Assembly: GCA_042577285.1 (NCBI GenBank) | Contig: JBHPDM010000003.1 | Span: 825 to 64,824 of the forward strand | DNA from: Candidatus Omnitrophota bacterium | GTDB taxonomy: Bacteria > Omnitrophota > Gorgyraeia > Gygaellales > Profunditerraquicolaceae | Direction: 5' to 3' | DNA: 64,000 nucleotides | Shown here: positions 1 to 64,000 of the stretch, piece by piece | Layout of the letters: the number at the start of each line of letters is the position of its first letter | Numbering within the stretch: position 1 is the first letter of the stretch | The notes under the pieces: generated by a model | Told to the model about the DNA's origin: nothing | The model's database searches: none | The model's input: only the letters and a program-made list of their open reading frames with translations | Program-made: the position numbers and the translations under genes

Positions 1-2
1 GG

Positions 3-1244
3 CGCTATCTTAAATATCGCGGCTTTAAGGTAAATTTTGTACGCAACATCACCGATATTGACGATAAGATCATCAACCGCGCCAATGAACTCAAAATCGA
101 CTGGAAGGAATTGGTCGGGAAGTATATCTTGAGCTACCAGGAAGATCTTTTAGCGTTGGGTATTGAAAAGGCTGACCACGAGCCCAGGGCAAGCGAAAAT
201 ATTCCGGAGATGGTTGAATATATCAAGGTGCTTCTCGATAAGGCCTTTGCATATGAGTCGGGCGGGGATGTTTATTTTAATGTCAGGAAATTTTCCGGAT
301 ACGGCAAGTTATCCGGGCAGAGCATAGACCAGATGCAGTCAGGCGCAAGGATCGAGCCGAGCAAAAGCAAAAAAGATCCTCTGGATTTCGCCCTCTGGAA
401 GAAGTCGAAGCAGGATGAACCTGCCTGGGATAGCCCGTGGGGCAAGGGCCGGCCCGGATGGCACATCGAGTGCTCAGTAATGTCTCAAAAGTTCTTAAAG
501 ACTGATACCCTTGATATACACGCCGGTGGACGGGACCTGATCTTTCCGCATCATGAGAATGAGATCGCCCAGGGTGAGGCAAGATCCGGAAAACAGTTTG
601 CTAAATATTGGATCCACCACGGCCTTCTGACGATCAACGGCCAGAAGATGTCCAAGTCGCTGGGGAATTTTATCTCGATAAAGGATATCCTGAAAAAACA
701 TAGCGCCGATACCCTAAAAGCTTTCTTCCTGGGCGCGCATTATGCTTCACCGATCGATTATAGCGAGGATCGGATGCGTGAATCCGCAGAGGCTCTAGAG
801 CGGATCGTAATTTTGCTGCAAAAAATAGATTTAAGGCTAAAGACCGCAGACCAAAGACCCAAGACCGCAGACCTTAAAGAGATAGAAAAAATAAAAGATC
901 AATTTATTGAAGCGATGGATGATGATTTTAATTCGCCCCGCGGCCTGGCAGCGATATTTGATCTGGTGAGTTTAAGCAACAAGAAGATAGAAGATGCGGA
1001 TTTTCTCATCCATGCAAAGGCATCCTTAAAGGAGATGCTGGATATCTTCGGGATATCCTTAAAGGTCAAGACGAAGACCAGCGCAATTACCGATAAGGAT
1101 ATTAAAGATAAGATTCAGGCGAGAGAGAAGGCGCGCAAGGATAAGGATTATGCGCTCTCTGATAAGATCCGCAAGGAGCTGGAGGCAAAGGGCGTCATTC
1201 TGGAAGATACAAAGGATGGCACCACCTGGCGCAGAAAATTATAA
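3..1244 (+). CDS. cysS: Cysteine--tRNA ligase, 5'-truncated by the window edge
   Basis: The frame is open from base 3 (RYLKYRGFKVNFVRNITDIDDKII) and is the same frame as track ORF 111..1244. It carries a class I aaRS core (GWHIECS, FPHHENE) and a KMSKS loop (QKMSKSLGN). Confidence 0.95.
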   Translation, partial: RYLKYRGFKVNFVRNITDIDDKIINRANELKIDWKELVGKYILSYQEDLLALGIEKADHEPRASENIPEMVEYIKVLLDKAFAYESGGDVYFNVRKFSGYGKLSGQSIDQMQSGARIEPSKSKKDPLDFALWKKSKQDEPAWDSPWGKGRPGWHIECSVMSQKFLKTDTLDIHAGGRDLIFPHHENEIAQGEARSGKQFAKYWIHHGLLTINGQKMSKSLGNFISIKDILKKHSADTLKAFFLGAHYASPIDYSEDRMRESAEALERIVILLQKIDLRLKTADQRPKTADLKEIEKIKDQFIEAMDDDFNSPRGLAAIFDLVSLSNKKIEDADFLIHAKASLKEMLDIFGISLKVKTKTSAITDKDIKDKIQAREKARKDKDYALSDKIRKELEAKGVILEDTKDGTTWRRKL

Positions 1245-1248
1245 GTAG

Positions 1249-1348
1249 TTTTGCGGGTGGCTTGGACTGATTTTCGAGGTGCGTGATGCACCGAGAAAAC
1301 AGTCCAAGACAGGACCCGCAAAAAACCGACCCTGAGCGAGAAGGTCGG
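1249..1348. other. Long imperfect hairpin (about 32 bp, with a tandem G.A/A.G mismatch) plus a second short hairpin in the cysS-tmk spacer
   Basis: Hand-paired arms: TTGCGGGT/ACCCGCAA, CTTGGACTG/CAGTCCAAG, TTTTC-GA-GGTGC/GCACC-GA-GAAAA. These are followed by CCGACC..GGTCGG. Confidence 0.5.
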
Positions 1349-1381
1349 CAGATTCATTTTATAGCAAAGAGCAGGTTGACT

Positions 1382-1993
1382 ATGAAAGGCAAATTTATTA
1401 CATTTGAGGGCAACGAGGGGTGCGGGAAGAGTACGCAGGCGAGGCTCCTCTCTGATTATCTGAAGCGAAAAGGGCACCGAGTGATTTTTCTGCGCGAGCC
1501 GGGCGGGACAAAAATCAGCGAGAAGATAAGAAGTATTCTTTTAGACGCTGAAAACGATTCGATGTCGCCGGCCTGTGAGATGCTGCTTTATATGGCGGCG
1601 CGCGCTCAGATAGTCCAAGAGATCATAGGCCCTGCGCTTTTGAAAGGTAAGACCGTGATCTGCGACAGATTCCTGGATTCTACCATCGTCTATCAGGGGT
1701 ATGGCCTGGGCCAAAATATAAGTCTTATTAAGAAGCTGGGAAAGGTTTCTACTTACGGGATAAAGCCGGATCTGACGATATTACTGGATGAGGCTACTGA
1801 GGAAGGCCTCAGGCGCTGCGGCAGGGTAAAGGACCGTATTGAGCAAAGGTCGATCAGTTATCATCAGCGCGTAAGACGTGGATACCTGCACCTGGCCTCC
1901 CTCAACCGCCGGCGGATCAAGGTGGTAAAGGTAGAAAAGAATAAAAATCTCACTCAGCGTAAGATCAGGGGGATCGTAGAGGATGTCATTTAA
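1382..1993 (+). CDS. tmk: Thymidylate kinase
   Basis: P-loop FEGNEGCGKST and the dTMP kinase fold pattern (DRF..S..VYQG). The start is moved to ATG 1382 (MKGKFITFEG) because 1283..1381 is hairpin-rich spacer. Confidence 0.9.
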   Translation: MKGKFITFEGNEGCGKSTQARLLSDYLKRKGHRVIFLREPGGTKISEKIRSILLDAENDSMSPACEMLLYMAARAQIVQEIIGPALLKGKTVICDRFLDSTIVYQGYGLGQNISLIKKLGKVSTYGIKPDLTILLDEATEEGLRRCGRVKDRIEQRSISYHQRVRRGYLHLASLNRRRIKVVKVEKNKNLTQRKIRGIVEDVI

Positions 1994-2951
1994 AGATATA
2001 AAGGGACACGCCAGGACTATCGAAAGGCTTAAGGGGTACCGGAAGTCCGGAACCCTGGCCGGCGCCTATCTTTTTAGCGGACCGGAGGGGGTGGGCAAGG
2101 CGCTATCAGCAAGGGCATTTGCCAAGAGTGTAAACTGTTTAGAGGCTGAGGTTGATTCCTGCGATAGATGTATCTCTTGTAAAAGAATCGATAACGCTCA
2201 GCACCCGGATGTCTATTTTATCGAGCCCTCTGATAAAGGAATAATTAAAATAGAATACATCCGCGAGCTTAAAAAACGTATCGCCCTTAAGCCTTACGAG
2301 GCAAAGTTTAAAGTCTTTATTATAAACGAAGCGCAGCGGATGAACGCTGAAGCGCAAAACGCGCTTTTAAAGGTGCTGGAGGAGCCTCCGGCGCATAGCC
2401 TGATCATCCTGGTCAGCTCAAAGCCAGCTTTATTATTTGGGACGATAATTTCACGCTGCCAGGTGGTAAAGTTTTCACCGCTTACCAGAGACTGCCTAAA
2501 GAGTATCCTGCAAAAGGATTACCGGCTGGACTCGGTCCTGGCTCACTTTTTAGCCTATTCCTGCGAAGGCAGGATCGGTTCGGCCTTGAATTTAAAAGAC
2601 CGGGACGCTTTAGGCGAGAAGAACGCGGTGATCGATGCCTTTGACTTGCCGCGCAGGCCGCCCTTCGATACCTTATCAATAGCTGACAGAAGCCAGGCGC
2701 GCAGGCACCTGAATACCTTGAGCCTCTGGTTTCGAGATATATACCTGGCCAAGTCAGGGATAGAGCATTCCCAGATAATCAACATTGACCGCAAGGCAGA
2801 GCTGTTAAAGCTTCCAGACCGTTACAGCTGGGATGAGCTTGACGAGATCCTGAAGTCCATATCGGACTCAATATTTTATCTGGAGCAGAATATAAACATT
2901 AAACTATTACTATCGAACTTACAGGCGCAATTATGGAAAGCAAGATCCTGA
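1983..2951 (+). CDS. holB: DNA polymerase III delta-prime subunit
   Basis: Clamp-loader AAA+ pattern: GPEGVGK, a Cys4 zinc module (CDRCISCKR), an NALLKVLEEPP box and ISRCQ. Confidence 0.85.
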   Translation: MSFKDIKGHARTIERLKGYRKSGTLAGAYLFSGPEGVGKALSARAFAKSVNCLEAEVDSCDRCISCKRIDNAQHPDVYFIEPSDKGIIKIEYIRELKKRIALKPYEAKFKVFIINEAQRMNAEAQNALLKVLEEPPAHSLIILVSSKPALLFGTIISRCQVVKFSPLTRDCLKSILQKDYRLDSVLAHFLAYSCEGRIGSALNLKDRDALGEKNAVIDAFDLPRRPPFDTLSIADRSQARRHLNTLSLWFRDIYLAKSGIEHSQIINIDRKAELLKLPDRYSWDELDEILKSISDSIFYLEQNINIKLLLSNLQAQLWKARS

Positions 2952-3712
2952 TCAGGCTCAGGGATGCCGGGCAGAACTGTTTATACAATGCCGCAGGCTT
3001 GAGCATTAAAGAGGGTGAGCATGTCATCGTCGAACATGACCGGGGGCTTGATTACGGGCAGGTCATTTCTCCGAAGAACCGGGCCCAGGAGAAGTCAAAG
3101 GAGACGCTAAAGAAGGTGGTGCGGTTGGCCACAGAGAGCGACCTCAGGCAGATCGCCGATAACCGCTGCAAGGCAAAGAGCGCTTTTAATGCCTGTATTA
3201 AAAAGATCGAAGAGCATAAGCTGGATATGAAGCTTGTGCGCGCCGAATACTCTTTTGACCGGACAAAGATCATATTTTATTTTACCGCCGAAGGCAGGGT
3301 GGATTTTCGCAGCCTTGTGAAGGACCTGGCCAAGATCTTCAAGGCGCGCATCGAATTAAGGCAAATCGGAGTAAGGGATGAGGCAAAGATGTTCGGCGGA
3401 TTCGGGCCCTGCGGCAGGGAGCTTTGCTGCGCGAAGTTCCTTAAGGACTTCGAGCCGGTGACGATCAAGATGGCCAAGGAAGAGGGGTTACCCTTAAATC
3501 CACCCAAGATCTCCGGGTTGTGCGGGAGGCTGATGTGTTGTCTTTCCTTTGAATACGAGACCTACAAGTCCTTATCAAAGGGGCTTCCCCGCGAGGGGGA
3601 ACGCGTCGCCACCCCCCAGGGTAAAGGTAAGGTCATAGGAGTGAATGTGTTTAAAAGAACGGCTACGGTTCAACTGGAGAGCGGGATTCAGGTAGAGGTG
3701 TCGTATAAGTAG
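2933..3712 (+). CDS. PSP1 domain protein (YaaT/RicT-like)
   Basis: PSP1 C-terminal domain pattern (EYSFDRTKIIFYFTAEGRVDFRSLVKDLA) and a Cys cluster (GPCGRELCC..GLCGRLMCC). It sits in the usual position after holB. Confidence 0.8.
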   Translation: MESKILIRLRDAGQNCLYNAAGLSIKEGEHVIVEHDRGLDYGQVISPKNRAQEKSKETLKKVVRLATESDLRQIADNRCKAKSAFNACIKKIEEHKLDMKLVRAEYSFDRTKIIFYFTAEGRVDFRSLVKDLAKIFKARIELRQIGVRDEAKMFGGFGPCGRELCCAKFLKDFEPVTIKMAKEEGLPLNPPKISGLCGRLMCCLSFEYETYKSLSKGLPREGERVATPQGKGKVIGVNVFKRTATVQLESGIQVEVSYK

Positions 3713-3719
3713 AAAAAAG

Positions 3720-5237
3720 ATGGAGAATAAATTTTATATAACTACGCCTTTGTATTACGTCAATGCCGCGCCTCATATCGGGCATTCCTATACTAATATC
3801 GCAGCTGACGCCCTGGCGCGCCAGAGGCGCCGGATCTTAGGGGATAAAAAGGTTTGGCTTCTCACCGGTACTGACGAGCACGGCGAGAAGATCCAGAAGG
3901 CCTCCGTTGATAAAGGTCTAGAACCTCAGGCCTTCACTGATAAGATGGTTCTTCAGTTTACGGGTCTCTGGAAAAAGCTGGATATATCACACAACGATTT
4001 TATCCGTACCACCGAAGAGCGGCACATCAGGTGCGTGCAGAGGGCCTTAGAGATCCTGCATAAAAACGGAGATATCTACAAAGATAAATACCAGGGCCGA
4101 TACTGTACGCCCTGTGAGACGTTCTGGACTGATGCGCAGGCGCCGGAATCACTTTGTCCTGACTGCAAACGGCCCGTAGAAAGGATCGCCGAGACTAATT
4201 ATTTCTTCAGGCTATCAAAGTATCAGCAGTGGTTGATCAAATATATCGAGGAGCATCCCGGTTTCATCAAGCCAGATATCCGGCGTAATGAGGTGCTAAG
4301 TTTCCTGAACTTAAATGAATTAACTGATCTTTGTATCTCACGGCCTAAGGAGCGTTTAAGTTGGGGGATACCGGTTCCCTTTAGCCCTGATCACGTGGTC
4401 TATGTCTGGTTTGATGCCCTGATAAATTATATCAGTGCCGTAGGTTCTTTTGACGCTAAGGGTAAATATAGCTCCAAGTGGTGGCCGGCAGACCTGCATC
4501 TTATCGGTAAGGATATCTTAAGACAGCATGCGATATATTGGCCGATCATGCTGCGCGCGCTTGATATAGAGTGCCCGAAGACTATATTCGCCCACGGCTG
4601 GTGGATGATCGGCGAAGATAAGATGTCCAAATCGCTGGGAAACGTCACCTCCCCAGTCGACATGGTAAATGAATTCGGCATTGATGTATACAGGTATTTC
4701 CTGTTGCGTGATGTATCCTTTGGTCTTGACGGGAACTTCTCAAGAAATGCGATTATCAAGCGGTTCAACAGCGACCTGGCCAATGACTTGGGCAACTTGG
4801 TCTACAGGACGCTGACTATGTGCGAAAAGTATTTTAAAGGCGATATCCCTGTTGCCTTGGATACGATTAAAGATAAACATGCAGAGGCGATCCGTGAGAA
4901 GATCGCGCATCTTAATGAGGAGATCTCCTCCGGCAGAGGCTTAGGCGGACCGGATTTTGATTTCAGTCATCCCCTTGAGAAGATCTGGGAATTGATCAAT
5001 ATGGCGAATAAGCATATCGAAGATACTAAGCCCTGGAATCTTGCCAAAGAGAACAAGACAGAGGAGCTCAAGGGATTTATCGCTCTTTTATTGGCAGTGA
5101 TCAGAGAGGTCGCCCATCAGATCGCGCCTTTTATGCCGCGGACAAGAGAGGCTATCGTTAAGCAGATCGGCAGGGATAAGATCAAGAAAGGAAAACCGTT
5201 ATTTCCCCGCATAGATAATAAAACTCCAGGCTCCTGA
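3720..5237 (+). CDS. metG: Methionine--tRNA ligase (short form)
   Basis: HIGH motif (APHIGHSYT), KMSKS (DKMSKSLGN) and a CxxC..CxxC zinc knuckle (CTPCE..CPDCK). Confidence 0.95.
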   Translation: MENKFYITTPLYYVNAAPHIGHSYTNIAADALARQRRRILGDKKVWLLTGTDEHGEKIQKASVDKGLEPQAFTDKMVLQFTGLWKKLDISHNDFIRTTEERHIRCVQRALEILHKNGDIYKDKYQGRYCTPCETFWTDAQAPESLCPDCKRPVERIAETNYFFRLSKYQQWLIKYIEEHPGFIKPDIRRNEVLSFLNLNELTDLCISRPKERLSWGIPVPFSPDHVVYVWFDALINYISAVGSFDAKGKYSSKWWPADLHLIGKDILRQHAIYWPIMLRALDIECPKTIFAHGWWMIGEDKMSKSLGNVTSPVDMVNEFGIDVYRYFLLRDVSFGLDGNFSRNAIIKRFNSDLANDLGNLVYRTLTMCEKYFKGDIPVALDTIKDKHAEAIREKIAHLNEEISSGRGLGGPDFDFSHPLEKIWELINMANKHIEDTKPWNLAKENKTEELKGFIALLLAVIREVAHQIAPFMPRTREAIVKQIGRDKIKKGKPLFPRIDNKTPGS

Positions 5238-5254
5238 TTTTAGACTCCTGACTC

Positions 5255-6016
5255 ATGCTTATAGATACACACTGCCATTTAGACTTTCCTGATTTCGACC
5301 GGGACAGGGAAGAAGTGATCGCCCGTTGCAGAGAGCAGGGCATAAGTCATATTGTAAATATCGGTTCCAGCCTGCGCGGCTCTAAAGATTCCCTCGCCTT
5401 GGCCAACAGCTGCGATTTTGTATATGCTACCGTCGGTTTACACCCGCATGAGGCGGATAGTTTTAATGAAAAGATACCCGTTGTTCTCTCACAGCTCGCC
5501 CGGGAGGAAAAGGCGGTTGCTATCGGGGAGATAGGCCTGGATTACTTTAAGAATTATTCCAAGCAGGATAATCAGAGAATATTATTCAAGAGCATGCTTA
5601 AACTGGCAAAGGCGGCCGGTTTACCGGTTGTGATCCACAACCGTCAGGCCCAGGAGGATACGTTAAAGATCATAAAAAGCTTTATGCCCCTTAAGGCGGT
5701 AGTGCATTGTTTTTCGGGTGATCAGGATTTTTTAAGGGAATGTCTGGATCTGGGGTTTTTTGTTTCTTTTACCTGTAACATCACCTATAAGAAGGCAGAG
5801 AAGTTAAGGGCTCTGGTGAAAACTGCGCCGCTTGAAAGGCTCTTCCTTGAAACTGATGCGCCATTCCTTCCGCCGGAGGGGCTGCGCGGGGCGAGGAATG
5901 AACCGGTCTATGTAAAGAATCTTGCAGAGGAGATCGCCAGGATCAAGGGCTTAAGTTTTGAGGAAGTAGCCAGAATTACCACAGAAAACGCAAGGGAATT
6001 CTTCGACTTAAAATGA
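5255..6016 (+). CDS. tatD: TatD family metal-dependent hydrolase/DNase
   Basis: N-terminal IDTHCHL, GEIGLDY and a VIHCFSG-like motif (VVHCFSG) typical of TatD/YcfH. Confidence 0.9.
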   Translation: MLIDTHCHLDFPDFDRDREEVIARCREQGISHIVNIGSSLRGSKDSLALANSCDFVYATVGLHPHEADSFNEKIPVVLSQLAREEKAVAIGEIGLDYFKNYSKQDNQRILFKSMLKLAKAAGLPVVIHNRQAQEDTLKIIKSFMPLKAVVHCFSGDQDFLRECLDLGFFVSFTCNITYKKAEKLRALVKTAPLERLFLETDAPFLPPEGLRGARNEPVYVKNLAEEIARIKGLSFEEVARITTENAREFFDLK

Positions 6017-7134
6017 ACAGGGCAAATGTCTCGATCGTCAAATGTAATGATTATCAGCGCTCCTCGGTGCAGGAGTCTGTTGCCAGGGCGATAGATCTGA
6101 TCGGGGGGATATCGAGTTTTATAAGGCCGCAAAGTAAGGTCCTGGTCAAGCCCAATCTTCTGATGGCAAAGGGGCCTGATTCCGGTATCACCACGCACCC
6201 CGAGGTAGTGCGCGCCGTCGTCAGGATCCTAAAAGGGATAAATTGTCGGGTCATCGTCGGAGACGGGCCGAGCGTCTGGGGGAACAAAATAGAGGATGTG
6301 GATGAGGTCTATGAGAATACCGGCATAAAGCAGGTCTGTCTGGATGAGGGTGTTTCACTGGTAAAATTCGATAAAAGGCGCTGGCATAAGAAATTCCCCT
6401 TAAGCACATGGCTTGATCACTGCGATCATGTAGTAAATCTGCCTAAGTTTAAGACCCATGACCTGACTACTCTCACCGGTGCTATAAAGAACCTCTTTGG
6501 CGTAGTAACCGGGAGCTTTAAGACCGAACTGCATAAGAATTATTATAAAATCGAAGATTTCTCCGCTATCCTTGTAGATATTTATGAAGCGGTAAAGCCT
6601 TCTCTGACCCTAGTTGACGCAGTGGTGGCAATGGAGGGGGATGGGCCGGCAAGCGCCGGAAAGTTACGCAAGCCCCGGCTCCTTTTGGCCGGTTCCGATT
6701 GCGTGGCGCTGGATAGTATCCTGGCTTTGATCATGGGTATAAAGCCGACTGATATCGTAAGCACTAAGCAGGCGGCAAGCAGAGGCCTGGGGGTGGCTGA
6801 TCTCGATTTTATCTCAGTAGCCGGAGAAAAGTTGCAGGATGCCATCGGCGAACCATTTTTGCTGCCGAGTACTTCGATGATCAAGAAGATCCCCGGGCCG
6901 GTGATCGAACTGGCAAAGAAGCTGATCAAATTCCGTCCTTATGTCTTGCGCGAAAACTGCACTAAGTGCCGGGCCTGTATAGATGCCTGTCCCAATAAAT
7001 GCATACAAATGAAGAATGAGTCGATAACCTTTGATTATAAAAATTGTATCTCCTGTTTCTGCTGTCAGGAGGCCTGCCCAACTGCAGCGATTCAAGTGAA
7101 GAAAAGTATTATCGCTAAAATAATCGGCCTCTAA
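6013..7134 (+). CDS. DUF362 domain protein with a C-terminal 2x[4Fe-4S] ferredoxin domain
   Basis: DUF362-like N-terminus (VLVKPNL.., VNLPKFKTH) and two CxxCxxCxxxCP motifs at the C-terminus (CTKCRACIDACP, CISCFCCQEACP). Confidence 0.75.
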   Translation: MNRANVSIVKCNDYQRSSVQESVARAIDLIGGISSFIRPQSKVLVKPNLLMAKGPDSGITTHPEVVRAVVRILKGINCRVIVGDGPSVWGNKIEDVDEVYENTGIKQVCLDEGVSLVKFDKRRWHKKFPLSTWLDHCDHVVNLPKFKTHDLTTLTGAIKNLFGVVTGSFKTELHKNYYKIEDFSAILVDIYEAVKPSLTLVDAVVAMEGDGPASAGKLRKPRLLLAGSDCVALDSILALIMGIKPTDIVSTKQAASRGLGVADLDFISVAGEKLQDAIGEPFLLPSTSMIKKIPGPVIELAKKLIKFRPYVLRENCTKCRACIDACPNKCIQMKNESITFDYKNCISCFCCQEACPTAAIQVKKSIIAKIIGL

Positions 7135-7145
7135 AAGGAGTAACT

Positions 7146-8204
7146 ATGAAGATCCAGACGATAGAGTGGCAAAAGAGCCGGATCAGGATGATCGACCAGA
7201 CGAAGCTTCCCGGAAAGATAGAATATATTTACATCCACGACCTAAGGGCTTTATGGCAGGCGATAAGGTCGATGAAGGTGCGCGGCGCCCCGGCCCTGGG
7301 AGCTGCAGCGGCTTTAGGCGTTTATTTAGGGGTCAAAGATTCTCAGGCAAAAAAATTCGCTCAATTTAAGAAAGAGCTTGATCAGACGATTAAATATATC
7401 GGATCATCCCGTCCTACTGCGCGTAACCTCTTTTGGGCCCTGGAGCGGATGCGAAAGTGCGCCTTAAGACATAAGGGTGAGCCTACCCTTAAGTTAAAGC
7501 GGATACTTTTAAGAGAGGCGCGTAAGGTTATCGACGAAGATAAAGCTGCCTGCCGCAGGATCGGTAGATACGGGCAGGTACTGATTAAGAACAAAGATTC
7601 CGTCTTGACGATCTGCAATGCCGGGATCCTGGCCACTATAGATTACGGAACTGCCTTGGGAGTGATCTATGCGGCTCTTGCTAGGGGTAAGAAGTTTAAG
7701 GTCTTTGCCTGCGAGACCAGGCCGATGTTGCAGGGGGCGAGGCTTACCACCTGGGAGCTGAAGAAGAAGGGCGTTGATCTGACTTTGATCTGCGATAGTA
7801 TGGCAGCGGCATTGATGCAAGGGGGCAGGATTAAAAAAGTGATAGCCGGAGCGGACAGGATCGCGCTTAACGGCGATACCGCTAATAAGGTCGGTACGTA
7901 TAATCTGGCGGTTTTATGCCGATTTCACAAGATACCCTTTTACATCGCAGCACCCTCATCGACCTTTGACTTAAAGATCAGATCGGGCAGCCAGATCCCT
8001 ATTGAAAGCAGGCCCGCTAAAGAGGTCACGGAGTTGTTTTTTAAAAAGCGGATTGCACCAGGCGGGATCAAGGTCTTTAATCCCGCTTTTGATGTCACTC
8101 CGAACGGGTTGATCAGCGCGATGATCACAGATAGGGGAGTGATCAGGCCGCCTTACAGGAGGAATATTGCCAGGATCATCGGCAGGCAGAATGCGGGTAG
8201 ATAA
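7146..8204 (+). CDS. mtnA: S-methyl-5-thioribose-1-phosphate isomerase (eIF-2B alpha/beta/delta family)
   Basis: Family-typical motifs: VRGAPALGAAAA, TICNAG, GADRIA.NGD.ANK.GTY, NPAFDVTP. Confidence 0.85.
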   Translation: MKIQTIEWQKSRIRMIDQTKLPGKIEYIYIHDLRALWQAIRSMKVRGAPALGAAAALGVYLGVKDSQAKKFAQFKKELDQTIKYIGSSRPTARNLFWALERMRKCALRHKGEPTLKLKRILLREARKVIDEDKAACRRIGRYGQVLIKNKDSVLTICNAGILATIDYGTALGVIYAALARGKKFKVFACETRPMLQGARLTTWELKKKGVDLTLICDSMAAALMQGGRIKKVIAGADRIALNGDTANKVGTYNLAVLCRFHKIPFYIAAPSSTFDLKIRSGSQIPIESRPAKEVTELFFKKRIAPGGIKVFNPAFDVTPNGLISAMITDRGVIRPPYRRNIARIIGRQNAGR

Positions 8205-9087
8205 GCTCGGCGAGTTTGCTTTGATCGAAAGGTTCAGAAAGCCCTTGAAAGTGGATAAAACAGTCCTGCAGGGCAGCGGTGACGATTGCGCGGTATTGAA
8301 GTCAGGCAAAAATACTTATCAGCTTCTTACCTGCGATGCGCTAGTCGATGGGGTTGATTTTTCGCTGAGAGACGATCCTTTTTTAGTCGGCAGAAAGGCG
8401 GTAGCGGTTTCTGTCAGCGATATCGCTGCCTGCGCCGGGATCCCGCGTTATGCTCTTGTGACTTTAGGCCTGCCCCGTAGCACGGAGGTCAGTTTTATAG
8501 ATAGGCTTTATAAGGGTATGCAAAAGGCTTTAAAGAGATACTCAATAAACTTAATCGGCGGGGACCTGACCCGCTCTAAGCAGTTAATGATCAGCGTCAC
8601 TATCGTAGGCAGTGTCAGGAAGAAGCGCCTTGTATTGAGGAGAGGGGCAAAGCCAGGGGATATTATTTTTGTCACCGGCAGCTTGGGTGGCTCGATCCGC
8701 GGAAAACACCTGCGTTTTACCCCGCGAATAAAGGAGGCGCAGAAATTGACCGGAAATTTCAAGCTGAATTCCATGATCGATATATCCGACGGGCTCGTCC
8801 AGGATCTTGAAAATATCCTTAAAGAAAGCGCAAGGGGAGCGGTTATCTACGAGGAGTTGATCCCAAAAGCCAAGGAGGCGCATAATTTCAAGGAGGCGCT
8901 TTTTATGGGTGAGGATTTTGAGTTGCTCTTTACGCTTTCGCGCCGGGAAGCAAAAAAGCTTATGAAAAATAAGGGATATAACTGTACTCCTATAGGAGAG
9001 ATCGCTGACCAGGAGTATGGTTTCAGGTTGATAGATAGACGCGGCCGGGAAAGCATTGTAAGGCCGCAAGGATTCCGGCATTTTTAA
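8191..9087 (+). CDS. thiL: Thiamine-monophosphate kinase
   Basis: LGEFALIERF..GDDCAVL N-terminus and an AIR-synthase-like fold. The start is set at ATG 8191. Confidence 0.85.
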   Translation: MRVDKLGEFALIERFRKPLKVDKTVLQGSGDDCAVLKSGKNTYQLLTCDALVDGVDFSLRDDPFLVGRKAVAVSVSDIAACAGIPRYALVTLGLPRSTEVSFIDRLYKGMQKALKRYSINLIGGDLTRSKQLMISVTIVGSVRKKRLVLRRGAKPGDIIFVTGSLGGSIRGKHLRFTPRIKEAQKLTGNFKLNSMIDISDGLVQDLENILKESARGAVIYEELIPKAKEAHNFKEALFMGEDFELLFTLSRREAKKLMKNKGYNCTPIGEIADQEYGFRLIDRRGRESIVRPQGFRHF

Positions 9088-9095
9088 AGGAGTTT

Positions 9096-9566
9096 ATGCA
9101 GATACTCTCTGAATCGGTTAACCAGACCTTGAATATAGGCAGAAAACTCTCTCCGATTTTAAAGGCAGGAGATATCCTCTGTCTCTTCGGTGAGCTCGGC
9201 TCCGGAAAGACTGTTTTAGTCAAGGGGATAGCCTCAGGGCTTGGCATAAAGAAGAGCGAGGTCTTAAGCCCTACCTTTATCCTGATCCGGCAATATGAGT
9301 TTGCGGGTTCTATGCTCAATCACTTTGATCTTTACAGATTAAAGAGCGAAAAAGATATCTTAGGCTTGGGCTACGAGGATTATTTTTTCGGCTGCGGCAT
9401 AACGGTCGTGGAATGGGCTGACAGGTTAAGAAATCTTACGCCTAAGGAGTATTTAGGGATCGAACTTTCAGTCAAGGGAAAAAAGCGCAGGCTGATAAAG
9501 ATGAAGGCCTGCGGAAGGCGCTACAAGGAATTGATCGATGGGCTCAATGAAAATATTAGGAATTGA
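9096..9566 (+). CDS. tsaE: tRNA t6A37 biosynthesis ATPase TsaE
   Basis: Walker A GELGSGKT and SPTF..HFDLYR motifs. Confidence 0.9.
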   Translation: MQILSESVNQTLNIGRKLSPILKAGDILCLFGELGSGKTVLVKGIASGLGIKKSEVLSPTFILIRQYEFAGSMLNHFDLYRLKSEKDILGLGYEDYFFGCGITVVEWADRLRNLTPKEYLGIELSVKGKKRRLIKMKACGRRYKELIDGLNENIRN

Positions 9567-10221
9567 TACATCAACGAAGATCTTGGCTTTAGGCGCATAT
9601 GACGGCTCTAAGATCTATGAATATAATTTAGAGACAGGCAGGAAGCTCTCCTCCCTGCTTGCCCCGACGATCCAGAGGGTGATCCGCGCCCTGGGCTGGA
9701 GAGCGCAGGATATCGATTGCTTTGCCTGCGGGTTAGGCCCAGGATCTTTTACCGGCCTGCGCATAGGCATGGCCCTGATAAAAGGTATCGCCTGGTCGCA
9801 AGGGGCGCCGGTGATCGGGATCTCGACTTTAGATATATTGGCCAGGAACGCAAAGCTAAAGAACGGTTATCTGGTACCGGTAATCGATGCGAAGAGAAAC
9901 CTGATCTACTCAGGGTTCTACCGGGTAAGGCAAGGCGTATGCAGTAAGGTTTCTAAATATATGCTTCTTAATAGTGAGGATCTGGTGAAGAAGGCAAAGA
10001 GCGGATCTCTTTTTTTAGGGGATGCCCTCAGCCTGCACAGCGAGGCGATCATGAGCAATAACAAGGACGCGGTGATCATGGGTGAGGACTATTGGTATCC
10101 AAGGGGCAGGCATATCATCGATCTGGCCCTGGAGAGATTGCGCAAGAAAAAGTTTACCGATGCAGCCAAAATAAGACCGATATATCTATATCCGAAGGAT
10201 TGCCAGGTAAGGCAAAGATGA
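9547..10221 (+). CDS. tsaB: tRNA t6A37 biosynthesis protein TsaB
   Basis: MKILGIDTST N-terminus and a GPGSFTGLRIG motif. It lies adjacent to tsaE. Confidence 0.9.
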   Translation: MKILGIDTSTKILALGAYDGSKIYEYNLETGRKLSSLLAPTIQRVIRALGWRAQDIDCFACGLGPGSFTGLRIGMALIKGIAWSQGAPVIGISTLDILARNAKLKNGYLVPVIDAKRNLIYSGFYRVRQGVCSKVSKYMLLNSEDLVKKAKSGSLFLGDALSLHSEAIMSNNKDAVIMGEDYWYPRGRHIIDLALERLRKKKFTDAAKIRPIYLYPKDCQVRQR

Positions 10222-11342
10222 AGCATGATAACGTAATAGGATACAGGCCGACGTGGGCAGAGGTGAACTTAAGCAATTTGAGGTTCAACATCGGCCAGGT
10301 CAGGCGTATCGCAGGGGCGAGGACTAAGATCATGGCCTGTGTAAAGGCAGACGCCTACGGGCACGGGCTGATTGCGGTATCCAGGGAGCTGGTTTCCTGC
10401 GGCGCAGACTACCTTGGCGTTGCCTCGATCGATGAAGGGATAATGCTGCGCAGGGCAGGCATCAGAAGACCGATCCTGGTCCTGGGGATAGTGCTTAAAA
10501 AAGATATTGCGCCGTTGTTCAAATATAAGTTAAGTACTACCGTCTGCACTGAAGAGCTCTGCAGTGCATTAAACAGAATGGGTAGAAAATCAGGTAAGAA
10601 GCTCTCTGTGCACATCAAGGTAGATACCGGGATGGGCAGGATCGGAGTTTTAGATAAAAAGGCAGCTCAGTTCGTCAAGAGCGTCTTTCGCCTGTCCCAC
10701 CTGAATATCGAAGGGATCTTCACTCACCTTGCCTCGGCAGATACTGACAGAAAATTTACTTTACGCCAGATAGCTAAATTCAGCAAGTTAGTGGGAGGAT
10801 TGAAGGATTCCGGGATAGATATCCCCCTGGTGCATGCTGCTAACAGCATGGGCCTGATCGGCTATAAAGATGCGCATTTTAATATGGTCAGGCCCGGTTT
10901 AGTGATCTACGGACTTTATCCTAAGAGCGGGTTAAGCCTGCCTCTTAAGCCGTTGCTCAGCCTGAAGGCCCGGATCGTATATATTAAGAGGGTCCCCAAG
11001 GGCTGGGGGATAAGTTACGGCTCGACCTACGTCACAAAAAGAAATACTGCCATCGCCATTATCCCGATCGGTTACGGCGACGGTTACCCGCGCAACCTCT
11101 CTAATAAAGCACCGCTTCTAGTCAATGGTAAACGTTTTCAGGTCAGCGGCAGGGTCTGCATGGATCAGATATTGATCGATCTGGGTACCTCGAAGGCAAG
11201 GGTAGGTGATCAGGTGGTGCTGATCGGTTCACAGGGAAAAGCAAAGATCACCGCTCGTGAGTTAGCAGGGCTTGCCGGAACTATCCCCTATGAGATCGTC
11301 TGCGGCCTGGGCAGCCGCATCCCCAGAGTATATTTAAGGTAG
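10218..11342 (+). CDS. alr: Alanine racemase
   Basis: PLP-lysine motif VKADAYGHG and a C-terminal GRVCMDQ pattern. The start is set at ATG 10218 (MKHDNV..). Confidence 0.92.
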   Translation: MKHDNVIGYRPTWAEVNLSNLRFNIGQVRRIAGARTKIMACVKADAYGHGLIAVSRELVSCGADYLGVASIDEGIMLRRAGIRRPILVLGIVLKKDIAPLFKYKLSTTVCTEELCSALNRMGRKSGKKLSVHIKVDTGMGRIGVLDKKAAQFVKSVFRLSHLNIEGIFTHLASADTDRKFTLRQIAKFSKLVGGLKDSGIDIPLVHAANSMGLIGYKDAHFNMVRPGLVIYGLYPKSGLSLPLKPLLSLKARIVYIKRVPKGWGISYGSTYVTKRNTAIAIIPIGYGDGYPRNLSNKAPLLVNGKRFQVSGRVCMDQILIDLGTSKARVGDQVVLIGSQGKAKITARELAGLAGTIPYEIVCGLGSRIPRVYLR

Positions 11343-12437
11343 AGAGTGGATCAGGTAGATGCTTGCGCTCAAGGCGAGGATGTGGCTTAGCGAGGCTGAG
11401 AGCGCCGGAAATAGTATCCCGGATTTTCCCAGCGCGATACCCACGGCGCTGAATACGTAGTACACAAATCCCACGAACATTGCGATTCCCACAGAAGAAA
11501 GTCCGGTTGCCCGCTTCTTCATCTTAAGGGCAAAGGGTATCCCTAAAAGTATGATGATCGCACTGGTAAAGGGCGAGGTAAATCTGTGATAGAGATCGAC
11601 TTTAAGGTTTCTGATCACAGTCAGGGCACCGCTTTTAGATAATTTCCAGATGTAGTCATCGAGTTCGTTAATGGTCATAAAGTCCGGGCGCTGCCGCTGG
11701 TTTATGAAATCGCGCGGGGTCTCCGGGATCGCCATGATCTCCTCCTCAAGATACCAGGGCTCTCCGATCACCTGGCCGTTACTGTCGAAATCATAGGTAA
11801 TACTCTGATAAAACCTCCAGAGCCCTTCTTTGTATACACCTTTGTTTGCTACGACCTTTTTGGTGATGTTCTGCTCTTGGTCATGCTCCAGGACGATTAC
11901 CCCCTCCATTCTTTCACTGTCGACGTAAAACTTATTTATATAAAACAGCCGGTTCTTAAGCCCGTATATGCAGAGGTTATCAACTACCCTTTCCTCTTTC
12001 TTCGCTTTTTTTCTTTTCTTTCCCGCCTCCATCTGTTCCTTGATCTCTTCCGTCAGCTGCAGAGAGCTAGGTACGAACTTGTCGTTTACCCAGAATGTGA
12101 GTACGCTGACTACGATCCCGAAGATGATTATCGTCTTTGTGATCTGGAAGATGCTTAAGCCCGAGGAGCGCATGGCGATGATCTCGTTGTTATGGTTCAT
12201 CCTGCCGAAGGTGTAGAGCGTGGCCAGCAGGCAGGCGACCGGAGCGACCTGCACAAAGATGATCGGAATGTAACCGAGGTAGTAACGCAGGAGCGTCTGC
12301 AGATCGACCTGCTGTTTCAATATCTCATCAAGATGGGAGAATATGTCGATGATGATATAAAGGAAGAGGAAGACCAAGAGACACCCGATAAAGAGGTTTA
12401 ACGCAGATCTGAATATATAGCGGTCTAATATGCGCAT
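11334..12437 (-). CDS. lptG: LPS export ABC permease, YjgP/YjgQ family (downstream member)
   Basis: MRILDRYI N-terminus and the family's 6-TM pattern with a large periplasmic loop. It is the second of a tandem pair. Confidence 0.8.
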   Translation of the reverse strand: MRILDRYIFRSALNLFIGCLLVFLFLYIIIDIFSHLDEILKQQVDLQTLLRYYLGYIPIIFVQVAPVACLLATLYTFGRMNHNNEIIAMRSSGLSIFQITKTIIIFGIVVSVLTFWVNDKFVPSSLQLTEEIKEQMEAGKKRKKAKKEERVVDNLCIYGLKNRLFYINKFYVDSERMEGVIVLEHDQEQNITKKVVANKGVYKEGLWRFYQSITYDFDSNGQVIGEPWYLEEEIMAIPETPRDFINQRQRPDFMTINELDDYIWKLSKSGALTVIRNLKVDLYHRFTSPFTSAIIILLGIPFALKMKKRATGLSSVGIAMFVGFVYYVFSAVGIALGKSGILFPALSASLSHILALSASIYLIHSLP

Positions 12438-13522
12438 ACTCTGTAGGTCAGTATTGCTCCGATCACTCCCAGGATCGCGTTAGGCAGCCACATCGCCAGC
12501 GCAGGATCTATTCTAGCCTGTAGCCCTAAGGCTTCAGCGCCCATAAGCATCAGGTAATATATGCCTACGATCAGAAAAGAGATCCCAAAGTTGATCGACT
12601 TCTCCCGGCGGCGGGTGATGATCGCCAGGGGCACGCCAAGCAGGATGAAGATAAAACAGGAGAAAGAGAGGGCGACCTTCTTGTGGATCGTGGTCAGGAT
12701 CGGCGCCGGGTCGATACCCTGACTTTTTAAATTTCTGATCTCGTTGCGCAGCTCAAGTACCGTCATATCTTTTGGTTTCTTCCTGAGTTGATCGCTATCC
12801 TCCATCTGCGAAAGGTTTAAAGTCATAAAATAAGTCTTAAAATTCAGCTTGTAAAAATGAGTCGGGTTCTCCGGGTCAGGTTCATCAGAGGTACCGTTCA
12901 TCAGCTTGAGTTTGACCATCTTTTTATCCGGCACGGAGATGAATTCACCGTGCTTGGCGACGATCGTACGCGTGGGTTTATCTTCGCCTTGCGGCTCATA
13001 AATACGGACATTAGTAAGTTTATTCTTATCGATCTGATAGATAAAAAGTATATACTTTTCAAAAGAGTTGATGAAGACGCCAGGCTCAAGCGCGGCAGTC
13101 GGGTTCTTTACCCCTACATCGATGATGGTCTTACGGGAGGCGAAGTGTGCGTAGGGAATCACCCGGTCATTAAAGATCACCAGGATCATGCTTAAGATCA
13201 GACCTACGATCAATAGCGGCAGGATCAGGCTGAAGAGATTTATGCCGCTTGCCCTGATCGCGATCACTTCATTATCATTAGAGAGCCTTCCCAGGGAGAG
13301 CAGCACCGCCGAGAGGCAGGCGATCGGCAGAGTGTAAGTCAGTAGATACGGCGTCATGAATAGGAAGAGCTTGGAGACGCTGAAGATATCCACGCCCTTA
13401 TTGATCACCATATCCGCGATCTTGACCATATTGCCCAGGAGCATTACAAAGGTAAGCACTCCTAATGCCAGGAACAGGGGACTGATGAATTCTTTAAGAA
13501 AATAGTTACGTAATATCCTCAT
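12425..13522 (-). CDS. lptF: LPS export ABC permease, YjgP/YjgQ family (upstream member)
   Basis: MRILRNYFLKEF N-terminus and the same architecture as its neighbour. Confidence 0.8.
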   Translation of the reverse strand: MRILRNYFLKEFISPLFLALGVLTFVMLLGNMVKIADMVINKGVDIFSVSKLFLFMTPYLLTYTLPIACLSAVLLSLGRLSNDNEVIAIRASGINLFSLILPLLIVGLILSMILVIFNDRVIPYAHFASRKTIIDVGVKNPTAALEPGVFINSFEKYILFIYQIDKNKLTNVRIYEPQGEDKPTRTIVAKHGEFISVPDKKMVKLKLMNGTSDEPDPENPTHFYKLNFKTYFMTLNLSQMEDSDQLRKKPKDMTVLELRNEIRNLKSQGIDPAPILTTIHKKVALSFSCFIFILLGVPLAIITRRREKSINFGISFLIVGIYYLMLMGAEALGLQARIDPALAMWLPNAILGVIGAILTYRVCAY

Positions 13523-13525
13523 CTT

Positions 13526-14254
13526 CTAATTCGCTAAAGTCAGGACAAAGACGATCCTCGCCCCGGCGCCTTTTAAGGCGTGGGCAGCCTCCGAAGAGGT
13601 CGCTGCCGTAGTCAATACATCATCTACCAGTAGGATGTTTTTGTTTTTTAAATCTTTACCTTCAACTGCTGAGAAACTTTCTTTTACATTTGCCAGGCGC
13701 TCTCTTTCCTCCAGATCCGTCTGGGTGCGGGTATTACGGTGGCGCTTCAGGCTTCGGGTGAGCAGCTGTTTATTGAACTCCCGCGCGATCTCTCCCCCTA
13801 AGACTTCAGCCTGATTAAATTCCCTCTCCCGCAGTCGCGAGGTAAAAAGCGGCACAGGCACTACCGCATCTATGAGATCCATGGGCAGGCTATATTCCTT
13901 TGCGAAATCGATCATCAACCTACCCAGGGTACTGCCCAGTTCGTCTTTGCCTCTGTATTTGAAAGCGTGGATCAGCTCTTTGACTACGCCTTCATAGGCG
14001 CAGGGGCTGAATGCCCTGTCAAAGCGCAGGTTTTTTCTTATGCATGCCGGGCAGATCCCCTTACTGACGAGGCGTTTCTCAAGGTGCCTGCCGCAACTGT
14101 TGCAGAAGGGGGGCAGATTCTTCTTAACTTTATTCCAGCATATAAGACAGACCAGGCCATCGATCGCCTCTTTTTGGTCGAGCCTCTGCCCGCAGGCAAC
14201 GCATCGGGGAGGAAACACCAGGTCTTTCAGGCCGCCAAGAATTGTGCGCAGCAT
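13526..14254 (-). CDS. comF: ComF family protein (phosphoribosyltransferase domain with an N-terminal Cys-rich zinc finger)
   Basis: CxxC..CxxC pairs at the N-terminus and a PRTase motif (ILLVDDVLTTAAT) at the C-terminus. Confidence 0.8.
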   Translation of the reverse strand: MLRTILGGLKDLVFPPRCVACGQRLDQKEAIDGLVCLICWNKVKKNLPPFCNSCGRHLEKRLVSKGICPACIRKNLRFDRAFSPCAYEGVVKELIHAFKYRGKDELGSTLGRLMIDFAKEYSLPMDLIDAVVPVPLFTSRLREREFNQAEVLGGEIAREFNKQLLTRSLKRHRNTRTQTDLEERERLANVKESFSAVEGKDLKNKNILLVDDVLTTAATSSEAAHALKGAGARIVFVLTLAN

Positions 14255-14312
14255 CCCAATATCATAACAACTAAATTATAGTTTGTCAATTGCTAGCCTC
14301 CCCTAGAAAGGA

Positions 14313-14341
14313 TTGACATGCGGCTCTAGCGATAGTAAAAT
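14313..14341 (+). promoter_or_regulatory. Sigma-70-type promoter for pyrE
   Basis: TTGACA, a 17-nt spacer, then TAAAAT. It ends 10 nt before the pyrE ATG region. Confidence 0.5.
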
Positions 14342-14350
14342 GAATTCACT

Positions 14351-14920
14351 ATGGAAAGGCAAGAGATTGCGCAATTGAAGGCCCCGTTGCTTAGGCTCCT
14401 TAAGCAGAAGGCTTTAAAATTGGGTAAATTCACTTTATCCTCCGGCAAGAGTAGCAGTTACTATCTTGACGGCAGGGTGATCACGCTTACCCCTGAAGGG
14501 GCATACTTGACGGGGAGCCTGATCTTAGAGCTTATAAGGGATAAGGATATTGACGCCATCGGCGGCCCGACCTTAGGCGCCGACCCGATCGTGGGAGCAA
14601 TAGCTGCGATCGCCTACAGCAAAAAGGTACCTTTAAGTACATTTATCGTGCGCAAACGCTTGAAGACGCACGGCACCCAGCGCCTGATCGAAGGGCCGCA
14701 ATTAAAGCAGGGCAGCAAGGCGCTCCTCGTCGATGATGTAGCCACTACCGGCAGCTCCCTGATCGAGGCCAAGGCCGCACTGGATGACTTGGGGGTAAAG
14801 GTAGAGGAGGCGGTAGTGATCGTAGACAGAGGCGAGGGCGCAAAGGAGAAACTTGCTGCATCCGGCCTCATTTTAAGGGCGATATTTAATATAGAGGAAC
14901 TGGGCATCAAGAAGCCTTAA
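14351..14920 (+). CDS. pyrE: Orotate phosphoribosyltransferase
   Basis: PRPP-binding motif ALLVDDVATTGSS and an N-terminal FTLSSGKSS.YYLD pattern. Confidence 0.9.
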   Translation: MERQEIAQLKAPLLRLLKQKALKLGKFTLSSGKSSSYYLDGRVITLTPEGAYLTGSLILELIRDKDIDAIGGPTLGADPIVGAIAAIAYSKKVPLSTFIVRKRLKTHGTQRLIEGPQLKQGSKALLVDDVATTGSSLIEAKAALDDLGVKVEEAVVIVDRGEGAKEKLAASGLILRAIFNIEELGIKKP

Positions 14921-16168
14921 GTGCAAAATAAAAGAATCGTTGTAGTAGGGGCGGGCCCTGCGGGGATGATGGCGGCAATTCGCTCAGGCGAGCTAACTCG
15001 GGGCGTGACCCTGATAGAAAAAAACTCCTCCGCCGGCAAGAAGCTCCTTTTAAGCGGCAAGGGCCGCTGTAATCTTACCAATGCCTGCGACCTGGATTCA
15101 TTCCTCGCCCACTTTAGCAAAAACGGAGAATTTTTAAGAGACGCTTTCAGAAAGCTCTTTAACCGCCAGCTGATCGGGTTTTTTGAAAAAGCAGGACTGA
15201 AGCTTAAGACCGAGAGGCAGTTGAGAGTATTCCCTGCCAGCGACAGGTCAGATAGCATTTTAAGGGTCCTGAAGGAGGCCCTGCGCAGGAGTAGGGTGGT
15301 CACTAGATACGGGAGCGCACTTAAAGAGCTGTTGATCCGAGAAAAGAGGATTATCGGCCTGCTCTTGGCATCAGGGGAGACGGTCGCAGCTGATCGGGTG
15401 ATCCTGGCTACCGGCGGAGTCTCCTATAGCTTTACAGGTTCGACAGGAGAGGGTATTAATATCGTCGCGCGGCTGGGGCATAAAATAACTGCGCTCAAGG
15501 CTGGTCTGGTCCCCCTAGAAACGAGGCAGAGGGTCCCGCGCCTTTTACAGGGACTGACGCTTAGGAATATCCGCCTGAAGTTCGGCTGCGGGAGAAATGA
15601 GATAATTACAGATATCGGTGAGCTCCTCTTTACCGGGTTTGGGATCTCAGGCCCCCTGGTCCTGACGGTAAGCGGCCGGATCGCGGACTGGTTAAAAGTG
15701 AAGGGCTCTTCAGTTTATTTAGAGATAGACTTGAAGCCCGGGCTCTCAAGAGAGCAGCTGGAGATGAGGATCTTAAGGGAATTTAGGGCAGAGCCAAGGA
15801 AGAACATCAAGAATATACTTAATAACCTGCTCCCAAAGAGATTATCTGCAGTTTTATTAGATCTTGCCGGCATAACTGCCCAGAAGAAAGCAGCTGCGGT
15901 CACGCAAGAAGAGCGCAGGCGCCTGCTTGATCTATTGAAGCGTTTCAGGTTAAATATATTAGGCACTAGGCCGATCGAAGAAGCGATGGTCACCCGGGGA
16001 GGCGTCTCTTTAAAGGATATCAATCCCCGCTCAATGGAATCGCGCCTTGTAAAGGGCCTCTATTTTGCCGGGGAGATGATCGATCTGGATGCCGATACCG
16101 GGGGTTTTAACCTGCAGGCGGCATTCTCTACCGGATATCTTGCCGGCGAGAGCGCGGCATTAAATTGA
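14921..16168 (+). CDS. HI0933/YhiN-like FAD-dependent oxidoreductase
   Basis: GTG start, dinucleotide-binding motif VVGAGPAGMMAA, GKGRCNLTN, and a C-terminal GEMIDLDADTGGFNLQ pattern typical of this family. Confidence 0.8.
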   Translation: MQNKRIVVVGAGPAGMMAAIRSGELTRGVTLIEKNSSAGKKLLLSGKGRCNLTNACDLDSFLAHFSKNGEFLRDAFRKLFNRQLIGFFEKAGLKLKTERQLRVFPASDRSDSILRVLKEALRRSRVVTRYGSALKELLIREKRIIGLLLASGETVAADRVILATGGVSYSFTGSTGEGINIVARLGHKITALKAGLVPLETRQRVPRLLQGLTLRNIRLKFGCGRNEIITDIGELLFTGFGISGPLVLTVSGRIADWLKVKGSSVYLEIDLKPGLSREQLEMRILREFRAEPRKNIKNILNNLLPKRLSAVLLDLAGITAQKKAAAVTQEERRRLLDLLKRFRLNILGTRPIEEAMVTRGGVSLKDINPRSMESRLVKGLYFAGEMIDLDADTGGFNLQAAFSTGYLAGESAALN

Positions 16169-17526
16169 TGAAGAAGATTTACTTAGCTTCGGATTCCAGG
16201 CGCAGAAGGTATCTGCTTAAGAAGTTGGGCTTGAAATTTAAAGTTATCCCCAGTAGAGTCAAAGAACGAAGAAAAAAAGGCAACCTGACTTACCTGGCAT
16301 TAGTCAAGGGTAATGCCCTTAAGAAGGCTCAAGATGTGGCTAAGCGCGTTAAGGGCGGATTGATCATCGGCGCCGATACGATCGTCGTTCAGGAGGGGAG
16401 CATCTTTGGCAAGCCCAAAGATTTAAAAGCTGCCCGCAGGATGCTTAAAAAATTAAGTCGCCGTCCTCAGTGGATCTATACTGGCCTGGCCGTAATCGAT
16501 AAGGATAAAGGAAAGACTATCTCGGATTATGAAAAGAGTAAGGTTTATATGGATGATTTAAGTGATCAAGCCGTACGGGCTTACTTTTCACGCGTATCCC
16601 CCTTAGATAAAGCAGGGGGTTTTGACGTTCAGGGGCCTGGCGCCCGCTTTATCCGGCGCATTGAGGGGTCTTTCTATAACGTAGTCGGGCTCCCTTTAAA
16701 GAAATTATCCTTAATCTTGAAAAAGTTAGATATCAAGCCGAAACCATTTTTTCTTTTAATCTTGGGTTTGTGTTTTTCTCTTTCGGCTTGTTCCACCGAA
16801 TACAATATCGTTACCGGCAAGGAAGAGCTTTATTACTACAGTACTGACAGGGAGGTGCAGATCGGCCGCTCGATCGCCAAACAAATTCAGGAGGATAAGG
16901 AGACGGAGCCGGCTGAAGATCCGCTGATCCAGGAGCGGGTTGAAGATATCGGTAAAAGGATCGCTACGGTTTGCGACAGGAAGGATATAGATTATCATTT
17001 CATGGTGCTGGAGGAGGATGAGGTCAATGCCTTTGCCCTCCCCGGAGGTTTTGTCTACATTTACAGAGGGCTGATCGATAAGATAGAGAACGATGATCAG
17101 CTTGCCTGTGTGATCGCCCATGAAATCGGGCATATCGTTGCCCGCCACAGCATCAAGAAGCTGCAGGCGATCACCGGGTATTCAATACTCAGGATCCTAA
17201 CAGTTGCCGCGCCGCAGGGCGCCCAGGTCGGTAATGCCGCTGATCTGGCATTTGCTTCGATCATCACCGGTTACGCCCGGGAGGATGAGCTGCTCGCCGA
17301 CCGCCTAGGCACGCGCTACGCCAAGATGGCAGGCTATGACCCAAGGGCGATGATTGATTTTCTGGAGAAGCTGCAGGAGATAAACAGGAGAAAACCGCTT
17401 AGGCCCAAGTCATATTTTAAGACGCATCCTTATGTCCCGGACAGGATCCGCGTAGTCAAGCAGGAGCTTGGCGAAAGAATCGATTTTTCCGACTATATAA
17501 ATATTGAGCAGCTTGAGGGGGAGTGA
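16165..17526 (+). CDS. maf: Single ORF encoding a Maf nucleotide pyrophosphatase (about aa 1-184), then a lipoprotein-type signal, then an M48 zinc metalloprotease
   Basis: Maf pattern (IYLASDSRRRRYLL, GADTIV, GAYGIQ-like GGFDVQG, VVGLPL). Then KKLDIKPKPFFLLILGLCFSLSAC (lipobox LSAC), then an M48 HExxH motif (AHEIGHIVARH). There is no stop codon between the two parts. Confidence 0.85.
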   Translation: MMKKIYLASDSRRRRYLLKKLGLKFKVIPSRVKERRKKGNLTYLALVKGNALKKAQDVAKRVKGGLIIGADTIVVQEGSIFGKPKDLKAARRMLKKLSRRPQWIYTGLAVIDKDKGKTISDYEKSKVYMDDLSDQAVRAYFSRVSPLDKAGGFDVQGPGARFIRRIEGSFYNVVGLPLKKLSLILKKLDIKPKPFFLLILGLCFSLSACSTEYNIVTGKEELYYYSTDREVQIGRSIAKQIQEDKETEPAEDPLIQERVEDIGKRIATVCDRKDIDYHFMVLEEDEVNAFALPGGFVYIYRGLIDKIENDDQLACVIAHEIGHIVARHSIKKLQAITGYSILRILTVAAPQGAQVGNAADLAFASIITGYAREDELLADRLGTRYAKMAGYDPRAMIDFLEKLQEINRRKPLRPKSYFKTHPYVPDRIRVVKQELGERIDFSDYINIEQLEGE

Positions 17527-17527
17527 T

Positions 17528-18490
17528 ATGATCGTACTTACCGGAGGAGCGGGATTTATCGGCAGCTGTTTTTTGTGGAAGCTGAATCTCGAGGGGATCG
17601 ATGATGTGGTCGTGGTCGATGATCTGAATAATAAAGATAAAAAGCTTAACCTTGCGGGGAAGCGCTACCGGGAGTACCTGCATAAGGATGAATTCCTGCG
17701 CCGGGTCAAAGCCAATGATTTCCCTATCCCTGAGCATATAATCCATATGGGCGCCTGTAGCTCCACCGTGCTTACCGACGAGAACTATTATATAAAAAAT
17801 AATTATGAATATTCCAGGGCTTTGGCTGTTTGGGCTTCTGCCTGCGGCGCACACTTCCTCTATGCCTCTTCGGGAGCTACATACGGAAACGGAGAATTTG
17901 GCTTTGATGACAACGATGAATCCACGCGTAAATTGCAGCCGTTGAATTATTACGGGAAGTATAAACACCTCTTTGATCTATGGGTGCTTGACCAATTCCT
18001 TAAGGATAAAGTGACCGGATTAAAGTTTTTTAATGTCTTTGGCCCGAATGAATATCATAAGAAAGAGATGCGCAGCGTTGTCTGTAAGAAGTTCCCCGAG
18101 GTCAGGGATGAAGGGCGCATCAGGCTTTTTAAGTCGTATGACCCAGGCTATAAGGACGGCGAGCAGAAGAGGGATTTTATTTATGTCAAGGATGCGGTAG
18201 AAGTGATGTATTATTTCTTCGAGCATCCCGATAAGAGCGGCATATTTAATTTGGGTACGGGAAAAGCGCATAGCTGGAATGAATTGGCTGAAGCGATGTT
18301 TTCTGCTTTAGGCAAGGAGCCAAGAATCGAATATATCGAGATGCCTGATTATCTGCAGGGGAGATATCAGTATTTTACCGAGGCCAAGATCGAAAAGCTA
18401 AAGGATGCCGGCTGCAGGTATAAGTTCCGCTCTTTAAAAGATTCCGTCAAGGACTACACTCAGTACCTTTTAAAAGACGCCCACCTGTAA
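17528..18490 (+). CDS. hldD: ADP-L-glycero-D-manno-heptose 6-epimerase
   Basis: MIVLTGGAGFIGS Rossmann motif, a YGxxK catalytic context (YYGKYKHLFD) and a typical HldD C-terminus. Confidence 0.88.
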   Translation: MIVLTGGAGFIGSCFLWKLNLEGIDDVVVVDDLNNKDKKLNLAGKRYREYLHKDEFLRRVKANDFPIPEHIIHMGACSSTVLTDENYYIKNNYEYSRALAVWASACGAHFLYASSGATYGNGEFGFDDNDESTRKLQPLNYYGKYKHLFDLWVLDQFLKDKVTGLKFFNVFGPNEYHKKEMRSVVCKKFPEVRDEGRIRLFKSYDPGYKDGEQKRDFIYVKDAVEVMYYFFEHPDKSGIFNLGTGKAHSWNELAEAMFSALGKEPRIEYIEMPDYLQGRYQYFTEAKIEKLKDAGCRYKFRSLKDSVKDYTQYLLKDAHL

Positions 18491-18544
18491 TTCCTGATCG
18501 ATGCAGACTCTCTAAAATATATAGGGCTTGACAAAAAATAAGAT

Positions 18545-18563
18545 TTATGTTAGCCTTACCTAA
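18545..18563. promoter_or_regulatory. DtxR/IdeR-type iron box (operator)
   Basis: TTATGTTAGCCTTACCTAA matches the 19-bp consensus TTAGGTTAGCCTAACCTAA at 17/19 positions. It lies 12 nt downstream of a TTGACA (18528..18533), where a -10 element would sit. Confidence 0.7.
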
Positions 18564-18598
18564 CAAATAAAGGAAAAACTAAGTCATGGGTATTGCGG

Positions 18599-19000
18599 AT
18601 GAAAGCTAAGCCAGGCAGCGCCAGAAGATTAAGTTCAAGCATGGAGGATTACCTGGAGGCGGTCGCCCTCTTAAAGAAGGATAAGGGTGTAGCCAGGGTC
18701 AGGGATATCAGCCGCCTGCTTCAGGTAAAGACGCCCAGCGTCAGCGGAGCCTTATCTTTGCTTTCAAAGAAGGGCCTCCTGGTGCATGAGCGTTATGGTT
18801 ATGTAAACCTTACGCCGAGAGGAGAAAGGCTGGCTGATGACATCCAGAGGCGCCACGGGATGCTGATCAGATTCCTGACCGAGGTCTTAGGGATAGACCG
18901 GGCTACAGCGAATAAGGATGCCTGCAGGATGGAGCACTCTATCAGCCCCCAGACATTCCGTAAATTTACAAAGTTTATGGAGTCTACGGATGATGAATGA
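18599..19000 (+). CDS. DtxR/MntR family metal-dependent transcriptional repressor
   Basis: SMEDYLEAV.., an HTH (ARVRDISRLLQVKTPSVSGAL) and a metal-site region (RRHGMLIRFL..D...A..DACRMEH). The start codon is uncertain (18593, 18599 or 18641). Confidence 0.85.
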   Translation: MKAKPGSARRLSSSMEDYLEAVALLKKDKGVARVRDISRLLQVKTPSVSGALSLLSKKGLLVHERYGYVNLTPRGERLADDIQRRHGMLIRFLTEVLGIDRATANKDACRMEHSISPQTFRKFTKFMESTDDE

Positions 19001-19229
19001 GCCGGATTTTCCGTTAAATCAGAGTAGCGAGGGCAGGGAAGTAGTTTTAGCCGCGATCGAAGGCGGCCAGAAGTTGAAGATGAGGCTTAAGGATATGGGT
19101 CTAAAGGTGGGTATGACAATAAAGGTCTTGCAGGCCCACCGGACCGGGCCCTGCATTATCTTGGCAGGCCAGACCAGGTTGATCATCGGTCGGGGTATGG
19201 CGCATAAACTCCTGGTAAGGGAACTTTAG
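18990..19229 (+). CDS. feoA: Ferrous iron transport protein A
   Basis: Small SH3-like FeoA pattern (LKDMGLKVGMTIKV..). Its ATG overlaps the dtxR stop region. Confidence 0.85.
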   Translation: MMNEPDFPLNQSSEGREVVLAAIEGGQKLKMRLKDMGLKVGMTIKVLQAHRTGPCIILAGQTRLIIGRGMAHKLLVREL

Positions 19230-19230
19230 T

Positions 19231-21303
19231 ATGCCTAAGAAAATAACTATAGCATTAGCCGGTAATCCCAATTCAGGAAAGAGTTCTGTATTTAATAATC
19301 TCACCGGGGCGCGCCAGCACGTCGGTAATTACCCCGGGGTGACGGTAGAAAAGAAAGAGGGGGTCTTGGCCTATAAGGGTCACCAGGCAAATGTGGTAGA
19401 CCTGCCCGGCACTTACAGTCTTAGCGCATATTCGATAGATGAGATCGTCGCCAGAAGTTTTCTGATAGAGGAGACCCCGGATGTAGTGATCGATATCATC
19501 GATTCATCAAACCTGGAAAGAAACCTCTACCTGGCAGTGCAGATTATGGAGCTGGGCATTCCCCTGGTCTTAGCTTTTAATATGCATGATCTCTCTCAAA
19601 AGCAGGGCCTGCAGATCGATAGAGAGAAATTATCGGAGCTTCTGGGAAGCCCGATCGTCTTTACGGTAGCTACTAAGAAGAGGGGTATGGATGAATTAGT
19701 CGAGGAGGCGATTAAAATAGCGGGAGGCGCTCGCCGTCAGAGAAGCGCTGCTATCGGCTACGGTAAAGAAATAGAGGAAGAGATCGCTAAATTAGAGGAG
19801 TTGATCGCAAAAGATAAGGACTTGGTGCTTAAGTTTCCTGTACGCTGGCTGGCGACCAAGTTGCTTGAGGATGACAGCGAGGTGGTCAAAAGGGTTATGG
19901 GCACCTGGTGTTATCAGGAGATCATTGCCCAGGCGCAAAAGAGTATCGGACACTTAAAGGGGGTTTTCGGGGATACGCCGGAATCAGTGATCGCGGACAG
20001 GCGCTATGGTTTTATCAGCGGCGCCTGCTCAGAGGCAGCCAGAAGGACCTATGAAGTGCGCCACAGCGTTTCAGATAAGATCGATAATGTAGTAGCCAAT
20101 AAGATATTGGGTCTGCCGATACTACTGGGGTTGATGTGGCTGGTATTTAAATTCACTTTCACCTTCAGTGAGCCGATGGCGGCAGGAATCGAGTCTATGC
20201 AGGCGCTATTAGGGGCCGCCGTAGGCGGATTCCTGCCTCAAGGCAGCGTAATCCGATCTTTAGCCGTCGAGGGGATAATCGGTGGAGTGGGAAGCGTTTT
20301 GGTGTTTGTGCCGATGATCTTTCTTTTATTTTTAGCTTTAGCCTTTCTGGAAGATTCGGGGTATATGGCAAGGGCGGCTTTTATTATGGATAGACTTATG
20401 CACAAGATCGGCCTGCACGGCAGGTCTTTTATTCCTATGCTTTTAGGCTTTGGTTGTAATGTGCCGGCGATCTTAGCGACGCGCAGTATCAGGGATAGAA
20501 GGGCGAGGTTTGTGACGATGTTGATCATTCCGTTTATGAGCTGCGGAGCAAGGCTGCCGATTTATACGCTTTTTGTGGGAGCTTTCTTTGCGCAAAGGTT
20601 GGCGGGCAACGTGTTATTTTCCCTGTATTTCCTTGGTATAGCCGTAGCGATTATAATCGCGAAGCTTCTGCGTAAATATATATTTAAAGGGGAGGCAGCC
20701 GCTTTTGTGATGGAACTGCCTGCTTACCGGATACCGACCTTAAAAGGACTCCTGCTCCATATGTGGGCCCGTGGCTCTGCATATTTGAAGAAGGCAGGAA
20801 CGGTTATCTTTGTCGGCTGCATCCTGGTCTGGTTCTTGGGCAGCTTTCCCAGGCAGGCGCAGGATCCCGGCGCGGCAAAGAATCTGGAGCAGAGTTATCT
20901 GGGTAGGATAGGAAAGGGTATTGAGCCGGTATTCAGGCCTCTGGGTTTCGGGGAGTGGAGGATCGGTGTCGGACTCATCGGCGGGCTGGTGGCAAAGGAG
21001 GTGCTGGTAGGCACCCTGGGGACGCTTTATTCAGTCGGTGAGGTGGGACACGCCTCAGAATCACTGCGCCGGGAGTTAAGGGGCGCCGCTCGGCCCGACG
21101 GCAGTAAATTATTTACACCGCTCTCTGCTTTTGCTTTGATGGTATTTGTTTTATTGTATATGCCCTGCATTGCCGTGATCGCGGTGATCAAGAAAGAGAC
21201 TGATTCCTGGCGCTGGCCGGTATTTACAGCGATTTACACCACCCTGGTCGCATGGATAGCTTCTTTTATCGTTTATCAAGGAGGAAGGTTATTGGGCCTA
21301 TGA
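19231..21303 (+). CDS. feoB: Ferrous iron transporter B
   Basis: N-terminal G domain (GNPNSGKSSVFN, DLPGTYS, NMHD) followed by the polytopic membrane domain. Confidence 0.95.
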   Translation: MPKKITIALAGNPNSGKSSVFNNLTGARQHVGNYPGVTVEKKEGVLAYKGHQANVVDLPGTYSLSAYSIDEIVARSFLIEETPDVVIDIIDSSNLERNLYLAVQIMELGIPLVLAFNMHDLSQKQGLQIDREKLSELLGSPIVFTVATKKRGMDELVEEAIKIAGGARRQRSAAIGYGKEIEEEIAKLEELIAKDKDLVLKFPVRWLATKLLEDDSEVVKRVMGTWCYQEIIAQAQKSIGHLKGVFGDTPESVIADRRYGFISGACSEAARRTYEVRHSVSDKIDNVVANKILGLPILLGLMWLVFKFTFTFSEPMAAGIESMQALLGAAVGGFLPQGSVIRSLAVEGIIGGVGSVLVFVPMIFLLFLALAFLEDSGYMARAAFIMDRLMHKIGLHGRSFIPMLLGFGCNVPAILATRSIRDRRARFVTMLIIPFMSCGARLPIYTLFVGAFFAQRLAGNVLFSLYFLGIAVAIIIAKLLRKYIFKGEAAAFVMELPAYRIPTLKGLLLHMWARGSAYLKKAGTVIFVGCILVWFLGSFPRQAQDPGAAKNLEQSYLGRIGKGIEPVFRPLGFGEWRIGVGLIGGLVAKEVLVGTLGTLYSVGEVGHASESLRRELRGAARPDGSKLFTPLSAFALMVFVLLYMPCIAVIAVIKKETDSWRWPVFTAIYTTLVAWIASFIVYQGGRLLGL

Positions 21304-22043
21304 AAAAATTATTTATATCGGCGTTCCTTTTAGGTACCGCTTTAATTTTGAGTTCCTGTGTAACAGCCCCCACTACACCGCTGGCGTATCCTCTGGTTCC
21401 CCGGCCTCTGGCATTAAGGGCTGATGCGATCCACCTGGTTGCTCCGGGAGAAACGCTCTGGCGGATAGGTAAGATGTATGACGTCAGGATCGATGATATA
21501 ATGCGTGCCAATGTGCTAAGGGATGAAGAAAAATTAGAAAAGGGACAGCGCCTTCTGATCCCCGGGGCCGCACCACTGGTCCCGGTGGTAACACTTTGCC
21601 CCTCCAGGAAATGGAAATATATAATTATTCACCACAGCGCAACCGGTGCAGGTAATTCATTAGATTTTGACCGTTCTCATCAAAGCAGGGGCTGGAAGGG
21701 GATAGGATATCATTTTGTGATCGATAACGGAACCAAGGGCAAAGAGGACGGCCAGTTGGAGACTTCTCCCCGCTGGCTCAAGCAGCAGAATGGTTCGCAC
21801 TGCCGGGCCTCAGGAATGAACGGCAAAGCAATCGGGATCTGCCTGGTGGGAAACTTCAGTAAAGAGCGCGTTTCGCAAAAACAAATGGATTCTCTGATTT
21901 ATTTAGTGAATCGTTTGAGGATTTATTATAAAATACCCTTAAAGCGTATAATCGGCCATGGCAAGGTTACCGGGGCGAGGACAGAATGCCCGGGTAAGAA
22001 TTTTCCCTGGAGGGAATTTTGGAGCCGGCTAAAACAAGGTTAG
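21300..22043 (+). CDS. Lipoprotein with a LysM domain and an N-acetylmuramoyl-L-alanine amidase (amidase_2/AmpD-PGRP type) domain
   Basis: Signal peptide plus lipobox (LILSSC), LysM (HLVAPGETLWRIGKMYDVRIDDIMRAN) and amidase_2 motifs (IIIHHSAT, GYHFVID, CPG). An ATGA overlaps the feoB stop. Confidence 0.85.
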   Translation: MKKLFISAFLLGTALILSSCVTAPTTPLAYPLVPRPLALRADAIHLVAPGETLWRIGKMYDVRIDDIMRANVLRDEEKLEKGQRLLIPGAAPLVPVVTLCPSRKWKYIIIHHSATGAGNSLDFDRSHQSRGWKGIGYHFVIDNGTKGKEDGQLETSPRWLKQQNGSHCRASGMNGKAIGICLVGNFSKERVSQKQMDSLIYLVNRLRIYYKIPLKRIIGHGKVTGARTECPGKNFPWREFWSRLKQG

Positions 22044-22058
22044 GAGAAGATAAGTAGA

Positions 22059-22697
22059 ATGCGTAAACTTATCGTCGAGGAACTAAAACATCACGCACCC
22101 TTTACTGCGCTGGGCGCAATTTCAGGGATCGCGATCATGATCTTCTTCCGTAATATACCGGCATCCTTATCTTATAATATTTTCTACGTCCTGCACCCGG
22201 CACACGTTTTGTTAAGCGCCCTGGTCACTGCCTCGATGTACGGGTTGCATAAGTGCGGGATGATCAAGGGCAAATGCAATCTCTTCACGCTGCTTGTGAT
22301 CGGCTATGTCGGCTCGATCGGGATAGCTACTTTAAGCGATTCTCTGATCCCCTATATCGGGGAGGTCCTGCTGGATCTGCCTCACCGGCATGTCCATATC
22401 GGTTTTATTGAAAAGTGGTGGTTGATCAATCCGTTGGCAGTGATCGGCGTGGCCATAGCCTATCGGCGGCCTGGGACTAAATTTCCGCATTACGGACATG
22501 TCCTCCTGAGTACCTGGGCATCCCTTTTTCATATTATTATGGCCCGGGGAGGAGATTTCGGCTGGGCTGCCTATCTGGGGGTATTCGTGTTTTTGTTTAT
22601 AGCAGTCTGGGTCCCATGCTGCGTAAGCGATATAATCTTTCCGCTTCTTTTTGTGAAGGAGAAGAAGGGAAGGGATGGTGCCGAGAGGGGGAGTTGA
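22059..22697 (+). CDS. His-rich polytopic membrane protein of unknown function (possible metal transporter)
   Basis: It has about 6 hydrophobic segments and several His pairs (HH, HPAH, HRHVH, HYGH). The last ~7 codons overlap the tRNA-Leu gene on the opposite strand. Confidence 0.5.
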   Translation: MRKLIVEELKHHAPFTALGAISGIAIMIFFRNIPASLSYNIFYVLHPAHVLLSALVTASMYGLHKCGMIKGKCNLFTLLVIGYVGSIGIATLSDSLIPYIGEVLLDLPHRHVHIGFIEKWWLINPLAVIGVAIAYRRPGTKFPHYGHVLLSTWASLFHIIMARGGDFGWAAYLGVFVFLFIAVWVPCCVSDIIFPLLFVKEKKGRDGAERGS

Positions 22698-22761
22698 ACC
22701 CCCATGAGGTTGCCCTCACTAGCTCCTGAAGCTAGCGTGTCTGCCATTCCACCATCTCGGC
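22676..22761 (-). tRNA. tRNA-Leu (anticodon CAG), type II with a long variable arm and encoded CCA
   Basis: The reverse complement is GCCGAGA..CTAGC-TTCAGGA-GCTAG..GGGGG-TTCAACT-CCCCC-TCTCGGC-A-CCA. The cloverleaf was checked by hand. Confidence 0.9.
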
Positions 22762-22787
22762 AAGATGGTATCAAGTATAACCTACCC

Positions 22788-22816
22788 TTGTAATTCTGTC
22801 AATCCCATTATATAAT
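22788..22816 (+). promoter_or_regulatory. Sigma-70-type promoter for the AEC transporter gene
   Basis: TTGTAA, a 17-nt spacer, then TATAAT. Confidence 0.5.
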
Positions 22817-22832
22817 ATAGCCCCTTAAGGAG

Positions 22833-23795
22833 ATGCGTATGTTTATGCAGTCATTACAGATAACCATAACTGCGGTCGCCCAGATATTTGTGCTTGGGGC
22901 GATCGGCTATTTTCTGGTCAAAAAGGGAAGATTAGGCACGGCCTGCCTTGATACCTTGAGCCGGCTGGTGATCGAGGTCACCCTGCCGCTTATGATCTTC
23001 TGCCAGCTGGCCAGGAAGTTCAGCTTCAGTCAGTACCCGGATTGGTGGATCTTTCCCTTGATCAGTATTCTGATCACTGGCTCAGGGCTTTTGCTGGGTT
23101 CATTATTTGGTAGGTTTGCAAGTAACCCTAAGGATAGGGGTCAGTTTACGAGCTTGATCGCTTTTCAAAATTCTGGTTATCTGCCTCTGGCGCTGGTAGC
23201 GGCGCTCTTAAGCGGTAGTCAGGCAGATACTATGTTTATTTATCTCTTTTTGTTTCTCTTAGGCTTTAATGCTTCGGTATGGTCTTTGGGCGTATATCTG
23301 CTTGCCCCGTCAAGGTCCGGGCGTCTGGGATTGGCGAGGTTCTTCAGCCCGCCGGTGATCGCGACGATTTTAGGCCTGCTCTTTGTTTTCGCCGGGGCGG
23401 ATAGATTCTTTCCGCAGGCCCTCTACCGGCCCTTGAGCATGGTCGGTGACTGTACGCTTCCCCTGGCACTCTTTGTGGTCGGGGGGAATCTGGCCAGGGT
23501 ACACTTAGGGAGTATTAATAAGAGGGCGATGGCCTTTATGGTACTCTTGAAATTGATCGCTCTGCCTGCATTGGGCCTGGGTCTGATCATACGCTTTAAT
23601 CTGCCTGAATTGATCGGGCTTTTGATACTTATAGAGTTGGCAGTACCTCCGGCAACCTCCCTTTCTCTGATCACAAGTCACTACCGGGAGAAGGATAAGT
23701 TGATCAGTCAGGGTATCTTCTTCGGACACATCGTCAGTATCATTACGATCCCTGTATTTTTGAGTTTATATTTTATGCTGGTTATGGTAAAATGA
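22833..23795 (+). CDS. AEC (auxin efflux carrier) family transporter
   Basis: About 10 TM segments with the typical AEC N-terminus (..ITITAVAQIFVLGAIGYFLVKKG). The start could be 22833, 22839 or 22845. Confidence 0.75.
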   Translation: MRMFMQSLQITITAVAQIFVLGAIGYFLVKKGRLGTACLDTLSRLVIEVTLPLMIFCQLARKFSFSQYPDWWIFPLISILITGSGLLLGSLFGRFASNPKDRGQFTSLIAFQNSGYLPLALVAALLSGSQADTMFIYLFLFLLGFNASVWSLGVYLLAPSRSGRLGLARFFSPPVIATILGLLFVFAGADRFFPQALYRPLSMVGDCTLPLALFVVGGNLARVHLGSINKRAMAFMVLLKLIALPALGLGLIIRFNLPELIGLLILIELAVPPATSLSLITSHYREKDKLISQGIFFGHIVSIITIPVFLSLYFMLVMVK

Positions 23796-24253
23796 CTAAG
23801 ATAGTCGCTAATAACCGCAAGGCGCGCAGGGATTACCATGTTTTAGAGAGCGTTGAATGCGGCATAGAGTTAAAGGGGAGCGAAGTCAAGTCTTTAAGGG
23901 AGGCCAGGGTGAACCTGGAGGATGGTTTCGCGCGTATTGATAATAAAGAAGTCATATTATATAATACGCACATAAGCCCTTACGAACAAGCCAGTTACTT
24001 AAACGTTGACCCTATCCGGCCGCGCAAGCTTCTCTTGCATAAGCGTCAGATAAATAAGCTGGACGCTCAAACCGCTCAACGGGGATTTACGCTGATCCCC
24101 TTAAAGGTATATTTTACTGAGCGGGGGCTGGCTAAGTTGGAATTAGGGCTTTGCAAGGGTAAGCAGCTTTATGATAAGCGCAGGGATGTAAAACGCCGGG
24201 AACAGGACCGGTATTTACGCAGAGCAGTAAAGAATCGAAAAAGGAAGAAATGA
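23792..24253 (+). CDS. smpB: SsrA-binding protein
   Basis: NRKARRDY.., GIEL.GSEVKSLR and a basic C-terminal tail. It lies immediately upstream of ssrA. Confidence 0.95.
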   Translation: MTKIVANNRKARRDYHVLESVECGIELKGSEVKSLREARVNLEDGFARIDNKEVILYNTHISPYEQASYLNVDPIRPRKLLLHKRQINKLDAQTAQRGFTLIPLKVYFTERGLAKLELGLCKGKQLYDKRRDVKRREQDRYLRRAVKNRKRKK

Positions 24254-24299
24254 TCCCTCGCCTCCGACAGTAAATAATAGACGCTCGGGATCATTTTTT
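24252..24299 (+). terminator. Intrinsic terminator-like hairpin after smpB
   Basis: GATCCCTCGC..(21-nt loop)..GCTCGGGATC with an internal UC/UC mismatch, followed by TTTTTT. Confidence 0.55.
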
Positions 24300-24326
24300 C
24301 GAGAAGTGAACGACTAAAAAAAATGA

Positions 24327-24737
24327 GGGGGTGAAAGGGTTCGACCTGAGTAATCAGGGTAAGAGTAGCATGCCGCGGACGCAGGGTTGGCCGCGTTAAC
24401 AATCCTTGCACAATATAAACGCAAACAGAACATCGTTAAACCGCGTTTTTGCACAGCAGCCAGTAATGGTTGCTGCGCCTTTCGCGGGCGTTCCAGTCTT
24501 CAGCCCCCAGTAGGGTTGAAGCCTCTATCCATCCTGCCTACGGGTTGAAATAGAGACTACAGTAGGATAGCTTCGGTAAATTAGCCTTTGGGGCCGAAGC
24601 GAAATTTTAAAAGGCTGCGCTTTGCAAATCCTGCCCTGTAGGAGTTGCAAAGTCAACTTTAATATGCAGGGCTAAGCATGTAGCGGCTTTTATTCTATTA
24701 TCCAGGGACGCCGGTTCAACTCCGGCCACCTCCACCA
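24327..24737 (+). ncRNA. ssrA: tmRNA (transfer-messenger RNA)
   Basis: The 5' end GGGGGTGAAAGGGTTCGAC and the 3' end GGACGCCGGTTCAACTCCGGCCACCTCCACCA form a tRNA-Ala-like acceptor and T-arm. The gene follows smpB. Confidence 0.9.
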
Positions 24738-24742
24738 AATTT

Positions 24743-24944
24743 TTCCGACAAGGAAAAATTTGGTGGATGCCAAAACGAGCGTAGCGAGGCGACAAGCCGA
24801 GCAGCGAGTGTGGCGCCACCACCGTTTTTACCATTTCCGACAAGGAAAAATTTGGTGGATGCCAAAACGAGCGTAGCGAGGCGACAAGCCGAGCAGCGAG
24901 TGTGGCGCCACCACCGTTTTTACCATTTCCGACAAGGAAAAATG
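24743..24944. repeat. Perfect 92-bp tandem direct repeat, 2 full copies plus a 17-nt third start
   Basis: The units 24743..24834 and 24835..24926 are identical by eye. The third copy (24927..) shares TTCCGACAAGGAAAAAT and then becomes the amidase ATG. Confidence 0.85.
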
Positions 24945-26012
24945 AAAATCAAATCAATCGTCCTCCTTCTGATCGTTTTATTATTTTACGGATGCGCCAC
25001 AGTCCCGGTCAGGGAAGCGATCCCCACTTACAGGATCGAGGGAAACTCATACTTTTCCTTAAGCGAGCTTTGTAAGGCCAGGGGTATCGATTGGGATTAT
25101 GATACCTTTACCAGGCGGATCTCTTTGACCAAGGGCGCACAGAGGATAAACCTTACCGTCGGGGGAAAGTTGGCCTTAGTAAACGGCAAGGCCAAGCGCC
25201 TTAGGCATCCGGTGCGTTTGCATAGGGGTGAGTTGGTCATTCCGCGCAGGTTTAAAGAGGGTGTTCTGGATACTCTTTTTAAGTCCAGGGGCAAGAGTAA
25301 AACCTGCCCTGCCTGGTCAAGGATCAGCAAGGTAGTTATCGATCCCGGCCATGGAGGAAGAGATCCGGGTGCAATAGGAAGAAAGGGCTTAAGGGAGAAG
25401 GATGTCAACCTGGATATCGCCAGGAAATTAAAGAGCTTATTGGAGGCCGAAGGTATCGAGGTGTTGATGACGCGTTCAGCGGATACATTTGTTTCGCTCC
25501 CCCGCCGCGTCGCTATCGCTAATGATTCAGGGGCGGATTTCTTTTTGAGTATCCACGCCAATGCAAACCGCGTGCGCAGCCTCAGGGGGTTTGAGGTTTA
25601 TTATGTATCTTTGCGCGTAGGGGACAGCCAGCGGGCGGTCTCTAGCGCCCGGAAGGCGGATTTGGATCCGCAGATCGGCACTATCGCCGCAGATTCCTTG
25701 AGCCTTAGGGCGACCCTCTGGGATATGATCTATACGCAGGCACGCAGAGAGTCTATAGAGCTGGCGCGGTTCGTCTCCGGCAGCGTCAACCGTGATCTGG
25801 GGATGAGGGTGATCGGAATAAAAGACGCTAATTTTCATGTCTTAAAGGGGGTACACATGCCGGCGGTATTACTGGAGGTAGGTTTTTTATCAAACTATTC
25901 CGAAGAGCGTATGCTTGGGAATAGCTACCACCGGCAGCAGATAGCTGAGGCGATCGCCGGTTCCTTAAAGAATTATGACAGAGAATTTACTTTGATTCAA
26001 AAGGGTATTTGA
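24942..26012 (+). CDS. N-acetylmuramoyl-L-alanine amidase (amidase_3, AmiC-like) lipoprotein
   Basis: MKIKSIVLLLIVLLFYGC lipoprotein signal and amidase_3 motifs (VVIDPGHGGRDPGA, FLSIHANA, LLEVGFLSN). The track ORF's extra N-terminus (24810..) reads through the tandem repeat and is rejected. Confidence 0.9.
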   Translation: MKIKSIVLLLIVLLFYGCATVPVREAIPTYRIEGNSYFSLSELCKARGIDWDYDTFTRRISLTKGAQRINLTVGGKLALVNGKAKRLRHPVRLHRGELVIPRRFKEGVLDTLFKSRGKSKTCPAWSRISKVVIDPGHGGRDPGAIGRKGLREKDVNLDIARKLKSLLEAEGIEVLMTRSADTFVSLPRRVAIANDSGADFFLSIHANANRVRSLRGFEVYYVSLRVGDSQRAVSSARKADLDPQIGTIAADSLSLRATLWDMIYTQARRESIELARFVSGSVNRDLGMRVIGIKDANFHVLKGVHMPAVLLEVGFLSNYSEERMLGNSYHRQQIAEAIAGSLKNYDREFTLIQKGI

Positions 26013-26806
26013 TGAGGCCTATAGGAGTATTTGATTCCGGAGTGGGGGGCTTGACGGTAGTCAAAGAACTGATCCGTCAACTCCCGCACGAAGACATAGT
26101 TTATTTCGGAGACACCGCCCGCGTCCCTTACGGGATAAAATCCAGGGAGACGGTGATCCGTTTTTCGACTGAGAATATCCTTTTCTTGCTTAAGCATGAA
26201 GTCAAGCTGGTCTGCGTAGCCTGTAACACCGCTTCAAGCGTCGCGCTTCCGGCGATCAGGAAGCATTTCCGTGTTCCGATCGTTGGCGTGATCGACCCCG
26301 GCGTACGGGAGGCGGTCTATGCCACCAAGAATAAATCGATCGGCGTGATCGGCACCTATACGACCGTCGGAAGCGGCGCCTATGAAAAAGGAATATTGCA
26401 GCTTGACCGTAAGATCAAAGTCATATCCCGGACCTGTCCCTTGTTTGTCCCTCTTGCCGAGGAGGGGTGGTTGAAGGGAAGAATCGTAGAGGAGATCGCC
26501 AGGATTTATCTTAGACCCCTTAGGAAGGCGCGCGTGGATACGGTGATCCTGGGCTGTACTCATTACCCTCTGCTTAAGCCGGTGATCAAAGAGGTTTTGG
26601 GAAAGCAGGTTATCCTGATCGATTCAGCCAAACAGGTAGCGGTCGAGGTGAAAAAGATTTTGGATTCAGAGAATCTGTTAAATAAAGGCCGCAGGGCCGG
26701 CCGCCGCAGTTTTTATGTCAGCGATAATTCAGAGGGGTTCTCTAAGTGGGCGGAGAGATTCCTGGGCCGGAAGGTAAACGGAGTAAGAAGGGTGAATAAT
26801 GTATAG
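26009..26806 (+). CDS. murI: Glutamate racemase
   Basis: IGVFDSGVGGLTV, VVACNTAS-like VCVACNTAS and GCTHYP motifs. Confidence 0.95.
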   Translation: MMRPIGVFDSGVGGLTVVKELIRQLPHEDIVYFGDTARVPYGIKSRETVIRFSTENILFLLKHEVKLVCVACNTASSVALPAIRKHFRVPIVGVIDPGVREAVYATKNKSIGVIGTYTTVGSGAYEKGILQLDRKIKVISRTCPLFVPLAEEGWLKGRIVEEIARIYLRPLRKARVDTVILGCTHYPLLKPVIKEVLGKQVILIDSAKQVAVEVKKILDSENLLNKGRRAGRRSFYVSDNSEGFSKWAERFLGRKVNGVRRVNNV

Positions 26807-27155
26807 CGTAAGGGTAGAGGGGGATTTCAGCTCTGCGCACAACCTGCGGGAATATAGAGGAAAATGCGAGGAGCTGCACGGGCACAACTGGAAGGTGGAG
26901 GTCAAGGTCTGCAAAGAAAAGCTTGATCCCTGCGGGATGGTCATGGATTTTACGGAGCTTAAAACCTGCCTGAATAAAGTCCTTGAAAAATTAGACCATA
27001 AGCACCTGAATAAGATCCAGTATTTTAAGAAAGTCAATCCTACTTCGGAGAACATCGCTAAGTACATCTTTGATAATCTTTTGGCTGATCTAGCGGGTAT
27101 CTCTTCTGTGACAGTTTGGGAGAGCCGGAACAGCCGCGCTACATATGCTCGATGA
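26799..27155 (+). CDS. queD: 6-carboxy-5,6,7,8-tetrahydropterin synthase
   Basis: F.SAH.L..Y.GKCE.LHGHNW pattern. It is the first gene of the que cluster. Confidence 0.92.
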   Translation: MYSVRVEGDFSSAHNLREYRGKCEELHGHNWKVEVKVCKEKLDPCGMVMDFTELKTCLNKVLEKLDHKHLNKIQYFKKVNPTSENIAKYIFDNLLADLAGISSVTVWESRNSRATYAR

Positions 27156-27811
27156 AGAAGGCAGTAGTTTTATTATCCGGGGGTCTGGATTCAGCGGTTA
27201 CTCTTTTTTTAGCGAAGCAACGCAGGTTCAAGCCGACCTGCCTGATATTTGATTATGGCCAGCGCCACAGAAGAGAGATCAACGCGGCAAAGAGTATAGC
27301 AGAGAAGGCTCGCTGTCCCTGGAAGTTGATCAGGATCAAACTGCCCTGGAAGGGCTCTGCTCTTTTAGACTGTAAGATTTCCATAGCGCGCAAGTCAAGG
27401 GGGGGGAGCGGGATCCCCTCGACTTATGTGCCGGCGCGCAACATCATATTCTTAAGCTTTGCGTTATCCCTGGCAGAGACGATCGCTGCCCGGGCGGTAT
27501 TCATCGGCGCACATTCTCTTGATTACTCCGGGTATCCTGACTGCCGGCCGGAGTTCTTCCGCGCCTATTCCAGCATGATCCGCAGCGGTACAAAGAGCGG
27601 CGCAGAAGGTCAGGGGATCAGGATCTGTACGCCGTTAATAAAGAGCACCAAGGCCGGGATAATCAGGAAAGGCAAGCGCCTTAAAGTTCCTTTTCACTTG
27701 ACCTGGTCCTGCTACCAGGGCGGTAAGAAGCCGTGCGGAGAGTGTGATAGCTGTTATTACAGAGACAAGGGGTTTAGAGGGGCCGGATTTAAGGATCCTC
27801 TATTAAAATAG
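27152..27811 (+). CDS. queC: 7-cyano-7-deazaguanine synthase
   Basis: PP-loop LLSGGLDS and a C-terminal Cys cluster (CGECDSC). The start is set at ATG 27152. Confidence 0.92.
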   Translation: MKKAVVLLSGGLDSAVTLFLAKQRRFKPTCLIFDYGQRHRREINAAKSIAEKARCPWKLIRIKLPWKGSALLDCKISIARKSRGGSGIPSTYVPARNIIFLSFALSLAETIAARAVFIGAHSLDYSGYPDCRPEFFRAYSSMIRSGTKSGAEGQGIRICTPLIKSTKAGIIRKGKRLKVPFHLTWSCYQGGKKPCGECDSCYYRDKGFRGAGFKDPLLK

Positions 27812-27814
27812 GAT

Positions 27815-28489
27815 ATGAAGGGAAAAATCGCCGAGATCTTTTACAGTATCCAGGGGGAGGGGCTTTACCTTGGCGCAAGGCAGCTCTTTGTGCGCTTTTT
27901 TGGCTGCAACTTAAAGTGTAAGTTCTGCGACACGAAGCTAAAGTCTTTCAAGGAATATGAACCCGAGGAGTTAGCGAAAGAATTAACCGGGCTTTACCGT
28001 AGCGGCTGCCACTCCATATCTTTTACCGGCGGAGAGCCGCTGATGCAGAAGGATTTCCTAAGATCGGCTTTAGAGATTATCAAGCAGAGGCCGGTAAAGA
28101 TTTACCTGGAGACAAACGGTACCCTTCCGGAGGCGCTAGGGGAGGTCATAGACCTGTTAGATATTGTGGTAATGGACCTGAAGTTGCCCAGCTCTACGGG
28201 GCTAAATGATTTCTGGGAAGAACACCGCAGGTTTTTGAAGCTCGCAAGCAAAAAAGATGTATTTTTGAAGGCAGTGATATGTAATTCCACCCGTGAAGAT
28301 GATTTAGAGAGGGCCTTGGCCCTGATCAGTGATACCGATAGAGAGACGATGTTAGTCCTGCAGCCTAACGCTTATGAAGACCATAATCACCTGCAGGAAA
28401 AGCTGCAGGGATTTAAGGATATAGCGATGAAGCGCGATATAATCAGTTTTATCATCCCGCAGGCGCATAAGATGCTGGGGATCAGATAA
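27815..28489 (+). CDS. queE: 7-carboxy-7-deazaguanine synthase (radical SAM)
   Basis: EIFYSIQGEG and a CNLKCKFCDT radical-SAM cluster. Confidence 0.9.
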   Translation: MKGKIAEIFYSIQGEGLYLGARQLFVRFFGCNLKCKFCDTKLKSFKEYEPEELAKELTGLYRSGCHSISFTGGEPLMQKDFLRSALEIIKQRPVKIYLETNGTLPEALGEVIDLLDIVVMDLKLPSSTGLNDFWEEHRRFLKLASKKDVFLKAVICNSTREDDLERALALISDTDRETMLVLQPNAYEDHNHLQEKLQGFKDIAMKRDIISFIIPQAHKMLGIR

Positions 28490-28501
28490 GGGGCAAGGAC
28501 A

Positions 28502-28882
28502 ATGTCTAGATATGAAGGGCTGCAGAAGGGGATCCGTAATTTAAAGACGCCTAAGATCGAAGTCTGGAAGAATCAATATCCGGATAAAGAGTATTATATC
28601 GACCTGGAGGTCCCGGAGTTTACCTGTATTTGCCCCAAGACCGGCTTACCTGATTTTGCGACGATCAGGATCGAGTATTCTCCGGATAAGTTTTGCCTGG
28701 AGCTTAAGTCTTTTAAATTGTATACTATCTTCTACCGCAACTTAGGGATATTCCATGAACACGCAGTAAACCGGATTCTGGAGGATCTCGTCAGGGCCTG
28801 TAAGCCGCGCCGGATGAAGATTACGGCAGTTTTTAATCCCCGCGGAGGCATAAAGACCACAGTCACAAGGGAGTATAAATAA
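28502..28882 (+). CDS. queF: NADPH-dependent 7-cyano-7-deazaguanine reductase (unimodular type)
   Basis: EFTCICPKTGLPDF catalytic-Cys motif and an E(S/L)KS.K.Y pattern (LELKSFKLY). Confidence 0.92.
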   Translation: MSRYEGLQKGIRNLKTPKIEVWKNQYPDKEYYIDLEVPEFTCICPKTGLPDFATIRIEYSPDKFCLELKSFKLYTIFYRNLGIFHEHAVNRILEDLVRACKPRRMKITAVFNPRGGIKTTVTREYK

Positions 28883-28885
28883 AAG

Positions 28886-29728
28886 ATGAGGACAATACCG
28901 GCTAAAAAGATCGTGGACGCTGTAAAAGAGTTGTCTATTCAAGCGAATACGCTTTTGCGGAGAGATCTCCTTACGGCGTTGAAAGTCGCTTATACCTGCG
29001 AGAGGAATAAGCGGGCAAAGACAGTGTTGCGGATGATCATTAAGAATGCCCGGATCGCTAAAAACGAAAGATTAGCTATTTGTCAGGATACCGGCCTGCC
29101 ATGTGTTTTTCTGGAAGTCGGCCAAGGATTGAGGATCTTAGGAGATTTGAAGTCAGCTGTAAATAAAGGAGTGGAGTCAGGATACAAAAAGGGATACTTC
29201 AGGAGTTCAGTGGTTAAGGATCCGCTGGCCAGGTCAAGATCGGGGTATTCGCCGGCAGTGATCCATACGGATCTAGTCAAGGGAAATAAGTTAAAGATTA
29301 CTTTTTTACCTCAAGGGTTCGGTTGCGAGAATAAAGCGAGGCTAAAGATGTTTAATCCCACGGCTTCTTCGACGGAGATAAAGAAATTCATCGTTGAGGC
29401 AGTGAGATCCGCCGGCTCAGACGCCTGTCCTCCTTATGTCATCGGCGTAGGGATCGGAGGAACAGCGGACTACGCGTGTTTCCTTGCGAAAAAAGCGCTT
29501 TTGCATAAAGTGAAGGGTCGCCGCTATAAATCTACAAATAAAGTTTCTAAATTGGGAGAGGAATTACTGCGCCAGATAAATAAGCTGCGCATCGGACCTA
29601 TGGGGTTAGGCGGCAGGAATACTTGTTTGGGTGTAAATATTGAAACTCATCCTACGCACATCGCGGGTCTTCCGGTAGCGGTCAATATTAGCTGCCACGC
29701 CTTAAGAAGCGCATCGAGGGTCATTTAA
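28886..29728 (+). CDS. Fe-S type hydro-lyase, tartrate/fumarate subfamily, alpha subunit
   Basis: CQDTGLP motif and GVGIGGT pattern of class I fumarase / L-tartrate dehydratase alpha chains. Confidence 0.85.
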   Translation: MRTIPAKKIVDAVKELSIQANTLLRRDLLTALKVAYTCERNKRAKTVLRMIIKNARIAKNERLAICQDTGLPCVFLEVGQGLRILGDLKSAVNKGVESGYKKGYFRSSVVKDPLARSRSGYSPAVIHTDLVKGNKLKITFLPQGFGCENKARLKMFNPTASSTEIKKFIVEAVRSAGSDACPPYVIGVGIGGTADYACFLAKKALLHKVKGRRYKSTNKVSKLGEELLRQINKLRIGPMGLGGRNTCLGVNIETHPTHIAGLPVAVNISCHALRSASRVI

Positions 29729-29732
29729 AGCG

Positions 29733-30275
29733 ATGAAGAGAATAGTTGCGCCTTTAGGGCAGGATCTAAGTAAACTAAAGGCAGGAGAGATAGTTTGTTT
29801 AAGCGGATTGATCTATACTGCCCGCGACCAGGCCCACCAAAGATTAACCGAGGCGCTCAAAAAGGGCAGAAAGCTTCCCGTTAATCTAAGGGGTCAGGTG
29901 ATCTATTACTGCGGCCCGACAGCAAGGCCTCGCGGAAAAGTCATCGGCGCTTGCGGGCCGACCACAGCATCACGTATGGATGATTTTACCCCTGCGTTGC
30001 TTAAGGCCGGCTTAAAAGGCATGATCGGAAAAGGCAGGCGTTGCCGGGAAGTGGCCCGGGCAATAAAGAAATATAAGGCGGTATATTTTCTTACCTATGC
30101 CGGCTGCGGAGCGCTTTTAGCCGGATACATAAAGAAGGCAAAGCCGGTAGCCTACAGGGGGCTGGGGCCGGAAGCGATCCATAGATTAAGGGTCAAAGAT
30201 CTGCCTCTGATCGTCGGTATTGACGCAGAGGGAAGGAGTATATATGCAAAGAAGCGACGGGCGCGCTCCCGATAA
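29733..30275 (+). CDS. Fe-S type hydro-lyase, tartrate/fumarate subfamily, beta subunit
   Basis: [20 protein letters not shown] and IGKG motifs. It lies adjacent to the alpha subunit. Confidence 0.85.
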
Positions 30276-30957
30276 GATAAGAAGTGTCAAGATCACGCGT
30301 GATTTCATGAAGTATGCAGAGGGCTCCTGCCTGATAGAATTAGGAAATACGCGGGTGATCTGTACAGCTTCGGTTGAAGAATCCGTGCCGCCGTTTCTAG
30401 AGGGTAGCGGCAGCGGTTGGGTGACCGCAGAGTACGGAATGCTGCCGCGATCATGCCAGAAACGGATCCGGCGCAAAAAGGATTCCGGACGTACCTATGA
30501 GATCCAGCGCCTGCTGGGCCGTTCTCTACGGGCAGTATGCCAGATGCGCAAGCTCGGGGAGCGCACAATATTTATCGATTGCGATGTGATCCAGGCTGAC
30601 GGCGGAACGCGCACCGCATCGATTACGGGAAGCTTTATCGCCCTGGCCGATGCCCTGGCTAAATTGAAGAATGACGGTGCGATCGATAAGATCCCGCTTA
30701 ATGATTATGTGGCGGCTACCAGCGTAGGGATAGTTAAGGATGAGATGCTTCTGGATTTAGCTTATGAAGAGGATTCCCAGGCAGACGTAGATATGAATAT
30801 CGTCATGACCGGCAGCGGGGAGTTTATAGAGATACAGGGGACTGCCGAAAGAAAGCCCTTCAATGAGGAGCAGATGAATAAACTGTTGAGTCTGGCCGCA
30901 CGGGGGATCAGGGAGCTGATCGATATCCAGAAGAAAGCCAGCAAAAGTATTTCATGA
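30244..30957 (+). CDS. rph: Ribonuclease PH
   Basis: RSDGR...[14 protein letters not shown] and [14 protein letters not shown] motifs. The start is set at ATG 30244. Confidence 0.95.
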
Positions 30958-31559
30958 AGAAGGAATTGTTTGTTGCGACTAAAAACAGGAAGAAGTTGAA
31001 AGAGGTCAGGGAGATCTTAAAGGGCGTTGATTGCAGGATAACCTCGTTTGCCGATTACCGGCATCCCTTACGTATCGTCGAGAATGGCAGGACTTTTAAG
31101 GAGAACGCCGTAAAGAAAGCGGTGAAGGCAGCGCGTTTTACAAAAAAATTCACCATGGGGGAGGATTCCGGGCTCTGCGTTGACCTGTTAAAGGGCAAGC
31201 CGGGGATCTACTCTTCAAGGTTCGCAGGTAAAGATAAGAGTGACCGCAATAACAACCTGAAACTCCTGCGTCTTTTGGAGGGAGTTCCTTTAAGGAAGAG
31301 GAGTGCGCATTATATCTCTGCCGTGGCTTTGGCAGACAGGCATGGCCTTTTGGGGGTGGTGGAGGGCAGGTGCAGCGGCATAATCGGTTTTGAATCGAAG
31401 GGTACGCACGGATTCGGCTATGACCCCTTATTTGTCATACCGAAATATAAGAAGACATTCGGGCAGCTTAGCGAGCGGATAAAGCACGGGATGAGCCACC
31501 GTTACCGCGCCTTAAAGAAAGCAAAAGGGATGATCCAAAAATATATTGAGCATTCGTAA
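30954..31559 (+). CDS. rdgB: dITP/XTP pyrophosphatase (non-canonical purine NTPase)
   Basis: ATKN..K..E, EDSGL.VD.L.G.PGIYS.RF and GFGYDP.F motifs. It follows rph as usual. Confidence 0.92.
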
Positions 31560-31573
31560 AGCGGTTGTATAAT
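31546..31573 (+). promoter_or_regulatory. Sigma-70-type promoter for the tRNA-Pro/tRNA-Arg pair
   Basis: TTGAGC, a 16-nt spacer, then TATAAT. It ends 18 nt before tRNA-Pro. Confidence 0.45.
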
Positions 31574-31591
31574 TAATTGATAGGTGAATTT

Positions 31592-31666
31592 CGGGAAGTG
31601 GCTCAGCTTGGCTAGAGCGCTTGCTTTGGGAGCAAGAGGCCGGCGGTTCAAATCCGCCCTTCCCGA
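31592..31666 (+). tRNA. tRNA-Pro (anticodon TGG)
   Basis: CGGGAAG acceptor, anticodon arm CTTGC-TTTGGGA-GCAAG, T arm GGCGG-TTCAAAT-CCGCC, and 3' CTTCCCG-A. CCA is not encoded. Confidence 0.9.
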
Positions 31667-31680
31667 CTTGGATTTAAGAT

Positions 31681-31757
31681 GTCCCTGTAGCTCAGTTGGA
31701 TAGAGCATCTGCCTTCTAAGCAGAGGGTCGCGTGTTCGACTCACGCCAGGGACACCA
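31681..31757 (+). tRNA. tRNA-Arg (anticodon TCT), CCA encoded
   Basis: GTCCCTG acceptor, anticodon arm TCTGC-CTTCTAA-GCAGA, T arm with TTCGACT loop, and 3' CAGGGAC-A-CCA. Confidence 0.9.
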
Positions 31758-31764
31758 GATTATT

Positions 31765-32943
31765 ATGAAAGAATTTAAAAAATACCTGATTACGGCCTGT
31801 ATCATCGTCGCGGCTCTTTACGGAGCTTTATATTTGTCAATACTCTTTCTTGGCAAGACGATCCTGATCAGCCGGCTTAAGGAGTTGACAAAGAAAGATG
31901 TAAGTATCGGGCATTTTGTCCTCAGGCCGCCCTTTAATATCTACCTGGAGAAATTAGATATTAAAGATCTGGCCAGGGCAGATTCGATATCAATTTCACC
32001 AAGCGCAATAGGGTTTTTGACAGGCAATATAGTTTTTAATTCCATTACGGTTAAGAACCCGGAAGTTGTTTATGAGAGGGCAATGGCCGGGAGAGCGCAA
32101 TCATCTGCTGCTGTTTCGTCAGTGGCAACCGGCGCAGGCAAAGAAAAATCACGCTTACGCCTATTCTTGAAGCGCGCGAGGATCGAGAACGGCAAAGTGA
32201 TATTCATCGATCATTCGACAGGGGAAAAGGGGATCAAGTTGATCGTGGAGGAGATAGATTTTCGCCTTGATAATCTCGGCCTTTTGCCCCGCTCTATGCG
32301 TACTAATTTCAAGTTGCAGGGGCGCGTGCCCTGGCAGAGGGATGGATATAAGGGGAAAATTACAGCCGAGGGTTGGTTTAATATCTTTAAGAAAGATATG
32401 CAGGCAGCCTTAAAATTCGAAGATATCGACGGGGTCTATCTCTATCCTTACTATTCGCAATGGGTGGATTTGGATAAGGCGCGCATCGAGAGTGCGAAGC
32501 TTCAATTTACCAGCGATATCGAAGCGGTGGATAATGATCTGACTGCCAAATGCCGCGTTGAGCTGACAGATATCGTACGCCGGCAGCGACTCGTCGATGA
32601 AGAGCCGGGAAAAGAAGAAAAGATCGCTGACGCGGTGCTGGATGTATTCCGGATCCTTAATCAGGGAGGGGTAGTCTTTAATTTTACGATCAGGACCAAG
32701 ATGAACAGTCCGCAGTTTAGCGCAGGCGATATCAAGGAAGCATTTGATGAAAAAGTCGCTCTGGCAAAAGCAAAGAAGAGGTCTGAATTTAAGGTGGAGA
32801 ATGTCTTCGCCTTCCCCGTGAGGTTCCTGGAGGGGTTGGCAGAGGGGGCGCTTGAACTATCCCGGGCGGCTGTAGACGGGACCTACGCCCTGGGCAAGGA
32901 ATTAAAGGACTCGGTAGAGATCGCTTTTACTAAAGAAGAGTAG
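31765..32943 (+). CDS. Membrane-anchored hypothetical protein (DUF748/AsmA-like by composition)
   Basis: An N-terminal TM helix (YLITACIIVAALYGALYLSILFL) followed by a beta-rich repetitive body. The family assignment is from memory only. Confidence 0.4.
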   Translation: MKEFKKYLITACIIVAALYGALYLSILFLGKTILISRLKELTKKDVSIGHFVLRPPFNIYLEKLDIKDLARADSISISPSAIGFLTGNIVFNSITVKNPEVVYERAMAGRAQSSAAVSSVATGAGKEKSRLRLFLKRARIENGKVIFIDHSTGEKGIKLIVEEIDFRLDNLGLLPRSMRTNFKLQGRVPWQRDGYKGKITAEGWFNIFKKDMQAALKFEDIDGVYLYPYYSQWVDLDKARIESAKLQFTSDIEAVDNDLTAKCRVELTDIVRRQRLVDEEPGKEEKIADAVLDVFRILNQGGVVFNFTIRTKMNSPQFSAGDIKEAFDEKVALAKAKKRSEFKVENVFAFPVRFLEGLAEGALELSRAAVDGTYALGKELKDSVEIAFTKEE

Positions 32944-32959
32944 CAGTAAATTGGTTCTT

Positions 32960-33037
32960 GGTGGCTGTAGCTCAATTGGTTAGAGCATTAGACTGTGGCT
33001 CTAAAGGTTGCGGGTTCGATCCCCGTCAGCCACCCCA
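32960..33037 (+). tRNA. tRNA-His (anticodon GTG) with encoded G-1 and CCA
   Basis: G-GTGGCTG acceptor, anticodon arm TTAGA-CTGTGGC-TCTAA, T arm GCGGG-TTCGATC-CCCGT, and 3' CAGCCAC-C-CCA. Confidence 0.9.
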
Positions 33038-33147
33038 AATTTTGTCTCGATTTACTCCGGATTAACACTACCGGTATTCAAATAGCAGCCCCTTGGTAGA
33101 AAAATCCAAAAAAACCTTTTTTCTGACTAATAGCAAGCGAGGCCAGC

Positions 33148-34590
33148 ATTAAATATAAACACGCCTTATTCCTCAATCCCTATATCGAGCGAAGCGCTAC
33201 AAACACGATGTTGCTTTTCCCGCCTACCGGCCTTGAGTATGTGGCTACGAGCGCCAAAGACTTCGTTGATACAATCACGCTCTTAGATTTACGCTATGAT
33301 AAGGATTTTACCGATATAGATAAACTCCTGGAGTTTATATCCAGCTCGATTGATATTATCTGTGTCGGTATCGGCTGGGACCGGCACCTTGAAGAGATCT
33401 GTCAACTGCTTAACCGCATGCCGGATAAGATACCTTTGGTCGTAGGCGGTTATACAGCCACTGAAAAAGTAGAAGAACTTTTTAAAACATGCCCTAGCAT
33501 AGATATTATAGTCAGGGGCGAAGGGGAAGAAACAATACAGGAGATATTAAGAGGCAGGGCGCTTCAGGAGATCCTTGGTATTTCTTACCGGCAAGGCGGC
33601 CGGGTAGTGCACAACCTAAACCGCCCTCTTCCTGATGTCGATAGCCTTGCGGTGCCTGACCGCAGCCTCAGGCGCAACAAATATATTATGTCGGTAAACG
33701 GTATACGCGTAGGGAATTTGACCTTTGATTCAGTATTAAGCGCGCGCGGCTGCCCCTTTGACTGTAAATTCTGCACATTCAGCCTGAATCCCCTGGGCCA
33801 GAAAAGAAAATATTCCGCGCGCAGCGTAGGCTCCGTAGTCGATGAGATCCAGGGCCTGGAAGCAGAGGTGGTACTTTTTAGTGATGATAACTTCTGTGTC
33901 GATCCGCAAAGGGCAGAGGAGATCTGCGATTTGATCATCGAGCGCAAAATTAGAAAGCGTTTCATTGCCCAGGCACGTATTGAAATTGCCAGGCATCCGA
34001 GGCTCTTGGAGAAAATGGTCAAAGCTGGGTTCAAGGCCCTCTTGCTCGGGATAGAATCTCCCCACGACCGGATACTGGCGCAGCTTAATAAAGGCTTTAA
34101 TCAAGAAGCGATAAGAAAGTATTTTGCAGTCCTGCGCAAATACCCTATTTTTTACAGCGGTTACTTTATTTATGGGAATATCGGAGAAACTGAAAAAGAG
34201 ATGCTCTATATCCCGAAATTTGCCAAGGAGATCGGGGTTGATGTTATTGCCTGCAATAAACTGAGGATTGAAAAGTTTTCGCCTTTAAAAGAGCTCGCGC
34301 AAAAAACGCCGGGTTATCATGTTACCGCAAGAGGAGAGCTGTATTCCGATATGTATAGCCATGCCGCCCTAAAAAAAATCGGCAGAAAAATCAGATTTTC
34401 TTTTTATACCCCTTCCCGGTATCTGAAAATACTCTGGAAGAATATTTTTGTAACAAAGTTCATAACTTTTAGCGAAATACTGCCTCTATTTCTTGGTTTG
34501 CCTCGTATCATTGCAGGCGTCGTTGCCAGGGAAAAACAAACAGGCAGGCTCAAAGATTCCCTGAAACGCACTTTTATCAGAAACGTATGA
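33148..34590 (+). CDS. B12-binding-domain radical SAM protein (start codon non-canonical or uncertain)
   Basis: Radical SAM cluster CPFDCKFCTF and a B12-binding-like N-domain. The first ATG is at 33208. The conserved-looking N-terminus (KHALFLNPY..FPPTGLEYVA) is in frame upstream of it, where only ATT (33148) and ATA (33130) are available as starts. Confidence 0.75.
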   Translation: MKYKHALFLNPYIERSATNTMLLFPPTGLEYVATSAKDFVDTITLLDLRYDKDFTDIDKLLEFISSSIDIICVGIGWDRHLEEICQLLNRMPDKIPLVVGGYTATEKVEELFKTCPSIDIIVRGEGEETIQEILRGRALQEILGISYRQGGRVVHNLNRPLPDVDSLAVPDRSLRRNKYIMSVNGIRVGNLTFDSVLSARGCPFDCKFCTFSLNPLGQKRKYSARSVGSVVDEIQGLEAEVVLFSDDNFCVDPQRAEEICDLIIERKIRKRFIAQARIEIARHPRLLEKMVKAGFKALLLGIESPHDRILAQLNKGFNQEAIRKYFAVLRKYPIFYSGYFIYGNIGETEKEMLYIPKFAKEIGVDVIACNKLRIEKFSPLKELAQKTPGYHVTARGELYSDMYSHAALKKIGRKIRFSFYTPSRYLKILWKNIFVTKFITFSEILPLFLGLPRIIAGVVAREKQTGRLKDSLKRTFIRNV

Positions 34591-34641
34591 CGGAATTTAA
34601 GAGAGGGAACCATCTTTCGGCGCGGAAGAACCTCTCTAAAG

Positions 34642-34708
34642 TCCGAATTTTCTTGATAACCGCTAGATTCAGCCCTATAATACATATCTGTAAATAGCGA
34701 GAGGTTTC
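34642..34708 (+). promoter_or_regulatory. 67-bp promoter/leader cassette, copy A (TTGATA-17-TATAAT)
   Basis: 63 of 67 positions are identical to 36644..36710. -35 TTGATA at 34652..34657 and -10 TATAAT at 34675..34680. Confidence 0.6.
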
Positions 34709-34751
34709 CCGGTGCGTCGCCATTAAGGATTGACTAAAATAAAAGGAGGAT

Positions 34752-34910
34752 ATGTTGGCAAGGGAAAATTATTCATATAATAAGCGTCAGAAAGAATTAG
34801 CCAGGAAAAAGAAGGCAGAGGAGAAGATTCGAAGAAAGCTGGAGAGAAAAGCGATGAAGGCCGCGCTTGAGTCTGGGAAGGTCCCCGGTGACCTGCCTGC
34901 CATAGAATAA
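34752..34910 (+). CDS. Unlisted sORF: 52-aa Lys/Arg/Glu-rich small protein
   Basis: AAGGAGGA SD 4 nt before the ATG. Translation: MLARENYSYNKRQKELARKKKAEEKIRRKLERKAMKAALESGKVPGDLPAIE. It is driven by cassette A. Confidence 0.6.
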   Translation: MLARENYSYNKRQKELARKKKAEEKIRRKLERKAMKAALESGKVPGDLPAIE

Positions 34911-34918
34911 AGAAATAC

Positions 34919-34946
34919 TTGCAATTTTTTTTAAAGGCCATATAAT
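34919..34946 (+). promoter_or_regulatory. Sigma-70-type promoter for the CxxC-x17-CxxC sORF
   Basis: TTGCAA, a 16-nt spacer, then TATAAT. Confidence 0.5.
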
Positions 34947-35027
34947 CATAACGTAGGATCAAGGCTTTAGTAGAAACACGCGGCACATCGGATTGGCCGG
35001 TGTGCACTTACTGTGCAAGGAGGAAAA

Positions 35028-35192
35028 ATGGGATACGAGGGTGGTGGTGGCGGATTCGGCGGGCCACGGGAGATGCACAAGGCAGTTTGTTCGGAGTGTA
35101 AGAAGGAGTGCGAAGTCCCGTTTAAACCCAGAAATGATCGTCCGATATACTGCAAGGATTGTTATTCAAAGCGCAAGAACGAAGGCCGTTAA
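35028..35192 (+). CDS. Unlisted sORF: 54-aa Gly-rich protein with a CxxC-x17-CxxC zinc-ribbon-like domain
   Basis: AAGGAGG SD. Translation: MGYEGGGGGFGGPREMHKAVCSECKKECEVPFKPRNDRPIYCKDCYSKRKNEGR. The hand-counted spacing is exactly CxxC-17-CxxC. Confidence 0.75.
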   Translation: MGYEGGGGGFGGPREMHKAVCSECKKECEVPFKPRNDRPIYCKDCYSKRKNEGR

Positions 35193-35237
35193 CTGCAGCA
35201 GGGCGGTAAAATAAATACAGTTTTAGCGTAGAAGCCT

Positions 35238-35277
35238 AAACCGCAAGGGTACGATATTCGGCCTTGCGGTTTTTGTT
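35238..35277 (+). terminator. Intrinsic terminator
   Basis: AAACCGCAAGG..(13 nt)..CCTTGCGGTTT followed by TTTGTTT. Confidence 0.7.
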
Positions 35278-35363
35278 TATCATTTCATAAGCGCAGGGCC
35301 TAAGGTGCCGGAAAATCAGTCAGCTGCTGTGAGCTTATAGCGGGTAAAAAAGGAGGGATTAAA

Positions 35364-35501
35364 ATGAATAGTTGCATGAGGTGCCAAGAGAAGTTATCAC
35401 ATAATTATTTGGTAGCAATATTTACGCTTATAAATGAAAAAAGAAAAAGATTAATAGTGTGTTCAAAATGTAAAGAAATTCTGAATAAAAAGGGGAAGTA
35501 A
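35364..35501 (+). CDS. Unlisted sORF: 45-aa CxxC...CxxC zinc-ribbon-like small protein
   Basis: AAAGGAGGG SD. Translation: MNSCMRCQEKLSHNYLVAIFTLINEKRKRLIVCSKCKEILNKKGK. Its stop lies 9 nt before the next gene. Confidence 0.5.
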   Translation: MNSCMRCQEKLSHNYLVAIFTLINEKRKRLIVCSKCKEILNKKGK

Positions 35502-35510
35502 GGGGGCAGA

Positions 35511-35864
35511 ATGAAGACGATTAATTGCTCGAAATGCAGACAGCAAAAATCTTGTTGTGATTTTGGGGTATGGGTAGATCTGGAAGAAGCCAAGAAAATA
35601 TTATCCCTGGGATTAAAAGGAGATTTCTGTCATCTTGAGGAGGATAAAAGCTTTCCTTCCGGATATAAAGTCGCAACCAGCCCGGAAGATGATCGCTGTT
35701 CTTTCCTTACTCCGGAAGGGCTGTGCGCTATTCACAAAGTCGATTATAATTTAAAACCGGCCCACTGTAGGGAATTCCCGTACGAAAACGGAAGATTATC
35801 CCCGTTTGCAGATTTATTATGTGCGGTGGTTAAATCAAAAAGAAAAAGAAAGAAAAACCGGTAG
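35511..35864 (+). CDS. YkgJ-family cysteine-cluster protein (CxxCxxxxxCC zinc/iron-chelating domain)
   Basis: N-terminal CSKCRQQKSCC motif, further conserved Cys residues (RCSFL, GLCAIH, HCREFP) and a basic tail (KSKRKRKKNR). Confidence 0.7.
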   Translation: MKTINCSKCRQQKSCCDFGVWVDLEEAKKILSLGLKGDFCHLEEDKSFPSGYKVATSPEDDRCSFLTPEGLCAIHKVDYNLKPAHCREFPYENGRLSPFADLLCAVVKSKRKRKKNR

Positions 35865-35870
35865 ATTAAG

Positions 35871-36632
35871 ATGAATATTTTTGTGGGTAATTTGTCGTTT
35901 GACGCCAATGAGAGCGATCTAAATAAGCTCTTTGAGGGTTTCGGGAATGTCGCTTCCGCAATGATCGTGACGCGGAAGGAAAAAAAGGTGCCTAAGTCAA
36001 GAGGGTTTGGTTTTGTCCAGATGCCTGACCAACAGCAGGCGCTCGCTGCGATAGCCGCTCTGTCCGGAAAGGAGTTTATGGGCCGGCCTCTTGATGTTCA
36101 GGCGGCGCGCACTAAGCCTAAAGCAGGCCCGGAGGGTGGAAAAAGAAGGAAGATGCGGCCAGAGATTAATATAGAAGGCCAGCACTATCTCCGTGAAGAG
36201 AAGGATCATAAAACAGGAGGATATAAGGATGGCAGACGCTCGCGTAGCTTTATGATGCGGCGTGCTGCAGCCGGCATCGTAGAAAAGACTGGCCTTAAGC
36301 GGAAAAGCAAAGAGAATCCTATGCGTTGGCGGAAAAAACGAGGGCCGCCTAAGCCTTGGCAGAAGAGTCAGGGGAAGTTTAAGCCCTGGAGGAAGGCCGA
36401 TGACGAATCAAGGCCTTGGAAAAAAACCGCGGGAGGATCCAGTCCTTGGAAAAAAGCTGCAAGAGATTCCGGTCCCCGGAAGAAATCCGGGGGTGAGCCT
36501 AAGCCTTGGCGTAAATCCGATGGGAGTATCAAGCCTTGGAAGAAACCATCGAAAGATGCCAAGCCTTGGAGAAAGAGTAATGGGCGCCCGCAAAAATACC
36601 GCAAAAAACGGACAAATTACGCGAGAAAATGA
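35871..36632 (+). CDS. RRM-domain RNA-binding protein with a long basic (K/R)PW(K/R)K repeat tail
   Basis: RNP2 IFVGNL and RNP1 RGFGFVQM within the first ~85 aa. About 10 PW(K/R)K-type repeats follow. Confidence 0.85.
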   Translation: MNIFVGNLSFDANESDLNKLFEGFGNVASAMIVTRKEKKVPKSRGFGFVQMPDQQQALAAIAALSGKEFMGRPLDVQAARTKPKAGPEGGKRRKMRPEINIEGQHYLREEKDHKTGGYKDGRRSRSFMMRRAAAGIVEKTGLKRKSKENPMRWRKKRGPPKPWQKSQGKFKPWRKADDESRPWKKTAGGSSPWKKAARDSGPRKKSGGEPKPWRKSDGSIKPWKKPSKDAKPWRKSNGRPQKYRKKRTNYARK

Positions 36633-36643
36633 CCTTCCTAATC

Positions 36644-36710
36644 CCGAATTTTCTTGATAACCGCTATATTCAGCCTTATAATACATATCGGTAAATAGCA
36701 AGAGGTTTCC
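36644..36710 (+). promoter_or_regulatory. 67-bp promoter/leader cassette, copy B (TTGATA-17-TATAAT)
   Basis: Near-identical to 34642..34708. -35 at 36654..36659 and -10 at 36677..36682. It lies upstream of the glucan phosphorylase gene. Confidence 0.6.
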
Positions 36711-36732
36711 TCTAAAATAATCCAATACAAAA

Positions 36733-38760
36733 ATGGCAGTCGCTGATCTGACGAAGAAAGATAAAATGTTATCCGAATTTCTCTCCCTGGTGGATGTAGA
36801 GAGATTTGAAGATATCTACAGCCAGGATATCGCAGGAGGGAGATTCTTCGGCATGCCGATGGAAGCGATCATCAACGCTGAAAAGCGCCTGCGCGCTAAA
36901 GATGAAAAATGCATCGCTTACTTCTCTATGGAGTACGGCCTGGGCTCTAATTTTTACTCAAAATTCACGGCTAAGCGTCCGGTCGAGCCGAATAATAAAA
37001 TGCATAAGCACAAGGTCTTTTCAAATTTCCGTCAGGCGGATTATTCCTATACCCTGGACCTGAAGAACCTGATCGACCTGCCCATATACAGCGGCGGATT
37101 GGGGGTTTTAGCGGGCGATACAGTCAAGACCATGGCCGACTATAAACTGCCGGCTGTAGGCGTGGGCATGCTCTGGAATACGGGTTATTTCAGGCAGAAG
37201 TTCTGGTTTAAATACGGCCAGCTTCCGGAGAAGATACATTGGGATCTTTACTCATATCCCGGCCTGATACCATTAAAGAACAGGGTCAAGATCTCATTGA
37301 AGAGCGAGGAGATATACCTGCGCCTATGGAAGTATTACATATATAGTTATAAACGTGATTACGCCGTACCGCTGGTGCTGCTTGATTCGAATATCGAAGA
37401 GAACAATAAAAAGAACCGGCAGCTTACCGATCAGCTTTACAGAAGCGATAATGCCTGGATCAGGATCATGCAGAGGGTGATCCTCGGGATGGGGGGAGTC
37501 GCGGCGTTAAAAGGTTTAGATTACAGCATCGATGCGATGCATTTAAACGAAGGGCATGCGATATTCACTTTTGTAGAAAAGGCCAGGGGGCTTCCCGCAA
37601 GCGATCTGGAGAAGCTCAAGAAACATTTCTTCTATACCTGCCATACGCCGGTGCAGGCCGGACACGACCGCTTCTCTCCCGGGGATCTGAGCAACGTGAT
37701 AAAGGAGGAGGATTTTAAGCTGGTGCAGGAATACGGTACGGATAAAGACGGCCTGATCAACCTTACCCTTCTATCTATGAACGTCTCTTGCGTAATAAAT
37801 GCTGTCTCAAAGGGGCACCAGAAGGTGATGCATCTGCAGTTCCCGGACCACAGAAAAGCGATAAAGTACGTCACAAACGGAGTGCACGCGCACACCTGGA
37901 TCTCTGATAGGTTTAAAGACCTCTTTAATAAATACGCTTCCGAATTAGGCGACATAAAGGCAAATCCGATGGCCTTAAATAAAGTGCAGCGCCTTAAAGG
38001 TAAGCGCGAATTCCGCCTTGACCTCTGGCAGGCACATCAGGAGAATAAGGCCGAGCTCTGCAATATGCTGCACAGCTGGAAGCTCGATAAGGATATCTTT
38101 ACTATCTGCTGGGCGAGGAGGATCGCAGCCTATAAAAGGCCCAGCATGATACTTCATGATACCGAAAGGCTTATCGATATTGCAAAGCGGATAGGCCCGA
38201 TACAGGTGATCTTCGCCGGCAAGGCGCATCCTAATGATGACCTCGGGTTTACCTACATAAACGAGATGCTGGATAGAGTCGACGCTCTTGCAAAGGAATA
38301 TGGTTGCCTTAAGTTTATTATGCTTGAGAATTACGAGACCCTGCTTGCTAAAATCCTGACTTCAAGCGTCGATGTCTGGCTGAACAATCCCCTTCCGCCG
38401 TTTGAGGCCTCCGGAACCAGCGGGATGAAGGCGATTCTAAACGGCGTTCTGCAGTTGACTACCCTTGACGGCTGGGTTCCCGAGGCGGCAAACAGAGATA
38501 TCGGCAGGTTCTTCGGATATAAAAATGAAGACGGCGTATTAGACAAGGAACTTAATCTGCGCATCAGTGAGGACGCTGAAAAACTTTATGAGGCATTAAC
38601 CGGCATGGTAGAACTGTATTATAAGACAAATAATAAGGGCGGAGTCGATATATCTTCTAAATGGATCGAGATGATGATAAATTGCATCTCTTGCTCCGGA
38701 GACTTTAGTACCTACAGGATGCTCGATGAATATAAGCGTAAGATCTGGAGGAGGCCTTGA
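36733..38760 (+). CDS. glgP: Alpha-glucan phosphorylase (GT35, short alpha-glucan family type)
   Basis: PLP-lysine region FEASGTSGMKAILNG, GGLG.LAGD, and HEGH-like NEGHA motifs. Confidence 0.88.
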   Translation: MAVADLTKKDKMLSEFLSLVDVERFEDIYSQDIAGGRFFGMPMEAIINAEKRLRAKDEKCIAYFSMEYGLGSNFYSKFTAKRPVEPNNKMHKHKVFSNFRQADYSYTLDLKNLIDLPIYSGGLGVLAGDTVKTMADYKLPAVGVGMLWNTGYFRQKFWFKYGQLPEKIHWDLYSYPGLIPLKNRVKISLKSEEIYLRLWKYYIYSYKRDYAVPLVLLDSNIEENNKKNRQLTDQLYRSDNAWIRIMQRVILGMGGVAALKGLDYSIDAMHLNEGHAIFTFVEKARGLPASDLEKLKKHFFYTCHTPVQAGHDRFSPGDLSNVIKEEDFKLVQEYGTDKDGLINLTLLSMNVSCVINAVSKGHQKVMHLQFPDHRKAIKYVTNGVHAHTWISDRFKDLFNKYASELGDIKANPMALNKVQRLKGKREFRLDLWQAHQENKAELCNMLHSWKLDKDIFTICWARRIAAYKRPSMILHDTERLIDIAKRIGPIQVIFAGKAHPNDDLGFTYINEMLDRVDALAKEYGCLKFIMLENYETLLAKILTSSVDVWLNNPLPPFEASGTSGMKAILNGVLQLTTLDGWVPEAANRDIGRFFGYKNEDGVLDKELNLRISEDAEKLYEALTGMVELYYKTNNKGGVDISSKWIEMMINCISCSGDFSTYRMLDEYKRKIWRRP

Positions 38761-39515
38761 GTAGGGGGAAGGGTTCGACAAAGAATTCCATGCTGCTCTA
38801 CGGAAAGAACTCAGTCTTTGAGCGGTTAAAGGCAGACCCGCAGAGTATTAAAAAGGTCTTCCTGTTGGATAATTTTGCTGCGCCGCATATAGAGGAGTTG
38901 ATCGGGAAGAAAAATATCCCTTGCGCTCGCCTCGGCTTCAGAGAGTTGAATAAGATCAAGCCCTCTAAAGACCTGCAGGGAATAGTCGCCCAAGTCGATA
39001 GCTTCAGATACGCTGATTTTGACAGTCTGCTTGAGGATCAGCCCGGGAAACAGGCCGCGCTTATCCTTTTGGATAGGATAAATGATCCCCAGAATTTAGG
39101 AGCGATTATCCGTACTGCTGCCTGTTTTGGAGGGTTTGCGGTGGTGATCCCGAAGTTTGAGGCCTGCGAAGTCACTGAGGCGGTTCTGCATGTAGCTTCG
39201 GGCGGGGAAAATTTTGTCCCGGTATCCATGGTATCGAATCTTGCCAATTGCCTGATCAAGGCGAAGAAGAAGGAGTACTGGGTCATCGGGGGGATTATCG
39301 GCGAAGAGGCGCAATACTTAAATAAGATCTCTATTCCTTACCCATTAGCGTTGGTACTCGGCTCTGAGGGGGGAGGGGTCCGCCACGGCCTTGAAAAACA
39401 TCTTGATATAAAAGCGCGCATCCCGATGAGTGGGGCCGATCTTTCCTTTAATGTCGCTCAAGCCTGCGCTGTATTTTGTTATGAGATCGTAAGGCAAAGG
39501 GAAAAAATTTATTAA
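38757..39515 (+). CDS. rlmB: 23S rRNA 2'-O-ribose methyltransferase, SpoU/TrmH family (RlmB-like)
   Basis: LYGKNSV.ERL N-terminal substrate-binding domain, DPQNLGAIIRTA, LVLGSEG.G and LNV..A SpoU motifs. The start is TTG 38757 or ATG 38790. Confidence 0.85.
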   Translation: MSRGKGSTKNSMLLYGKNSVFERLKADPQSIKKVFLLDNFAAPHIEELIGKKNIPCARLGFRELNKIKPSKDLQGIVAQVDSFRYADFDSLLEDQPGKQAALILLDRINDPQNLGAIIRTAACFGGFAVVIPKFEACEVTEAVLHVASGGENFVPVSMVSNLANCLIKAKKKEYWVIGGIIGEEAQYLNKISIPYPLALVLGSEGGGVRHGLEKHLDIKARIPMSGADLSFNVAQACAVFCYEIVRQREKIY

Positions 39516-39546
39516 GCGGATTTATTTTGTGGTATAATACGCGCAT

Positions 39547-40233
39547 ATGATAGCACTATTCAGTTTATTGGCGATCATCGGCTTATCTATCGTGGTCGTG
39601 CGTATCGGGGCGATCGCTCTTGAGCTTACCGGTCTTTCACCCGAGATAGCTTCCTTCCAGGCCCTATCAGCGTTTTCAGGAGCCGGCTTTACTACTACAG
39701 AGGCAGAAACACTCGTCACCCATCCGGTGCGCAGGCGGATCATCCGCATCCTGATCCTTTTAGGAAGTGCCGGGATCACCACTTGTATCGCCACCCTGGT
39801 CTTGACCTTTGTCAGAGGCACAGGGCAGGATGCGCTTTATAAGGCGTCTACCCTGGCTATCGGGATCCTGATCCTTCTGCTTTTTGCGCGTTCTGCTATT
39901 ATATACAGGCTGATGAGGAAGGTGATCAGTAATGCCCTGAAGAAGTGGACCGGGCTGCACGTCTTTGATTATGAACAGATCCTGGGTCTCAGTCAAGGCT
40001 ACACCATATCCCGGATCGTGGTAAGACATGATTGCGGAATGAGTAACAAAAAATTGAGTGAATTGAAGCTGGAGAAGGATGGCGTATTAGTCCTTGCGAT
40101 CTACCGTAAGGTCAATGGTAAGGAGAAGTTTATCGGAGGTACTACCGGAGATACGTTGATCAAGACCCAGGATGTCTTGATATGTTATTCCCGCCAGGAT
40201 GCAGGTAAGGACCTCGCCGAGAAGTGCCGGTAA
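39547..40233 (+). CDS. Membrane protein with a C-terminal TrkA-C (RCK_C) domain
   Basis: Three or four N-terminal hydrophobic helices, then an RCK_C-like pattern (ISRIVV..S....KKLSEL.LEKDGVLVLAIYR..). Confidence 0.65.
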   Translation: MIALFSLLAIIGLSIVVVRIGAIALELTGLSPEIASFQALSAFSGAGFTTTEAETLVTHPVRRRIIRILILLGSAGITTCIATLVLTFVRGTGQDALYKASTLAIGILILLLFARSAIIYRLMRKVISNALKKWTGLHVFDYEQILGLSQGYTISRIVVRHDCGMSNKKLSELKLEKDGVLVLAIYRKVNGKEKFIGGTTGDTLIKTQDVLICYSRQDAGKDLAEKCR

Positions 40234-40261
40234 CTTTCACCCACTGACAAAGGAGGAGGAA

Positions 40262-41227
40262 GTGTCGATCAAGGAGATAACAGAAAAAGAGCTGGATACC
40301 AAAAAGTTTGTCGAAGAGAAATCAAAGGAGATCTCTGCGCTAGTCGGCGAAGGCTTAGCGATCAATGCCCTCTCAGGCGGCGTTGATTCTTCTGCAGTCA
40401 CCATGTTAGGCCATAAAGCATTAGGTACCAGGCTTAAGACCTATTTTGTGGACAACGGCATAATGAGGAAGGATGAACCACAGCAGATCGTATCTTTATT
40501 TAAGAAATTAGGCGTTAATGTAGAGATAGTAGATGCGAAAAATGATTTTTTTGATGCCTTTAAGGGCGTAACTGACCCGGAAGAGAAGCGGGAGGCGGTA
40601 ACCCAGACTTTTTACAAGAAAGTATTCGGCAGGCTGGTACGGATGAGTAATGCAAAGTTCCTTTTGCAGGGGACGATACTCACTGATGTGGATGAGACCG
40701 TTGCCGGCATTAAAAGGCAGCATAATGTCTTTGAGCAGATTGGAATCGACCCGCAGGAGGCATTTGGCTATAAGATCATCGAGCCCTTGATCCAGTTGCG
40801 TAAAGACGGGGTAAGGAAGGTCGCAGAAGGCTTAGGCCTACCAAAATCTAACTTTAACCGGATGCCCTTCCCTGGGCCTGCACTTGCAACTAGGGTGATC
40901 GGAGAGGTCACTCCCGAGAGGATAGAGACGGTGAGGCTTGCCACAGCGATCACTGAAGAAGAGCTTAAAGATGTAAAGGCTTTTCAGTATATGGCGATCC
41001 TGCACCAGGATCGGGTCACTGGGATGCGCGACGGAAAGAGGGATTTCGGGCTGCAGATCGAGGTGCGCTGCTGGGATAGCGTTGACGCAAGGATCGCAAA
41101 GCCGGTAAGGGTGCCATATGAGACCCTGGAGAAGCTATCTAAGCGTATGGTCACTGAGGTCCCGGGCGTGGTAAGCGTTACCTATAATATAACTACAAAA
41201 CCACCGTCGACACTAGAGGTCATATAG
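40262..41227 (+). CDS. guaA: GMP synthase ATP-pyrophosphatase subunit (subunit B type, no glutamine amidotransferase domain)
   Basis: GTG start after AAAGGAGGAGGAA. PP-loop SGGVDSS, a C-terminal dimerisation-domain pattern (IEPL..L.KD.VR..A..LGLP, PFPGPALA.RV) and no GATase sequence in the ORF. Confidence 0.85.
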   Translation: MSIKEITEKELDTKKFVEEKSKEISALVGEGLAINALSGGVDSSAVTMLGHKALGTRLKTYFVDNGIMRKDEPQQIVSLFKKLGVNVEIVDAKNDFFDAFKGVTDPEEKREAVTQTFYKKVFGRLVRMSNAKFLLQGTILTDVDETVAGIKRQHNVFEQIGIDPQEAFGYKIIEPLIQLRKDGVRKVAEGLGLPKSNFNRMPFPGPALATRVIGEVTPERIETVRLATAITEEELKDVKAFQYMAILHQDRVTGMRDGKRDFGLQIEVRCWDSVDARIAKPVRVPYETLEKLSKRMVTEVPGVVSVTYNITTKPPSTLEVI

Positions 41228-42064
41228 TCTTTTTATATCTCTGATCACTTCGATTGTGATCGAATCAGGCGTTGATGCTCCGGAAGCCACCCCCACGCTC
41301 TTTGCCCCCTTAAACCAAACTTTCTTTATCTCTTTGGCGGATTGGATCCAGTAGGTCTTTCTATTCAGCGATCTTGAGATCTCGTAGAGCCTTTTTGTGT
41401 TAGCGCTGGTCCTGGAGCCGATGATCACCATACAATCGTTCTTCAGCGGCATCCTCTTGATCTCTGCCTGTCTTTTACGGGTGGGATTACAGATAGTGTT
41501 GAAAAACCTTAAATCCCCTATATGCGGCCTGAGGATCTTGATGATCTCCAAGACCCTATCAAGATTGTGCGTTGATTGCACTACCACGCAGGCCTTGCCA
41601 TATCTTCTTATCCGGCCCAGTGGGATATGCCTGATACTATCGATAACGGTCGCTTTTTTCTTTAATTGTCCGATGATCCCCAGGACTTCATCATGTCTTT
41701 TATCCCCGATCACGATGATCCTGTAGCCATTTTTCTCCATCCCCCTAGCGATCTTATGTATTTCTTTGACCATCGGGCAGGTGGCGTCGATTACCCGAAA
41801 CTTTAGCCTTTTCGCTTCTCTGATCGTATCTGTAGAGATCCCGTGAGCGCGCACCAGGAGAGTCTTACCTTTACCCGGGAAAAGTCTATTTATCTTTCTT
41901 ATGCCGGCTCGTTCTATTGTCTTGACTACATGCTCGTTGTGTACGATGTCACCCAGCATATAGACCTGGCGCCTGCTATCAGCCGTCTTTAAAGCGATAT
42001 CCAGCGCCCGCCTTACCCCGAAGCAGAAACCCGCATTCCTAGCTAAATTTATTTTTAAAATCAT
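41213..42064 (-). CDS. ispH: 4-hydroxy-3-methylbut-2-enyl diphosphate reductase
   Basis: GFCFGV.RA, IVHN..V, DATCP.V and SSNT-like SANTKRL motifs. Confidence 0.93.
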   Translation of the reverse strand: MILKINLARNAGFCFGVRRALDIALKTADSRRQVYMLGDIVHNEHVVKTIERAGIRKINRLFPGKGKTLLVRAHGISTDTIREAKRLKFRVIDATCPMVKEIHKIARGMEKNGYRIIVIGDKRHDEVLGIIGQLKKKATVIDSIRHIPLGRIRRYGKACVVVQSTHNLDRVLEIIKILRPHIGDLRFFNTICNPTRKRQAEIKRMPLKNDCMVIIGSRTSANTKRLYEISRSLNRKTYWIQSAKEIKKVWFKGAKSVGVASGASTPDSITIEVIRDIKRLYDL

Positions 42065-42159
42065 GATCTTTATGTTAACATATAGTCAGTAGCAGGGCAA
42101 AGAATTATTTGTGTATTTACGGATGTGTGGTATCATAATAAAAAAATAGGAGGTATTTC

Positions 42160-43374
42160 ATGTTACGATGCATTGAGGATTATGCCGATATCGTAGGGGA
42201 GAAGGTAATCGCTGATATCTATAAGAAAGCGCACGGCCTTTACAACATGCACGTCAGCCATGTCAATTCCACCTTTATGGGCGGCGGTGTGGCCGAGATC
42301 CTCAGCCGCCTGGTTCCATTTATGAACGGTGTGGGTATAGACACCGAATGGGGGATAATCCACGGCAACCCTGCGTTCTTTGAGGTGACTAAGAAATTCC
42401 ATAATGCTCTGCAGGGCGGAGATATCCATCTTACGGAGATGAAGAAGAATCTTTATCTTAACGTAAACCAGGAATATGCGGGTTACGCGCACCTGAATTA
42501 CCGAGATTGCGTGATCATCCACGACCCGCAGCCGCTCCCCTTAATCAGGTTCTCCAGAAAGCGCCAGCCATGGATCTGGAGGTGCCATATAGACCTATCA
42601 AATCCCAATAAGGAATTATGGGATTTTCTTAAGAAATACATGCTTAGGTATAATCTGATCATCGTCTCCAGCGAGAAATTCAAGAAATCGTCCCTTCCTG
42701 TCGAACAGAGGGTAATACATCCTGCGATCGATCCGCTTTCATTAAAGAACCGGGAACTCTCAAAGCAGGATATCGCCAAATATATAAAGAAGTCAGGCAT
42801 CCCGACCGATAAACCGATAATCGCCCAGGTATCGCGGATGGACCCCTGGAAGGATCCTGAGGGGGTGCTCGAGGTATTTCGGATCGTAAAGAAAAAAGTA
42901 GATTGCCGTCTGCTCTATTGTTATAACCTGGCCACTGATGATCCCGAAGGCATGGATATATATAACAGAGTGAGCAAAAAGGCAAAGGACCTCATCGGAA
43001 ACGGAGATGTTATATTTGTATTGGGGAATAACGATATTCTGGTCAACGCCGTCCAGAGATTCTGCGACGTGATCCTGCAGAAGTCGATCAAAGAGGGCTT
43101 CAGTCTTACCACCACCGAGGCGCTCTGGAAGGGCAAGCCCGTAGTCGCCGGCAATGTGGGAGGTATCCCTGCCCAGATAAATGACGGGGAAAATGGATTC
43201 CTCGTTGAGCCTGACGACTACAAGAAGTGCGCCGACAGGGTGATTGAGATCCTTAAAAAACCTAACCTGGCAAAGGAGCTCGGCAATAAAGCCAGGGAAA
43301 CGGTAAAGAAAAAGTTCCTGATCACCAGGCTGCTCTCCGATTATCTGGACCTGCTCGTCGAAGTATTGCAGTAA
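42160..43374 (+). CDS. GT4 family glycosyltransferase, TreT (trehalose synthase)-like
   Basis: HDPQP motif and a C-terminal GT-B E-x7-E region (EGFSLTTTEALWKGKPVV). The TreT likeness is from memory only. Confidence 0.55.
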   Translation: MLRCIEDYADIVGEKVIADIYKKAHGLYNMHVSHVNSTFMGGGVAEILSRLVPFMNGVGIDTEWGIIHGNPAFFEVTKKFHNALQGGDIHLTEMKKNLYLNVNQEYAGYAHLNYRDCVIIHDPQPLPLIRFSRKRQPWIWRCHIDLSNPNKELWDFLKKYMLRYNLIIVSSEKFKKSSLPVEQRVIHPAIDPLSLKNRELSKQDIAKYIKKSGIPTDKPIIAQVSRMDPWKDPEGVLEVFRIVKKKVDCRLLYCYNLATDDPEGMDIYNRVSKKAKDLIGNGDVIFVLGNNDILVNAVQRFCDVILQKSIKEGFSLTTTEALWKGKPVVAGNVGGIPAQINDGENGFLVEPDDYKKCADRVIEILKKPNLAKELGNKARETVKKKFLITRLLSDYLDLLVEVLQ

Positions 43375-43380
43375 GCGTCC

Positions 43381-45837
43381 ATGAGAAAAAGAATCCTCAT
43401 CGGCCTGCTGATCATCGCCTTGATAGTTACTGGCGCCCTGATCTATGTAAATAAGGTAATCCTTCCCACAAGAGTCAAATCCCTGATCATCGCAAAACTC
43501 CAGGATTTCACCGGCAAGAGCGTCAGCCTTGACGCTGTCCGGATCGATCTATTCAAGGGGCTGGTATTAGATGGCCTCACTCTTTATGAAGGGGAAGACC
43601 CCCTTGTCAGTATCGATCAGCTCTCAAGCCAGCTTTTGATCATCCCGATATTTAAAAAGAGGATCATCTCGCCTGCCATCAAGGTCAGGTCTGCCGTGAT
43701 CCATCTGGAGCGCAGGCAGGATAATACCTATAACCTCGCGGACCTGTTTACCGGTATTCCGGCGCCCAAAGAGGAAGCTAAGTTCAGCTTCCTGGCCTAT
43801 AAGCTGCTGGTTGCTGATGCAAGAGTCGTCTTCAAGGACAATACGCTTTCTCCGGCATTTACCAGGGATTTAGATAAACTACAGGCAGTATTCTATTTTT
43901 CGCTCCCTGCCAGCATAAAGTTCCGGCTTAAATTCCAGATCCCCGCAGAAGAGCCGATCAAGATAAACGCTTCCGGAGAGTATGATATCGCAGGCGCCGG
44001 CCTGCTGGCAAAGTTAAGCATTAAAGGATTCTCTTTTAAGGAATTTCTCGCTTATTCCAAGGGAATCGCTGCTTGGGATCCGAAAGGGGCGGTGGATCTT
44101 CTTGCCGATATCCGCTTTAAAGACGGGAAGCTTTCAGCTGACGTAGATTTAGAAGCGCCGCAGCTTGATCTTAACGCGCAAGGATTCTCACTGGAATTGC
44201 ACACCCAGGCCAGGGCCAGGTTGGAATTTCAGCTTGATAGCAGGAAGATGGGTTATTCAGGAACAGCCAGGGTCAGCGACTCTATTATTTCCGGCCTAGA
44301 GTCAATAGGTAAGATCAGCGCTGTAAGCGGGAAATTCGCCTTTGATAATACCGGTGTCTCTTCAGACGACTTAAGTGCAGTTGTCCTCGGTCTTCCGGTC
44401 CAGGCCAGGTTGAAGTTAAAAGGCCTAATTTTGCGGATCGATGCTGATACCGCATTCGGCCTCGCCAGCGCAAAACAGATATTAGAGAAAAACTTTAAGG
44501 TGAGCCTGCCGGTAGGGGCAGAGGGTGAGGGCAAGCTGTCTCTTTTGGTAGAAAGGGATTTTCTCTCCGCTAAACCTCTAGCCTTAAGCGGTTCTTTAGG
44601 CATAACCAACGCCAGATTTAAGTCTGCCATTGCAGATGCATATATCGAAAGCGTCAACGGCAGGGTCGATTTTACCCGCAACAGCCTAAAGTGGTCTGAT
44701 CTGGATTTCAAATACGCGCAAGTCTCCTATAAAAGCAGCGGAACACTGGTTGATTTTCAGGATCCTAAGGTAAAATTGGCTTTGGGATCCCGCGAACTTA
44801 AATTGCAATCCGATTTCAGCGTTAAGGACAAGTTCGTCAAGGTATCTAAGTGTTCGGGGAGTTTCTTGAATTCGAAGTTTTCGCTTGTAGGCAACGTCGA
44901 TCGCAGTAGTTTCCCCGGAGTGAAGCTGGATATTGCAGGGATTTTAGACGTAGATCTCGATGATCTTAAGAAGGTCCTAAAGAAGCACAAAGAGCGCCTT
45001 GAGGAGTTAAAGCTTAAGGGTAAGATGCGTGTCGAATACAGTCTCCTCGGCAGAGTCGATGACCTAACGTCGGCTGCCATCCGGATACGGCTTATCAGTA
45101 ATTCGCTTTCCGTCTTTGGATTGAATCCGGATAACTTTGAGTTAGATTATGATCAATCCGAAGGACTGGCCCGGATCCCCCTGGCAAGTTTATCGCTTTA
45201 TGATGGGATATTCCAGATAAGGGGGAGGATGAACCTTGCTGCAAGAGAGCTCCCCTTCTGGGTCGAAGTGGGCATGGAGGGGATAAAACTCGAGAAGCTT
45301 AAGCTTGATACCAAATCAAAGAAAAAGGATATCTCAGGTACTGTTGCCGGAAAGACAAAGCTTCAAGGTTTTTTTGGGCATCCTGATAAATTAAGCGGGA
45401 GAGGCCAGCTTTTGATCACTGATGGAAGATTGTGGCAGCTGGATCTCTTCATGGGGCTGGGGAAGCTGCTCTTTATCAGCGATTTTTCCTCTGTCGTATT
45501 TAACGAAGGCTCCTGTTCTTTTGTAGTCAAAGAGAAAGAAGTTTTTATCGATGATGTCATCTTTCGAAGCAATCTTGCTGACTTAAGCGGCTCCGGCAGG
45601 ATAGGTTTTGACGGTTCGCTGGACGGAGTCCTTAGTGTGCACGTCAATGACGAAAACGCTCCGCTTGTCGGCACATTTAAGGATATAACCACCGCTATAG
45701 TCGGCCAGGCAGGCAGGTTCGGCACGATAAAGTTGAGCGGTACCCTTAAGGAGCCCAAATATAAGTTTAAAGCCGCTGTTGTCGATCTTCTCAAGGGCCT
45801 CAAGGATGCGATCCTTGGGATCCACTCCCCGCAATAG
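43381..45837 (+). CDS. AsmA/TamB-like large envelope protein
   Basis: An N-terminal TM anchor (ILIGLLIIALIVTGALIYV), then ~790 aa of beta-rich repetitive sequence with the C-terminal pattern typical of AsmA-like proteins. Confidence 0.6.
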   Translation: MRKRILIGLLIIALIVTGALIYVNKVILPTRVKSLIIAKLQDFTGKSVSLDAVRIDLFKGLVLDGLTLYEGEDPLVSIDQLSSQLLIIPIFKKRIISPAIKVRSAVIHLERRQDNTYNLADLFTGIPAPKEEAKFSFLAYKLLVADARVVFKDNTLSPAFTRDLDKLQAVFYFSLPASIKFRLKFQIPAEEPIKINASGEYDIAGAGLLAKLSIKGFSFKEFLAYSKGIAAWDPKGAVDLLADIRFKDGKLSADVDLEAPQLDLNAQGFSLELHTQARARLEFQLDSRKMGYSGTARVSDSIISGLESIGKISAVSGKFAFDNTGVSSDDLSAVVLGLPVQARLKLKGLILRIDADTAFGLASAKQILEKNFKVSLPVGAEGEGKLSLLVERDFLSAKPLALSGSLGITNARFKSAIADAYIESVNGRVDFTRNSLKWSDLDFKYAQVSYKSSGTLVDFQDPKVKLALGSRELKLQSDFSVKDKFVKVSKCSGSFLNSKFSLVGNVDRSSFPGVKLDIAGILDVDLDDLKKVLKKHKERLEELKLKGKMRVEYSLLGRVDDLTSAAIRIRLISNSLSVFGLNPDNFELDYDQSEGLARIPLASLSLYDGIFQIRGRMNLAARELPFWVEVGMEGIKLEKLKLDTKSKKKDISGTVAGKTKLQGFFGHPDKLSGRGQLLITDGRLWQLDLFMGLGKLLFISDFSSVVFNEGSCSFVVKEKEVFIDDVIFRSNLADLSGSGRIGFDGSLDGVLSVHVNDENAPLVGTFKDITTAIVGQAGRFGTIKLSGTLKEPKYKFKAAVVDLLKGLKDAILGIHSPQ

Positions 45838-45853
45838 AAAAAAATTGAATTCT

Positions 45854-45882
45854 GTTGCTTAATCTCAAAGTAAATATTATAA
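45854..45882 (+). promoter_or_regulatory. Sigma-70-type promoter for the extended EF-G gene
   Basis: TTGCTT, a 17-nt spacer, then TATAAT. Confidence 0.5.
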
Positions 45883-45916
45883 TATACGCATGCAAAATAC
45901 AACACACCGCTAAAAG

Positions 45917-48900
45917 ATGATTGTTGTACTGGTTATCATGTTTCTGGCTGCGATCTCTCTGACCGTATACGGCCTCTTTGTGCCTTATAAGAGAAGCAGA
46001 AAGGCCCGGAAAAGGAGAAAGCCGGTAACTACTTCCGCGGATGGAAATCTGAGCTATGAGCAGGAGAAGATCTCGCAGCTGGAGATTAGGATCGGCTCGC
46101 TTGAGGCGGAATTAGAGAAGGCCAAAGGCGATTACTCAAAGATCCATGGTGAAGTCAAGGAGGCAAGAAAAAGCGATTCAGAGCTGAAGCGGGAGCTTGA
46201 GCGTCGTCAGGCCTGGGTCGGTAAGAGTGAGGAGGAAGTAAGTAAGGTCAAGTCTGAAAAGATCGGACTTAAGAACCGGTTTGTAGAAAAAGAAAAACAG
46301 TTGCAGGTCGAATTTACTAAAAACGTCAACCTGAATAAAGAGCTCAGGGGGGCGCTGGAGAGGATAAAATCGCTGGAGGTAGAGAGGAAGGGCTTGACTG
46401 ATCAGCTGGAGCTTTCAAAGCATAAAATAGAACATTTCACCAAGGAGATGAAGGCGCAGGTGGATAATGTCAAGCAGTTAAAGCGGCGCCAGGATGAGAG
46501 CGAGTGGGTTCCCAAGAAGGAGTTTAATAAATTAAATCAGGAGTACACTGAACTTGAGAAAGAGTTGGAGGCGGCCGAAGAGCGGATAAAGAAACTGGAG
46601 AGTAGGTTTAAAACAGGGGCTGCAGCAGTGCAGCAAGCGCCAACTGAGCCGCAGCAGCCTCAAGAGAGCCCCGTAGAAGCACCCATAGAAGCACCCGAAG
46701 AAGTAGAAGCGCCTGCGCAGGAACCTCCCCCTGAAGAACCTCCCCCTGAAGAACCTCCTCCTGAAGAACCTCCTCCTGAAGAACCTCTTCCTGAAGAACC
46801 TCCTCCTGAAGAACCTCACCTTGCGGAAGCAGACGCAGCGCCGAAGGAGAGGAAGCCTTCCGGAGCTCCCATGATAGAGCTGGAGCGTATCAGGAATATC
46901 GGTATCATGGCCCATATCGACGCCGGTAAGACTACCTTGACAGAGAGAATATTATATTATACCGGCCGCTCCCATAAGATCGGCGAGGTGCATGACGGTA
47001 AGGCGCAGATGGACTGGATGAAACAGGAGAGGGAGAGGGGGATCACGATCACTTCGGCAGCGACCACCTGTTCTTGGAATGAGCACAGGATAAATATCAT
47101 CGATACCCCGGGGCACGTTGATTTTACGGTAGAGGTCGAACGCAGCCTGCGAGTGCTTGACGGCGCGGTGGCGGTCTTCTGCGCCGTCGGCGGCGTGGAG
47201 CCGCAGTCCGAGACGGTTTGGAGGCAGTCTGATAAATACGGGGTCCCTAAGATAGCATTTGTAAATAAGATGGACCGTGTGGGAGCGGATTACTTTGCCG
47301 TGGTCAAGGGCATAGAAGAGGAGCTGGAGGGTAATCCGGCCCCCGTCGTCATACCGATGACCAGCGAGGATAAATTTTCCGGTACCATCGACCTGATAGA
47401 GATGAAGGCATATAAGTACGAAGAGGAATCGCTGGGGAAGGAGTTCCATGCCGAGGAGATCCCGGCGCAATTCCAGGATACTGCAAAGAAGCAGAGGCAC
47501 ATCCTTCTGGAGAAGGCCTGCGCATTCGATGATGCCCTGATGAAAAAGTTTCTCGAAGCCGAAGATTCCATAACCGCTGACCAGATAAAGAGCGCACTGC
47601 GCAAGGGCACAGTCTCCAACAAATTAGTCCCGGTCTTGTGCGGCTCATCCTTAAAGAACAAGGGGGTACAGAAACTTCTCGATGCGGTGGTCTCTTACCT
47701 GCCTTCGCCAAAGGACATGCCGCCGGTATCAGGAACTGACCCGGATGACCCGGAAAAGAACATTCAGAGAGAGCAGAATATCAATGAGCCTCTCTCAGCC
47801 CTGGCATTCAAGGTCCAGGCTGATCCGCACATGGGAAAACTTATCTACGTGCGCGTCTACTCCGGTTTTATTGACAGCGGTTCCTACATTTTTAATTCCA
47901 CAAAAAGCAAGAAGGAACGGGTGGGCAGGATCGTGCAGATGCACGCCAACCAGAGGGAGAATACCCAGTGCGCCTTTGCCGGAGATATCGTGGCTGTGGT
48001 AGGCCTTAATAATACTACTACCGGCGATACTCTATGCTGGCCGGAGAGCCCGGTACTGCTTGAGACAATGGAGTTCCCTGAGCCGGTAGTCTCATTGAGT
48101 ATCTCTCCAAAGAGCCCTAAGGATCAAGATAAGCTTGGTAAGGGCCTGGCCCGGTTGACGGAAGAGGATCCTACCTTTATGGTTACATCTGATGAGGAGA
48201 CCGAGGAGACGATCCTGACCGGAATGGGTGAATTACACCTTGAGATCATTGTCGACAGGTTAAAGGAGGAGTTCGGCGTAGAGGCGGATGTCGGCCAGCC
48301 AAAGGTCGCATACCGCGAGACGATCCTGAAGGAGGCTTCCGGAGAGGGCAAATACATCAAGCAATCAGGCGGACGCGGCCAATACGGCCACGTAGTCATG
48401 GAGCTGGCACCCGCAGAAAAGGGTGTGGGCTTGGAATTTATAGACAGTATTAAGGGCGGCGCTATACCTCAGGGGTTTATGCCGGCAATACAAAAAGGTA
48501 TCAAGGAGGCGATGGATAAGGGGGTGATCGCCGGTTATCCGGTGGTAGATGTCAAGGTCGATATTGTCGACGGCTCCTTCCATGAGGTGGATTCCTCGGA
48601 GCTTGCCTTCAGGTTTGCCTCTATCTTTGGTTTTAAACAGGCCTTTATGCAGGCAGAGCCGGTCCTGCTTGAGCCCTACATGTCCCTGGAGGTCACGACG
48701 CCTGACGAATACGCGAACAGCATCGTCGGCTACATCTGTTCGCGCAGGGGAAAAGTGATGAATATGGAGACAAAGGGCAAGCAGAAGATCATCTCCTCGG
48801 AGGCCCCGCTCTCTGAGATGTTCGGTTATACCACGAACCTCCGTTCATTAAGCAGCGGCCGGGCAAATGCCTCGATGGAGTTTTGCCGCTATGAACAGGT

Positions 48901-48958
48901 GCCAAAGGAGATCACCCAGAAGATTATCGAGGAGAGGAAAAAAGAGAATGAGAGGTAG
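45917..48958 (+). CDS. EF-G family translational GTPase with a 318-aa N-terminal extension (TM helix, basic patch, coiled coil, Pro/Glu repeats)
   Basis: One continuous ORF. A full-length EF-G begins at residue 319 ([34 protein letters not shown]). It is not in an rpsL-rpsG-fusA-tuf context. Confidence 0.85.
46721..46819 (+). repeat. 15-bp tandem repeat GAACCTCC(C/T)CCTGAA, about 6.6 copies, encoding (EEPPP)n
   Basis: Read directly from the sequence. The copies differ only at a few positions. Confidence 0.95.
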
Positions 48959-48975
48959 GGTTTTTCTTAACAAAG

Positions 48976-50001
48976 ATGTATAAGACGCGGATAATCTGCA
49001 CGATCGGACCGGCGAGCGAAAGTGTGACGGTATTAAGGAATATGATGCTGGCGGGAATGGACCTGGCCAGGCTTAATTTCTCCCACGGCAGCCATGCGGA
49101 GCACGCCCGGCGCATAGATCTGATCAGGCAGTTAAATAAAAAGTACCGGCGGCGCATCAGGATACTGCAGGACCTGGAGGGATACCGGATCAGAATCGGC
49201 AGGTTCAAAAAGGCAGGGGCTCTCGAGTTAAAAAAGAAGCAGATAGCGATTCTGACAAACAAGGGTATCTTAGGTGAAAAAAATATAATACCTTTTGACT
49301 ACGCAGGAAGCCCCAAGGACATCCCTGCAGGAAGTTACATATATATCGACGACGGCAATATTGCCCTGCAGGTAAAGTCAAGGAGCAAAAGCGGACTTAA
49401 GGCGGAAGTGATTGTTCCCGGCACAGTAAAGGAAAACAAGGGAGTCAATATCCCCGGGGTTAATCTAAGATTCAAAGGGCTGACCGATAAAGACAAAGCC
49501 GATATTCAATTCGGGATAAAGCATAAGGTCGATTATATTGCGCAGTCATTTGTAAGAGACAAAAGCGATATCCTTAAGATCAGGAGATTGATCAAGGGCA
49601 GACTCCCCGGATGCAAGTTGATCGCCAAGATCGAGAACCGCCGGGGGATCAGGAACATCGATAAGATCATCGGAGTCTCCGACGGCATCATGATCGCGCG
49701 CGGAGATATGGGAGTTTCAATTCCTTTATATGAAATACCTGTGGTCCAGAAAGAGATCATCAGAAAGTGTAACAGGGCAAGGAAGTTTGTGATCACCGCT
49801 ACCCAGATGCTCGAGAGCATGGTGGAAAATATCCGGCCGACCAGGGCCGAGGTCACCGATGTCGCTAATGCGATTATCGATGGCTCTGATTTTCTCATGC
49901 TTTCAGCAGAAACGGCAGCAGGCAGGTATCCGGTCCGGGCGGTAAAGATGATGAATCAGGTCATCGGATTTACGGAAAGGTCAGGGATTAAAAGAAGATG
50001 A
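48976..50001 (+). CDS. pyk: Pyruvate kinase lacking the C-terminal (allosteric) domain
   Basis: [26 protein letters not shown] and [12 protein letters not shown] motifs. The ORF stops ~30 aa after the last A-domain motif, giving 341 aa. Confidence 0.85.
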
Positions 50002-50375
50002 AGAAGAGGATCTACTACCACCATACGGATTGCGGAGGGGTAGTCTATTACGCAAAATACCTTGAGTTTCTTGAGGAGGCGCGCACAGAGCTCCTTGAGG
50101 AGAGAGGGATCTTCGTAAAAGAGCTCATAAAACAGGGGACCCTGTTTGTTGTTGCAAGGCAGGAGATCGATTATAAGGCTCCGGCTTTTTACGGGGATCT
50201 GTTACAAATAGAGACGCGGATAGCTGGCCTTGGCAGGGCGAAGATAGAGTTTGAATACGAGATAAAAAATCAGTCCGGTAAGCTCATCTCTACGGCAAAG
50301 ACAGTGTTCGTTTTCGTAGATAAAGACCTGAAGCCAAAGGCTGTTCCTGAAGATGTCCGGCAGAAGATAAAATAG
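49998..50375 (+). CDS. 4HBT/YbgC-type acyl-CoA thioesterase
   Basis: Hotdog-fold pattern ([24 protein letters not shown]) with the catalytic Asp context. Confidence 0.8.
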
Positions 50376-50385
50376 GGGGCGGTAA

Positions 50386-50886
50386 ATGGATGCGATGCAG
50401 GGTATCAAAAACAGAAGAAGCATCAGGGAATATCAGGATAAGCCGATACCTAAAGATGCGCTCGAGAAGTTGGTGGATGCGGCAAGGTTTGCGCCGACAG
50501 CCAGGGGGGTCCAGCCCTGGGAGTTTATTGTCATCACTGACACGGCAGTATTGGAAAAGTTAGGCGAGCTGGCGGAGAACGGAAAATTTATCGGCCGGGC
50601 AAAGGCAGCGATAGCGATATTCTGCGCCGAAACCAAATATTACCTTGAAGATGGTTGCGGGGCAACGGAGAATATATTGCTGGCAGCCACTGCCCTGGGG
50701 ATCGGCTCCTGCTGGGTCGCAGGGGATAAAAAACCTTACTGTCCGCAAGTCGCAAGGTTACTGAATGTTCCGGACAAATTTAAACTTGTCAGCATGGTCT
50801 CTCTGGGGTATCCTAAGGAGCAGGGTAGTTTTAAGGTTAAGGATAAGAGGAAATTAGATGAAATGATCCACTGGGAGAAGTTTTAG
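50386..50886 (+). CDS. Nitroreductase family protein
   Basis: RRSIREY, ARFAPTA...QPW and LAAT.LG.GSCW motifs. Confidence 0.85.
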   Translation: MDAMQGIKNRRSIREYQDKPIPKDALEKLVDAARFAPTARGVQPWEFIVITDTAVLEKLGELAENGKFIGRAKAAIAIFCAETKYYLEDGCGATENILLAATALGIGSCWVAGDKKPYCPQVARLLNVPDKFKLVSMVSLGYPKEQGSFKVKDKRKLDEMIHWEKF

Positions 50887-51288
50887 ATGGCATCTGATTT
50901 TTATAAAAAGGTCGAAGAGATCATAGAGAAGGATAAGCGCTACAAGGCTGATGCCTATGAATTCGTCATGCACGCCCTGGGCTTTACGCAGAAGAAGTTG
51001 AAACGGCAGGGGCACGTTACCGGCGCAGAGCTGGTAAAAGGGATCAGGGATATGGGCCTTGAGTTGTACGGGCCGATGGCGCTCAATGTCCTGACCCACT
51101 GGGGGATCAAGACTACGTCAGATTTCGGTGAAATGGTCTTTAATATGATCGAATGCGGCCTGATGGGTAAGACCGAGAAGGATTCACGTAAAGACTTCCG
51201 GGATATATATGATTTAAAGGATGTATTCGACAGCAAGAAGCAGTTTAAGCTGAAAGAAAAAGATTTTGTAACTGATGGCCACCCTTAA
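50887..51288 (+). CDS. Conserved hypothetical protein (resembles the PVC-superphylum family annotated Minf_1886)
   Basis: Recognition is from memory of the motif Y...AY.FV..AL.....K.....HV.G.EL. Low certainty. Confidence 0.35.
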   Translation: MASDFYKKVEEIIEKDKRYKADAYEFVMHALGFTQKKLKRQGHVTGAELVKGIRDMGLELYGPMALNVLTHWGIKTTSDFGEMVFNMIECGLMGKTEKDSRKDFRDIYDLKDVFDSKKQFKLKEKDFVTDGHP

Positions 51289-51553
51289 CCGGAGTGATCT
51301 GAGGTCCTTTACGTTTTTAAGCCGCACCGGCTGTCTTTTGCCCTTCTTGATATTCTTTAATCTTTTCTTTGGCTGGATGTTCTTAAGGCCTGCGCATTGG
51401 CTCCTCTTAGAGGGGCTGTTGATCCTGTTTTTCCTGATCAATAGCTATATAATCACGCGTAAAGTGGTCTCTACCGCTTCCCGGTACGATAATACTATAG
51501 ATACAGAGGGTGAGGTTGTGGATGAGCGGAAGAATGGGCAAGTTAAGGATTGA
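51275..51553 (+). CDS. Small membrane protein, unknown function
   Basis: Two hydrophobic helices. No recognisable family. Confidence 0.35.
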   Translation: MATLNRSDLRSFTFLSRTGCLLPFLIFFNLFFGWMFLRPAHWLLLEGLLILFFLINSYIITRKVVSTASRYDNTIDTEGEVVDERKNGQVKD

Positions 51554-51622
51554 TTTTTTGCGCTTGTGTTATCATAGTCACGGTTTTTGAGATTAAAAAA
51601 TTGTTAGCGAGGAGGATGCTCG

Positions 51623-53725
51623 ATGAATGGCGTTAATCTATTATGGATGGCACCGGTAGGCTCGATCCTTGCCCTGTCATTTGCGGTATATTTTACTCTT
51701 TTTATCCTTAGGCAGAGTGAAGGCACCGATAAGATGAAGGAGATCGCCCAGGCAGTAAGGGTCGGGGCAAAGGCCTACATCAGGAGGCAGTACCTGGTGG
51801 TATCGCTCTTCTTTGCCGTAGTATTCCTGATCCTCTTATTTATGGTCTCTAAGGGGTATCTTGTTATATTCGTGCCCTTTGCTTTTCTTACCGGAGGTTT
51901 TTTCTCCGGGCTTGCGGGTTTTATCGGGATGACCGTTGCCACACAATCTTCCGACCGCACTGCAGCAGCCGCGATGAAGAGCCTTAATTCGGGCCTGCGC
52001 GTTGCCTTCTCAAGCGGTGCGGTAATGGGCCTGGTAGTGGTGGGCCTGGGGCTTTTGGATCTAAGCGTCTGGTATTATTTTCTTGACTGGTATTACACTT
52101 CGAACCCGGTACCCATGGGGTTTGATAAGATCACTGCTATAACTTCTACTATGCTTTGTTTCGGTATGGGCGCAAGCTCTCAGGCGCTCTTTGCGCGCGT
52201 GGGAGGAGGAATTTTTACCAAGGCAGCTGATGTGGGAGCGGATTTAGTCGGTAAAGTCGAAGCGGGTATCCCTGAAGATGACCCGCGGAATCCCGCGGTC
52301 ATCGCCGATAATGTCGGGGATAATGTCGGTGATGTAGCCGGGATGGGCGCAGATCTTTATGAGTCCTACGTCGGCTCCATTGTCGCCACAGCTGCTTTGG
52401 GTGTAGCTGCCGGGCTGGGCCTGGCAGGTGTCACCGTCCCCATGGTCATGGCTGCAGTCGGTGTTGTCGCTTCGATCATCGGTACGTTCTTTGTCAGGGC
52501 TAAAGAGGAAGCAAATCAGAAGGTCCTCCTGGGAGCATTAAGGAGGGGGGTTTTTATCAGCGCTGCATTAGTGGCAGTGATCTCGTATCCCCTGATCAAG
52601 GCTACTTTGGGGATCGAGCGCATCGGCGTTTACTGGTCGGTGATTTCAGGATTACTTGCCGGAGTCCTGATCGGGCTCTCTACGGAATTTTATACCTCAA
52701 GCCACTTTAAGCCTACGCGCTCTGTTGCTGATGCAGCCCTGACCGGTCCGGCAACAGTGGTTATCAGCGGCATGGCCGTGGGGATGATGTCAACAGCCTT
52801 TCCGATCATCGTGGTCGCAGGCGCGGTATTGGCGAGCTTCTATGTTTCGGGTGGTGCTACTAACTTTAATGCCGGCCTATATGGCGTGGGGATCTCTGCG
52901 GTAGGCATGCTTTCTACGTTGGGGATAACTCTGGCCACAGATGCCTACGGCCCGGTCGCTGATAATGCCGGAGGCTGCGCCCAGATGGCTGACCTGGATC
53001 CTGAGGTACGCAAGAGAACAGATGCCTTTGATGCGCTGGGAAATACTACGGCTGCCACAGGAAAAGGCTTTGCCATCGGCTCAGCTGCTTTAACTGCGCT
53101 TGCTCTGATCGCTGCTTATAAAGAGCGCGTGGTTTTATACGGCGGGGATATGGAGTTAAGCCTGATGAACCCGATCGTCCTGGCGGGTTTATTTATCGGT
53201 GCGATGATGCCTTTCGTTTTTTGCTCGATGACCATGCGGGCAGTAGGCAGGGCCGCCGGTAAGATCGTAGTCGAAGTACGCAGGCAGTTCAAAGAGATAT
53301 TAGGTATCATGAATGGGAAAGCCAAGCCCGACTATGCCCGTTGCGTTAAGATCGCCACCGTAGCTGCCCAGAAGGAGATGATCATCCCCTCCTTGATGGC
53401 ATTATGTGTTCCGATCGCCGTTGGGTTGCTTATTGGCGTTGAGGGCGTAGCAGGGCTTCTGACCGGGGCGACAGTCGCCGGTTTTGTGCTTGCAGTGATG
53501 ATGGCTAATGCCGGAGGCGCCTGGGATAATGCCAAGAAGTATATAGAAGAAGGCCATCACGGCGGCAAGGGTTCCTTTGCCCATAAGGCAGGAGTAGTCG
53601 GGGATACCGTAGGCGACCCCTTTAAAGATACCTCCGGCCCAAGCATAAACATCCTGATCAAGCTTATGTCCATGGTCTCCATAGTTTTCGCTTCTTTCGT
53701 GATCAGCAACTCCCTCCTCAAATAA
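51623..53725 (+). CDS. hppA: Membrane-bound ion-translocating pyrophosphatase
   Basis: [28 protein letters not shown] and GDTVGDP.KDT.GPS.N motifs. About 16 TM segments. Confidence 0.95.
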
Positions 53726-53734
53726 CCCCCAATC

Positions 53735-53838
53735 AAAAAGGGACGCTCTTTTTGCTAAGGCGGAAACTGTCCCCTTATCCACAAGGGCTGTGGACAAAAG
53801 GGACACTTTCCCGATTGGCAAAAAGAGCGTCCCTTTTT
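53735..53838. repeat. Nested-palindrome element, copy 1 (about 104 bp)
   Basis: Outer 21-bp perfect arms AAAAAGGGACGCTCTTTTTGC / GCAAAAAGAGCGTCCCTTTTT. Middle arms GGAAACTGTCCC / GGGACACTTTCC. Inner arms TCCACA / TGTGGA. Homologous to 58803..58902. Confidence 0.9.
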
Positions 53839-53860
53839 ATACGCCAGAGACGTTTTTGTA

Positions 53861-53887
53861 TTGACAGGGGGGATTTGGTGGTATAAT
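53861..53887 (+). promoter_or_regulatory. Promoter with an extended -10 (TTGACA ... TGGTATAAT) for the ECF sigma operon
   Basis: TTGACA at 53861, TG at 53879-80 and TATAAT at 53882..53887. The ATG follows 9 nt later, which implies a leaderless or near-leaderless mRNA. Confidence 0.5.
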
Positions 53888-53896
53888 TGCTTTACT

Positions 53897-54502
53897 ATGG
53901 ACGATTTGGAGTTTGTCCAAAGGTGCGTCAAGGGGGACAAGCCCGCTTGGGATGAATTCGTAACAAGATATTCCCGCCTCATATATAGCTATATCTACAG
54001 CGTCCTTAAGATTAAAGGCTCGGCGTTGGCAAAGGAGAGCGTCGATGACCTGCTTCATGAGATATTCGTTTCGTTAATCAAAGACAACTTCAAAAAGCTA
54101 AAGACCTTTAAGGCTAAAAACGGCTGCAGCCTGGCAAGCTGGTTGAGGCAGGTCACGATCAACCGCACGATAGATTACGTGCGCAGGGTCAAGCCGGTCA
54201 TATCAATTGACGAGGAGAGGAAAGAAGGTTTTAGTTTAAAGGATGTGTTAGCTGATACCTCGCGGGGTGCTGCGGATATCTCAGAGAGCTCTGAGAAGAT
54301 CAGCCACCTAAAGGATTGCATCAGCAGGCTTGATAAGGATGATAAGTATTTTTTGGCTTTGTATCTTGATAAAGGCCTCTCGCTTGAGGAATTAAAGAGG
54401 CATCTTAAGATCTCCAGGGGCGCTGTTGATATGCGAAAGCTTAGGATCATCGGCAGGCTAAGGGATTGTTTTAAAAATAAGGGCTTTGTGTTAGATTTTT
54501 AA
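53897..54502 (+). CDS. ECF-type RNA polymerase sigma-70 factor
   Basis: Region 2 (W.EFV.RYSRLIYSYI, DDLLHEIFVSL) and a region 4 HTH (LSLEELKRHLKISRGAVDMRKLRIIGRLR). The start is set at ATG 53897. Confidence 0.85.
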   Translation: MDDLEFVQRCVKGDKPAWDEFVTRYSRLIYSYIYSVLKIKGSALAKESVDDLLHEIFVSLIKDNFKKLKTFKAKNGCSLASWLRQVTINRTIDYVRRVKPVISIDEERKEGFSLKDVLADTSRGAADISESSEKISHLKDCISRLDKDDKYFLALYLDKGLSLEELKRHLKISRGAVDMRKLRIIGRLRDCFKNKGFVLDF

Positions 54503-54540
54503 GATTACGACGTCTATTATATTAGGAGAGGAATAAAAAG

Positions 54541-55242
54541 ATGTTGCAAAAAATAGAGCAGTTAGCCAGATTCGCATACAGAAGATGGAGATCCGACACG
54601 CCTCGGGCAGGAGCCCACCCGGAAGAAGAGGCGATAGCCTGTTTCCTGGAGGACAAATTATCCAAAAAAGAGTCCGAAGAGATCAAAGTGCACCTGGTCT
54701 CTTGCGATAGATGCCTTGAGGCAGCCGCGCTGCATATAAGATCGGATAAGCCCGAAATAAAGGATTTACCTGAAGAGCTGCTGGTGCGCCTAAAAGACCT
54801 GGTGGATAAACAGGAGCATGTATCTGTATTAGAAGTATTATTGAAGCTTGGAGAGGAAGCCCTGGAGTTGTTGAGCACTACCGGCGATGTATTAGTGGGG
54901 CAGGAGCTGGTACCTGCGTCACTTTTGCGCGGCCGCAAGATCAAAGATTTCAAGGATCAGGTCATCGTCTTAAAGGATTTCGGCGATATCAGGGTCGAGG
55001 CGGTGATTAAGAATAAGCAGGGTAAAGCCCTCAGTCTGAGTGTTACAATAAAGGAAAAAGAGACTCAAAAGATAATCAAAGATCTAAGGGTCACCCTTAA
55101 AAAGGGCGATTTAGAACTTGAATCATATCTTACTGATTCCGGTAAAGCCGTCTTTGGGCATGTAATGTTGGGCAAATATACGGTTGAAATATCTACAGTC
55201 AAAGACAAAGTCGCCTCTGTTGTTTTAGATATAAGGAAGTAA
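54541..55242 (+). CDS. Putative soluble zinc-binding anti-sigma factor (zf-HC2 type) with a beta-rich C-terminal domain
   Basis: H-x3-C-x2-C motif (HLVSCDRC) about 50 aa from the N-terminus. No TM segment. It sits directly after the ECF sigma gene. Confidence 0.65.
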   Translation: MLQKIEQLARFAYRRWRSDTPRAGAHPEEEAIACFLEDKLSKKESEEIKVHLVSCDRCLEAAALHIRSDKPEIKDLPEELLVRLKDLVDKQEHVSVLEVLLKLGEEALELLSTTGDVLVGQELVPASLLRGRKIKDFKDQVIVLKDFGDIRVEAVIKNKQGKALSLSVTIKEKETQKIIKDLRVTLKKGDLELESYLTDSGKAVFGHVMLGKYTVEISTVKDKVASVVLDIRK

Positions 55243-55248
55243 ACAACC

Positions 55249-57447
55249 ATGGCAGATGCTGATACCTTAGTCCTGGAGGTATTAAAGCTTGGTGACTCGC
55301 TGGCAGTCAGCATCTCTGAACAGAAGGAGCTTTCCCCGACCTTAAAGCACTATACTAAGTTAGCCTCTTCTTTTTCAAAGATCGAAAAGTTCTGCCACGA
55401 GTCAACAGATATATTAAACAGGGTCGATAAGCGGGACAGCCTCCAGGAGGATTCAGTCGCTGCCCTCAAAAAAACAGGGCAGCTTCTCTGGGACCATCTC
55501 CTGCCAAAACCCGCCAAGGATAAGCTTAAAAGTTCGCTCTCCAAAGATCTGATCCTCTCTATTGATGAAGGTTTAGTCGATATCCCCTGGGAGCTTCTCT
55601 ATGACGGGAAGGAATTTCTCTGCCTTAAGTTTAATCTGGGTAGGGTAGTCAGGACTACGGAATCTGCAGCGCCGCCTCAATACCGCAGCCTATCAAGCAC
55701 CCCCAGAATGCTTATATTAGCTAATCCCACTAATGACTTAAGATCAGCCTACCATGAGGGCCTGCAGATCAAGAATAAGTTCGATAAGAGAAGGAAAGAG
55801 GTGGCCATTGATTTTAAATCAACCGACATCGATACGCTTTATGTTAAGAAGAACCTGCGTGATTACGATATCGTGCATTTTGCCGGGCATTGCGAGTACG
55901 ACGACGATAATTATAAAAACAGCGGTTGGGTGATGGCCGATGATAAGTTCAGCGTGCAGGATATACTGACGTTAGGGGAGACTTTGTCATTACCGAGTCT
56001 GGTTTTTTCCAATGCCTGCCAGTCTGCGCACAGGCTGAGCTCCGGCGAAGTAGAAGCTGATTACCAGAAGAAGACCTATAATCTGGCCTCGGCGTTTTTG
56101 TTCTCCGGGGTCAGGCACTATATCGGCACGGTACGCAGGATAGAAGATGCGGTAAGTCTTGCCTTTGCCAAAGAATTCTATACGCGGTTGATCTCCGGAA
56201 GCTCCTTAGGTGAATCTGTGCGCCTGGCTCGTCTTGAATTGATCAAGCAGCACGGCTTGAAGGCGATCTCCTGGACGAGCTATCTTCTCTACGGCGACCC
56301 GAGCTTTACCTTATTCAGAAAAAGAGTAAAGACTCTTAGGCCGAGATTCAAAAGAGCTTTTTTCTCTAAGAGGCGTCTTATTCGGGCTGGGCTGGCAGTG
56401 GCTGCAGTTTTTTTATGCATTTACCTATATGTGTGGCTGCCCACCCTGAATCCCGGGACCTATGCGCTTTATCTTAAGTCGCGTAGATTATTCTCAGCAG
56501 GCAAGAATCAGGAGACAGTAGTCCTTTCTAAACGTATTCTAGAGAAGGATGCTCAGTTTTTGGCGGTGTATCCCTTGCTAGCCGACAGCTATCATAAATT
56601 AGGTAAGAAAGATCTGGCGCTGAAGTACTATTTTGATTACGCCATGCTTAGCGAAAAGAATAAGGAGGGTAGGCACTTGGCCTCTGCATACCTGGGTATA
56701 GGCTGGATCTATCATCTCCAGGGAGAATACCCTAAGGCCTTCGATTATTATGATAAGGCGCTTGATTTAAGCAGGCAGGGCAAAGATATTTTAGGTGAGG
56801 CCACAGCACTTAGAAGGCTGGCAGAATGGTATACGGATGACGAGCATTATGATTTGGCGTTAGAGTTATTGACCAAGAGCTCTGAGATCAACCGTAAGAG
56901 ACAGCATATATATAAGTATAAATATAACCTCGCCTGCGATTACTTTGATATCGGGCTGGTCTTTATTAATAAGGACGATTATCCGGCCGCCAGGGAGTTC
57001 TACGGAAAGAGCCTTTATTTATTCAAGAGATTAGGCCTGGAGAACGAACTAAGCGACTGTTATTTCAATATCGGAGAGACATATCTGTATGAGAAGGAAT
57101 ACCATAAGGCCCTGGCTCATTATGTAGACGGCCTCCAGATCGACCAAAAACACGGTAACAAATTAAACCTGGCCAGCGATTATATTATGATCGGCGAATT
57201 GTATCTGGAGATGGATAATCTCGACGATGCCGAGAAGGTTTTTGAGGAGTCAGTCTCGATTTCTAAAGAAATAGATGCGCGCGTGGAATTGGCCGATGCT
57301 TATTACAACCTCGGTTTATTACATAAAAAGAAGAACCAGAAGAGCACGGCAAGAAATTACCTGCGCCAGGCGCAGGAGATCTATTGGCGCGTCGACAGGT
57401 CGCGCTACCGCGAAATCAAGGAAGAGCTTTTAGGTCCTGGAGGGTAG
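55249..57447 (+). CDS. CHAT-domain (caspase-like) protease, one TM helix, and TPR repeats
   Basis: CHAT His/Cys contexts DIVHFAGHCEY and LVFSNACQSA, a basic stretch followed by the helix AGLAVAAVFLCIYLYVWL, then ~330 aa of TPR-like repeats. Confidence 0.8.
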   Translation: MADADTLVLEVLKLGDSLAVSISEQKELSPTLKHYTKLASSFSKIEKFCHESTDILNRVDKRDSLQEDSVAALKKTGQLLWDHLLPKPAKDKLKSSLSKDLILSIDEGLVDIPWELLYDGKEFLCLKFNLGRVVRTTESAAPPQYRSLSSTPRMLILANPTNDLRSAYHEGLQIKNKFDKRRKEVAIDFKSTDIDTLYVKKNLRDYDIVHFAGHCEYDDDNYKNSGWVMADDKFSVQDILTLGETLSLPSLVFSNACQSAHRLSSGEVEADYQKKTYNLASAFLFSGVRHYIGTVRRIEDAVSLAFAKEFYTRLISGSSLGESVRLARLELIKQHGLKAISWTSYLLYGDPSFTLFRKRVKTLRPRFKRAFFSKRRLIRAGLAVAAVFLCIYLYVWLPTLNPGTYALYLKSRRLFSAGKNQETVVLSKRILEKDAQFLAVYPLLADSYHKLGKKDLALKYYFDYAMLSEKNKEGRHLASAYLGIGWIYHLQGEYPKAFDYYDKALDLSRQGKDILGEATALRRLAEWYTDDEHYDLALELLTKSSEINRKRQHIYKYKYNLACDYFDIGLVFINKDDYPAAREFYGKSLYLFKRLGLENELSDCYFNIGETYLYEKEYHKALAHYVDGLQIDQKHGNKLNLASDYIMIGELYLEMDNLDDAEKVFEESVSISKEIDARVELADAYYNLGLLHKKKNQKSTARNYLRQAQEIYWRVDRSRYREIKEELLGPGG

Positions 57448-57485
57448 GGGGTCCGGTTTCTGCGCTGGCAAAGAAAGGAGGAGAA

Positions 57486-57848
57486 ATGTTAGCTAAGATC
57501 TTAGGGTGGTTTCTCATAATCACGGGGGTATTCTTTCTGTTAAAGCCGGAGGCATTGAGGAGGAGGCTGCAGAAGAAGAGCTACAAGAAATTAAGGAAGT
57601 ATTTGTTCGCTATAACCATAGTCTTGGCTGTTCTCTTGATCACCGTCGCCTGGAAGTTCGAAGGCATTCTTTCTCAGATCGTAATCATCATCGGTATCAT
57701 CGGAATCATCAAGGGGTTCTTCTTCCTGAAGGCAAAGGCCGCCGAGAAACTCCTGGCATGGTACCTTAACCGCCCGGTCAATTTCTTCAGGCTTAGCGCT
57801 TTGTTTCAGATCGCCATAGGCGTACTGGTGCTTGCTTTGCGTAAGTAA
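57486..57848 (+). CDS. Small membrane protein (3 TM), unknown function
   Basis: AAAGGAGGAG SD before ATG 57486, followed by hydrophobic helices. Confidence 0.45.
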   Translation: MLAKILGWFLIITGVFFLLKPEALRRRLQKKSYKKLRKYLFAITIVLAVLLITVAWKFEGILSQIVIIIGIIGIIKGFFFLKAKAAEKLLAWYLNRPVNFFRLSALFQIAIGVLVLALRK

Positions 57849-57866
57849 AGGAGTTTATTCTAATAC

Positions 57867-57895
57867 TTGACCGTAGGGCGCTTTTGTTGTAATGT
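57867..57895 (+). promoter_or_regulatory. Sigma-70-type promoter for the PKD lipoprotein gene
   Basis: TTGACC, a 17-nt spacer, then TAATGT. Confidence 0.4.
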
Positions 57896-57918
57896 ATTGG
57901 AAAAGGAAAAAGGGGAAT

Positions 57919-58791
57919 ATGAAGAGAATCTTTGTTTTACTGTTAGCTGCTATATTTTTATCAGGTTGTGCGACCTATAGGTTCCACCGCGGCCCTAAGC
58001 CGCCGCTTGATAAGGGATATGTGGTCTCACGCGATGACATCGTCATCCCTGAGTATACCATAGGTCATGATCAGGGTGCGCCTGCGGATATCGAATTGGC
58101 CAGGGAGCGTTTTAAGAGGCGCCGAAAGAGAGTAGAATATTATTATAAGAAGATGGATGTCATCGATAACCATTTTAATGGCGCGGTCTGGAAGCCGTTG
58201 ATAATGTTCTCTAAGTTGGTCACAGGAATATTCCGCCTGCCATTTATCATGATTTCAGACTATAGATACCACCGTAATCCCGCATACAAAGAGAAGATCG
58301 AAAGCAGGCTGGATGAGCTGGATGCCAGAGAGGATGCCCGTATGGATAAGCTAAGGGTAGAATTAGGCCGGTATATAGAGAGGGATATGATATCTGAAGA
58401 TCCGTCTCTTGCGCCTGATCCTGTTGCTCCGCCGCCAACGCCAAAGAAAGAGGAAAAAATCATTCCCAAAAAAGCAGCTGTGCCGCGTAAGTTGGTAATC
58501 GCAGGGGAGAAGAAACCCGAGATCTCCGCAGTGATCGTGGCTAAGCCGGCAAAGGGATATTCTCCCCTGCAGGTGCGTTTTTCCGCTTCCAAGTCGCGCA
58601 GTACGCGAGGCAGGATCATTTCATATTCCTGGGATTTCGGAGATGGGGATACCTCAGATAAACGTAATACAGTAAACACATTTTACAGCACCTCATTTGA
58701 CCCGCGTCAATTTACGGTTACCCTTACTGTCACGGATGATAGAGGCAGTACCGCAACAACAAGTATCACCATCGAAGTCCTCAACAAATAA
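57919..58791 (+). CDS. Lipoprotein with a C-terminal PKD domain
   Basis: Signal peptide plus lipobox (FLSGC) and a PKD pattern (PLQVRFSAS...YSWDFGDGDTS...TVTLTVTDDRGSTAT). Confidence 0.75.
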   Translation: MKRIFVLLLAAIFLSGCATYRFHRGPKPPLDKGYVVSRDDIVIPEYTIGHDQGAPADIELARERFKRRRKRVEYYYKKMDVIDNHFNGAVWKPLIMFSKLVTGIFRLPFIMISDYRYHRNPAYKEKIESRLDELDAREDARMDKLRVELGRYIERDMISEDPSLAPDPVAPPPTPKKEEKIIPKKAAVPRKLVIAGEKKPEISAVIVAKPAKGYSPLQVRFSASKSRSTRGRIISYSWDFGDGDTSDKRNTVNTFYSTSFDPRQFTVTLTVTDDRGSTATTSITIEVLNK

Positions 58792-58802
58792 CCAATATCC
58801 AT

Positions 58803-58902
58803 TAAGGGACGCTCTTTTTGCTAATCGGGAAACTGTCCCTTTTATCCACAGGGGATGTGGATAAGGGGACACTTTCCGCTTTAGCAAAAAGAGCGTCCCT
58901 TA
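58803..58902. repeat. Nested-palindrome element, copy 2 (about 100 bp)
   Basis: Outer 22-bp perfect arms TAAGGGACGCTCTTTTTGCTAA / TTAGCAAAAAGAGCGTCCCTTA, with the same middle and inner arms as copy 1. Confidence 0.9.
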
Positions 58903-58911
58903 GAATTGGGA

Positions 58912-58939
58912 TTGACAGGGGGCTTGTGGGTGTTATACT
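58912..58939 (+). promoter_or_regulatory. Promoter (TTGACA, 16-nt spacer, TATACT, with upstream TG) preceding the histidine kinase leader
   Basis: It shares ATTGACAGGGGG with the sigma-factor promoter at 53860. Confidence 0.5.
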
Positions 58940-58997
58940 TTATCCGTAAGTAAAGAAGGCGGGTAAAATGAGTTTCATTTGATGGGTTTTAGTCTTG

Positions 58998-59034
58998 AAA
59001 GCAACTTTCCGGTTCCGGGGGGTTGCTTTTTTCT
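58998..59034 (+). terminator. Terminator/attenuator-like hairpin in the kinase leader
   Basis: AAAGCAAC..(16 nt)..GTTGCTTT followed by TTTTC, 17 nt before ATG 59051. Confidence 0.4.
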
Positions 59035-59050
59035 TCTCTGGGGGCAATAG

Positions 59051-60508
59051 ATGAGACAGCAGGTCAAAAATATTAAAGAGGCCTTACGCGATTCAGACAG
59101 GATGTACCGTACGTTATTCGATATGGCAAACGATGCCATATTCGTTGCTGACGCTAAAACGGGGATACTCATAGATGCGAATAAGAAAGCCGAGATGCTG
59201 CTTGGCCTGTCGCTCAGGAAGATCATAGGCATGCACCAGGCAAAATTACACCCCAGAAGAGAGATCGAACATTATAAAAAACTATTCAGAAAAGATGTTC
59301 GTAAAGGTAAAGGAGTTATAATCGATGTTATTCTACGCGGTAAGGGCGGGATCGAGATCCCCATAGAGATCAGCTCTACTGTGATGCAATTAGGGGACAG
59401 AAAACTCATCTTGGGTATCTTCCGGGATGTTACTGAGCGCAAAAAGATAGAGGAGATTTTAAGGTACAGCGAGGCGCGCCATCGTTCTGTGGTGGAGGAT
59501 CAGGTTGATCTGATCTGCCGTTTTAAACCGGATGGGAGGATCACCTTCGTAAACAAGGCATATTGCAATTATTTCGGTAAGAAACGCGAAGAGTTAATGG
59601 GAAAAAGTTTTATGCCATTGATCGTAGAAGATGACCGCAAGAAAGTAGCAAAACGCATCGCTTCGCTCAGTAAGAAGAGTCCGGTAGCCAGGGTCGAGGA
59701 GCGGGTTATATTGCCCGATGGTGAGGTACGCTGGCAGCAGTGGATCGACCGGGCAATATTTAATAAAAATGACCGAGTCGTCGAATACCAGGCAGTAGGC
59801 CGTGACATCAGCGAGCAGAAGACGATAGAGGAAGTCAGAGATAATCTTATCCGTGGCGTCTCGCATACTCTGAAGTCGCCGCTTGCGGTCATGGAGATGG
59901 CCTATGGAAGCCTAAGGAAGGGGATGAAGTCAGAAGATGCGCAGCGGATAAAGAGGTCTGAGAAGATCATGCTCGATAGCCTTCAGAAGATCCGCCATGA
60001 TATCGATAACATCCTGAATATGCTTGTATTAAGTAAGCATAAACATTTAGCTGGAAAGGCAAAAACTTATTTAAGACAGACCATTAATAAGATCATCCGT
60101 AACTTCACGTATATTATCAATGAAAACGATTTTAAGATCAAGATCGACATCCCAAAAGAGGCTGAAAGAATCGCAGTGCATCCCAGGGAAGCCCAGATCC
60201 TTCTTTCTAATATCATTGACAATGCGATAAAGTTTACCGAGCGCGGGATAATCAAGATAAGATCCCGCCTGAAGCAAGGCCTTATCGAGATAAGAATAAC
60301 CGACACCGGCTGCGGGATAATCCCCAGAAACAGGGAGAGGGTCTTTGACAGCTTCTTTAAGCGCCACGAGGCGCTTTCCGGGACAGGACTTGGCCTGACG
60401 ATCTGCCGGGAGATAACCAACAGATATAAAGGTAGTATCAAAGTCATTTCAGGCGGGAAGGGTAAAGGAACTACGGTAGTAGTGACATTGCCAAAAGGAG
60501 GTAGATGA
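59051..60508 (+). CDS. PAS-domain sensor histidine kinase (cytoplasmic)
   Basis: Two PAS-like segments, H-box VSHTLKSPL, and N and G boxes (DNAIKFT, DTGCGI, GTGLGL). Confidence 0.9.
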   Translation: MRQQVKNIKEALRDSDRMYRTLFDMANDAIFVADAKTGILIDANKKAEMLLGLSLRKIIGMHQAKLHPRREIEHYKKLFRKDVRKGKGVIIDVILRGKGGIEIPIEISSTVMQLGDRKLILGIFRDVTERKKIEEILRYSEARHRSVVEDQVDLICRFKPDGRITFVNKAYCNYFGKKREELMGKSFMPLIVEDDRKKVAKRIASLSKKSPVARVEERVILPDGEVRWQQWIDRAIFNKNDRVVEYQAVGRDISEQKTIEEVRDNLIRGVSHTLKSPLAVMEMAYGSLRKGMKSEDAQRIKRSEKIMLDSLQKIRHDIDNILNMLVLSKHKHLAGKAKTYLRQTINKIIRNFTYIINENDFKIKIDIPKEAERIAVHPREAQILLSNIIDNAIKFTERGIIKIRSRLKQGLIEIRITDTGCGIIPRNRERVFDSFFKRHEALSGTGLGLTICREITNRYKGSIKVISGGKGKGTTVVVTLPKGGR

Positions 60509-60891
60509 TGGTTTCCCTAGCAGGCAAGGCGAAGAAAATCCTTATTGTCGAGGACGACCGGGGGATGCAACAGATATACAGGGATATGTTCAAGGAGCGC
60601 TCCAGGAATTATACCATTGAGATCAAGGATGATGCCGAGTCAGCTATAAAGAGGCTCGAACAGGAAGCCTTTGACCTGATCATCTTGGATATCATCATGG
60701 AGCCGATGGGCGGAGATTCCTTCTTTGTCTACCTCAGGCGCGGAAAGATGCTTGATGTCCCGATCCTTGTGGTCAGCGTGCTATCTCCCAGCTCGCTGAA
60801 GAATCTAAAGAAAATCGACCACGTCAGCTTCCTGCAGAAACCGATCAAGGAGGATCAGCTTTTTAAAAGAATCAAAGAGATCTTAAAGTAG
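60505..60891 (+). CDS. Single-domain response regulator (receiver only)
   Basis: ILIVEDD, the phospho-Asp context LIILDIIMP-like LIILDIIMEP, and a conserved K (LQKP). Confidence 0.88.
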   Translation: MMVSLAGKAKKILIVEDDRGMQQIYRDMFKERSRNYTIEIKDDAESAIKRLEQEAFDLIILDIIMEPMGGDSFFVYLRRGKMLDVPILVVSVLSPSSLKNLKKIDHVSFLQKPIKEDQLFKRIKEILK

Positions 60892-60912
60892 GCGCGCACC
60901 CGTACGTCTTGC

Positions 60913-61470
60913 ATGAAAATTTCATTTCTGAGATCATTCCGGTGGACGATAATAATATTATATTTATTGTTCATTTATTCGACCCTTGCAGTAGTCCCTG
61001 CGATATGGAACCGGTTTAATGATCTATTAGGCGGCAGGGGAGTTATCCTTCAATACATAATCTATGCAGCGACCTGGACCGGGTTTCTCTTATACATATT
61101 TCTAGTCAGGAAGGAAAGGTCGATCGCAAGGATAACCTTGCTCCTGCTCTTTACGGGTATATATTTCCTGATCATTAAATTTGCAAAATACCCCGCAGAG
61201 AAGACCCATATCGCTGAATATGGATTGTTGGGGATATTGCTTTACAATGCATTGAGAATCGATTTTTCAAAATTCGATAAAAGACTTTATCTTTATGCCG
61301 CGATCGCCTGTTTAATTGCCGGTACCATCGATGAGCTTATCCAATGGGTGCTTCCTAACAGGTATTTTGCCTGGACGGATATCTTCATAAATTTTTTAAG
61401 CGGAGTGATGATTCTTTTAATAATCAGGTTTAATGTCTTAAAGAGTGAAGGGACGGCCCTGAAGGCATGA
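60913..61470 (+). CDS. VanZ-like family membrane protein
   Basis: Four or five TM segments with the DE..Q......R......D motif (IDELIQWVLPNRYFAWTDI). Confidence 0.6.
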   Translation: MKISFLRSFRWTIIILYLLFIYSTLAVVPAIWNRFNDLLGGRGVILQYIIYAATWTGFLLYIFLVRKERSIARITLLLLFTGIYFLIIKFAKYPAEKTHIAEYGLLGILLYNALRIDFSKFDKRLYLYAAIACLIAGTIDELIQWVLPNRYFAWTDIFINFLSGVMILLIIRFNVLKSEGTALKA

Positions 61471-61790
61471 TTATTTTAAAAAATGGCTACTTACAGGACG
61501 GGTTGAAGATGATCATTTTCTTTATTCCGTTACTGTATCTCGTTCTAAAGGGGCGAAGCTTAAAATTCAAGTATTTCTGGCTGTTATTTTTCGGCCTGCT
61601 TTTATTATTTTTCGGAAATCTTTTGGATTTTCTGGATGAGTTCCCCCAGATTAACGATGTCTTCATCGTCGGAAATGACCACCCCCTGCAGGATGTATTT
61701 GAGGATCTGGTAGGATTTGCTTTGGGTTTCGCTCTCTTTACTATCGGCGTCTATTTTGAGCTGCGAAGATCTTTTATTCGCACCGATTAG
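61467..61790 (+). CDS. Small membrane protein, unknown function
   Basis: Three hydrophobic helices. No recognisable family. Confidence 0.35.
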   Translation: MIILKNGYLQDGLKMIIFFIPLLYLVLKGRSLKFKYFWLLFFGLLLLFFGNLLDFLDEFPQINDVFIVGNDHPLQDVFEDLVGFALGFALFTIGVYFELRRSFIRTD

Positions 61791-61889
61791 TCAGCAAAAT
61801 ACTTTATAAAATCACTTTACAAAGTGTTAGGTTTATGATAATATTAATTACCTGTGCTGGTAATGTTTTTTTGAAAAAGGGGGAATAAA

Positions 61890-62393
61890 ATGAGGTGTTT
61901 AAGAAGATCAGTCGATAAGCCTTTAGGAGAAATTATGATCGAGCTAGGCATTATCAGCGATGATCAACGTAACCAGGCCTTAGCGGTCCAGAAGAAAAAG
62001 AAGAAGAATATCCTCAGCGGCACTGCGCTAATCGAATTAGGTTTTGCCAGCGAAGAGGATGTCCTCCACGCCGTTAACACCCAATATTCCATACCGTATC
62101 TGCCGATCGATAATTACCATATTGACGCTCGGGTTACGGATCTTCTCCCTTTGGAACTGGCGCGCAAATACATGGTATGTGCTATTGAGAAGATGGGTAA
62201 TGTCCTTTCAGTCGCTATGGCGAACCCGCTTGACGATAACGCCGTAAAAGAGATAGAAGAGGCCTGTCGGCATAGCGTACAGACCTTTATCGCCACTACC
62301 TCTGAGATCACAAGGGCGATCAACAAGCAGTATAACGGCGAGAAGGAAGAAGGGGAGCGTTTGTTTAGTAAGTTTCCCAACGATATATCTTAA
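61890..62393 (+). CDS. Stand-alone T2SSE_N / MshEN-domain protein (candidate c-di-GMP receptor)
   Basis: Two tandem 24-residue segments resembling the MshEN motif (LGEIMIELGIISDDQRNQALAVQ and SGTALIELGFASEEDVLHAVNTQ), then the GSPII_E N-terminal fold pattern. There is no ATPase domain. Confidence 0.7.
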   Translation: MRCLRRSVDKPLGEIMIELGIISDDQRNQALAVQKKKKKNILSGTALIELGFASEEDVLHAVNTQYSIPYLPIDNYHIDARVTDLLPLELARKYMVCAIEKMGNVLSVAMANPLDDNAVKEIEEACRHSVQTFIATTSEITRAINKQYNGEKEEGERLFSKFPNDIS

Positions 62394-62396
62394 ACT

Positions 62397-62756
62397 ATGA
62401 AAAATACGAATATTTTGCAAAGAAGAGGACACGAGAGAATAAAGACAGATGCCTATATTGCCGTGATCATGAGCGAAGGTATCAAGAGCAGCGTGGATTT
62501 GGAGAATATATCCACCAGGGGTTTTTGCGGGCTGACCTTATACCCCTTGATGGTCAACGAGGAAGTAGAGATCATTCTCCATTACCCGTTCTTTTTCGAG
62601 CCCCTCAGGAAAAAAGCGCGGGTCGTCTGGCGCCAGCAGAATGATGCTGATTTATGGCAGGTTGGCTTAGATTTTGGTGCGGATAATAAGATAGATTTAA
62701 GCAGCTATATCAAACTCAATCCCCTCAGGAATTTCCACCACGCATTCCCATCCTAA
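62397..62756 (+). CDS. PilZ domain protein
   Basis: RRxxxR (QRRGHER) and (D/N)xSxxG (NISTRG) c-di-GMP binding motifs. Confidence 0.8.
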   Translation: MKNTNILQRRGHERIKTDAYIAVIMSEGIKSSVDLENISTRGFCGLTLYPLMVNEEVEIILHYPFFFEPLRKKARVVWRQQNDADLWQVGLDFGADNKIDLSSYIKLNPLRNFHHAFPS

Positions 62757-63091
62757 AGCTGAGTATCTGATTTTACAAAAATATAATAGAGCGCCACTAT
62801 AAAGATCAGGCAGACAAATAGCGCTCTGGTCAGGAAGGGGTCTAATACTCCACCGGAGTTTGCTACTGCTTTAGCCACCATGCGCTCTACTTCGGTGCTA
62901 GCTAATAAAATGACTCCTACCACTAAAGAGAAGGAGAATGACCTCCTGGCCCGCCAGAATTTCCAGGTGATCAGGAAAATTGCTAATAGGCTGACCCAGA
63001 AGAGCGGATTGAATATCGAGAACTGAAAGTTCTCTAGTTGTTTAAGGTAGGGATTACTCCAAGTCTGGATCTGCTGCAAATTAAACTCCAT
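62753..63091 (-). CDS. Small membrane protein, unknown function
   Basis: Three hydrophobic helices. AGGAGG SD upstream on the minus strand. Confidence 0.4.
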   Translation of the reverse strand: MEFNLQQIQTWSNPYLKQLENFQFSIFNPLFWVSLLAIFLITWKFWRARRSFSFSLVVGVILLASTEVERMVAKAVANSGGVLDPFLTRALFVCLIFIVALYYIFVKSDTQL

Positions 63092-63189
63092 ATCAAACCT
63101 CCTTTTTATCTTCTCTAACCCTCACTTCTGCATTATAACATAAATAGCCAAAAATTCCTGTTAGATTCTTCTCTCCTCTTGCGTCTATT

Positions 63190-63417
63190 ATAAGTGAGGC
63201 CACAGCTTATGGAGCGTAAGCGAACATAAGCTGTAAGGCCGAACTTATCCCGAGTCACAATCGAAAATAATATTAGTGACGAGGGATCCCTCGCAACAGC
63301 AGATTGATAAACGGTTGCTCGGGATTAATTCGCGCTTATAACTTACTCACACTTGCCGCACAAGCGGCACACCGGCTGTTCCAATACAGCCGAGTGTCGT
63401 GTTCGTAAGTTATGCGC
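63190..63417 (+). other. Candidate structured RNA / long 5' leader (four consecutive hairpin domains)
   Basis: Hand-paired hairpins at 63190..63248, 63248..63286 and 63288..63323, plus a branched domain at 63332..63417. The domain ends just before the AAGGAGG SD of the downstream gene. Confidence 0.35.
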
Positions 63418-63437
63418 TCATTAAGGAGGTGGCGAAG

Positions 63438-64000
63438 ATGAAAAAACTACTGTTGATTTTGTTCGCTCTGGCCGTAATTTTAAGTTTTTCGGTCAAGGCA
63501 TCCGGCGCCGATGAGGTCGTCTGGCAGAATATCGGCAGGGAGAATCTGGATCTGAAGAGCGTACTTGTCGATCCGCATGATCCTTGCGCTATATACGTCG
63601 GATCAAGTAATAGTATTTTAAAGAGTAGCGATGGCGGAGATAGTTGGAGGAGAGTATTCTCAGTCAGAGGGCAAAACAGCAAGGTTAATATTATTGTCTT
63701 GGATTCGCGTAGCAAAAAGCATCTCTATGCTGCAACCGGAAGTGGACTTTATTACAGCCGCAATCAAGGCGTGCGGTGGAAGAGGATCTTTAAGGGCAAG
63801 AGTGACGAAGAAGGACAGTGCGCTAGCGTAGTGGTTTCTCCGGGCACTATTTATTTAGGCACAAGGGCAGGTTTATTCTTCAGTAGAAATAACGGCCGCA
63901 ACTGGATCCGGAGCTCAGGTAAATTAGGTGATAGCCGGATATTGTCTATCGCTTTAGATTCGGGGGATACGGATTATGTGTATGCAGCATCTGTTGACGG
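63438..64000 (+). CDS. Secreted BNR/Asp-box repeat beta-propeller protein, 3'-truncated by the window edge (not in the ORF track)
   Basis: AAGGAGG SD and a signal peptide (MKKLLLILFALAVILSFSVKASG). Asp-box motifs SSDGGDSW, SRNQGVRW and SRNNGRNW. The frame is open to base 64000. Confidence 0.8.
   Translation, partial: MKKLLLILFALAVILSFSVKASGADEVVWQNIGRENLDLKSVLVDPHDPCAIYVGSSNSILKSSDGGDSWRRVFSVRGQNSKVNIIVLDSRSKKHLYAATGSGLYYSRNQGVRWKRIFKGKSDEEGQCASVVVSPGTIYLGTRAGLFFSRNNGRNWIRSSGKLGDSRILSIALDSGDTDYVYAASVD

Follow-up and report, generated by a model that had tools for sequence, protein, structure and literature searches.

The Omnitrophota are a phylum of widespread, ultra-small bacteria without cultured members; genetics is not available for this phylum, and little is known of its basic cell biology. 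In a 64-kb stretch of DNA from one member (the window), a run of small genes lies between a radical-SAM gene and an alpha-glucan phosphorylase gene (glgP). This locus raises three questions: whether the small ORFs are real genes, what their products may do together, and whether the cluster was acquired at this place. An earlier note on the sequence had read it as a possible RNA-chaperone or stress module, perhaps acquired next to tRNA-His.

Gene layout and products

Five co-directional small genes are present between the radical-SAM gene and glgP, as the earlier note had described, and three of them (sORF1, the zinc-finger gene and sORF3) have fewer than 60 codons (Table 1). Together with the radical-SAM gene they make up the ORFs of 33038-36733. 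Other ORFs of at least 60 aa at 34993-35214 (plus strand), 34723-35007 and 34967-35155 (both minus strand) are shadow frames overlapping the real genes, and were rejected. The cluster consists of three expression units: sORF1 under promoter P1; the zinc-finger gene with promoter P2, a structured leader and a terminator; and the packed sORF3-YkgJ-RRM unit. No promoter for the last unit is evident in the window or in L001, a locus of a relative with identical gene order and 91% nucleotide identity to the window. A strong SD had been claimed for every gene, which does not hold for the RRM gene. Because the RRM start lies 6 nt past the YkgJ stop, this gene is probably translationally coupled to YkgJ. 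The cluster had also been called tRNA-His-proximal; it is 1.7 kb away, with a B12-radical-SAM gene of 460 aa in between.

Table 1. Positions of genes and signals in and around the small-gene cluster (window coordinates)
Feature	Position	Strand	Description
tRNA-His	32961-33037		
67-nt direct repeat, copy 1	34643..34709	+	promoter P1 and first ~28 nt of sORF1 leader
Promoter P1	34653-34658 (TTGATA); 34676-34681 (TATAAT)	+	17-nt spacer; 11/12 consensus match
sORF1	34752..34910	+	52 aa, Lys/Arg/Glu-rich (51 aa if start = TTG 34755)
Promoter P2	34919..34946	+	TTGCAA-16-TATAAT, 10/12 consensus positions; zinc-finger gene
Two-hairpin 5'-UTR RNA unit	34975..35018	+	44 nt; zinc-finger leader; covariance model R1
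Zinc-finger gene	35028..35192	+	54 aa, Gly-rich, CxxC-x17-CxxC, PF23477 zf_Tbcl_2 / TIGR04272
Intrinsic terminator	35238..35281	+	behind zinc-finger gene; 11-bp stem, then UUUUUGUUU
sORF3	35364..35501	+	45 aa, CxxC...CxxC; opens sORF3-YkgJ-RRM unit
YkgJ-type gene	35511..35864	+	117 aa, cysteine-cluster; start 9 nt past sORF3 stop
RRM gene	35871..36632	+	253 aa, N-terminal RRM_1
67-nt direct repeat, copy 2	36644..36710	+	same promoter (36654-36682) and leader start; upstream of phosphorylase gene
glgP	36733-38760		alpha-glucan phosphorylase; no SD; under copy 2 of the repeat

sORF1 is a real gene, but its proposed start needs revision: the most likely start codon is TTG 34755, because a GGAGG stands 5 nt ahead of this codon and the homologues begin with MARDNYSY. 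In the protein the N-terminal helix is conserved and the C-terminal tail varies. In the AF2 model the helix extends across residues 2-41, and sORF1 is predicted to be a single basic helix; the conserved helix is 100% charged, and no Cys/Ser/Thr-rich cores occur in the tail. One homologue search found 11 clusters, and an exhaustive search found 2,830 clusters at E<=1e-3 and 108 at E<=1e-10, the whole family being of near-uniform design. No match was found in Pfam, NCBIfam or the PDB, including a PDB profile search, and the family carries no annotation. A homologue in Thermodesulfobacteriota lies directly behind a cold-shock-domain (CSD) gene.

The exact CxxC-x17-CxxC spacing ascribed to the 54-aa protein was verified in its translation (C21-x2-C24-x17-C42-x2-C45). 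Judged from its profile scores, above cutoff for both PF23477 (68.8 bits, cutoff 27) and TIGR04272 (67.7 bits, cutoff 36), it is a member of this known family, and a weak LIM (treble-clef) similarity was found in the PDB (E 0.0016). In Methanosarcina mazei, proteins with CxxC-x17-CxxC bind zinc, as measured by ICP-MS, and are abundant (PMC12704099); zinc binding is predicted for the window's protein after these members. The gene indeed has its own promoter and terminator. The ACTTGCAnTTTTTTTTAAAnGCCnTATAAT block of P2 behind the sORF1 stop also occurs in L001 and six other loci. The terminator fold reaches -21.5 kcal/mol (z = -4.7), and its AAACCGCAAGG...CCTTGCGGTTTT is kept in L001 and three other loci.

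The AF2 model of sORF3 (pLDDT 80) consists of a knuckle, a beta-hairpin and a helix, and looks like a treble-clef zinc finger. Pfam and NCBIfam gave only sub-threshold zinc-finger noise for this protein, and a PDB profile search found no relative. The next gene had been named a YkgJ-type cysteine-cluster protein. The 117-aa protein itself has no Pfam match at E<=1, whereas an 88%-identical homologue passes PF03692 (26.9 bits, cutoff 23), and many of the 259 homologous clusters are named YkgJ family with PF03692; the assignment appears supported via these homologues. A 100%-identical protein carries the NCBI tag ACFLZ3_01110.

The 253-aa protein was correctly recognized as an RRM protein: RRM_1 (PF00076) is matched above its cutoff (65.4 bits, cutoff 20.7; E 4e-18), and both RNP2 (IFVGNL) and RNP1 (RGFGFVQM) are there. 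Its score of 86.3 bits for NCBIfam Rbp_regulator is under the cutoff of 100, so that it is not filed as that equivalog. The protein also contains a conserved block, GGRRSxSFM...ENPMRWRKK, and a decapeptide (xKPW[RKQ]Kxxxx) that is repeated eight times, with a DNA period of 30 nt (six DNA copies were detected at 36383-36574). This architecture is identical in 10 relatives; L001 is short of two repeat units.

The five genes are bracketed by two copies of a 67-nt direct repeat, 94% identical and spaced 2001 nt apart. These are the only two copies in 64 kb, where 0 are expected by chance, and no further copy of the repeat or its leader part was found in the window; both copies occur in L001. Through this duplication sORF1 and the phosphorylase gene share a near-consensus promoter and 5' end. 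In other species sORF1 stands under a different, conserved promoter.

A gene neighbourhood shared among Omnitrophota

Length-matched homologues were found for all three sORFs. sORF3 has 32 homologous clusters with 71-93% identity and is found almost only in Omnitrophota (34 GTDB species loci). The dN/dS values are 0-0.13 for the zinc-finger gene, 0.07-0.13 for sORF3 and 0.2-0.5 for sORF1. Compared with L001, the zinc finger shows 100% amino-acid identity with 5 synonymous changes, and sORF3 shows 7 synonymous and 3 non-synonymous changes; the SD of sORF3 is kept although 53 nt are deleted just upstream. The search in related genomes and the test for purifying selection were both positive, and they show that all three sORFs are genuine conserved genes under purifying selection. 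Three genes that common ORF cutoffs do not see, each with fewer than 60 codons, are thereby members of strongly conserved families, and one of these, the sORF1 family, has thousands of unannotated members across phyla.

Neighbours were counted within a radius of 3 kb at 34 species-level GTDB loci anchored on sORF3. The zinc finger was found at 19 loci, sORF1 and RRM at 15 each, CSD at 10, YkgJ and radical-SAM (rSAM) at 9 each, GIY-YIG at 7, DEAD at 6 and ABC-F at 4; de novo clustering yields the same families. The gene order is shuffled among the loci. In many species the trio of sORF1, zinc finger and sORF3 stands between unrelated flanks, and the run sORF3-(YkgJ)-RRM recurs in other species, again with flanks that are otherwise unrelated. 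Adjacency to glgP was seen only in the 91%-identical relative; neither this adjacency nor that to tRNA-His is conserved.

The proposal of an RNA-chaperone or stress-type module is backed by this comparative context, in which genes for CSD proteins, a DEAD-box helicase, GIY-YIG, ABC-F and B12-radical-SAM proteins turn up time and again around sORF3 and the RRM gene in other Omnitrophota; the CSD gene ahead of the Thermodesulfobacteriota sORF1 homologue points the same way. The locus is probably best explained as an Omnitrophota neighbourhood that was passed on vertically and encodes small proteins binding nucleic acids, most likely in the service of RNA or translation. The products would make up an abundant set of RNA chaperones or of proteins associated with ribosomes or mRNA, comparable to CspA/CsdA or Rbp/CrhR, with sORF1 as a basic helix and with both zinc fingers and the RRM protein as RNA binders. 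The module may also be stress-responsive. For the window's own cluster the RNA theme rests on the relatives, because no CSD, DEAD-box, GIY-YIG or ABC-F gene lies within the 64-kb window. A conserved neighbourhood is no proof of shared function, and the recurrent B12-radical-SAM, NMO-like and acyltransferase neighbours do not fit the RNA theme. Literature on RNA motifs, cold shock or small proteins of Omnitrophota was searched for, and nothing relevant came up. A cluster travelling with CSD, RRM and DEAD-box genes is a concrete candidate for the RNA-chaperone and translation-support toolkit of the phylum.

The small basic and zinc proteins might instead be lineage-specific ribosomal or ribosome-associated proteins (extra subunits, assembly or hibernation factors) and not free RNA chaperones, which we consider unlikely. 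They are small, basic and highly conserved, and their genes have strong SDs and promoters close to the consensus. Among the neighbours are ATPases of the ABC-F translation-factor type, S4-domain proteins and a DEAD-box helicase, and in one case a sORF1-like sequence stands next to a YqeY/GatB-type protein or is fused with it. The top Foldseek matches of the sORF3 model were small 50S ribosomal chains; however, none reached E<=0.001 (best E 0.37, rmsd ~7.7 A), and this likeness was dropped as evidence. Moreover, profile searches gave no match to the chains of any ribosome with a solved structure, and no locus lies within a ribosomal-protein operon.

The two-hairpin leader of the zinc-finger gene

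The leader of the zinc-finger gene contains a 44-nt unit, in which CAC(G)CGGC/GCCGGUG around the loop ACAUCGGAUUG is followed by a second hairpin, UGCAC-UUAC-UGUGCA, ending directly at the SD AAGGAGG. The window's unit scores 27.4 bits with covariance model R1 (E 2.8e-4, filters off). It is a weak copy with two non-canonical pairs in hairpin 1; a single-sequence fold recovers both hairpins with a z of just -1.2. The case for the motif is made by comparative data, not by the thermodynamics of this copy. Strong covariation was found in the unit, and an unbiased test of helix 1 also counts in its favour. The consensus is ACACCC-stem-UAUCGGAU-stem'-GGUGU, then a second covarying hairpin, then the SD. 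Units stand single ahead of many genes or in tandem arrays of up to six, and the stems of neighbouring units differ through compensatory changes. The motif always points the same way as the gene that follows it, and its end lies 21-30 nt ahead of the start codon; units also occur inside coding DNA as in-frame insertions, in one sORF1 gene (L021) and two RRM genes (L037, L032).

The structured leader motif is absent from the Rfam 15 catalogue. A gathering-threshold scan of the window gave tRNAs and tmRNA only, with no leader family, and at E<=10 the window leader and a four-unit array of locus L035 gave chance matches only. The unit lies ahead of 12 of the 22 zinc-finger genes and on only four of the 139 other module genes; one CSD, one RRM, one sORF3 and one sORF1 gene are preceded by it. 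A metagenome scan found it ahead of GroES, DnaK, MreB, SSB, bL19, RRF and many more housekeeping genes. With such genes carrying the motif and so few other module genes having it, its use as a marker of a module-wide regulon was ruled out. The two-hairpin unit at the SD would be an element of the translation-initiation region, far commoner on the zinc-finger mRNA than on its neighbours. As a covarying motif that adjoins the SD in dozens of genes and is not in Rfam, the leader unit offers an entry to post-transcriptional regulation in Omnitrophota.

A more speculative reading, to which we give a rather low probability, takes the 44-nt unit as the cis element of an undescribed, Omnitrophota-wide post-transcriptional control. 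Its trans partner would be encoded in the cluster, most plausibly as the Gly-rich zinc finger, with sORF1, sORF3 and the RRM protein as co-factors. If this is true, the zinc finger autoregulates via its own leader, and the system is a functional counterpart of CsrA and its GGA-hairpin targets that uses unrelated components. The leader shares the GGA arrangement of CsrA-binding leaders, with GGA in the hairpin loop (UAUCGGAU) and a second GGA, within the usual distance of about 10-60 nt, in the AAGGAGG directly after hairpin 2. CsrA, Hfq and ProQ gave no tblastn match in 1.1 Mb of locus DNA, a fragmentary sample, or in the window.

Origin of the cluster and known systems

The zinc fingers could also be DNA-binding or transcription-associated (TFIIB-like ribbons, nucleoid proteins) and not RNA binders, which is very improbable. 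Their Gly-rich representative, the 54-aa protein, has an N-terminus that presumably resembles RGG or Gly-rich RNA-binding tails, a point counted against DNA binding. A transcription role was proposed for the M. mazei CxxC-x17-CxxC proteins by TFIIB analogy (PMC12704099), and some sORF3 homologues carry the JGI label "DNA-binding protein". Such labels, however, are automatic or analogy-based names, and the genes in the neighbourhood are RNA-centred (RRM, CSD, DEAD-box, ABC-F).

Acquisition next to tRNA-His, as the earlier note had suggested, was not borne out. A horizontally acquired cassette or island with the 67-nt direct repeats as its boundaries has very little probability, even though the repeats bracket the five genes, a tRNA gene lies upstream, and sORF1 has another promoter in other species. 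The AT-rich appearance of 35340-35870 is real: its GC content is 0.38 against 0.483 +/- 0.032 for the window (0.5th percentile), and its tetranucleotide distance is at the 97.6th percentile. This AT-richness, however, is native to sORF3 and YkgJ, which are low in GC in all genomes examined (sORF3 mean 0.29 vs 0.44 for its locus). No integrase, recombinase or transposase was found by Pfam and NCBIfam domains among the ORFs of 33038-36733. No repeat of the tRNA-His 3' end or att-like repeat occurs in 32000-39000 or in L001; the sole bracketing repeat is the promoter duplication, which consists of promoter and leader start and is not att-like. The variable segment of L001 lies between tRNA-His and the radical-SAM gene, outside the cluster. 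The left junction appears ancestral, because the rSAM-sORF1-zinc finger linkage occurs in distant species. The presence/absence pattern of a genomic island is not seen either, since the 91%-identical relative has the cluster and most of the 34 species have it in reshuffled form. The comparisons indicate that the cluster is an inherited gene neighbourhood and no recently acquired island. Recombination at the duplicated promoter is possible as a local rearrangement, which would be a reshuffle and not a foreign acquisition.

It is scarcely probable that sORF1, and perhaps the other sORFs, are substrates of the adjacent B12-radical-SAM enzyme (a RiPP-like precursor or a post-translationally methylated protein): the enzyme gene immediately precedes sORF1 in the window, in L001 and in a few further loci (about 5 species only) and lies within 3 kb of sORF3 at 9 of 34 loci, and the conserved N-terminus and variable tail are superficially leader/core-like, but most sORF1 loci (L002, L003, L009, L011 and L170 are examples) have no adjacent rSAM, the rSAM genes fall in at least two groups with just 24-28% mutual identity, no protease or exporter/transporter partner genes were found at the loci, and the charged helix, the tail lacking Cys/Ser/Thr-rich cores and the near-uniform design of about 2,830 clusters also speak against it.

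Several known systems can be compared with the inherited neighbourhood preferred here. The ribosomal proteins bL28, bL31-bL33, bL36 and uS14 are similar in size, basic charge and four-Cys zinc site, and gave the weak best structural matches of sORF3; they differ in that the cluster shows no significant sequence or fold match and its genes lie outside ribosomal-protein operons. The M. mazei CxxC-x17-CxxC proteins (PMC12704099) share domain, spacing and small size with the window's zinc finger, which, unlike them, is bacterial, has one domain and a Gly-rich N-terminus, is syntenic with sORF1 and sORF3, and in Omnitrophota usually has a two-hairpin leader upstream.

For the leader motif, CsrA/RsmA leaders and CsrB/RsmZ decoys are the closest in form: the UAUCGGAU loop lies in hairpin 1, the SD AAGGAGG follows ~20-25 nt on, and the single or tandem units recall CsrB/RsmZ-type decoys. 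Unlike CsrA targets, the motif has an invariant CACC(C)/GGUG closing stem and an obligatory second hairpin. REP/BIME repeats are likewise short, dispersed hairpins, at times tandem or nested and also within coding DNA. REPs, however, usually lie 3' of genes or between them and hardly vary within one genome, whereas the leader units are gene-oriented, near the start codon, and varied in their stems by compensatory changes.

E. coli CspA with CsdA (DeaD) and cyanobacterial Rbp with CrhR combine small single-domain CSD or RRM binders with a DEAD-box helicase. Like the neighbourhood described here, they have small genes, strong promoters and long or structured leaders, and an RRM protein with a low-complexity tail. 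The window differs from these systems in having no CSD and DEAD-box genes. In Omnitrophota the set is extended by a zf_Tbcl_2 zinc finger, a YkgJ protein and two families of small proteins not described before. Moreover, what are scattered regulon members in the model organisms are clustered genes across this phylum.

Small genes between the radical-SAM and phosphorylase genes

All five ORFs between the B12-binding radical-SAM (rSAM) gene and the alpha-glucan phosphorylase gene have the same orientation. The three smallest, named sORF1, the zinc finger and sORF3, had been proposed from the sequence alone; homologues were found for all three, and dN/dS indicates purifying selection, so that they can be regarded as real genes. 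dN/dS, estimated pairwise against the window sequence by the Nei-Gojobori method, is 0.2-0.5 (sORF1), 0-0.13 (zinc finger), 0.07-0.13 (sORF3) and 0.08-0.27 (117-aa protein). Several ORFs of at least 60 aa that overlap these true small genes are shadow frames. The earlier note had also assigned a strong Shine-Dalgarno (SD) sequence to every gene; this is true of the small genes, with SDs of the AGGAGG type, except for the RRM gene, which starts 6 nt past the preceding stop and has no strong SD.

Coordinates of the cluster, its flanks and associated elements in the window
Feature	Position	Strand	Remarks
tRNA-His	32961-33037		1.7 kb upstream of cluster
B12-binding radical-SAM gene	33208-34590		460 aa; left flank of the five ORFs
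67-nt direct repeat, copy 1	34643-34709		94% identical to copy 2
sORF1	34752-34910		52 aa
Leader unit	34975-35018		model R1, 27.4 bits (weak); two non-canonical pairs in helix 1
Zinc finger	35028-35192		54 aa
sORF3	35364-35501		45 aa
Cys-cluster protein	35511-35864		117 aa
RRM protein	35871-36632		253 aa
67-nt direct repeat, copy 2	36644-36710		2001 nt from copy 1
Alpha-glucan phosphorylase gene	36733-38760		right flank of the five ORFs
Second leader unit	63353-63398	-	model R1, 29.4 bits; loop UAUUGGAA; hairpin 2 GCCGC-UUGU-GCGGC

The start of sORF1 is probably the TTG at 34755, because GGAGG lies 5 nt upstream and the homologues begin MARDNYSY. Eleven homologous clusters (47-52 aa) share the invariant N-terminal NYSYxKxQKELARKKKAEEK. 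An exhaustive profile search returned 2,830 clusters at E<=1e-3, of which 108 reach E<=1e-10. With few exceptions the matches are 42-80 aa long and align through their own N-terminus, and at least one family member comes from a Thermodesulfobacteriota MAG. The AF2 model is a single long helix (residues 2-41) and, beyond it, a disordered tail. One protein, P0240 (146 aa, on a 994-nt JGI contig), joins a sORF1-like N-terminus to a YqeY/GatB-type domain in one gene call. Either the two are truly fused or neighbouring genes were merged in the call; the case may point to a connection with translation-related genes.

sORF3 forms 32 clusters of 71-93% identity, mostly of exactly 45 aa, and was found in 34 species representatives of GTDB; almost all are labelled Omnitrophota, with a few MAGs under other phylum labels. 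About 22 nt upstream of the gene (GGGTAAAAAAGGAGGAATTAAA) and its first codons are near-invariant across species at the nucleotide level. In L001, the locus of a 91%-identical relative (SAG AM-311-N03), sORF3 differs from the window by 7 synonymous and 3 non-synonymous changes and retains its SD despite a 53-nt deletion immediately upstream. The AF2 model (pLDDT 80) has a treble-clef-like topology, with a CxxC knuckle, a beta-hairpin and, from the second CxxC on, a helix. Neither sORF1 nor sORF3 had any match in Pfam, NCBIfam or PDB sequences.

The 54-aa zinc finger has exactly the CxxC-x17-CxxC spacing first noticed in it, and scores well over the curated cutoffs of PF23477 (zf_Tbcl_2) and TIGR04272. 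Methanosarcina proteins with this domain are zinc-binding and abundant (PMC12704099). The 117-aa protein is, judged by homology, of the YkgJ type: many of its 259 clusters are named YkgJ or carry PF03692. A homologue of 88% identity lies above the Pfam PF03692 cutoff, the window sequence itself having no Pfam model match. A Candidatus Omnitrophota protein (P0044) is 100% identical to it. In the RRM gene, a tandem repeat of 30-nt period (36383-36574) encodes C-terminal decapeptides of the form xKPW[RKQ]Kxxxx, with 8 motifs in the window, 5 in L001, which is shorter here by 60 nt, and 0 to 8 in relatives. No family was found to cover these Trp/Lys repeats or the conserved GGRRSxSFM...ENPMRWRKK block.

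Neighbourhood conservation and possible function

L001 has the gene order of the window: rSAM, sORF1, zinc finger, sORF3, YkgJ, RRM, phosphorylase and SpoU. The trio of sORF1, zinc finger and sORF3 appears again in two other loci (L011 and L015) with completely different flanks, and more loci contain sORF1-zinc finger or YkgJ-RRM pairs. Co-occurrence within 3 kb of sORF3 was counted in 34 sORF3-anchored loci, 278 kb altogether, from GTDB species representatives. The zinc finger was found in 19 of them, sORF1 and RRM in 15 each, cold-shock domain (CSD) genes in 10, YkgJ in 9, GIY-YIG in 7, DEAD-box helicase in 6 and ABC-F in 4. Only one locus, that of the close relative L001, has the phosphorylase. 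Immediately behind sORF3, 7 loci have YkgJ and 6 have RRM. When every ORF of the 34 loci was clustered without supervision, the same families emerged, and with them an acyltransferase, an NMO-like enzyme and a further 54-aa sORF rich in Cys/His. This last sORF (MKGATIKKIKTSYKGRRCKYPHCLHILSIYNHETYCHIH...), seen at L028 4930-5094 and in four other loci (5 species), has no Pfam match and is absent from the window. A CSD gene lies directly upstream of a Thermodesulfobacteriota sORF1 homologue; the 64-kb window contains no CSD, DEAD-box, GIY-YIG or ABC-F genes.

The company of these genes in other species suggests, with somewhat better than even confidence, that the products of the cluster are small, abundant proteins associated with RNA or the ribosome, and that they would act as an RNA-chaperone or translation-support module. 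The products may alternatively be ribosomal or ribosome-associated proteins as such; the best Foldseek matches of the sORF3 model are small 50S ribosomal chains, and these are weak (best E 0.37). That they are radical-SAM substrates is unlikely; a B12-rSAM gene was found within 3 kb of sORF3 in 9 of the 34 loci. DNA-binding factors are likewise an unlikely alternative, the RRM and CSD genes among the neighbours pointing to RNA. With the chaperone or translation module as the preferred reading, the proposed function is derived from context; the small-gene cluster itself is a real finding and of more interest than a routine annotation gap.

An acquired cassette is the remaining, unlikely explanation, and the earlier note had suggested acquisition next to tRNA-His. 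The neighbourhood proved to be conserved and reshuffled across species, not an island, and neither a recombinase nor a tRNA-derived repeat was found. The AT-rich dip described at 35340-35870 does exist (GC 0.38, 0.5th percentile). The window sORF3 has GC 0.275 and GC3 0.30, and 38 sORF3 genes average GC 0.29 and GC3 0.33, their loci GC 0.44; YkgJ genes are likewise GC-poorer than their own loci. Thus, the dip is a trait of these families. The actual variable spot beside the tRNA is the interval between tRNA-His and the radical-SAM gene, outside the cluster, where L001 has about 2 kb extra (138-2110, against window 33045-33092). The four ORFs of this segment are 79, 64, 96 and 284 aa long, the longest encoding a PilZ protein; no att-like repeat was found.

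Other features of the window were observed as well. A listed 403-aa ORF (GTG 31732; region 31681-31765) begins within tRNA-Arg (31681-31757) and probably starts at a downstream ATG, about 31765 (MKEFKKY...); in L040 and L046, homologues of its protein are encoded close to the small-gene cluster. A tmRNA gene (24327-24737; Rfam 169.5 bits) has a tag peptide predicted by ARAGORN, ASNGCCAFRGRSSLQPPVGLKPLSILPTG, that is unusually long and does not have the usual hydrophobic ...LAA-type end; its reading frame may be mis-assigned.

Transcription signals and a duplicated promoter

The zinc-finger gene has its own promoter (TTGCAA-16-TATAAT, 34919-34946) and terminator (35238-35281, fold -21.5 kcal/mol, z -4.7), as had been predicted, and both are kept in other species. 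A 67-nt direct repeat flanks the cluster; only two copies occur in 64 kb, where none is expected by chance. Each copy contains TTGATA-17-TATAAT (11/12 consensus positions) and about 28 nt downstream, so that sORF1 and the phosphorylase gene have a common promoter and 5' end. The phosphorylase leader (36711-36735) has no SD-like sequence before the ATG (AATCCAATACAAAAATG). Both copies are present in L001; copy 1 is identical in the two organisms and copy 2 has diverged. In other species sORF1 has a different, mutually conserved upstream promoter (GCTTGCA...TGTTTGnAGTAAAAT), which indicates that the duplication is specific to the lineage of the window. We read it as promoter capture or as a local rearrangement through recombination at the promoter. 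The repeats would also make the 2-kb segment prone to recombinational deletion or amplification.

The two-hairpin leader unit

A recurring unit became apparent when the regions upstream of the zinc-finger genes of different loci were listed: ACACCC-N5-UAUCGGAU-N5'-GGUGU, a hairpin of 4-6 bp whose loop is of the YUNCU type, and then AAGGAGG-N5-8-AUG. In a MAFFT alignment of 22 units, chosen partly on helix-1 pairing, 91% of cells pair, against 37-42% with partners slid; double-sided changes occur in 5 of 9 helix 1 pairs and 5 of 5 helix 2 pairs. An unbiased test was made by a metagenome scan with both N5 arms free in the pattern, which matched at least 120 stretches, and 80 loci were fetched. 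Among their 86 matches, the arms are complementary at 5/5 positions in 74 (about 0.7% by chance) and at 4/5 in 9. Helix 2, outside the search pattern, is still present and covarying.

The covariance model of the unit (R1) scores 31 bits in L001. The unit before the window zinc finger is not thermodynamically exceptional in its own fold (z -1.2). R1 found one more copy in the window, on the minus strand at its far end, intergenic and with no SD after it. Its neighbours are a plus-strand signal-peptide gene from about 63427 and, on the minus strand, a gene for a 112-aa membrane protein (start 63091) with its own -10 downstream of the unit; the copy is either an orphan or part of a long leader.

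Some units stand alone, others form tandem arrays of up to six (L041) or are nested in the loop of another unit (L007, L040, L041, L047), and no Rfam 15 family matches them, a four-unit array included. A sense-strand unit lies at most 150 nt upstream of 12 of 22 zinc-finger genes, and before only 4 of 139 sORF1, sORF3, YkgJ, RRM, CSD, DEAD, GIY-YIG, rSAM and ABC-F genes. In the metagenome sample the downstream genes are diverse housekeeping genes, encoding GroES, DnaK, MreB, SSB, bL19, RRF, SMC, PurF, chorismate synthase and many lipoproteins, and the start codon falls 21-30 nt past GGUGU in 38 of 83 instances. By these counts and the diversity of the downstream genes, the unit is a general element of the translation-initiation region, unusually frequent on zinc-finger mRNA, and does not mark a dedicated regulon.

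Unit-derived sequence is also read in frame as HLALSDGKCA, in the sORF1 tail of L021 (2302-2496; 65 aa instead of 51) and in the RRM linker of L037 (about 6164-6850). Other matches in coding DNA lie in the L032 RRM gene (7019-7062) and, antisense, in an L035 rSAM gene (3961-4004, minus strand). Units inside coding DNA suggest that the element may also spread at the DNA level.

It seems improbable that the zinc finger is the trans-factor of the motif, autoregulating through its own multi-unit leader. In its layout of a GGA loop plus an SD, the leader unit is like the targets of CsrA, but no csrA turned up in the fetched DNA, a fragmentary set of 1.1 Mb in total.

Follow-up and report, generated by a model that had tools for sequence, protein, structure and literature searches.

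A predicted membrane-tethered elongation factor G in Candidatus Omnitrophota

Elongation factor G (EF-G) is among the best-studied proteins and is regarded as a cytosolic factor that diffuses freely. A gene in a 64,000-nucleotide stretch of Omnitrophota DNA (the whole stretch analysed, hereafter the window) raises the question of what an EF-G might do behind a putative membrane anchor, and whether such a protein is its cell's only EF-G or a second one. The gene at 45917..48958 (+) is one uninterrupted open reading frame (ORF) of 1013 codons plus stop, whose ATG at 45917 is the earliest start past the preceding in-frame stop. Its product of 1013 aa starts with a transmembrane (TM) helix and a basic patch, continues with a heptad coiled coil of 188 aa and a linker rich in Pro and Glu, and ends in a five-domain EF-G. 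A first-pass annotation, made from the letters alone, had described a single 1013-codon frame with no stop between these parts, and this was borne out. Its remark that a membrane-anchored EF-G was not known to be described also holds for the searchable full-text literature, where no account of an EF-G with a membrane anchor or an N-terminal extension turned up.

The gene lies between an AsmA-like gene and pyruvate kinase. A possible -10 box, TATAAT, was read by eye at 45878..45883 (+), 33 nt 5' of the ATG and within the 79-nt AT-rich gap behind the AsmA-like gene; TTGCTT, 17 nt further 5', would be a weak -35. A strict promoter scan listed no sigma-70 site 5' of 45917, and TATAAT is only suggestive as a promoter element of the fused gene.

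Class of the EF-G part

Residues 319-1013 (46871..48955, +) form a complete canonical EF-G with domains G including G', II, III, IV and V, as judged from Pfam, TIGR00484 and the AlphaFold2 (AF2) model, in which this part folds with confidence. Pfam places GTP_EFTU, EF-G_D2, EFG_III, EFG_IV and EFG_C in this order over residues 323-1002, in line with the complete EF-G that the first-pass annotation had seen from residue 319. The G domain including G' (aa 323-597; 46883..47707, +) carries NKMD among its GTPase motifs, whose residues are invariant in 108 sequences. Domain IV (aa 795-914; 48299..48658, +) holds both decoding-centre loop tips, GGRGQYGH and SFHEVDSS, with invariant tip residues; its invariant positions across the 108 sequences are Q816, G818, G819, G821-H825, D885-S887, H889 and V891-S894.

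The protein scores 1055.2 bits against the TIGR00484 equivalog (cut-off 659.4), spanning profile positions 5-691 of 691, and is 56.5% identical to T. thermophilus EF-G (1EFG) over residues 8-689 with five gap columns. Its best matches in the PDB are housekeeping EF-Gs at ~875 bits; 4FN5 and 6N0I reach 811-840 bits, mtEF-G2 489, EF-G-2 414, and TetM and TetO 230-245. The first-pass annotation had left open an EF-G2 or a Tet(M)-like ribosomal protection protein, and both fall below curated cut-offs. Models of the EF-G2/EF-G-like class gave 511 bits versus 890 (NF009377), 497 versus 1000 (NF058620) and 210 versus 640 (NF009892), while the Tet(M)/Tet(O) model NF012153 gave 395 versus 775, with other Tet models far below theirs. 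Mean pairwise identity of the EF-G part is 76%, with an omega of 0.02-0.08. By sequence, then, it is of the canonical housekeeping type. We predict that it binds ribosomes, drives GTP-dependent translocation and, together with RRF, acts in recycling; ribosome binding and translocation are expected because every catalytic and decoding-centre element is kept.

The fusion and its N-terminal module

The full architecture recurs in more than 110 protein clusters of ~1000 aa matched at 98-100% query coverage, and 70 of 81 loci from species-representative genomes hold the two parts fused in frame. The module occurs in 111 species-representative genomes, nearly all of them Candidatus Omnitrophota. The fusion noticed by the first-pass annotation is thus conserved, and with the ORF and the full-length homologues it marks the whole of 45917..48958 (+) as the gene of a putative membrane-tethered EF-G. 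The upstream part stands as a gene of its own in ~12% of species, far from the constant independence that had also been conceivable at first pass. Exact-protein look-ups found no record of the exact 1013-aa product or of the exact 695-aa protein (P0001), which is all that NCBI annotates at the window locus. The short proteins called by NCBI lie wholly inside open fused frames; several begin at codons other than ATG, and each leaves ~1 kb without annotation. The pipeline trims these genes to ~700 aa, the expected length of an EF-G, and ~1 kb of strongly conserved coding sequence is lost, so that neither RefSeq-style annotation nor analyses resting on it reveal the architecture.

A free EF-G isoform had been proposed at first pass from an internal ATG at 46871, at the EF-G boundary, with GGAG 5 nt before it. 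Both elements are present, but conservation does not support such an isoform: a Met near the boundary occurs in only 5 of 118 homologues, at a different position, and ACG replaces the internal ATG in a 97.8%-identical sister strain. The GGAG is uninformative because SD-like 4-mers occur at chance frequency in this purine-rich ORF, with an equivalent at 26% of in-frame codon positions, and this background rules out the SD argument for a start at 46871. Within the window, an SD-like 4-mer precedes only 15 of 54 genes.

The N-terminal helix (aa 1-24; 45917..45988, +) has no preceding charge, a KD value of 2.66 and an AF2 helix over residues 2-20, and is assigned as a TM signal-anchor. A basic segment follows (aa 25-46; 45989..46054, +), disordered at a pLDDT below 50, whose K/R excess would act as positive-inside determinant: the 20 aa past the helix hold nine K/R versus one D/E. 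A hydrophobic N-terminus or TM segment was found in 80 of 81 loci, and the uncharged N-terminal stretch has a median length of 26 aa (range 19-33; 108 sequences). K+R average 5.7 in the 20 aa past the helix versus 0.11 ahead of it across the family, and the C-flank exceeds the N-flank in all 108 sequences. We thus predict a reverse signal-anchor that leaves the N-terminus outside and the remainder of the protein in the cytoplasm. The helix and basic stretch described at first pass are present, and the positive-inside argument it had made for a cytoplasmic GTPase proved unanimous. A cleavable Sec signal peptide was rejected, given the lack of a charged n-region, an uncharged stretch with a median of 26 aa versus the 7-15 aa of an h-region, and the positive cluster after the helix.

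An uninterrupted heptad coiled coil of ~21 heptads follows (aa 47-194; 46055..46498, +), ~22 nm long if straight, with W100 and F133 invariant; it is modelled by AF2 as a single helix and aligns without gaps. It ends at SEWVPK (aa 195-200; 46499..46516, +), which contains W197, consists of near-invariant columns and is the most conserved motif of the module. At this helix break or hinge AF2 separates the first helix from a second one (aa 201-234; 46517..46618, +), in which heptad periodicity resumes and F203, L206, N207, E209 and E214 are invariant. Family-wide, the Fourier spectrum of hydrophobicity peaks sharply at exactly 3.50 residues (power 2.26 versus a median of 0.06), and one heptad register runs across residues 47-194 and again across 201-234, with 57% core-hydrophobic residues at a/d positions versus 9% elsewhere. 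Periodicity and AF2 helices thus confirm a coiled coil that had first been recognized by eye. W100 and W197 are 97 aa apart in 67 of 71 loci and 104 aa (one more heptad) in the other 4. An omega of 0.03-0.14 indicates strong purifying selection on the coiled coil. Taken together, our data support a fusion that is real, conserved and translated, with the extension under purifying selection.

The linker or leash (aa 235-318; 46619..46870, +) is Pro/Glu/Ala-rich and predicted to be disordered (pLDDT 30-40). It contains a 15-bp tandem repeat encoding (EEPPP)n, which Tandem Repeats Finder delimits to 46721..46817 (+; 6.5 copies, 96% matches), confirming the repeat given as 46721..46819 in the first-pass annotation. 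Across the family the linker is composed of 23% E, 13% K and 11% P, and shows a mean identity of only 37%, many indels and an omega of 0.13-0.48. It takes 48 distinct lengths among the loci, every one in frame; in-frame repeats of a comparable kind were found in 36 of 80 linkers, with a period that is a multiple of 3 in 34 of these 36. The contig of the sister strain begins at the end of the repeat, which therefore breaks at least one assembly. This contig confirms only the last ~57 nt ahead of EF-G, with the frame open through the junction, and was set aside as an independent read of the extension because of where it starts.

As judged from its signature, the N-terminal module is a member of an uncharacterised Omnitrophota family whose proteins are small coiled coils with a membrane anchor, defined by a TM helix, a basic patch, a heptad coiled coil with two invariant Trp spaced by 97 residues and, C-terminally, the motif W-V-x-K-x-E-[FY]. 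The window protein shows this signature, and its W100 and W197 are invariant in both alignments, including that of the 225-aa parent family. Comparing module and stand-alone family by hhalign gave 99.8% probability (E = 1.9e-29) over 202 columns. Stand-alone paralogues of the upstream part, of ~225 aa and annotated as hypothetical proteins, exist in Omnitrophota, and the protein P0213 bears a precomputed PF28533.1 tag. No local Pfam-A model matched the module above its cut-off. Profile searches of Pfam, NCBIfam and PDB with the module yielded nothing beyond sub-threshold matches to generic coiled coils, crescentin, keratin and Lpp among them, which were rejected as matches of composition. MshEN/PilZ proteins among the matches in representative genomes lack the Trp motifs, resemble the module in coiled-coil composition only and were likewise rejected as relatives.

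EF-G is the sole domain that we found fused to the module. At one locus (L003) and in a clade of seven species the EF-G part is missing without a trace while the flanking genes keep their synteny, and the module with its acidic tail is retained after the loss in some lineages. EF-G has been lost cleanly and the module kept in at least two lineages, and a module that persists with its tail but without EF-G should have a function of its own. One lineage has module and EF-G split by a 1-nt shift in a slippage-prone A8 run; its two assemblies are identical and count as one sequence only.

A probable second EF-G and its possible role at the membrane

Is the tethered protein the only EF-G of its cell? 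tblastn searches with the EF-G domain and with S12 and EF-Tu of E. coli found no S12, EF-Tu or second EF-G in the window and the 81 loci (1.34 Mb), and contigs of viruses and mobile elements, when scanned, yielded no second EF-G either. The fused gene adjoins S12 or EF-Tu in none of 70 fused loci, and neither lies within 10 kb in 80 loci. It is thus not located in the str operon (rpsL-rpsG-fusA-tuf), a location that does not belong to the formal definition of TIGR00484. A preprint describes the canonical str operon, S12-S7-EF-G-EF-Tu-S10, in complete Omnitrophota chromosomes. Furthermore, the clean deletion of EF-G in at least two lineages means that another EF-G is needed in those genomes. 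Most likely, then, the fused protein is a second EF-G beside an ordinary soluble str-operon copy, and we infer that the two co-occur in the same genomes. The word 'paralogue' used at first pass was probably right, in view of the clean losses, the non-str locus and the str-operon EF-G of the preprint.

Our preferred reading, to which we give somewhat better than an even chance, is that this second copy is tethered to the inner membrane on its cytoplasmic side and raises the local amount of EF-G for membrane-bound ribosomes. The N-terminal helix would insert as a reverse signal-anchor, followed by the basic patch. The coiled coil (148 + 34 residues) would pair with itself, as a dimer or trimer, or with a paralogue to form a stalk of ~20-25 nm, so that each stalk probably carries two or three EF-G copies. 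A Pro/Glu/Lys-rich leash of 70-170 residues, its length tuned by in-frame gain and loss of repeats, would hold EF-G and confine its action to a shell a few tens of nm beneath the membrane, where its role would be a higher local EF-G concentration for translocon-engaged ribosomes. Oligomerisation, a soluble EF-G beside the tethered one within a genome and the supply of membrane ribosomes are inferences. The fit to the translocon is imperfect: a rigid stalk of ~22 nm puts EF-G beyond the factor site of a SecYEG-docked ribosome, so the geometry is not obviously optimised for translocon-bound ribosomes, although the long leash could compensate for this distance. The gene neighbourhoods of the fused loci consist of housekeeping genes and revealed no link to secretion. 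Omnitrophota are ~0.2 µm cells in which giant multi-TM ORFs are common (PMC10066038). A bolder version, which we consider speculative and rather unlikely as a whole, is that Omnitrophota have split elongation: the soluble str-operon EF-G would serve cytosolic ribosomes, and the oligomeric tethered EF-G would be reserved for ribosomes at the translocon, keeping up the hours-long co-translational export of giant membrane and surface proteins (10,000 to >100,000 aa), with stalk and leash length setting its zone. In that case no other core elongation factor would be known to occur naturally as an integral membrane protein, and the fusion would be the first.

Several of the observations can be read otherwise. 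Were the fused gene the only EF-G, all elongation would run on a tethered factor, which would be feasible because the cells measure ~0.2 µm and stalk plus leash span much of the cytoplasm. The canonical type, the best scores to housekeeping EF-Gs and the strong constraint (identity and omega as above) agree with this, and the best 120 matches of an EF-G-only database search were all fused or mis-trimmed fused genes. Yet the moiety has been deleted cleanly in at least two lineages with the neighbours in place, and the preprint's str-operon EF-G stands against a fused gene that is never in str context in 70 loci; we consider a sole tethered EF-G unlikely. We are equally doubtful that the anchor keeps EF-G in store, away from bulk ribosomes, and that a signal, for instance attachment to a host, frees an active soluble form by proteolysis of the linker, internal initiation or frameshifting. 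In favour of this, the linker is an exposed, disordered stretch of considerable length, the ATG with its GGAG sits exactly at the EF-G boundary in the window, and in one lineage a 1-nt shift in the A8 run parts the two halves; for LepA, a related GTPase, storage at the membrane has been proposed. The rarity of a boundary Met, the ACG of the sister strain and the chance frequency of the SD-like motif nonetheless speak against internal initiation, the A8 case comes from one sequence only, and no conserved cleavage motif was seen in the indel-rich linker.

The autonomy of the module invites a further reading, in which the coiled-coil scaffold is primary and EF-G was recruited as a GTP-controlled ribosome-binding head that draws ribosomes or polysomes to the scaffold, comparable to p180, a ribosome receptor of the eukaryotic ER. 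The older family with its stand-alone members, the module and tail kept after EF-G loss and EF-G as the sole fusion partner would fit. However, EF-G binds ribosomes transiently and cycle-dependently, making it a poor anchor; catalytic residues and those of the domain IV tips are fully conserved, which points to selection for the whole translocase function, and the module has no recognisable ribosome-binding element. This reading, too, seems to us improbable. Far less probable is that EF-G moonlights as an adhesin displayed on the outer or periplasmic side. Elongation factors are reported to moonlight at the cell surface in some pathogens. Omnitrophota are epibionts (PMC10066038), but the unanimous positive-inside signal places the C-terminus in the cytoplasm, and strict conservation of GTPase and decoding-loop residues would be senseless without GTP and ribosomes. 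An artefact, finally, could be suspected from the 695-aa NCBI annotation, the repeat that breaks an assembly and the rare split versions: a membrane coiled-coil gene and fusA might have been joined by an assembly or sequencing error at the repeat, or only the 695-aa form might be made. This is effectively refuted by 70 independent genomes from many studies that keep one frame over 48 linker lengths, by the omega of 0.03-0.14 in the extension, by homologues without a start codon at the EF-G boundary, and by short calls inside open fused frames together with the open junction of the sister strain.

Known systems and meaning

Compared with canonical FusA (T. thermophilus 1EFG/1DAR, E. coli, S. 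aureus), the Omnitrophota protein has the same colinear five-domain fold, motifs and loop tips, but adds a 318-aa N-terminal extension, lies outside the str operon and is predicted to be a membrane-tethered oligomer instead of a free monomer. Bacteria and organelles with two EF-Gs (P. aeruginosa EF-G1A/EF-G1B, 4FN5; T. thermophilus EF-G-2, 1WDT; spirochaete/planctomycete spd EF-G1/2; mtEF-G1/mtEF-G2) resemble it in that it, too, is probably a second copy with a division of labour. Known EF-G paralogues are soluble, and what sets them apart is their activity, in translocation or in recycling. The extra copy resembles that of Pseudomonas in being of canonical type, its sequence lying much nearer to canonical EF-G than to EF-G-2 or mtEF-G2, and differs by its localisation module.

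An analogous logic is known from the SRP receptor FtsY, where a membrane-targeting N-terminus and an acidic, disordered A domain of low complexity precede a translation-associated GTPase. The two are not homologous: FtsY has an NG-domain SIMIBI GTPase, lacks a coiled coil, is usually peripheral and acts in targeting. The order of TM helix, basic segment and long cytoplasmic coiled coil is shared with p180/RRBP1, as is the link to membrane-associated translation, but there is no sequence kinship, and p180 binds ribosomes by basic decapeptide repeats and carries no translation factor. The engineered L9-EF-G chimera (4WPO, 4WQF and others), to whose residues 74-756 the query aligns, is also an N-terminal fusion, but an artificial one with a short linker to a ribosomal protein in place of a natural membrane tether. 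According to its crystal structures, reportedly by Lin et al. in 2015, an N-terminal fusion is compatible with ribosome binding. In TonB, a TM anchor and a (Glu-Pro)n/(Lys-Pro)n spacer set the reach of the C-terminal domain. TonB extends into the periplasm, however, without coiled coil or GTPase, and the Omnitrophota charges predict the opposite topology.

The N-terminal module defines an Omnitrophota-specific family of putative membrane-anchored coiled-coil proteins. If an otherwise canonical, strongly selected EF-G is an integral membrane protein throughout this uncultured phylum, bacteria would be able to localise the elongation or recycling step itself, beyond the targeting of ribosomes by SRP/FtsY. 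Such a protein would offer a natural test of the limits that the diffusion and local concentration of a factor set on translation, and it may tie to two traits of Omnitrophota, their ultra-small cells and their giant exported proteins.

Conservation of the fused open frame

The tethered EF-G is encoded by a single ORF of 1013 codons (window positions 45917-48958, forward strand) that starts at the first ATG past an upstream stop. The first-pass annotation had described a hydrophobic helix (aa 1-24), a linker encoded by a 15-bp tandem repeat and a complete EF-G, with no stop codon separating the parts, and this description stands as written. The hydrophobic residues at 1-24 were read directly from the window protein, and Pfam finds all EF-G domains at aa 323-1002. 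Tandem Repeats Finder places the (EEPPP)n array of the linker at 46721-46817 (claimed as 46721..46819), with a period of 15 bp, 96% identity and 6.5 copies, a copy number that rests on one assembly. The sister-strain contig L001, which shares 97.8% DNA identity with the window over 6.9 kb, opens with 22 unrelated bases (1-22) and continues with sequence from the end of the array (window 46814). Thus, the repeat breaks short-read assemblies.

Among ~5.8 billion proteins searched, the full-length product matched >110 protein clusters of 975-1042 aa at 98-100% query coverage and ~60-64% identity; the only short top matches were the NCBI calls of 695 aa and 683 aa from this contig and its sister strain. 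Employing a profile built from residues 1-245 (alignment A2), we found the module, i.e., anchor helix, basic patch and coiled coil, in 111 species-representative genomes. Nearly all are labelled Candidatus Omnitrophota, while some carry the ENA automatic label 'uncultured Planctomycetales' and one is labelled 'Margulisiibacteriota'. Module and EF-G share one open frame at 70 of the 81 loci examined, so the fusion is conserved among homologues, and the N-terminus is hydrophobic at 80 loci, the remaining one being masked by Ns. The invariant tryptophan pair is spaced by exactly 97 residues at 67 loci and by 104, one heptad more, at four. Spacings between the W197 and G1 motifs range from 105 to 209 aa, and all 48 lengths found keep the frame. 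Omega, estimated by Nei-Gojobori for the 16 closest pairs, lies at 0.02-0.08 in the EF-G part and at 0.03-0.14 in the coiled coil, and reaches 0.13-0.48 in the linker. Judged from these low values, the N-terminal extension is therefore translated and under constraint. That two genes were joined by an assembly or sequencing error, or that only the 695-aa form is made, is effectively excluded: the fused EF-G represents a genuine new arrangement of domains in a core translation factor, found across the phylum and under strong selection.

An additional, free EF-G isoform had been suggested from an internal ATG at 46871 with a GGAG 5 nt upstream. Both elements are present in the window, but the isoform finds no backing as a conserved feature. 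A methionine within 12 residues before the G1 strand occurs in only 5 of 118 long homologues, at a different position, and L001 carries ACG at this codon with the frame open through the junction. Furthermore, SD-like 4-mers are seen at 15 of 54 window genes versus 26% of in-frame positions within the fused ORF. On these sequence grounds, the ATG is not evidence for a free isoform.

The short NCBI EF-G entry P0001 is an exact substring of the window's open fused frame, and P0278, P0284, P0285, P0286, P0295 and P0301 are exact substrings of the fused frames of L022, L050, L004, L021, L012 and L056. In three further NCBI annotations, an unannotated gap of ~1 kb upstream of the called EF-G holds the module in frame; in the window, ~1 kb of conserved coding sequence (45917-46870, forward strand) is left unannotated upstream of the short call. 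Several trimmed calls start at non-ATG codons. The gene is trimmed to ~690-785 aa in the window and in L004, L012, L021, L022, L050, L056, L084 and L086-L088. The NCBI pipeline thus cuts the fused gene to the expected family length, and its annotation systematically conceals the fused architecture.

Anchor, stalk, leash and EF-G

With 1055 bits versus a cut-off of 659, the C-terminal 695 aa qualify under the NCBIfam equivalog model of canonical EF-G (TIGR00484), and they fall below the cut-offs of the EF-G2, EF-G-like and tetracycline-protection models. Hence, of the classes put forward earlier, the canonical type holds, and EF-G2 and a Tet(M)-like protein do not. The best solved relatives are the housekeeping EF-Gs of Thermus, E. 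coli and S. aureus (~845-875 bits), followed by mtEF-G1 (565), EF-G-2 (414) and TetM (243 bits). An alignment to the Thermus EF-G spans 681 columns, with five gap columns, and shows 56.5% identity. Across 108 sequences, there is no variation in the P-loop, DTPGH and NKMD motifs or in either domain IV loop tip. Judged by sequence, the EF-G part is a fully competent translocase. The PDB matches include engineered L9-EF-G chimeras (4WPO and related entries), which show that EF-G carrying an N-terminal fusion can sit on the ribosome.

An AlphaFold2 model computed from the 108-sequence alignment (mean pLDDT 77.9) shows a helix at aa 2-20, a disordered stretch at 22-46 and one unbroken helix at 47-194. 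This helix breaks at the conserved SEWVPK motif (195-200) and is followed by a second helix (201-234), a disordered stretch (235-320) and a confidently folded EF-G. In a Fourier analysis of core hydrophobicity across the family, power peaks sharply at exactly 3.50 residues (2.26, against a median of 0.06 and 0.05 at 3.6). A single heptad register runs over aa 47-194; L/I/V/M/F fill 57% of its a/d positions versus 9% of the others, and aa 201-234 show the 3.50-residue period too. The coiled coil, at first judged by eye, is borne out by this periodicity and the long modelled helices. Residues 47-194 are predicted to form a canonical left-handed coiled coil of ~21 heptads, ~22 nm long if straight. 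As a coiled coil needs a partner helix, the fused EF-G probably self-associates through it.

Across 108 sequences, the proteins begin almost directly with an uncharged stretch, whose median length is 26 aa. K+R average 5.7 in the 20 residues after the helix versus 0.1 before, with the same direction in 108/108 sequences. This unanimous signal predicts a signal-anchor with a cytoplasmic C-terminus, in agreement with the proposed positive-inside orientation of coiled coil and GTPase; extracytoplasmic display of EF-G is effectively excluded. A cleavable signal peptide was rejected in view of the missing charge before the helix and the positive cluster after it.

The linker keeps its composition across the family (E 23%, K 13%, P 11%) and aligns poorly (37% identity, many indels). 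Tandem repeats occur in the linkers of 36 of 80 species, and in 34 of the 36 the period is divisible by three. The (EEPPP)n of the window exemplifies a general type of leash with tunable length.

The module as a family and the loss of EF-G

An exhaustive search of 1.84 billion representatives yielded 396 matches to the module profile, many of them stand-alone proteins, and EF-G is the only extra domain ever attached. Stand-alone proteins of ~225 aa, whose named members are Omnitrophota 'hypothetical proteins', share the layout of the module, with two invariant tryptophans at positions 100 and 197. Comparison of the module with this family by hhalign gave a probability of 99.8% (E = 1.9e-29, 202 colinear columns). 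No family in Pfam-A, NCBIfam or the PDB matched the module above threshold. The precomputed Pfam tag PF28533.1 of one ~225-aa protein, P0213, has no counterpart in the Pfam-A copy used; the family may recently have been given an entry.

At ten loci, a long-type module ends in a stop, keeping the acidic tail and lacking EF-G. Seven of these form one clade nested among fused sequences, with the gene order pheS-pheT-MgsA-[module]-PPIase-UvrD-DUF5981-NifU-RNase Y as in fused relatives (e.g., L069). L003, also without EF-G, is syntenic with the window (pyruvate kinase 74% identical, nitroreductase, H+-PPase 80%), and its module ORF ends 10 nt before the pyruvate kinase gene. Given the kept synteny in both cases, EF-G was therefore cleanly lost at least twice with the module retained. 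The module forms a family in its own right, and its EF-G addition can be lost.

In L082 (7204-10240) and L083 (9100-12136), which are 100% identical over 3037 bp and perhaps the same data, module (314 aa) and EF-G (711 aa) lie in different frames, with an overlap of 44 nt. A sequencing error, a pseudogene or slippage could each account for the 1-nt shift, which maps to an A8 run in the linker, GCAAAAAAAAGAGG. L084 (region 8861-10001) suggests a second frameshifted example: an open frame connects coiled coil and EF-G only from position 9011 onwards, and the transmembrane part appears in a separately called 109-aa ORF in another frame (8861-9191).

Genomic setting and proposed role

Neither S12 nor EF-Tu lies within 10 kb at any of 70 fused loci, and the 64-kb window is ordinary housekeeping DNA without a str operon. 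A large Omnitrophota clade shows the block (thrS-infC-rpmI-rplT)-pheS-pheT-MgsA/RarA-[module +/- EF-G]-PPIase-UvrD-DUF5981-NifU-RNase Y-YmdB (L019, L023, L029, L041, L044, L048, L054, L061, L063, L067, L069, L072 and L082-L084); here the gene thus adjoins a translation-gene cluster. In other clades it follows dnaG-rpoD (L086, L087) or an AsmA/DUF748/YhdP-like gene, as in L088 and the window (43381-45837, directly upstream). The downstream pyruvate kinase (48976-50001, forward strand) has only 341 aa, with the barrel at aa 3-323 and no C-terminal PK_C domain, a short form also found in L001 and L003.

Elsewhere, the window holds a full-length tmRNA gene (24327-24737, forward; Rfam RF00023, 169.5 bits) and tRNA genes at 31592-31666, 31681-31754 and 32961-33034 (forward) and 22679-22761 (reverse). 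As it overlaps the second of these tRNAs by 23 nt, a GTG-started DUF748/AsmA-like ORF (31732-32943, forward) probably has its true start downstream of this GTG. An unusual fusion joins a Maf-like nucleotide pyrophosphatase (aa 4-187) to a peptidase M48 (aa 256-433) in one 453-aa frame (16165-17526, forward).

According to a 2026 preprint on 229 complete or high-quality genomes, Omnitrophota chromosomes carry the canonical order S12-S7-EF-G-EF-Tu-S10-L3; the preprint makes no mention of a long or anchored EF-G (10.64898/2026.06.07.730766). The repeated clean losses imply that another EF-G is needed in those genomes. From these losses, the distance from S12 and EF-Tu and the reported operon, we infer that most fusion-bearing genomes probably also have a soluble EF-G; that the fused gene is the only EF-G in its genomes is accordingly unlikely. 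It is similarly improbable that the anchor stores EF-G for release in soluble form, the internal ATG offering no evidence for a free isoform. There is likewise only a small chance that EF-G serves a coiled-coil membrane scaffold as its ribosome-binding head; the occurrence of the module alone speaks for this reading, and the retained translocase motifs speak against it.

All sequence criteria tested place the fused protein in the canonical EF-G family. Canonical EF-G, however, is a free protein of ~700 aa from the str operon, whereas the tethered one is neither free nor encoded there. The nearest functional precedents are bacteria with two EF-Gs (Pseudomonas EF-G1A/1B, Thermus EF-G-2, spd/mitochondrial pairs), but their paralogues are soluble. 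Architectural analogues without homology to the module are FtsY (membrane anchor, acidic spacer, GTPase), p180/RRBP1 (transmembrane segment, basic region, coiled-coil ribosome receptor) and TonB (transmembrane segment, Pro/Glu spacer, functional domain). No account of a membrane-anchored EF-G came up in full-text literature searches, and the first-pass annotation knew of none either.

Taken together, the protein starts with a signal-anchor helix that leads into a conserved heptad stalk, and a canonical EF-G is covalently linked to this stalk by a disordered leash of variable length; the charges are distributed as for a cytoplasmic C-terminus. The stalk would oligomerise, and the factor would act on ribosomes within a few tens of nm of the membrane, with the stalk contributing ~22 nm to its reach and the contour of the leash at most ~25 nm. 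The tethered copy would supplement soluble EF-G by raising the local factor concentration for membrane-engaged ribosomes. Omnitrophota cells measure ~0.2 um, and giant ORFs of >20 kb with many transmembrane helices and extracellular domains are common in the phylum (PMC10066038). We hypothesize that the tethered EF-G is tied to these small cells and giant ORFs.

Follow-up and report, generated by a model that had tools for sequence, protein, structure and literature searches.

A probable REP-dimer-like palindromic repeat at gene 3' ends in an Omnitrophota genome

The 64-kb stretch of Omnitrophota DNA analysed here (the window) carries two homologous palindromes of about 100 bp. Copy 1 lies between hppA and an operon headed by an ECF sigma factor gene, copy 2 between a gene for a PKD lipoprotein and an operon coding for a PAS kinase and a response regulator with a receiver domain. 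These gene names, proposed in a preliminary description made from the letters alone, agree with the source annotation and with Pfam. The two palindromes likewise lie where that description had placed them, and the block AAGGGACGCTCTTTTTGCTAA is identical in both (Table 1).

An element is built from two 36-nt units, AGGGAC-N24-GTCCC[C/T], inverted around a short spacer; the layout of the window copies is 36 + 24 + 36 nt. The inner arm of a unit is a box, GGGGACA[C/G]TTTCC (also written as GGGGACASTTTCC), and the left inner arm of copy 1, GGAAACTGTCCCC, is the G variant of this box in inverted orientation. The preliminary description is also right about the middle arms, GGAAACTGTCCC and GGGACACTTTCC, with their C.C mismatch, and about TCCACA-N5-TGTGGA as the apical stem. 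The outer arms had been called perfect, which fails for copy 1 at one T.G position (GCTAA / TTGGC), and the distances to the promoter core ATTGACAGGGGG measure 21 and 8 nt instead of 22 and 9 nt.

Table 1. Coordinates of the palindromic elements and adjoining features. Positions refer to the window, except in the last three rows, where they refer to the contig named.
Feature	Position	Strand	Remarks
Copy 1, whole palindrome	53735..53838	.	includes the A5/T5 extension; 9 nt past the hppA stop codon
Copy 1, left 36-nt unit	53739..53774	+	AGGGAC-N24-GTCCCC; outer AGGGACGCTCTTTTTGCTAA, unpaired GGC, inner GGAAACTGTCCCC
Copy 1, apical hairpin	53778..53794	.	TCCACA-AGGGC-TGTGGA; inside the 24-nt spacer between units
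Copy 1, right 36-nt unit	53799..53834	+	inner GGGACACTTTCC (C-variant box), unpaired CGA, outer TTGGCAAAAAGAGCGTCCCT
Remnant of a degenerate right arm	53846..53858	+	AGAGACGTTTTTG; orthologous to GCACAAGAAACGTTTTTG of the sister strain
Sigma-70-like promoter, ECF sigma operon	53861..53887	+	TTGACA, 15-nt spacer, TGgTATAAT; beside the element, not part of it
Copy 2, whole palindrome	58803..58902	.	11 nt past the PKD-lipoprotein stop codon
Copy 2, left 36-nt unit	58805..58840	+	AGGGACGCTCTTTTTGCTAA-TCG-GGAAACTGTCCCT
Copy 2, apical hairpin	58844..58862	.	ATCCACA-GGGGA-TGTGGAT
Copy 2, right 36-nt unit	58865..58900	+	GGGGACACTTTCC-GCT-TTAGCAAAAAGAGCGTCCCT
Promoter after copy 2	58912..58939	+	TTGACA-16-TATACT, upstream TG; beside the element, not part of it
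L236 dimer	5337-5412		spacer 4 nt
L237 dimer	4892-4998		spacer 12 nt; left arm tandemly duplicated
L239 dimer	3009-3084		spacer 6 nt

Copies 1 and 2 are by far the longest local palindromes of the window, and no other comes close. Each arm contains the 16-mer GGGACGCTCTTTTTGC once; these four occurrences are the only ones in the window, where 0.73 would be expected even if three mismatches were allowed. Copy 2 matches the reverse complement of copy 1 at 90.8% and copy 1 read directly at 85.9%. Folding as RNA, proposed in the preliminary description as a check, gives -63.1 kcal/mol for copy 1 and -69.4 kcal/mol for copy 2 (z = -9.2 and -13.3); folding as DNA gives -38.2 and -40.8 kcal/mol (z = -10.4 and -13.2). 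Each copy thus forms an interrupted hairpin of ~45 bp, with z ranging from -9 to -13, and as RNA the minus strands fold as strongly as the plus strands. A search with Rfam covariance models returned only sub-threshold miRNA-precursor noise at copies 1 and 2 and no match at the gathering score. A single 36-nt unit has a stem of its own of 6-7 bp (-5 to -7 kcal/mol, z about -2). Since the lone unit folds marginally, the long hairpin of the dimer appears to be the dominant structure, and the half-unit is weakly supported as a REP hairpin in its own right.

The position of the palindromes, 9-11 nt after stop codons, together with the A5 and T5 runs that flank copy 1, recalls an ordinary intrinsic bidirectional terminator that is merely long, and a more distant relative (contig L113) has a plain hairpin and a T-run at the same place after hppA. 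However, a T-run follows the stem in only one of the six full dimers (copy 1, T5) and is missing at copy 2, at the copy 3 site considered below and in the dimers of L236, L237 and L239. Moreover, 100 nt of common sequence is not a feature of terminators that serve unrelated genes, and a stem of ~45 bp is three to four times the usual length. We regard this explanation as improbable; the very long bidirectional terminator or insulator of the preliminary description can at most be a secondary role of the element.

Because several reading frames stay open across the element, protein collections were searched with its translation. A single match was obtained, the FolC protein MFC1804707.1, whose final 36 residues are the element in frame. 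The organism name, and an accession series close to that of the window (MFC1804426-438), indicate that this protein is encoded in the source MAG. With it, the number of full dimers in the source genome rises to at least three: one follows hppA, one follows the PKD gene and one is at the 3' end of folC. Alignments of other FolC proteins cover only ~92% of MFC1804707.1, so these proteins appear to be devoid of the tail. Scanning a collection of genome contigs with the bare 16-mer GGGACGCTCTTTTTGC gave 111 matches, none of them in the context of an element and none with a partner arm at fewer than 5 mismatches.

A sister strain (GCA_042570405.1), whose flanking DNA is 94-98% identical to the window, retains remnants only at all three sites. 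At folC it has one 36-nt unit, AGGGACGCTCTTGCGATTAGCAAAAAGAGCGTCCCT, equivalent to a 60-nt deletion between similar direct boxes. Its FolC tail is accordingly 20 residues shorter (a 16-residue version; L115 11326-11374), and mnmE starts 4 nt past the folC stop codon. This single unit fits recombination between the direct boxes GGGACGCTCTT... and GGGACACTTTC..., which would collapse dimers to monomers. At the second site, 39 nt stand in place of window 58795-58905 and align to the right half of the element only, the remnant CACTTTCNGCTTT matching at 12 of 13 positions. The first site is rearranged and the contig breaks there: divergence sets in exactly at the hppA stop codon, a related arm, TAGGGACGCTTTCTTTGCTAATCGG, follows, and the contig ends 88 nt on. 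Another contig begins upstream of the sigma gene; on it, the same promoter is accompanied by the tail of an additional ORF and by a further arm-like hairpin. Units and remnants are present at five places in this strain, further single 36-nt units among them. These comparisons show that dimers decay to monomers or remnants within strain-level divergence. Two sister contigs (L112 6967-7022 and L114 9013-9068) end in the same 56 nt, GGGGACACCCCGCCGATTAGTTGATTGGGTGTCCCTTTTATTTTTGTTGCAATTTG, from which it appears that the repeat family breaks short-read assembly.

The sister strain is also informative with respect to the two promoters. Both are present there without intact elements. In the window they are paralogous over ~50 nt, the degenerate arm remnant included (AGAGACGTTTTTG falls within this promoter-bearing segment), and ATTGACAGGGGG is found at these two places only. 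Their retention in the sister strain and their paralogy indicate that the promoters form a separate duplicated segment. The PAS-kinase/response-regulator operon is a strain-specific indel, missing from the sister strain, in which a VanZ gene is driven directly by the same promoter as the one after copy 2. An 11-nt direct repeat, TAAAG[A/T]AGGCG (58951-58961 and 60884-60894), brackets the 1.9-kb segment with the PAS-kinase and response-regulator genes. The leader between the promoter and the PAS-kinase start at 59051 contains a terminator-like hairpin with a T-run (58997-59030), which could be an attenuator.

These observations bear on the proposal that a dimeric regulator binds the palindrome as its operator and so controls the ECF sigma and the PAS-kinase/response-regulator operons together. 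Both window copies do lie 8-21 nt upstream of similar promoters, and their four GGGAC cores are spaced 24/26/24 nt. Yet both promoters persist in the sister strain, where the elements are not intact and the PAS-kinase operon is missing. Copy 3 sits between folC and mnmE, the latter starting 4 nt on, with no promoter after it, and the elements of L236, L237 and L239 precede different promoters that do not contain TTGACAGGGGG. The proposal is therefore unsupported, and we consider it highly improbable. A shared palindrome beside two promoters, it must be noted, need not mean a regulon operator.

In three relatives whose HppA proteins are 83-84% identical (contigs L236, L237 and L239), a dimer lies directly past the hppA stop codon within the same hppA-sigma-CHAT synteny. 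The preliminary description had allowed that only the two window copies might exist, with no conservation in relatives; the third copy in folC and these orthologous dimers contradict this. The three dimers have no apical hairpin, no mismatch and no T-run after the stem. At the post-hppA site of L238 there is a different gene and no element. In an alignment of four sequences, 95.8% of cells are paired, compared with 39-56% when the partner is slid by 1-3 columns as a control, and 12 of 39 pairs have changed on both sides. With L239 added by manual alignment, the paired fraction is 93.3% and compensatory changes affect 13 of 33 pairs. No change across orthologues is seen in the AGGGACG/CGTCCCT ends or in the TGTCCC/GGGACA cores, and the unpaired AATCGG and GCTTTAG are common to copy 2, L236 and L237. 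Judged from these alignments, the arms of the post-hppA element change by compensation while its GGGAC cores stay fixed. L239 has a second box structure upstream of hppA (734-812), AGGGACACCC..GGGGACACCC..GGGTGTCCCC, with CAATCG beside the boxes.

The column of the mismatch reads G-C in L236 and L237, C-G in L239 and C.C in both window copies; the translation of copy 3 is compatible with the C.C state. The window version combines the left-arm letter of one box variant with the right-arm letter of the other, and a single unit elsewhere in the sister strain carries the same left-arm variant, GGAAACTGTCCCC. Because letters of two variants are mixed in this way, the C.C mismatch was probably inherited from one hybrid progenitor. 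Together with the common outer arms and the apical hairpin, it points to spread within the genome from a single source. The conserved internal mismatch, on which the preliminary description laid some weight, is thus real, but descent from the hybrid progenitor explains it without independent conservation. The interior of copy 1 (53762-53811) is inverted with respect to that of copy 2 (58828-58877), L236 and L237, as can be told from the unpaired 3x3 loops and from the sequence on either side of the apical stem. Such a flip should give G.G, yet the sense strand has the C.C and a G-rich apical loop in each of the three genomic copies.

It is conceivable, though on balance unlikely, that the element is a host cis-acting 3'-UTR RNA (a processing site, a stabiliser or an atypical terminator) that was kept after hppA and copied by segmental duplication or gene conversion with no transposase involved. 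The post-hppA orthology across relatives with its 12-13 compensatory pairs, the conserved letters of the unpaired loops, the sense-strand C.C and G-rich loop of three copies despite the flipped interior, and the co-orientation of every copy with its upstream gene would all fit such a function. However, both strands fold equally well, no Rfam family matches, L238 does without the element, and a strain that is 94-98% identical has lost or halved it at three of three sites. A host RNA also accounts poorly for the 12-13-nt box, which is dispersed over organisms of 37-72% G+C, where its neighbours are unrelated genes, and which brackets a RAYT-like gene.

That box was found in at least 120 metagenome contigs, of 37-72% G+C among the matches listed. 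The scan used the pattern GGGACASTTTCC-N10-40-GGAAASTGTCCC, for which the at least 120 matches compare with a chance estimate of ~1 per 10^12 bases. The 122 hairpins listed divide into 74 with GACAG/CTGTC and 48 with GACAC/GTGTC; no hairpin combines both variants, though the pattern permitted mixing. The genes beside the metagenome hairpins are unrelated, and none recurs except in duplicate assemblies. The flanks of the 122 listed hairpins show no enrichment of GTAG/CGTC, and the hairpins of 20 metagenome loci gave no match in Rfam. The outer-arm pattern AGGGACGCTYTYTTTGCYAANNNGG had no match in the metagenome and viral scans; hence the outer arm appears to be lineage-specific. Full-text literature searches with the box sequence retrieved unrelated primers only, and the supplements of PMC3733652 hold no matching sequences.

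On one contig, L169, box hairpins bracket an ORF of 196 aa. It matches the Pfam family Y1_Tnp (PF01797) at 48.5 bits (cut-off 23); its best NCBIfam model is REP_Tyr_transpos, at 60 bits and under the model cut-off of 80. The ORF carries the motifs NHVH, WQ and YVDLNP (subclass-2.1-like), and its hairpins agree with the inner arm of copy 1 at 18 of 18 positions. The orientation of the box differs: its GGGG ends face the loop in the Omnitrophota clade, while in the hairpins around the L169 transposase gene they lie at the stem base, as they do in all 122 metagenome hairpins listed. The clade itself has a RAYT-like gene, at 11807-12520 of L236; its product of 237 aa matches the E. coli TnpA_REP 4ER8 best among PDB entries, and the hairpin that flanks the gene, CCTTATCGCACCGCGTAGGTGCGTA, is a different one. 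A tblastn search of the 64-kb window revealed no gene for a Y1 transposase. The box GGGGACACTTTCC occurs five times within one intergenic region of L113.

This intergenic region, between a Sortilin/BNR-like gene and a thioredoxin gene, is a hot spot (L113 12681-12803, L114 8960-9068, L236 11757-12526). L113 has its five GGGGACACTTTCC boxes here, the sister strain has two GGGACACCC...GGGTGTCCC hairpins where a contig ends, and L236 has the RAYT-like Y1_Tnp gene with its flanking CCTTATCGCACCGCGTAGGTGCGTA; in the source genome the region lies just past the window end. The L236 repeat is loosely like [GTCCCC]TTATCCACA-N5-TGTGGATAA, the apical part that is unique to the window lineage. In metagenome loci such as L198, L210, L222 and L234, a high-G+C family of 62-nt hairpins, GGGGACAGTTTCCGC...GCGGAAACTGTCCCC, is bracketed by direct repeats of GACTGTCGCGAACGTT, which suggests that it is part of a larger composite element or a site-specific target.

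Of the ideas put forward in the preliminary description, a MITE-like mobile palindrome comes closest to the evidence, as regards the dispersed family, the third copy, the units and remnants in the sister strain and the box shared with hairpins of a RAYT-like gene; it hardly stands in the sense of a classical MITE. Such an element would be a deletion derivative of a DDE-type IS, moved by way of its 21-bp terminal inverted repeats. Conserved terminal arms with a divergent interior are the usual MITE pattern, and here all copies have the same outer arms, in the form of perfect 21-bp repeats, whereas the interior differs by 9-14%. However, there is no target-site duplication at the six dimers, and no IS with these ends is found in ~0.7 Mb of related sequence. 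The palindrome also extends over the whole length and not over the ends alone, and the arms co-vary between orthologues rather than staying constant as a transposase-binding sequence would. An origin as a classical MITE is accordingly improbable as well.

Several known types of sequence were considered and rejected. An integron attC site came to mind from the structured palindrome that lies behind a gene and has an extrahelical or mismatched base; against it, RYYYAAC/GTTRRRY core sites are missing from the boundaries, and the outer stem measures 21 bp. The NusB/E boxA motif CGCTCTT in the outer arm is lost from the arms of the sister strain and of the orthologues. Spacings do not fit sigma-54 or ECF promoter readings of the box. 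As a DNA-uptake sequence, the box would be too sparse (only ~1 pair per 10-30 kb), and it is associated with a transposase gene.

In our view the palindrome is probably a repeat of a REPIN-like or REP-dimer-like kind, with a further role as a 3' hairpin. The comparisons above show a small dispersed family, with each full dimer situated at a gene's 3' end or shortly beyond it. The two inverted 36-nt units would allow a single strand of DNA or RNA to fold into one long interrupted hairpin. A RAYT-type transposase, acting in trans on the folded single strand, may copy the family within the genome, with the invariant cores and loops as its putative recognition determinants. The lineage-specific version, with its outer arms GCTCTTTTTGC, the C.C hybrid and the apical hairpin, would have arisen once and then spread from site to site. 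In the tail of the upstream mRNA, the hairpin may act as a 3'-end barrier, that is, as a stabiliser, a partial terminator and possibly an RNase III substrate, a role that would separate the upstream gene from whatever follows.

Some observations fit this REPIN-like reading less well. The 64-kb window encodes no Y1 transposase, and three full copies are documented in the genome. Neither a target-site duplication nor a GTAG/CGTC tag is evident. The orientation of the box is opposite to that in L169 and in the 122 metagenome hairpins listed, and the RAYT-like gene of the clade, in L236, is flanked by another hairpin, CCTTATCGCACCGCGTAGGTGCGTA. Single 36-nt units barely fold (-5 to -7 kcal/mol), and long-term orthology with compensation fits a host-selected RNA structure equally.

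A bolder model can be offered only tentatively, as we deem it unlikely. It assumes that group-1 RAYTs (TIRYT, subclass 2.1) of different phyla recognise GGGGACA[C/G]TTTCC as a common module and that the Omnitrophota dimer is a domesticated derivative. Its cores and the unpaired AAUCGG/GCUUUAG loops would bind protein, and the sense-strand C.C and G-rich loop would be selected as RNA, so that a REPIN would be turning into a host 3'-UTR element. If true, this would run counter to the current view that this RAYT class has no REPIN populations.

The probable REPIN-like identity of the element would be of interest on several counts. It concerns a structured, co-varying family of dimers in Omnitrophota, a largely uncultured phylum, and ties it to a 12-13-nt box that brackets a RAYT-like gene and occurs in contigs of 37-72% G+C among the matches listed. 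The box offers a concrete DNA substrate for asking what subclass 2.1/group 1 RAYTs recognise. In practical terms, short-read assemblies break at the element, as sister-strain contigs end inside it, and annotated proteins, FolC being an example, acquire spurious C-terminal extensions from it.

Two further repeats were seen elsewhere in the window. A direct tandem repeat of ~92 nt (24743-24900) immediately follows the tmRNA gene (24327-24737). The first 16 nt of the repeat, GGAAAAATTTGGTGGA, pair with the 3' end of the tmRNA and recur at 24844-24859. This tandem repeat may have been left behind by an element that integrated at ssrA, or may represent a repeat array. At 63227-63345, in the intergenic region upstream of the Sortilin-like gene, there is an inverted repeat with 28-nt arms that are 79% complementary and 63 nt apart.

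REPINs were reportedly described by Bertels and Rainey in 2011 as two inverted REPs mobilised by RAYT tyrosine transposases. The Omnitrophota element resembles REPINs and REP dimers in its two inverted units with a short variable spacer (4, 6, 12 and 24 nt here), in its large stem-loop, and in its place downstream of ORFs and occasionally at a protein C-terminus. Other shared features are singlets that result from the decay of dimers, persistence at orthologous sites and heterodimers of unit variants. REP dimers are indeed known to form one large stem-loop, to lie downstream of ORFs, to occur as heterodimers and sometimes to encode the COOH end of a protein (Di Nocera et al. 2013, PMC3733652). 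Unlike REPINs, the Omnitrophota element has no GTAG/CGTC tag, the flanks in the window, the sister strain and the orthologues being AT-rich and variable; its single units are very weak palindromes and its documented copy number is low (three full copies). REP/REPIN-type repeats and their tyrosine transposases have been studied chiefly in Proteobacteria and in a few other phyla.

The comparison extends to the terminal inverted repeats of TIRtrons. RAYT-like TIRYT genes are flanked by inverted repeats that share GGGGWSAS and occur as singles, dimers and clusters, and the TIR families are only moderately abundant, in a few genomes (PMC3733652). TIRYT corresponds to TnpA_REP subclass 2.1 (RAYT group 1), with the flanking consensus GGGG[AT][CG]A[CG] and no REP-like structures reported near its genes (Quentin et al. 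2018, PMC6006769). The inner arms GGGGACAC and GGGGACAG fit this consensus exactly; the former is found in the right inner arm of copy 2 (that of copy 1 reads AGGGACAC) and the latter is complementary to the left inner arm of copy 1. As with TIRs, singles, dimers and clusters are found, and an identical 12-18-nt box brackets the Y1_Tnp gene of L169. In contrast to TIRs, the Omnitrophota box is inverted relative to the loop and is set between lineage-specific outer arms.

Other long palindromic repeats offer a parallel in format. The Correia elements of Neisseria and the ERIC/IRU sequences of enterobacteria are intergenic repeats of 100-150 bp that are palindromic over nearly their full length. 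They are co-transcribed with their neighbours, form long RNA hairpins and are polymorphic for presence or absence between strains; Correia elements, in addition, are associated with a TA duplication and with IHF and promoter functions. The Omnitrophota element bears no sequence relation to either, but it shares with both a similar palindromic format.
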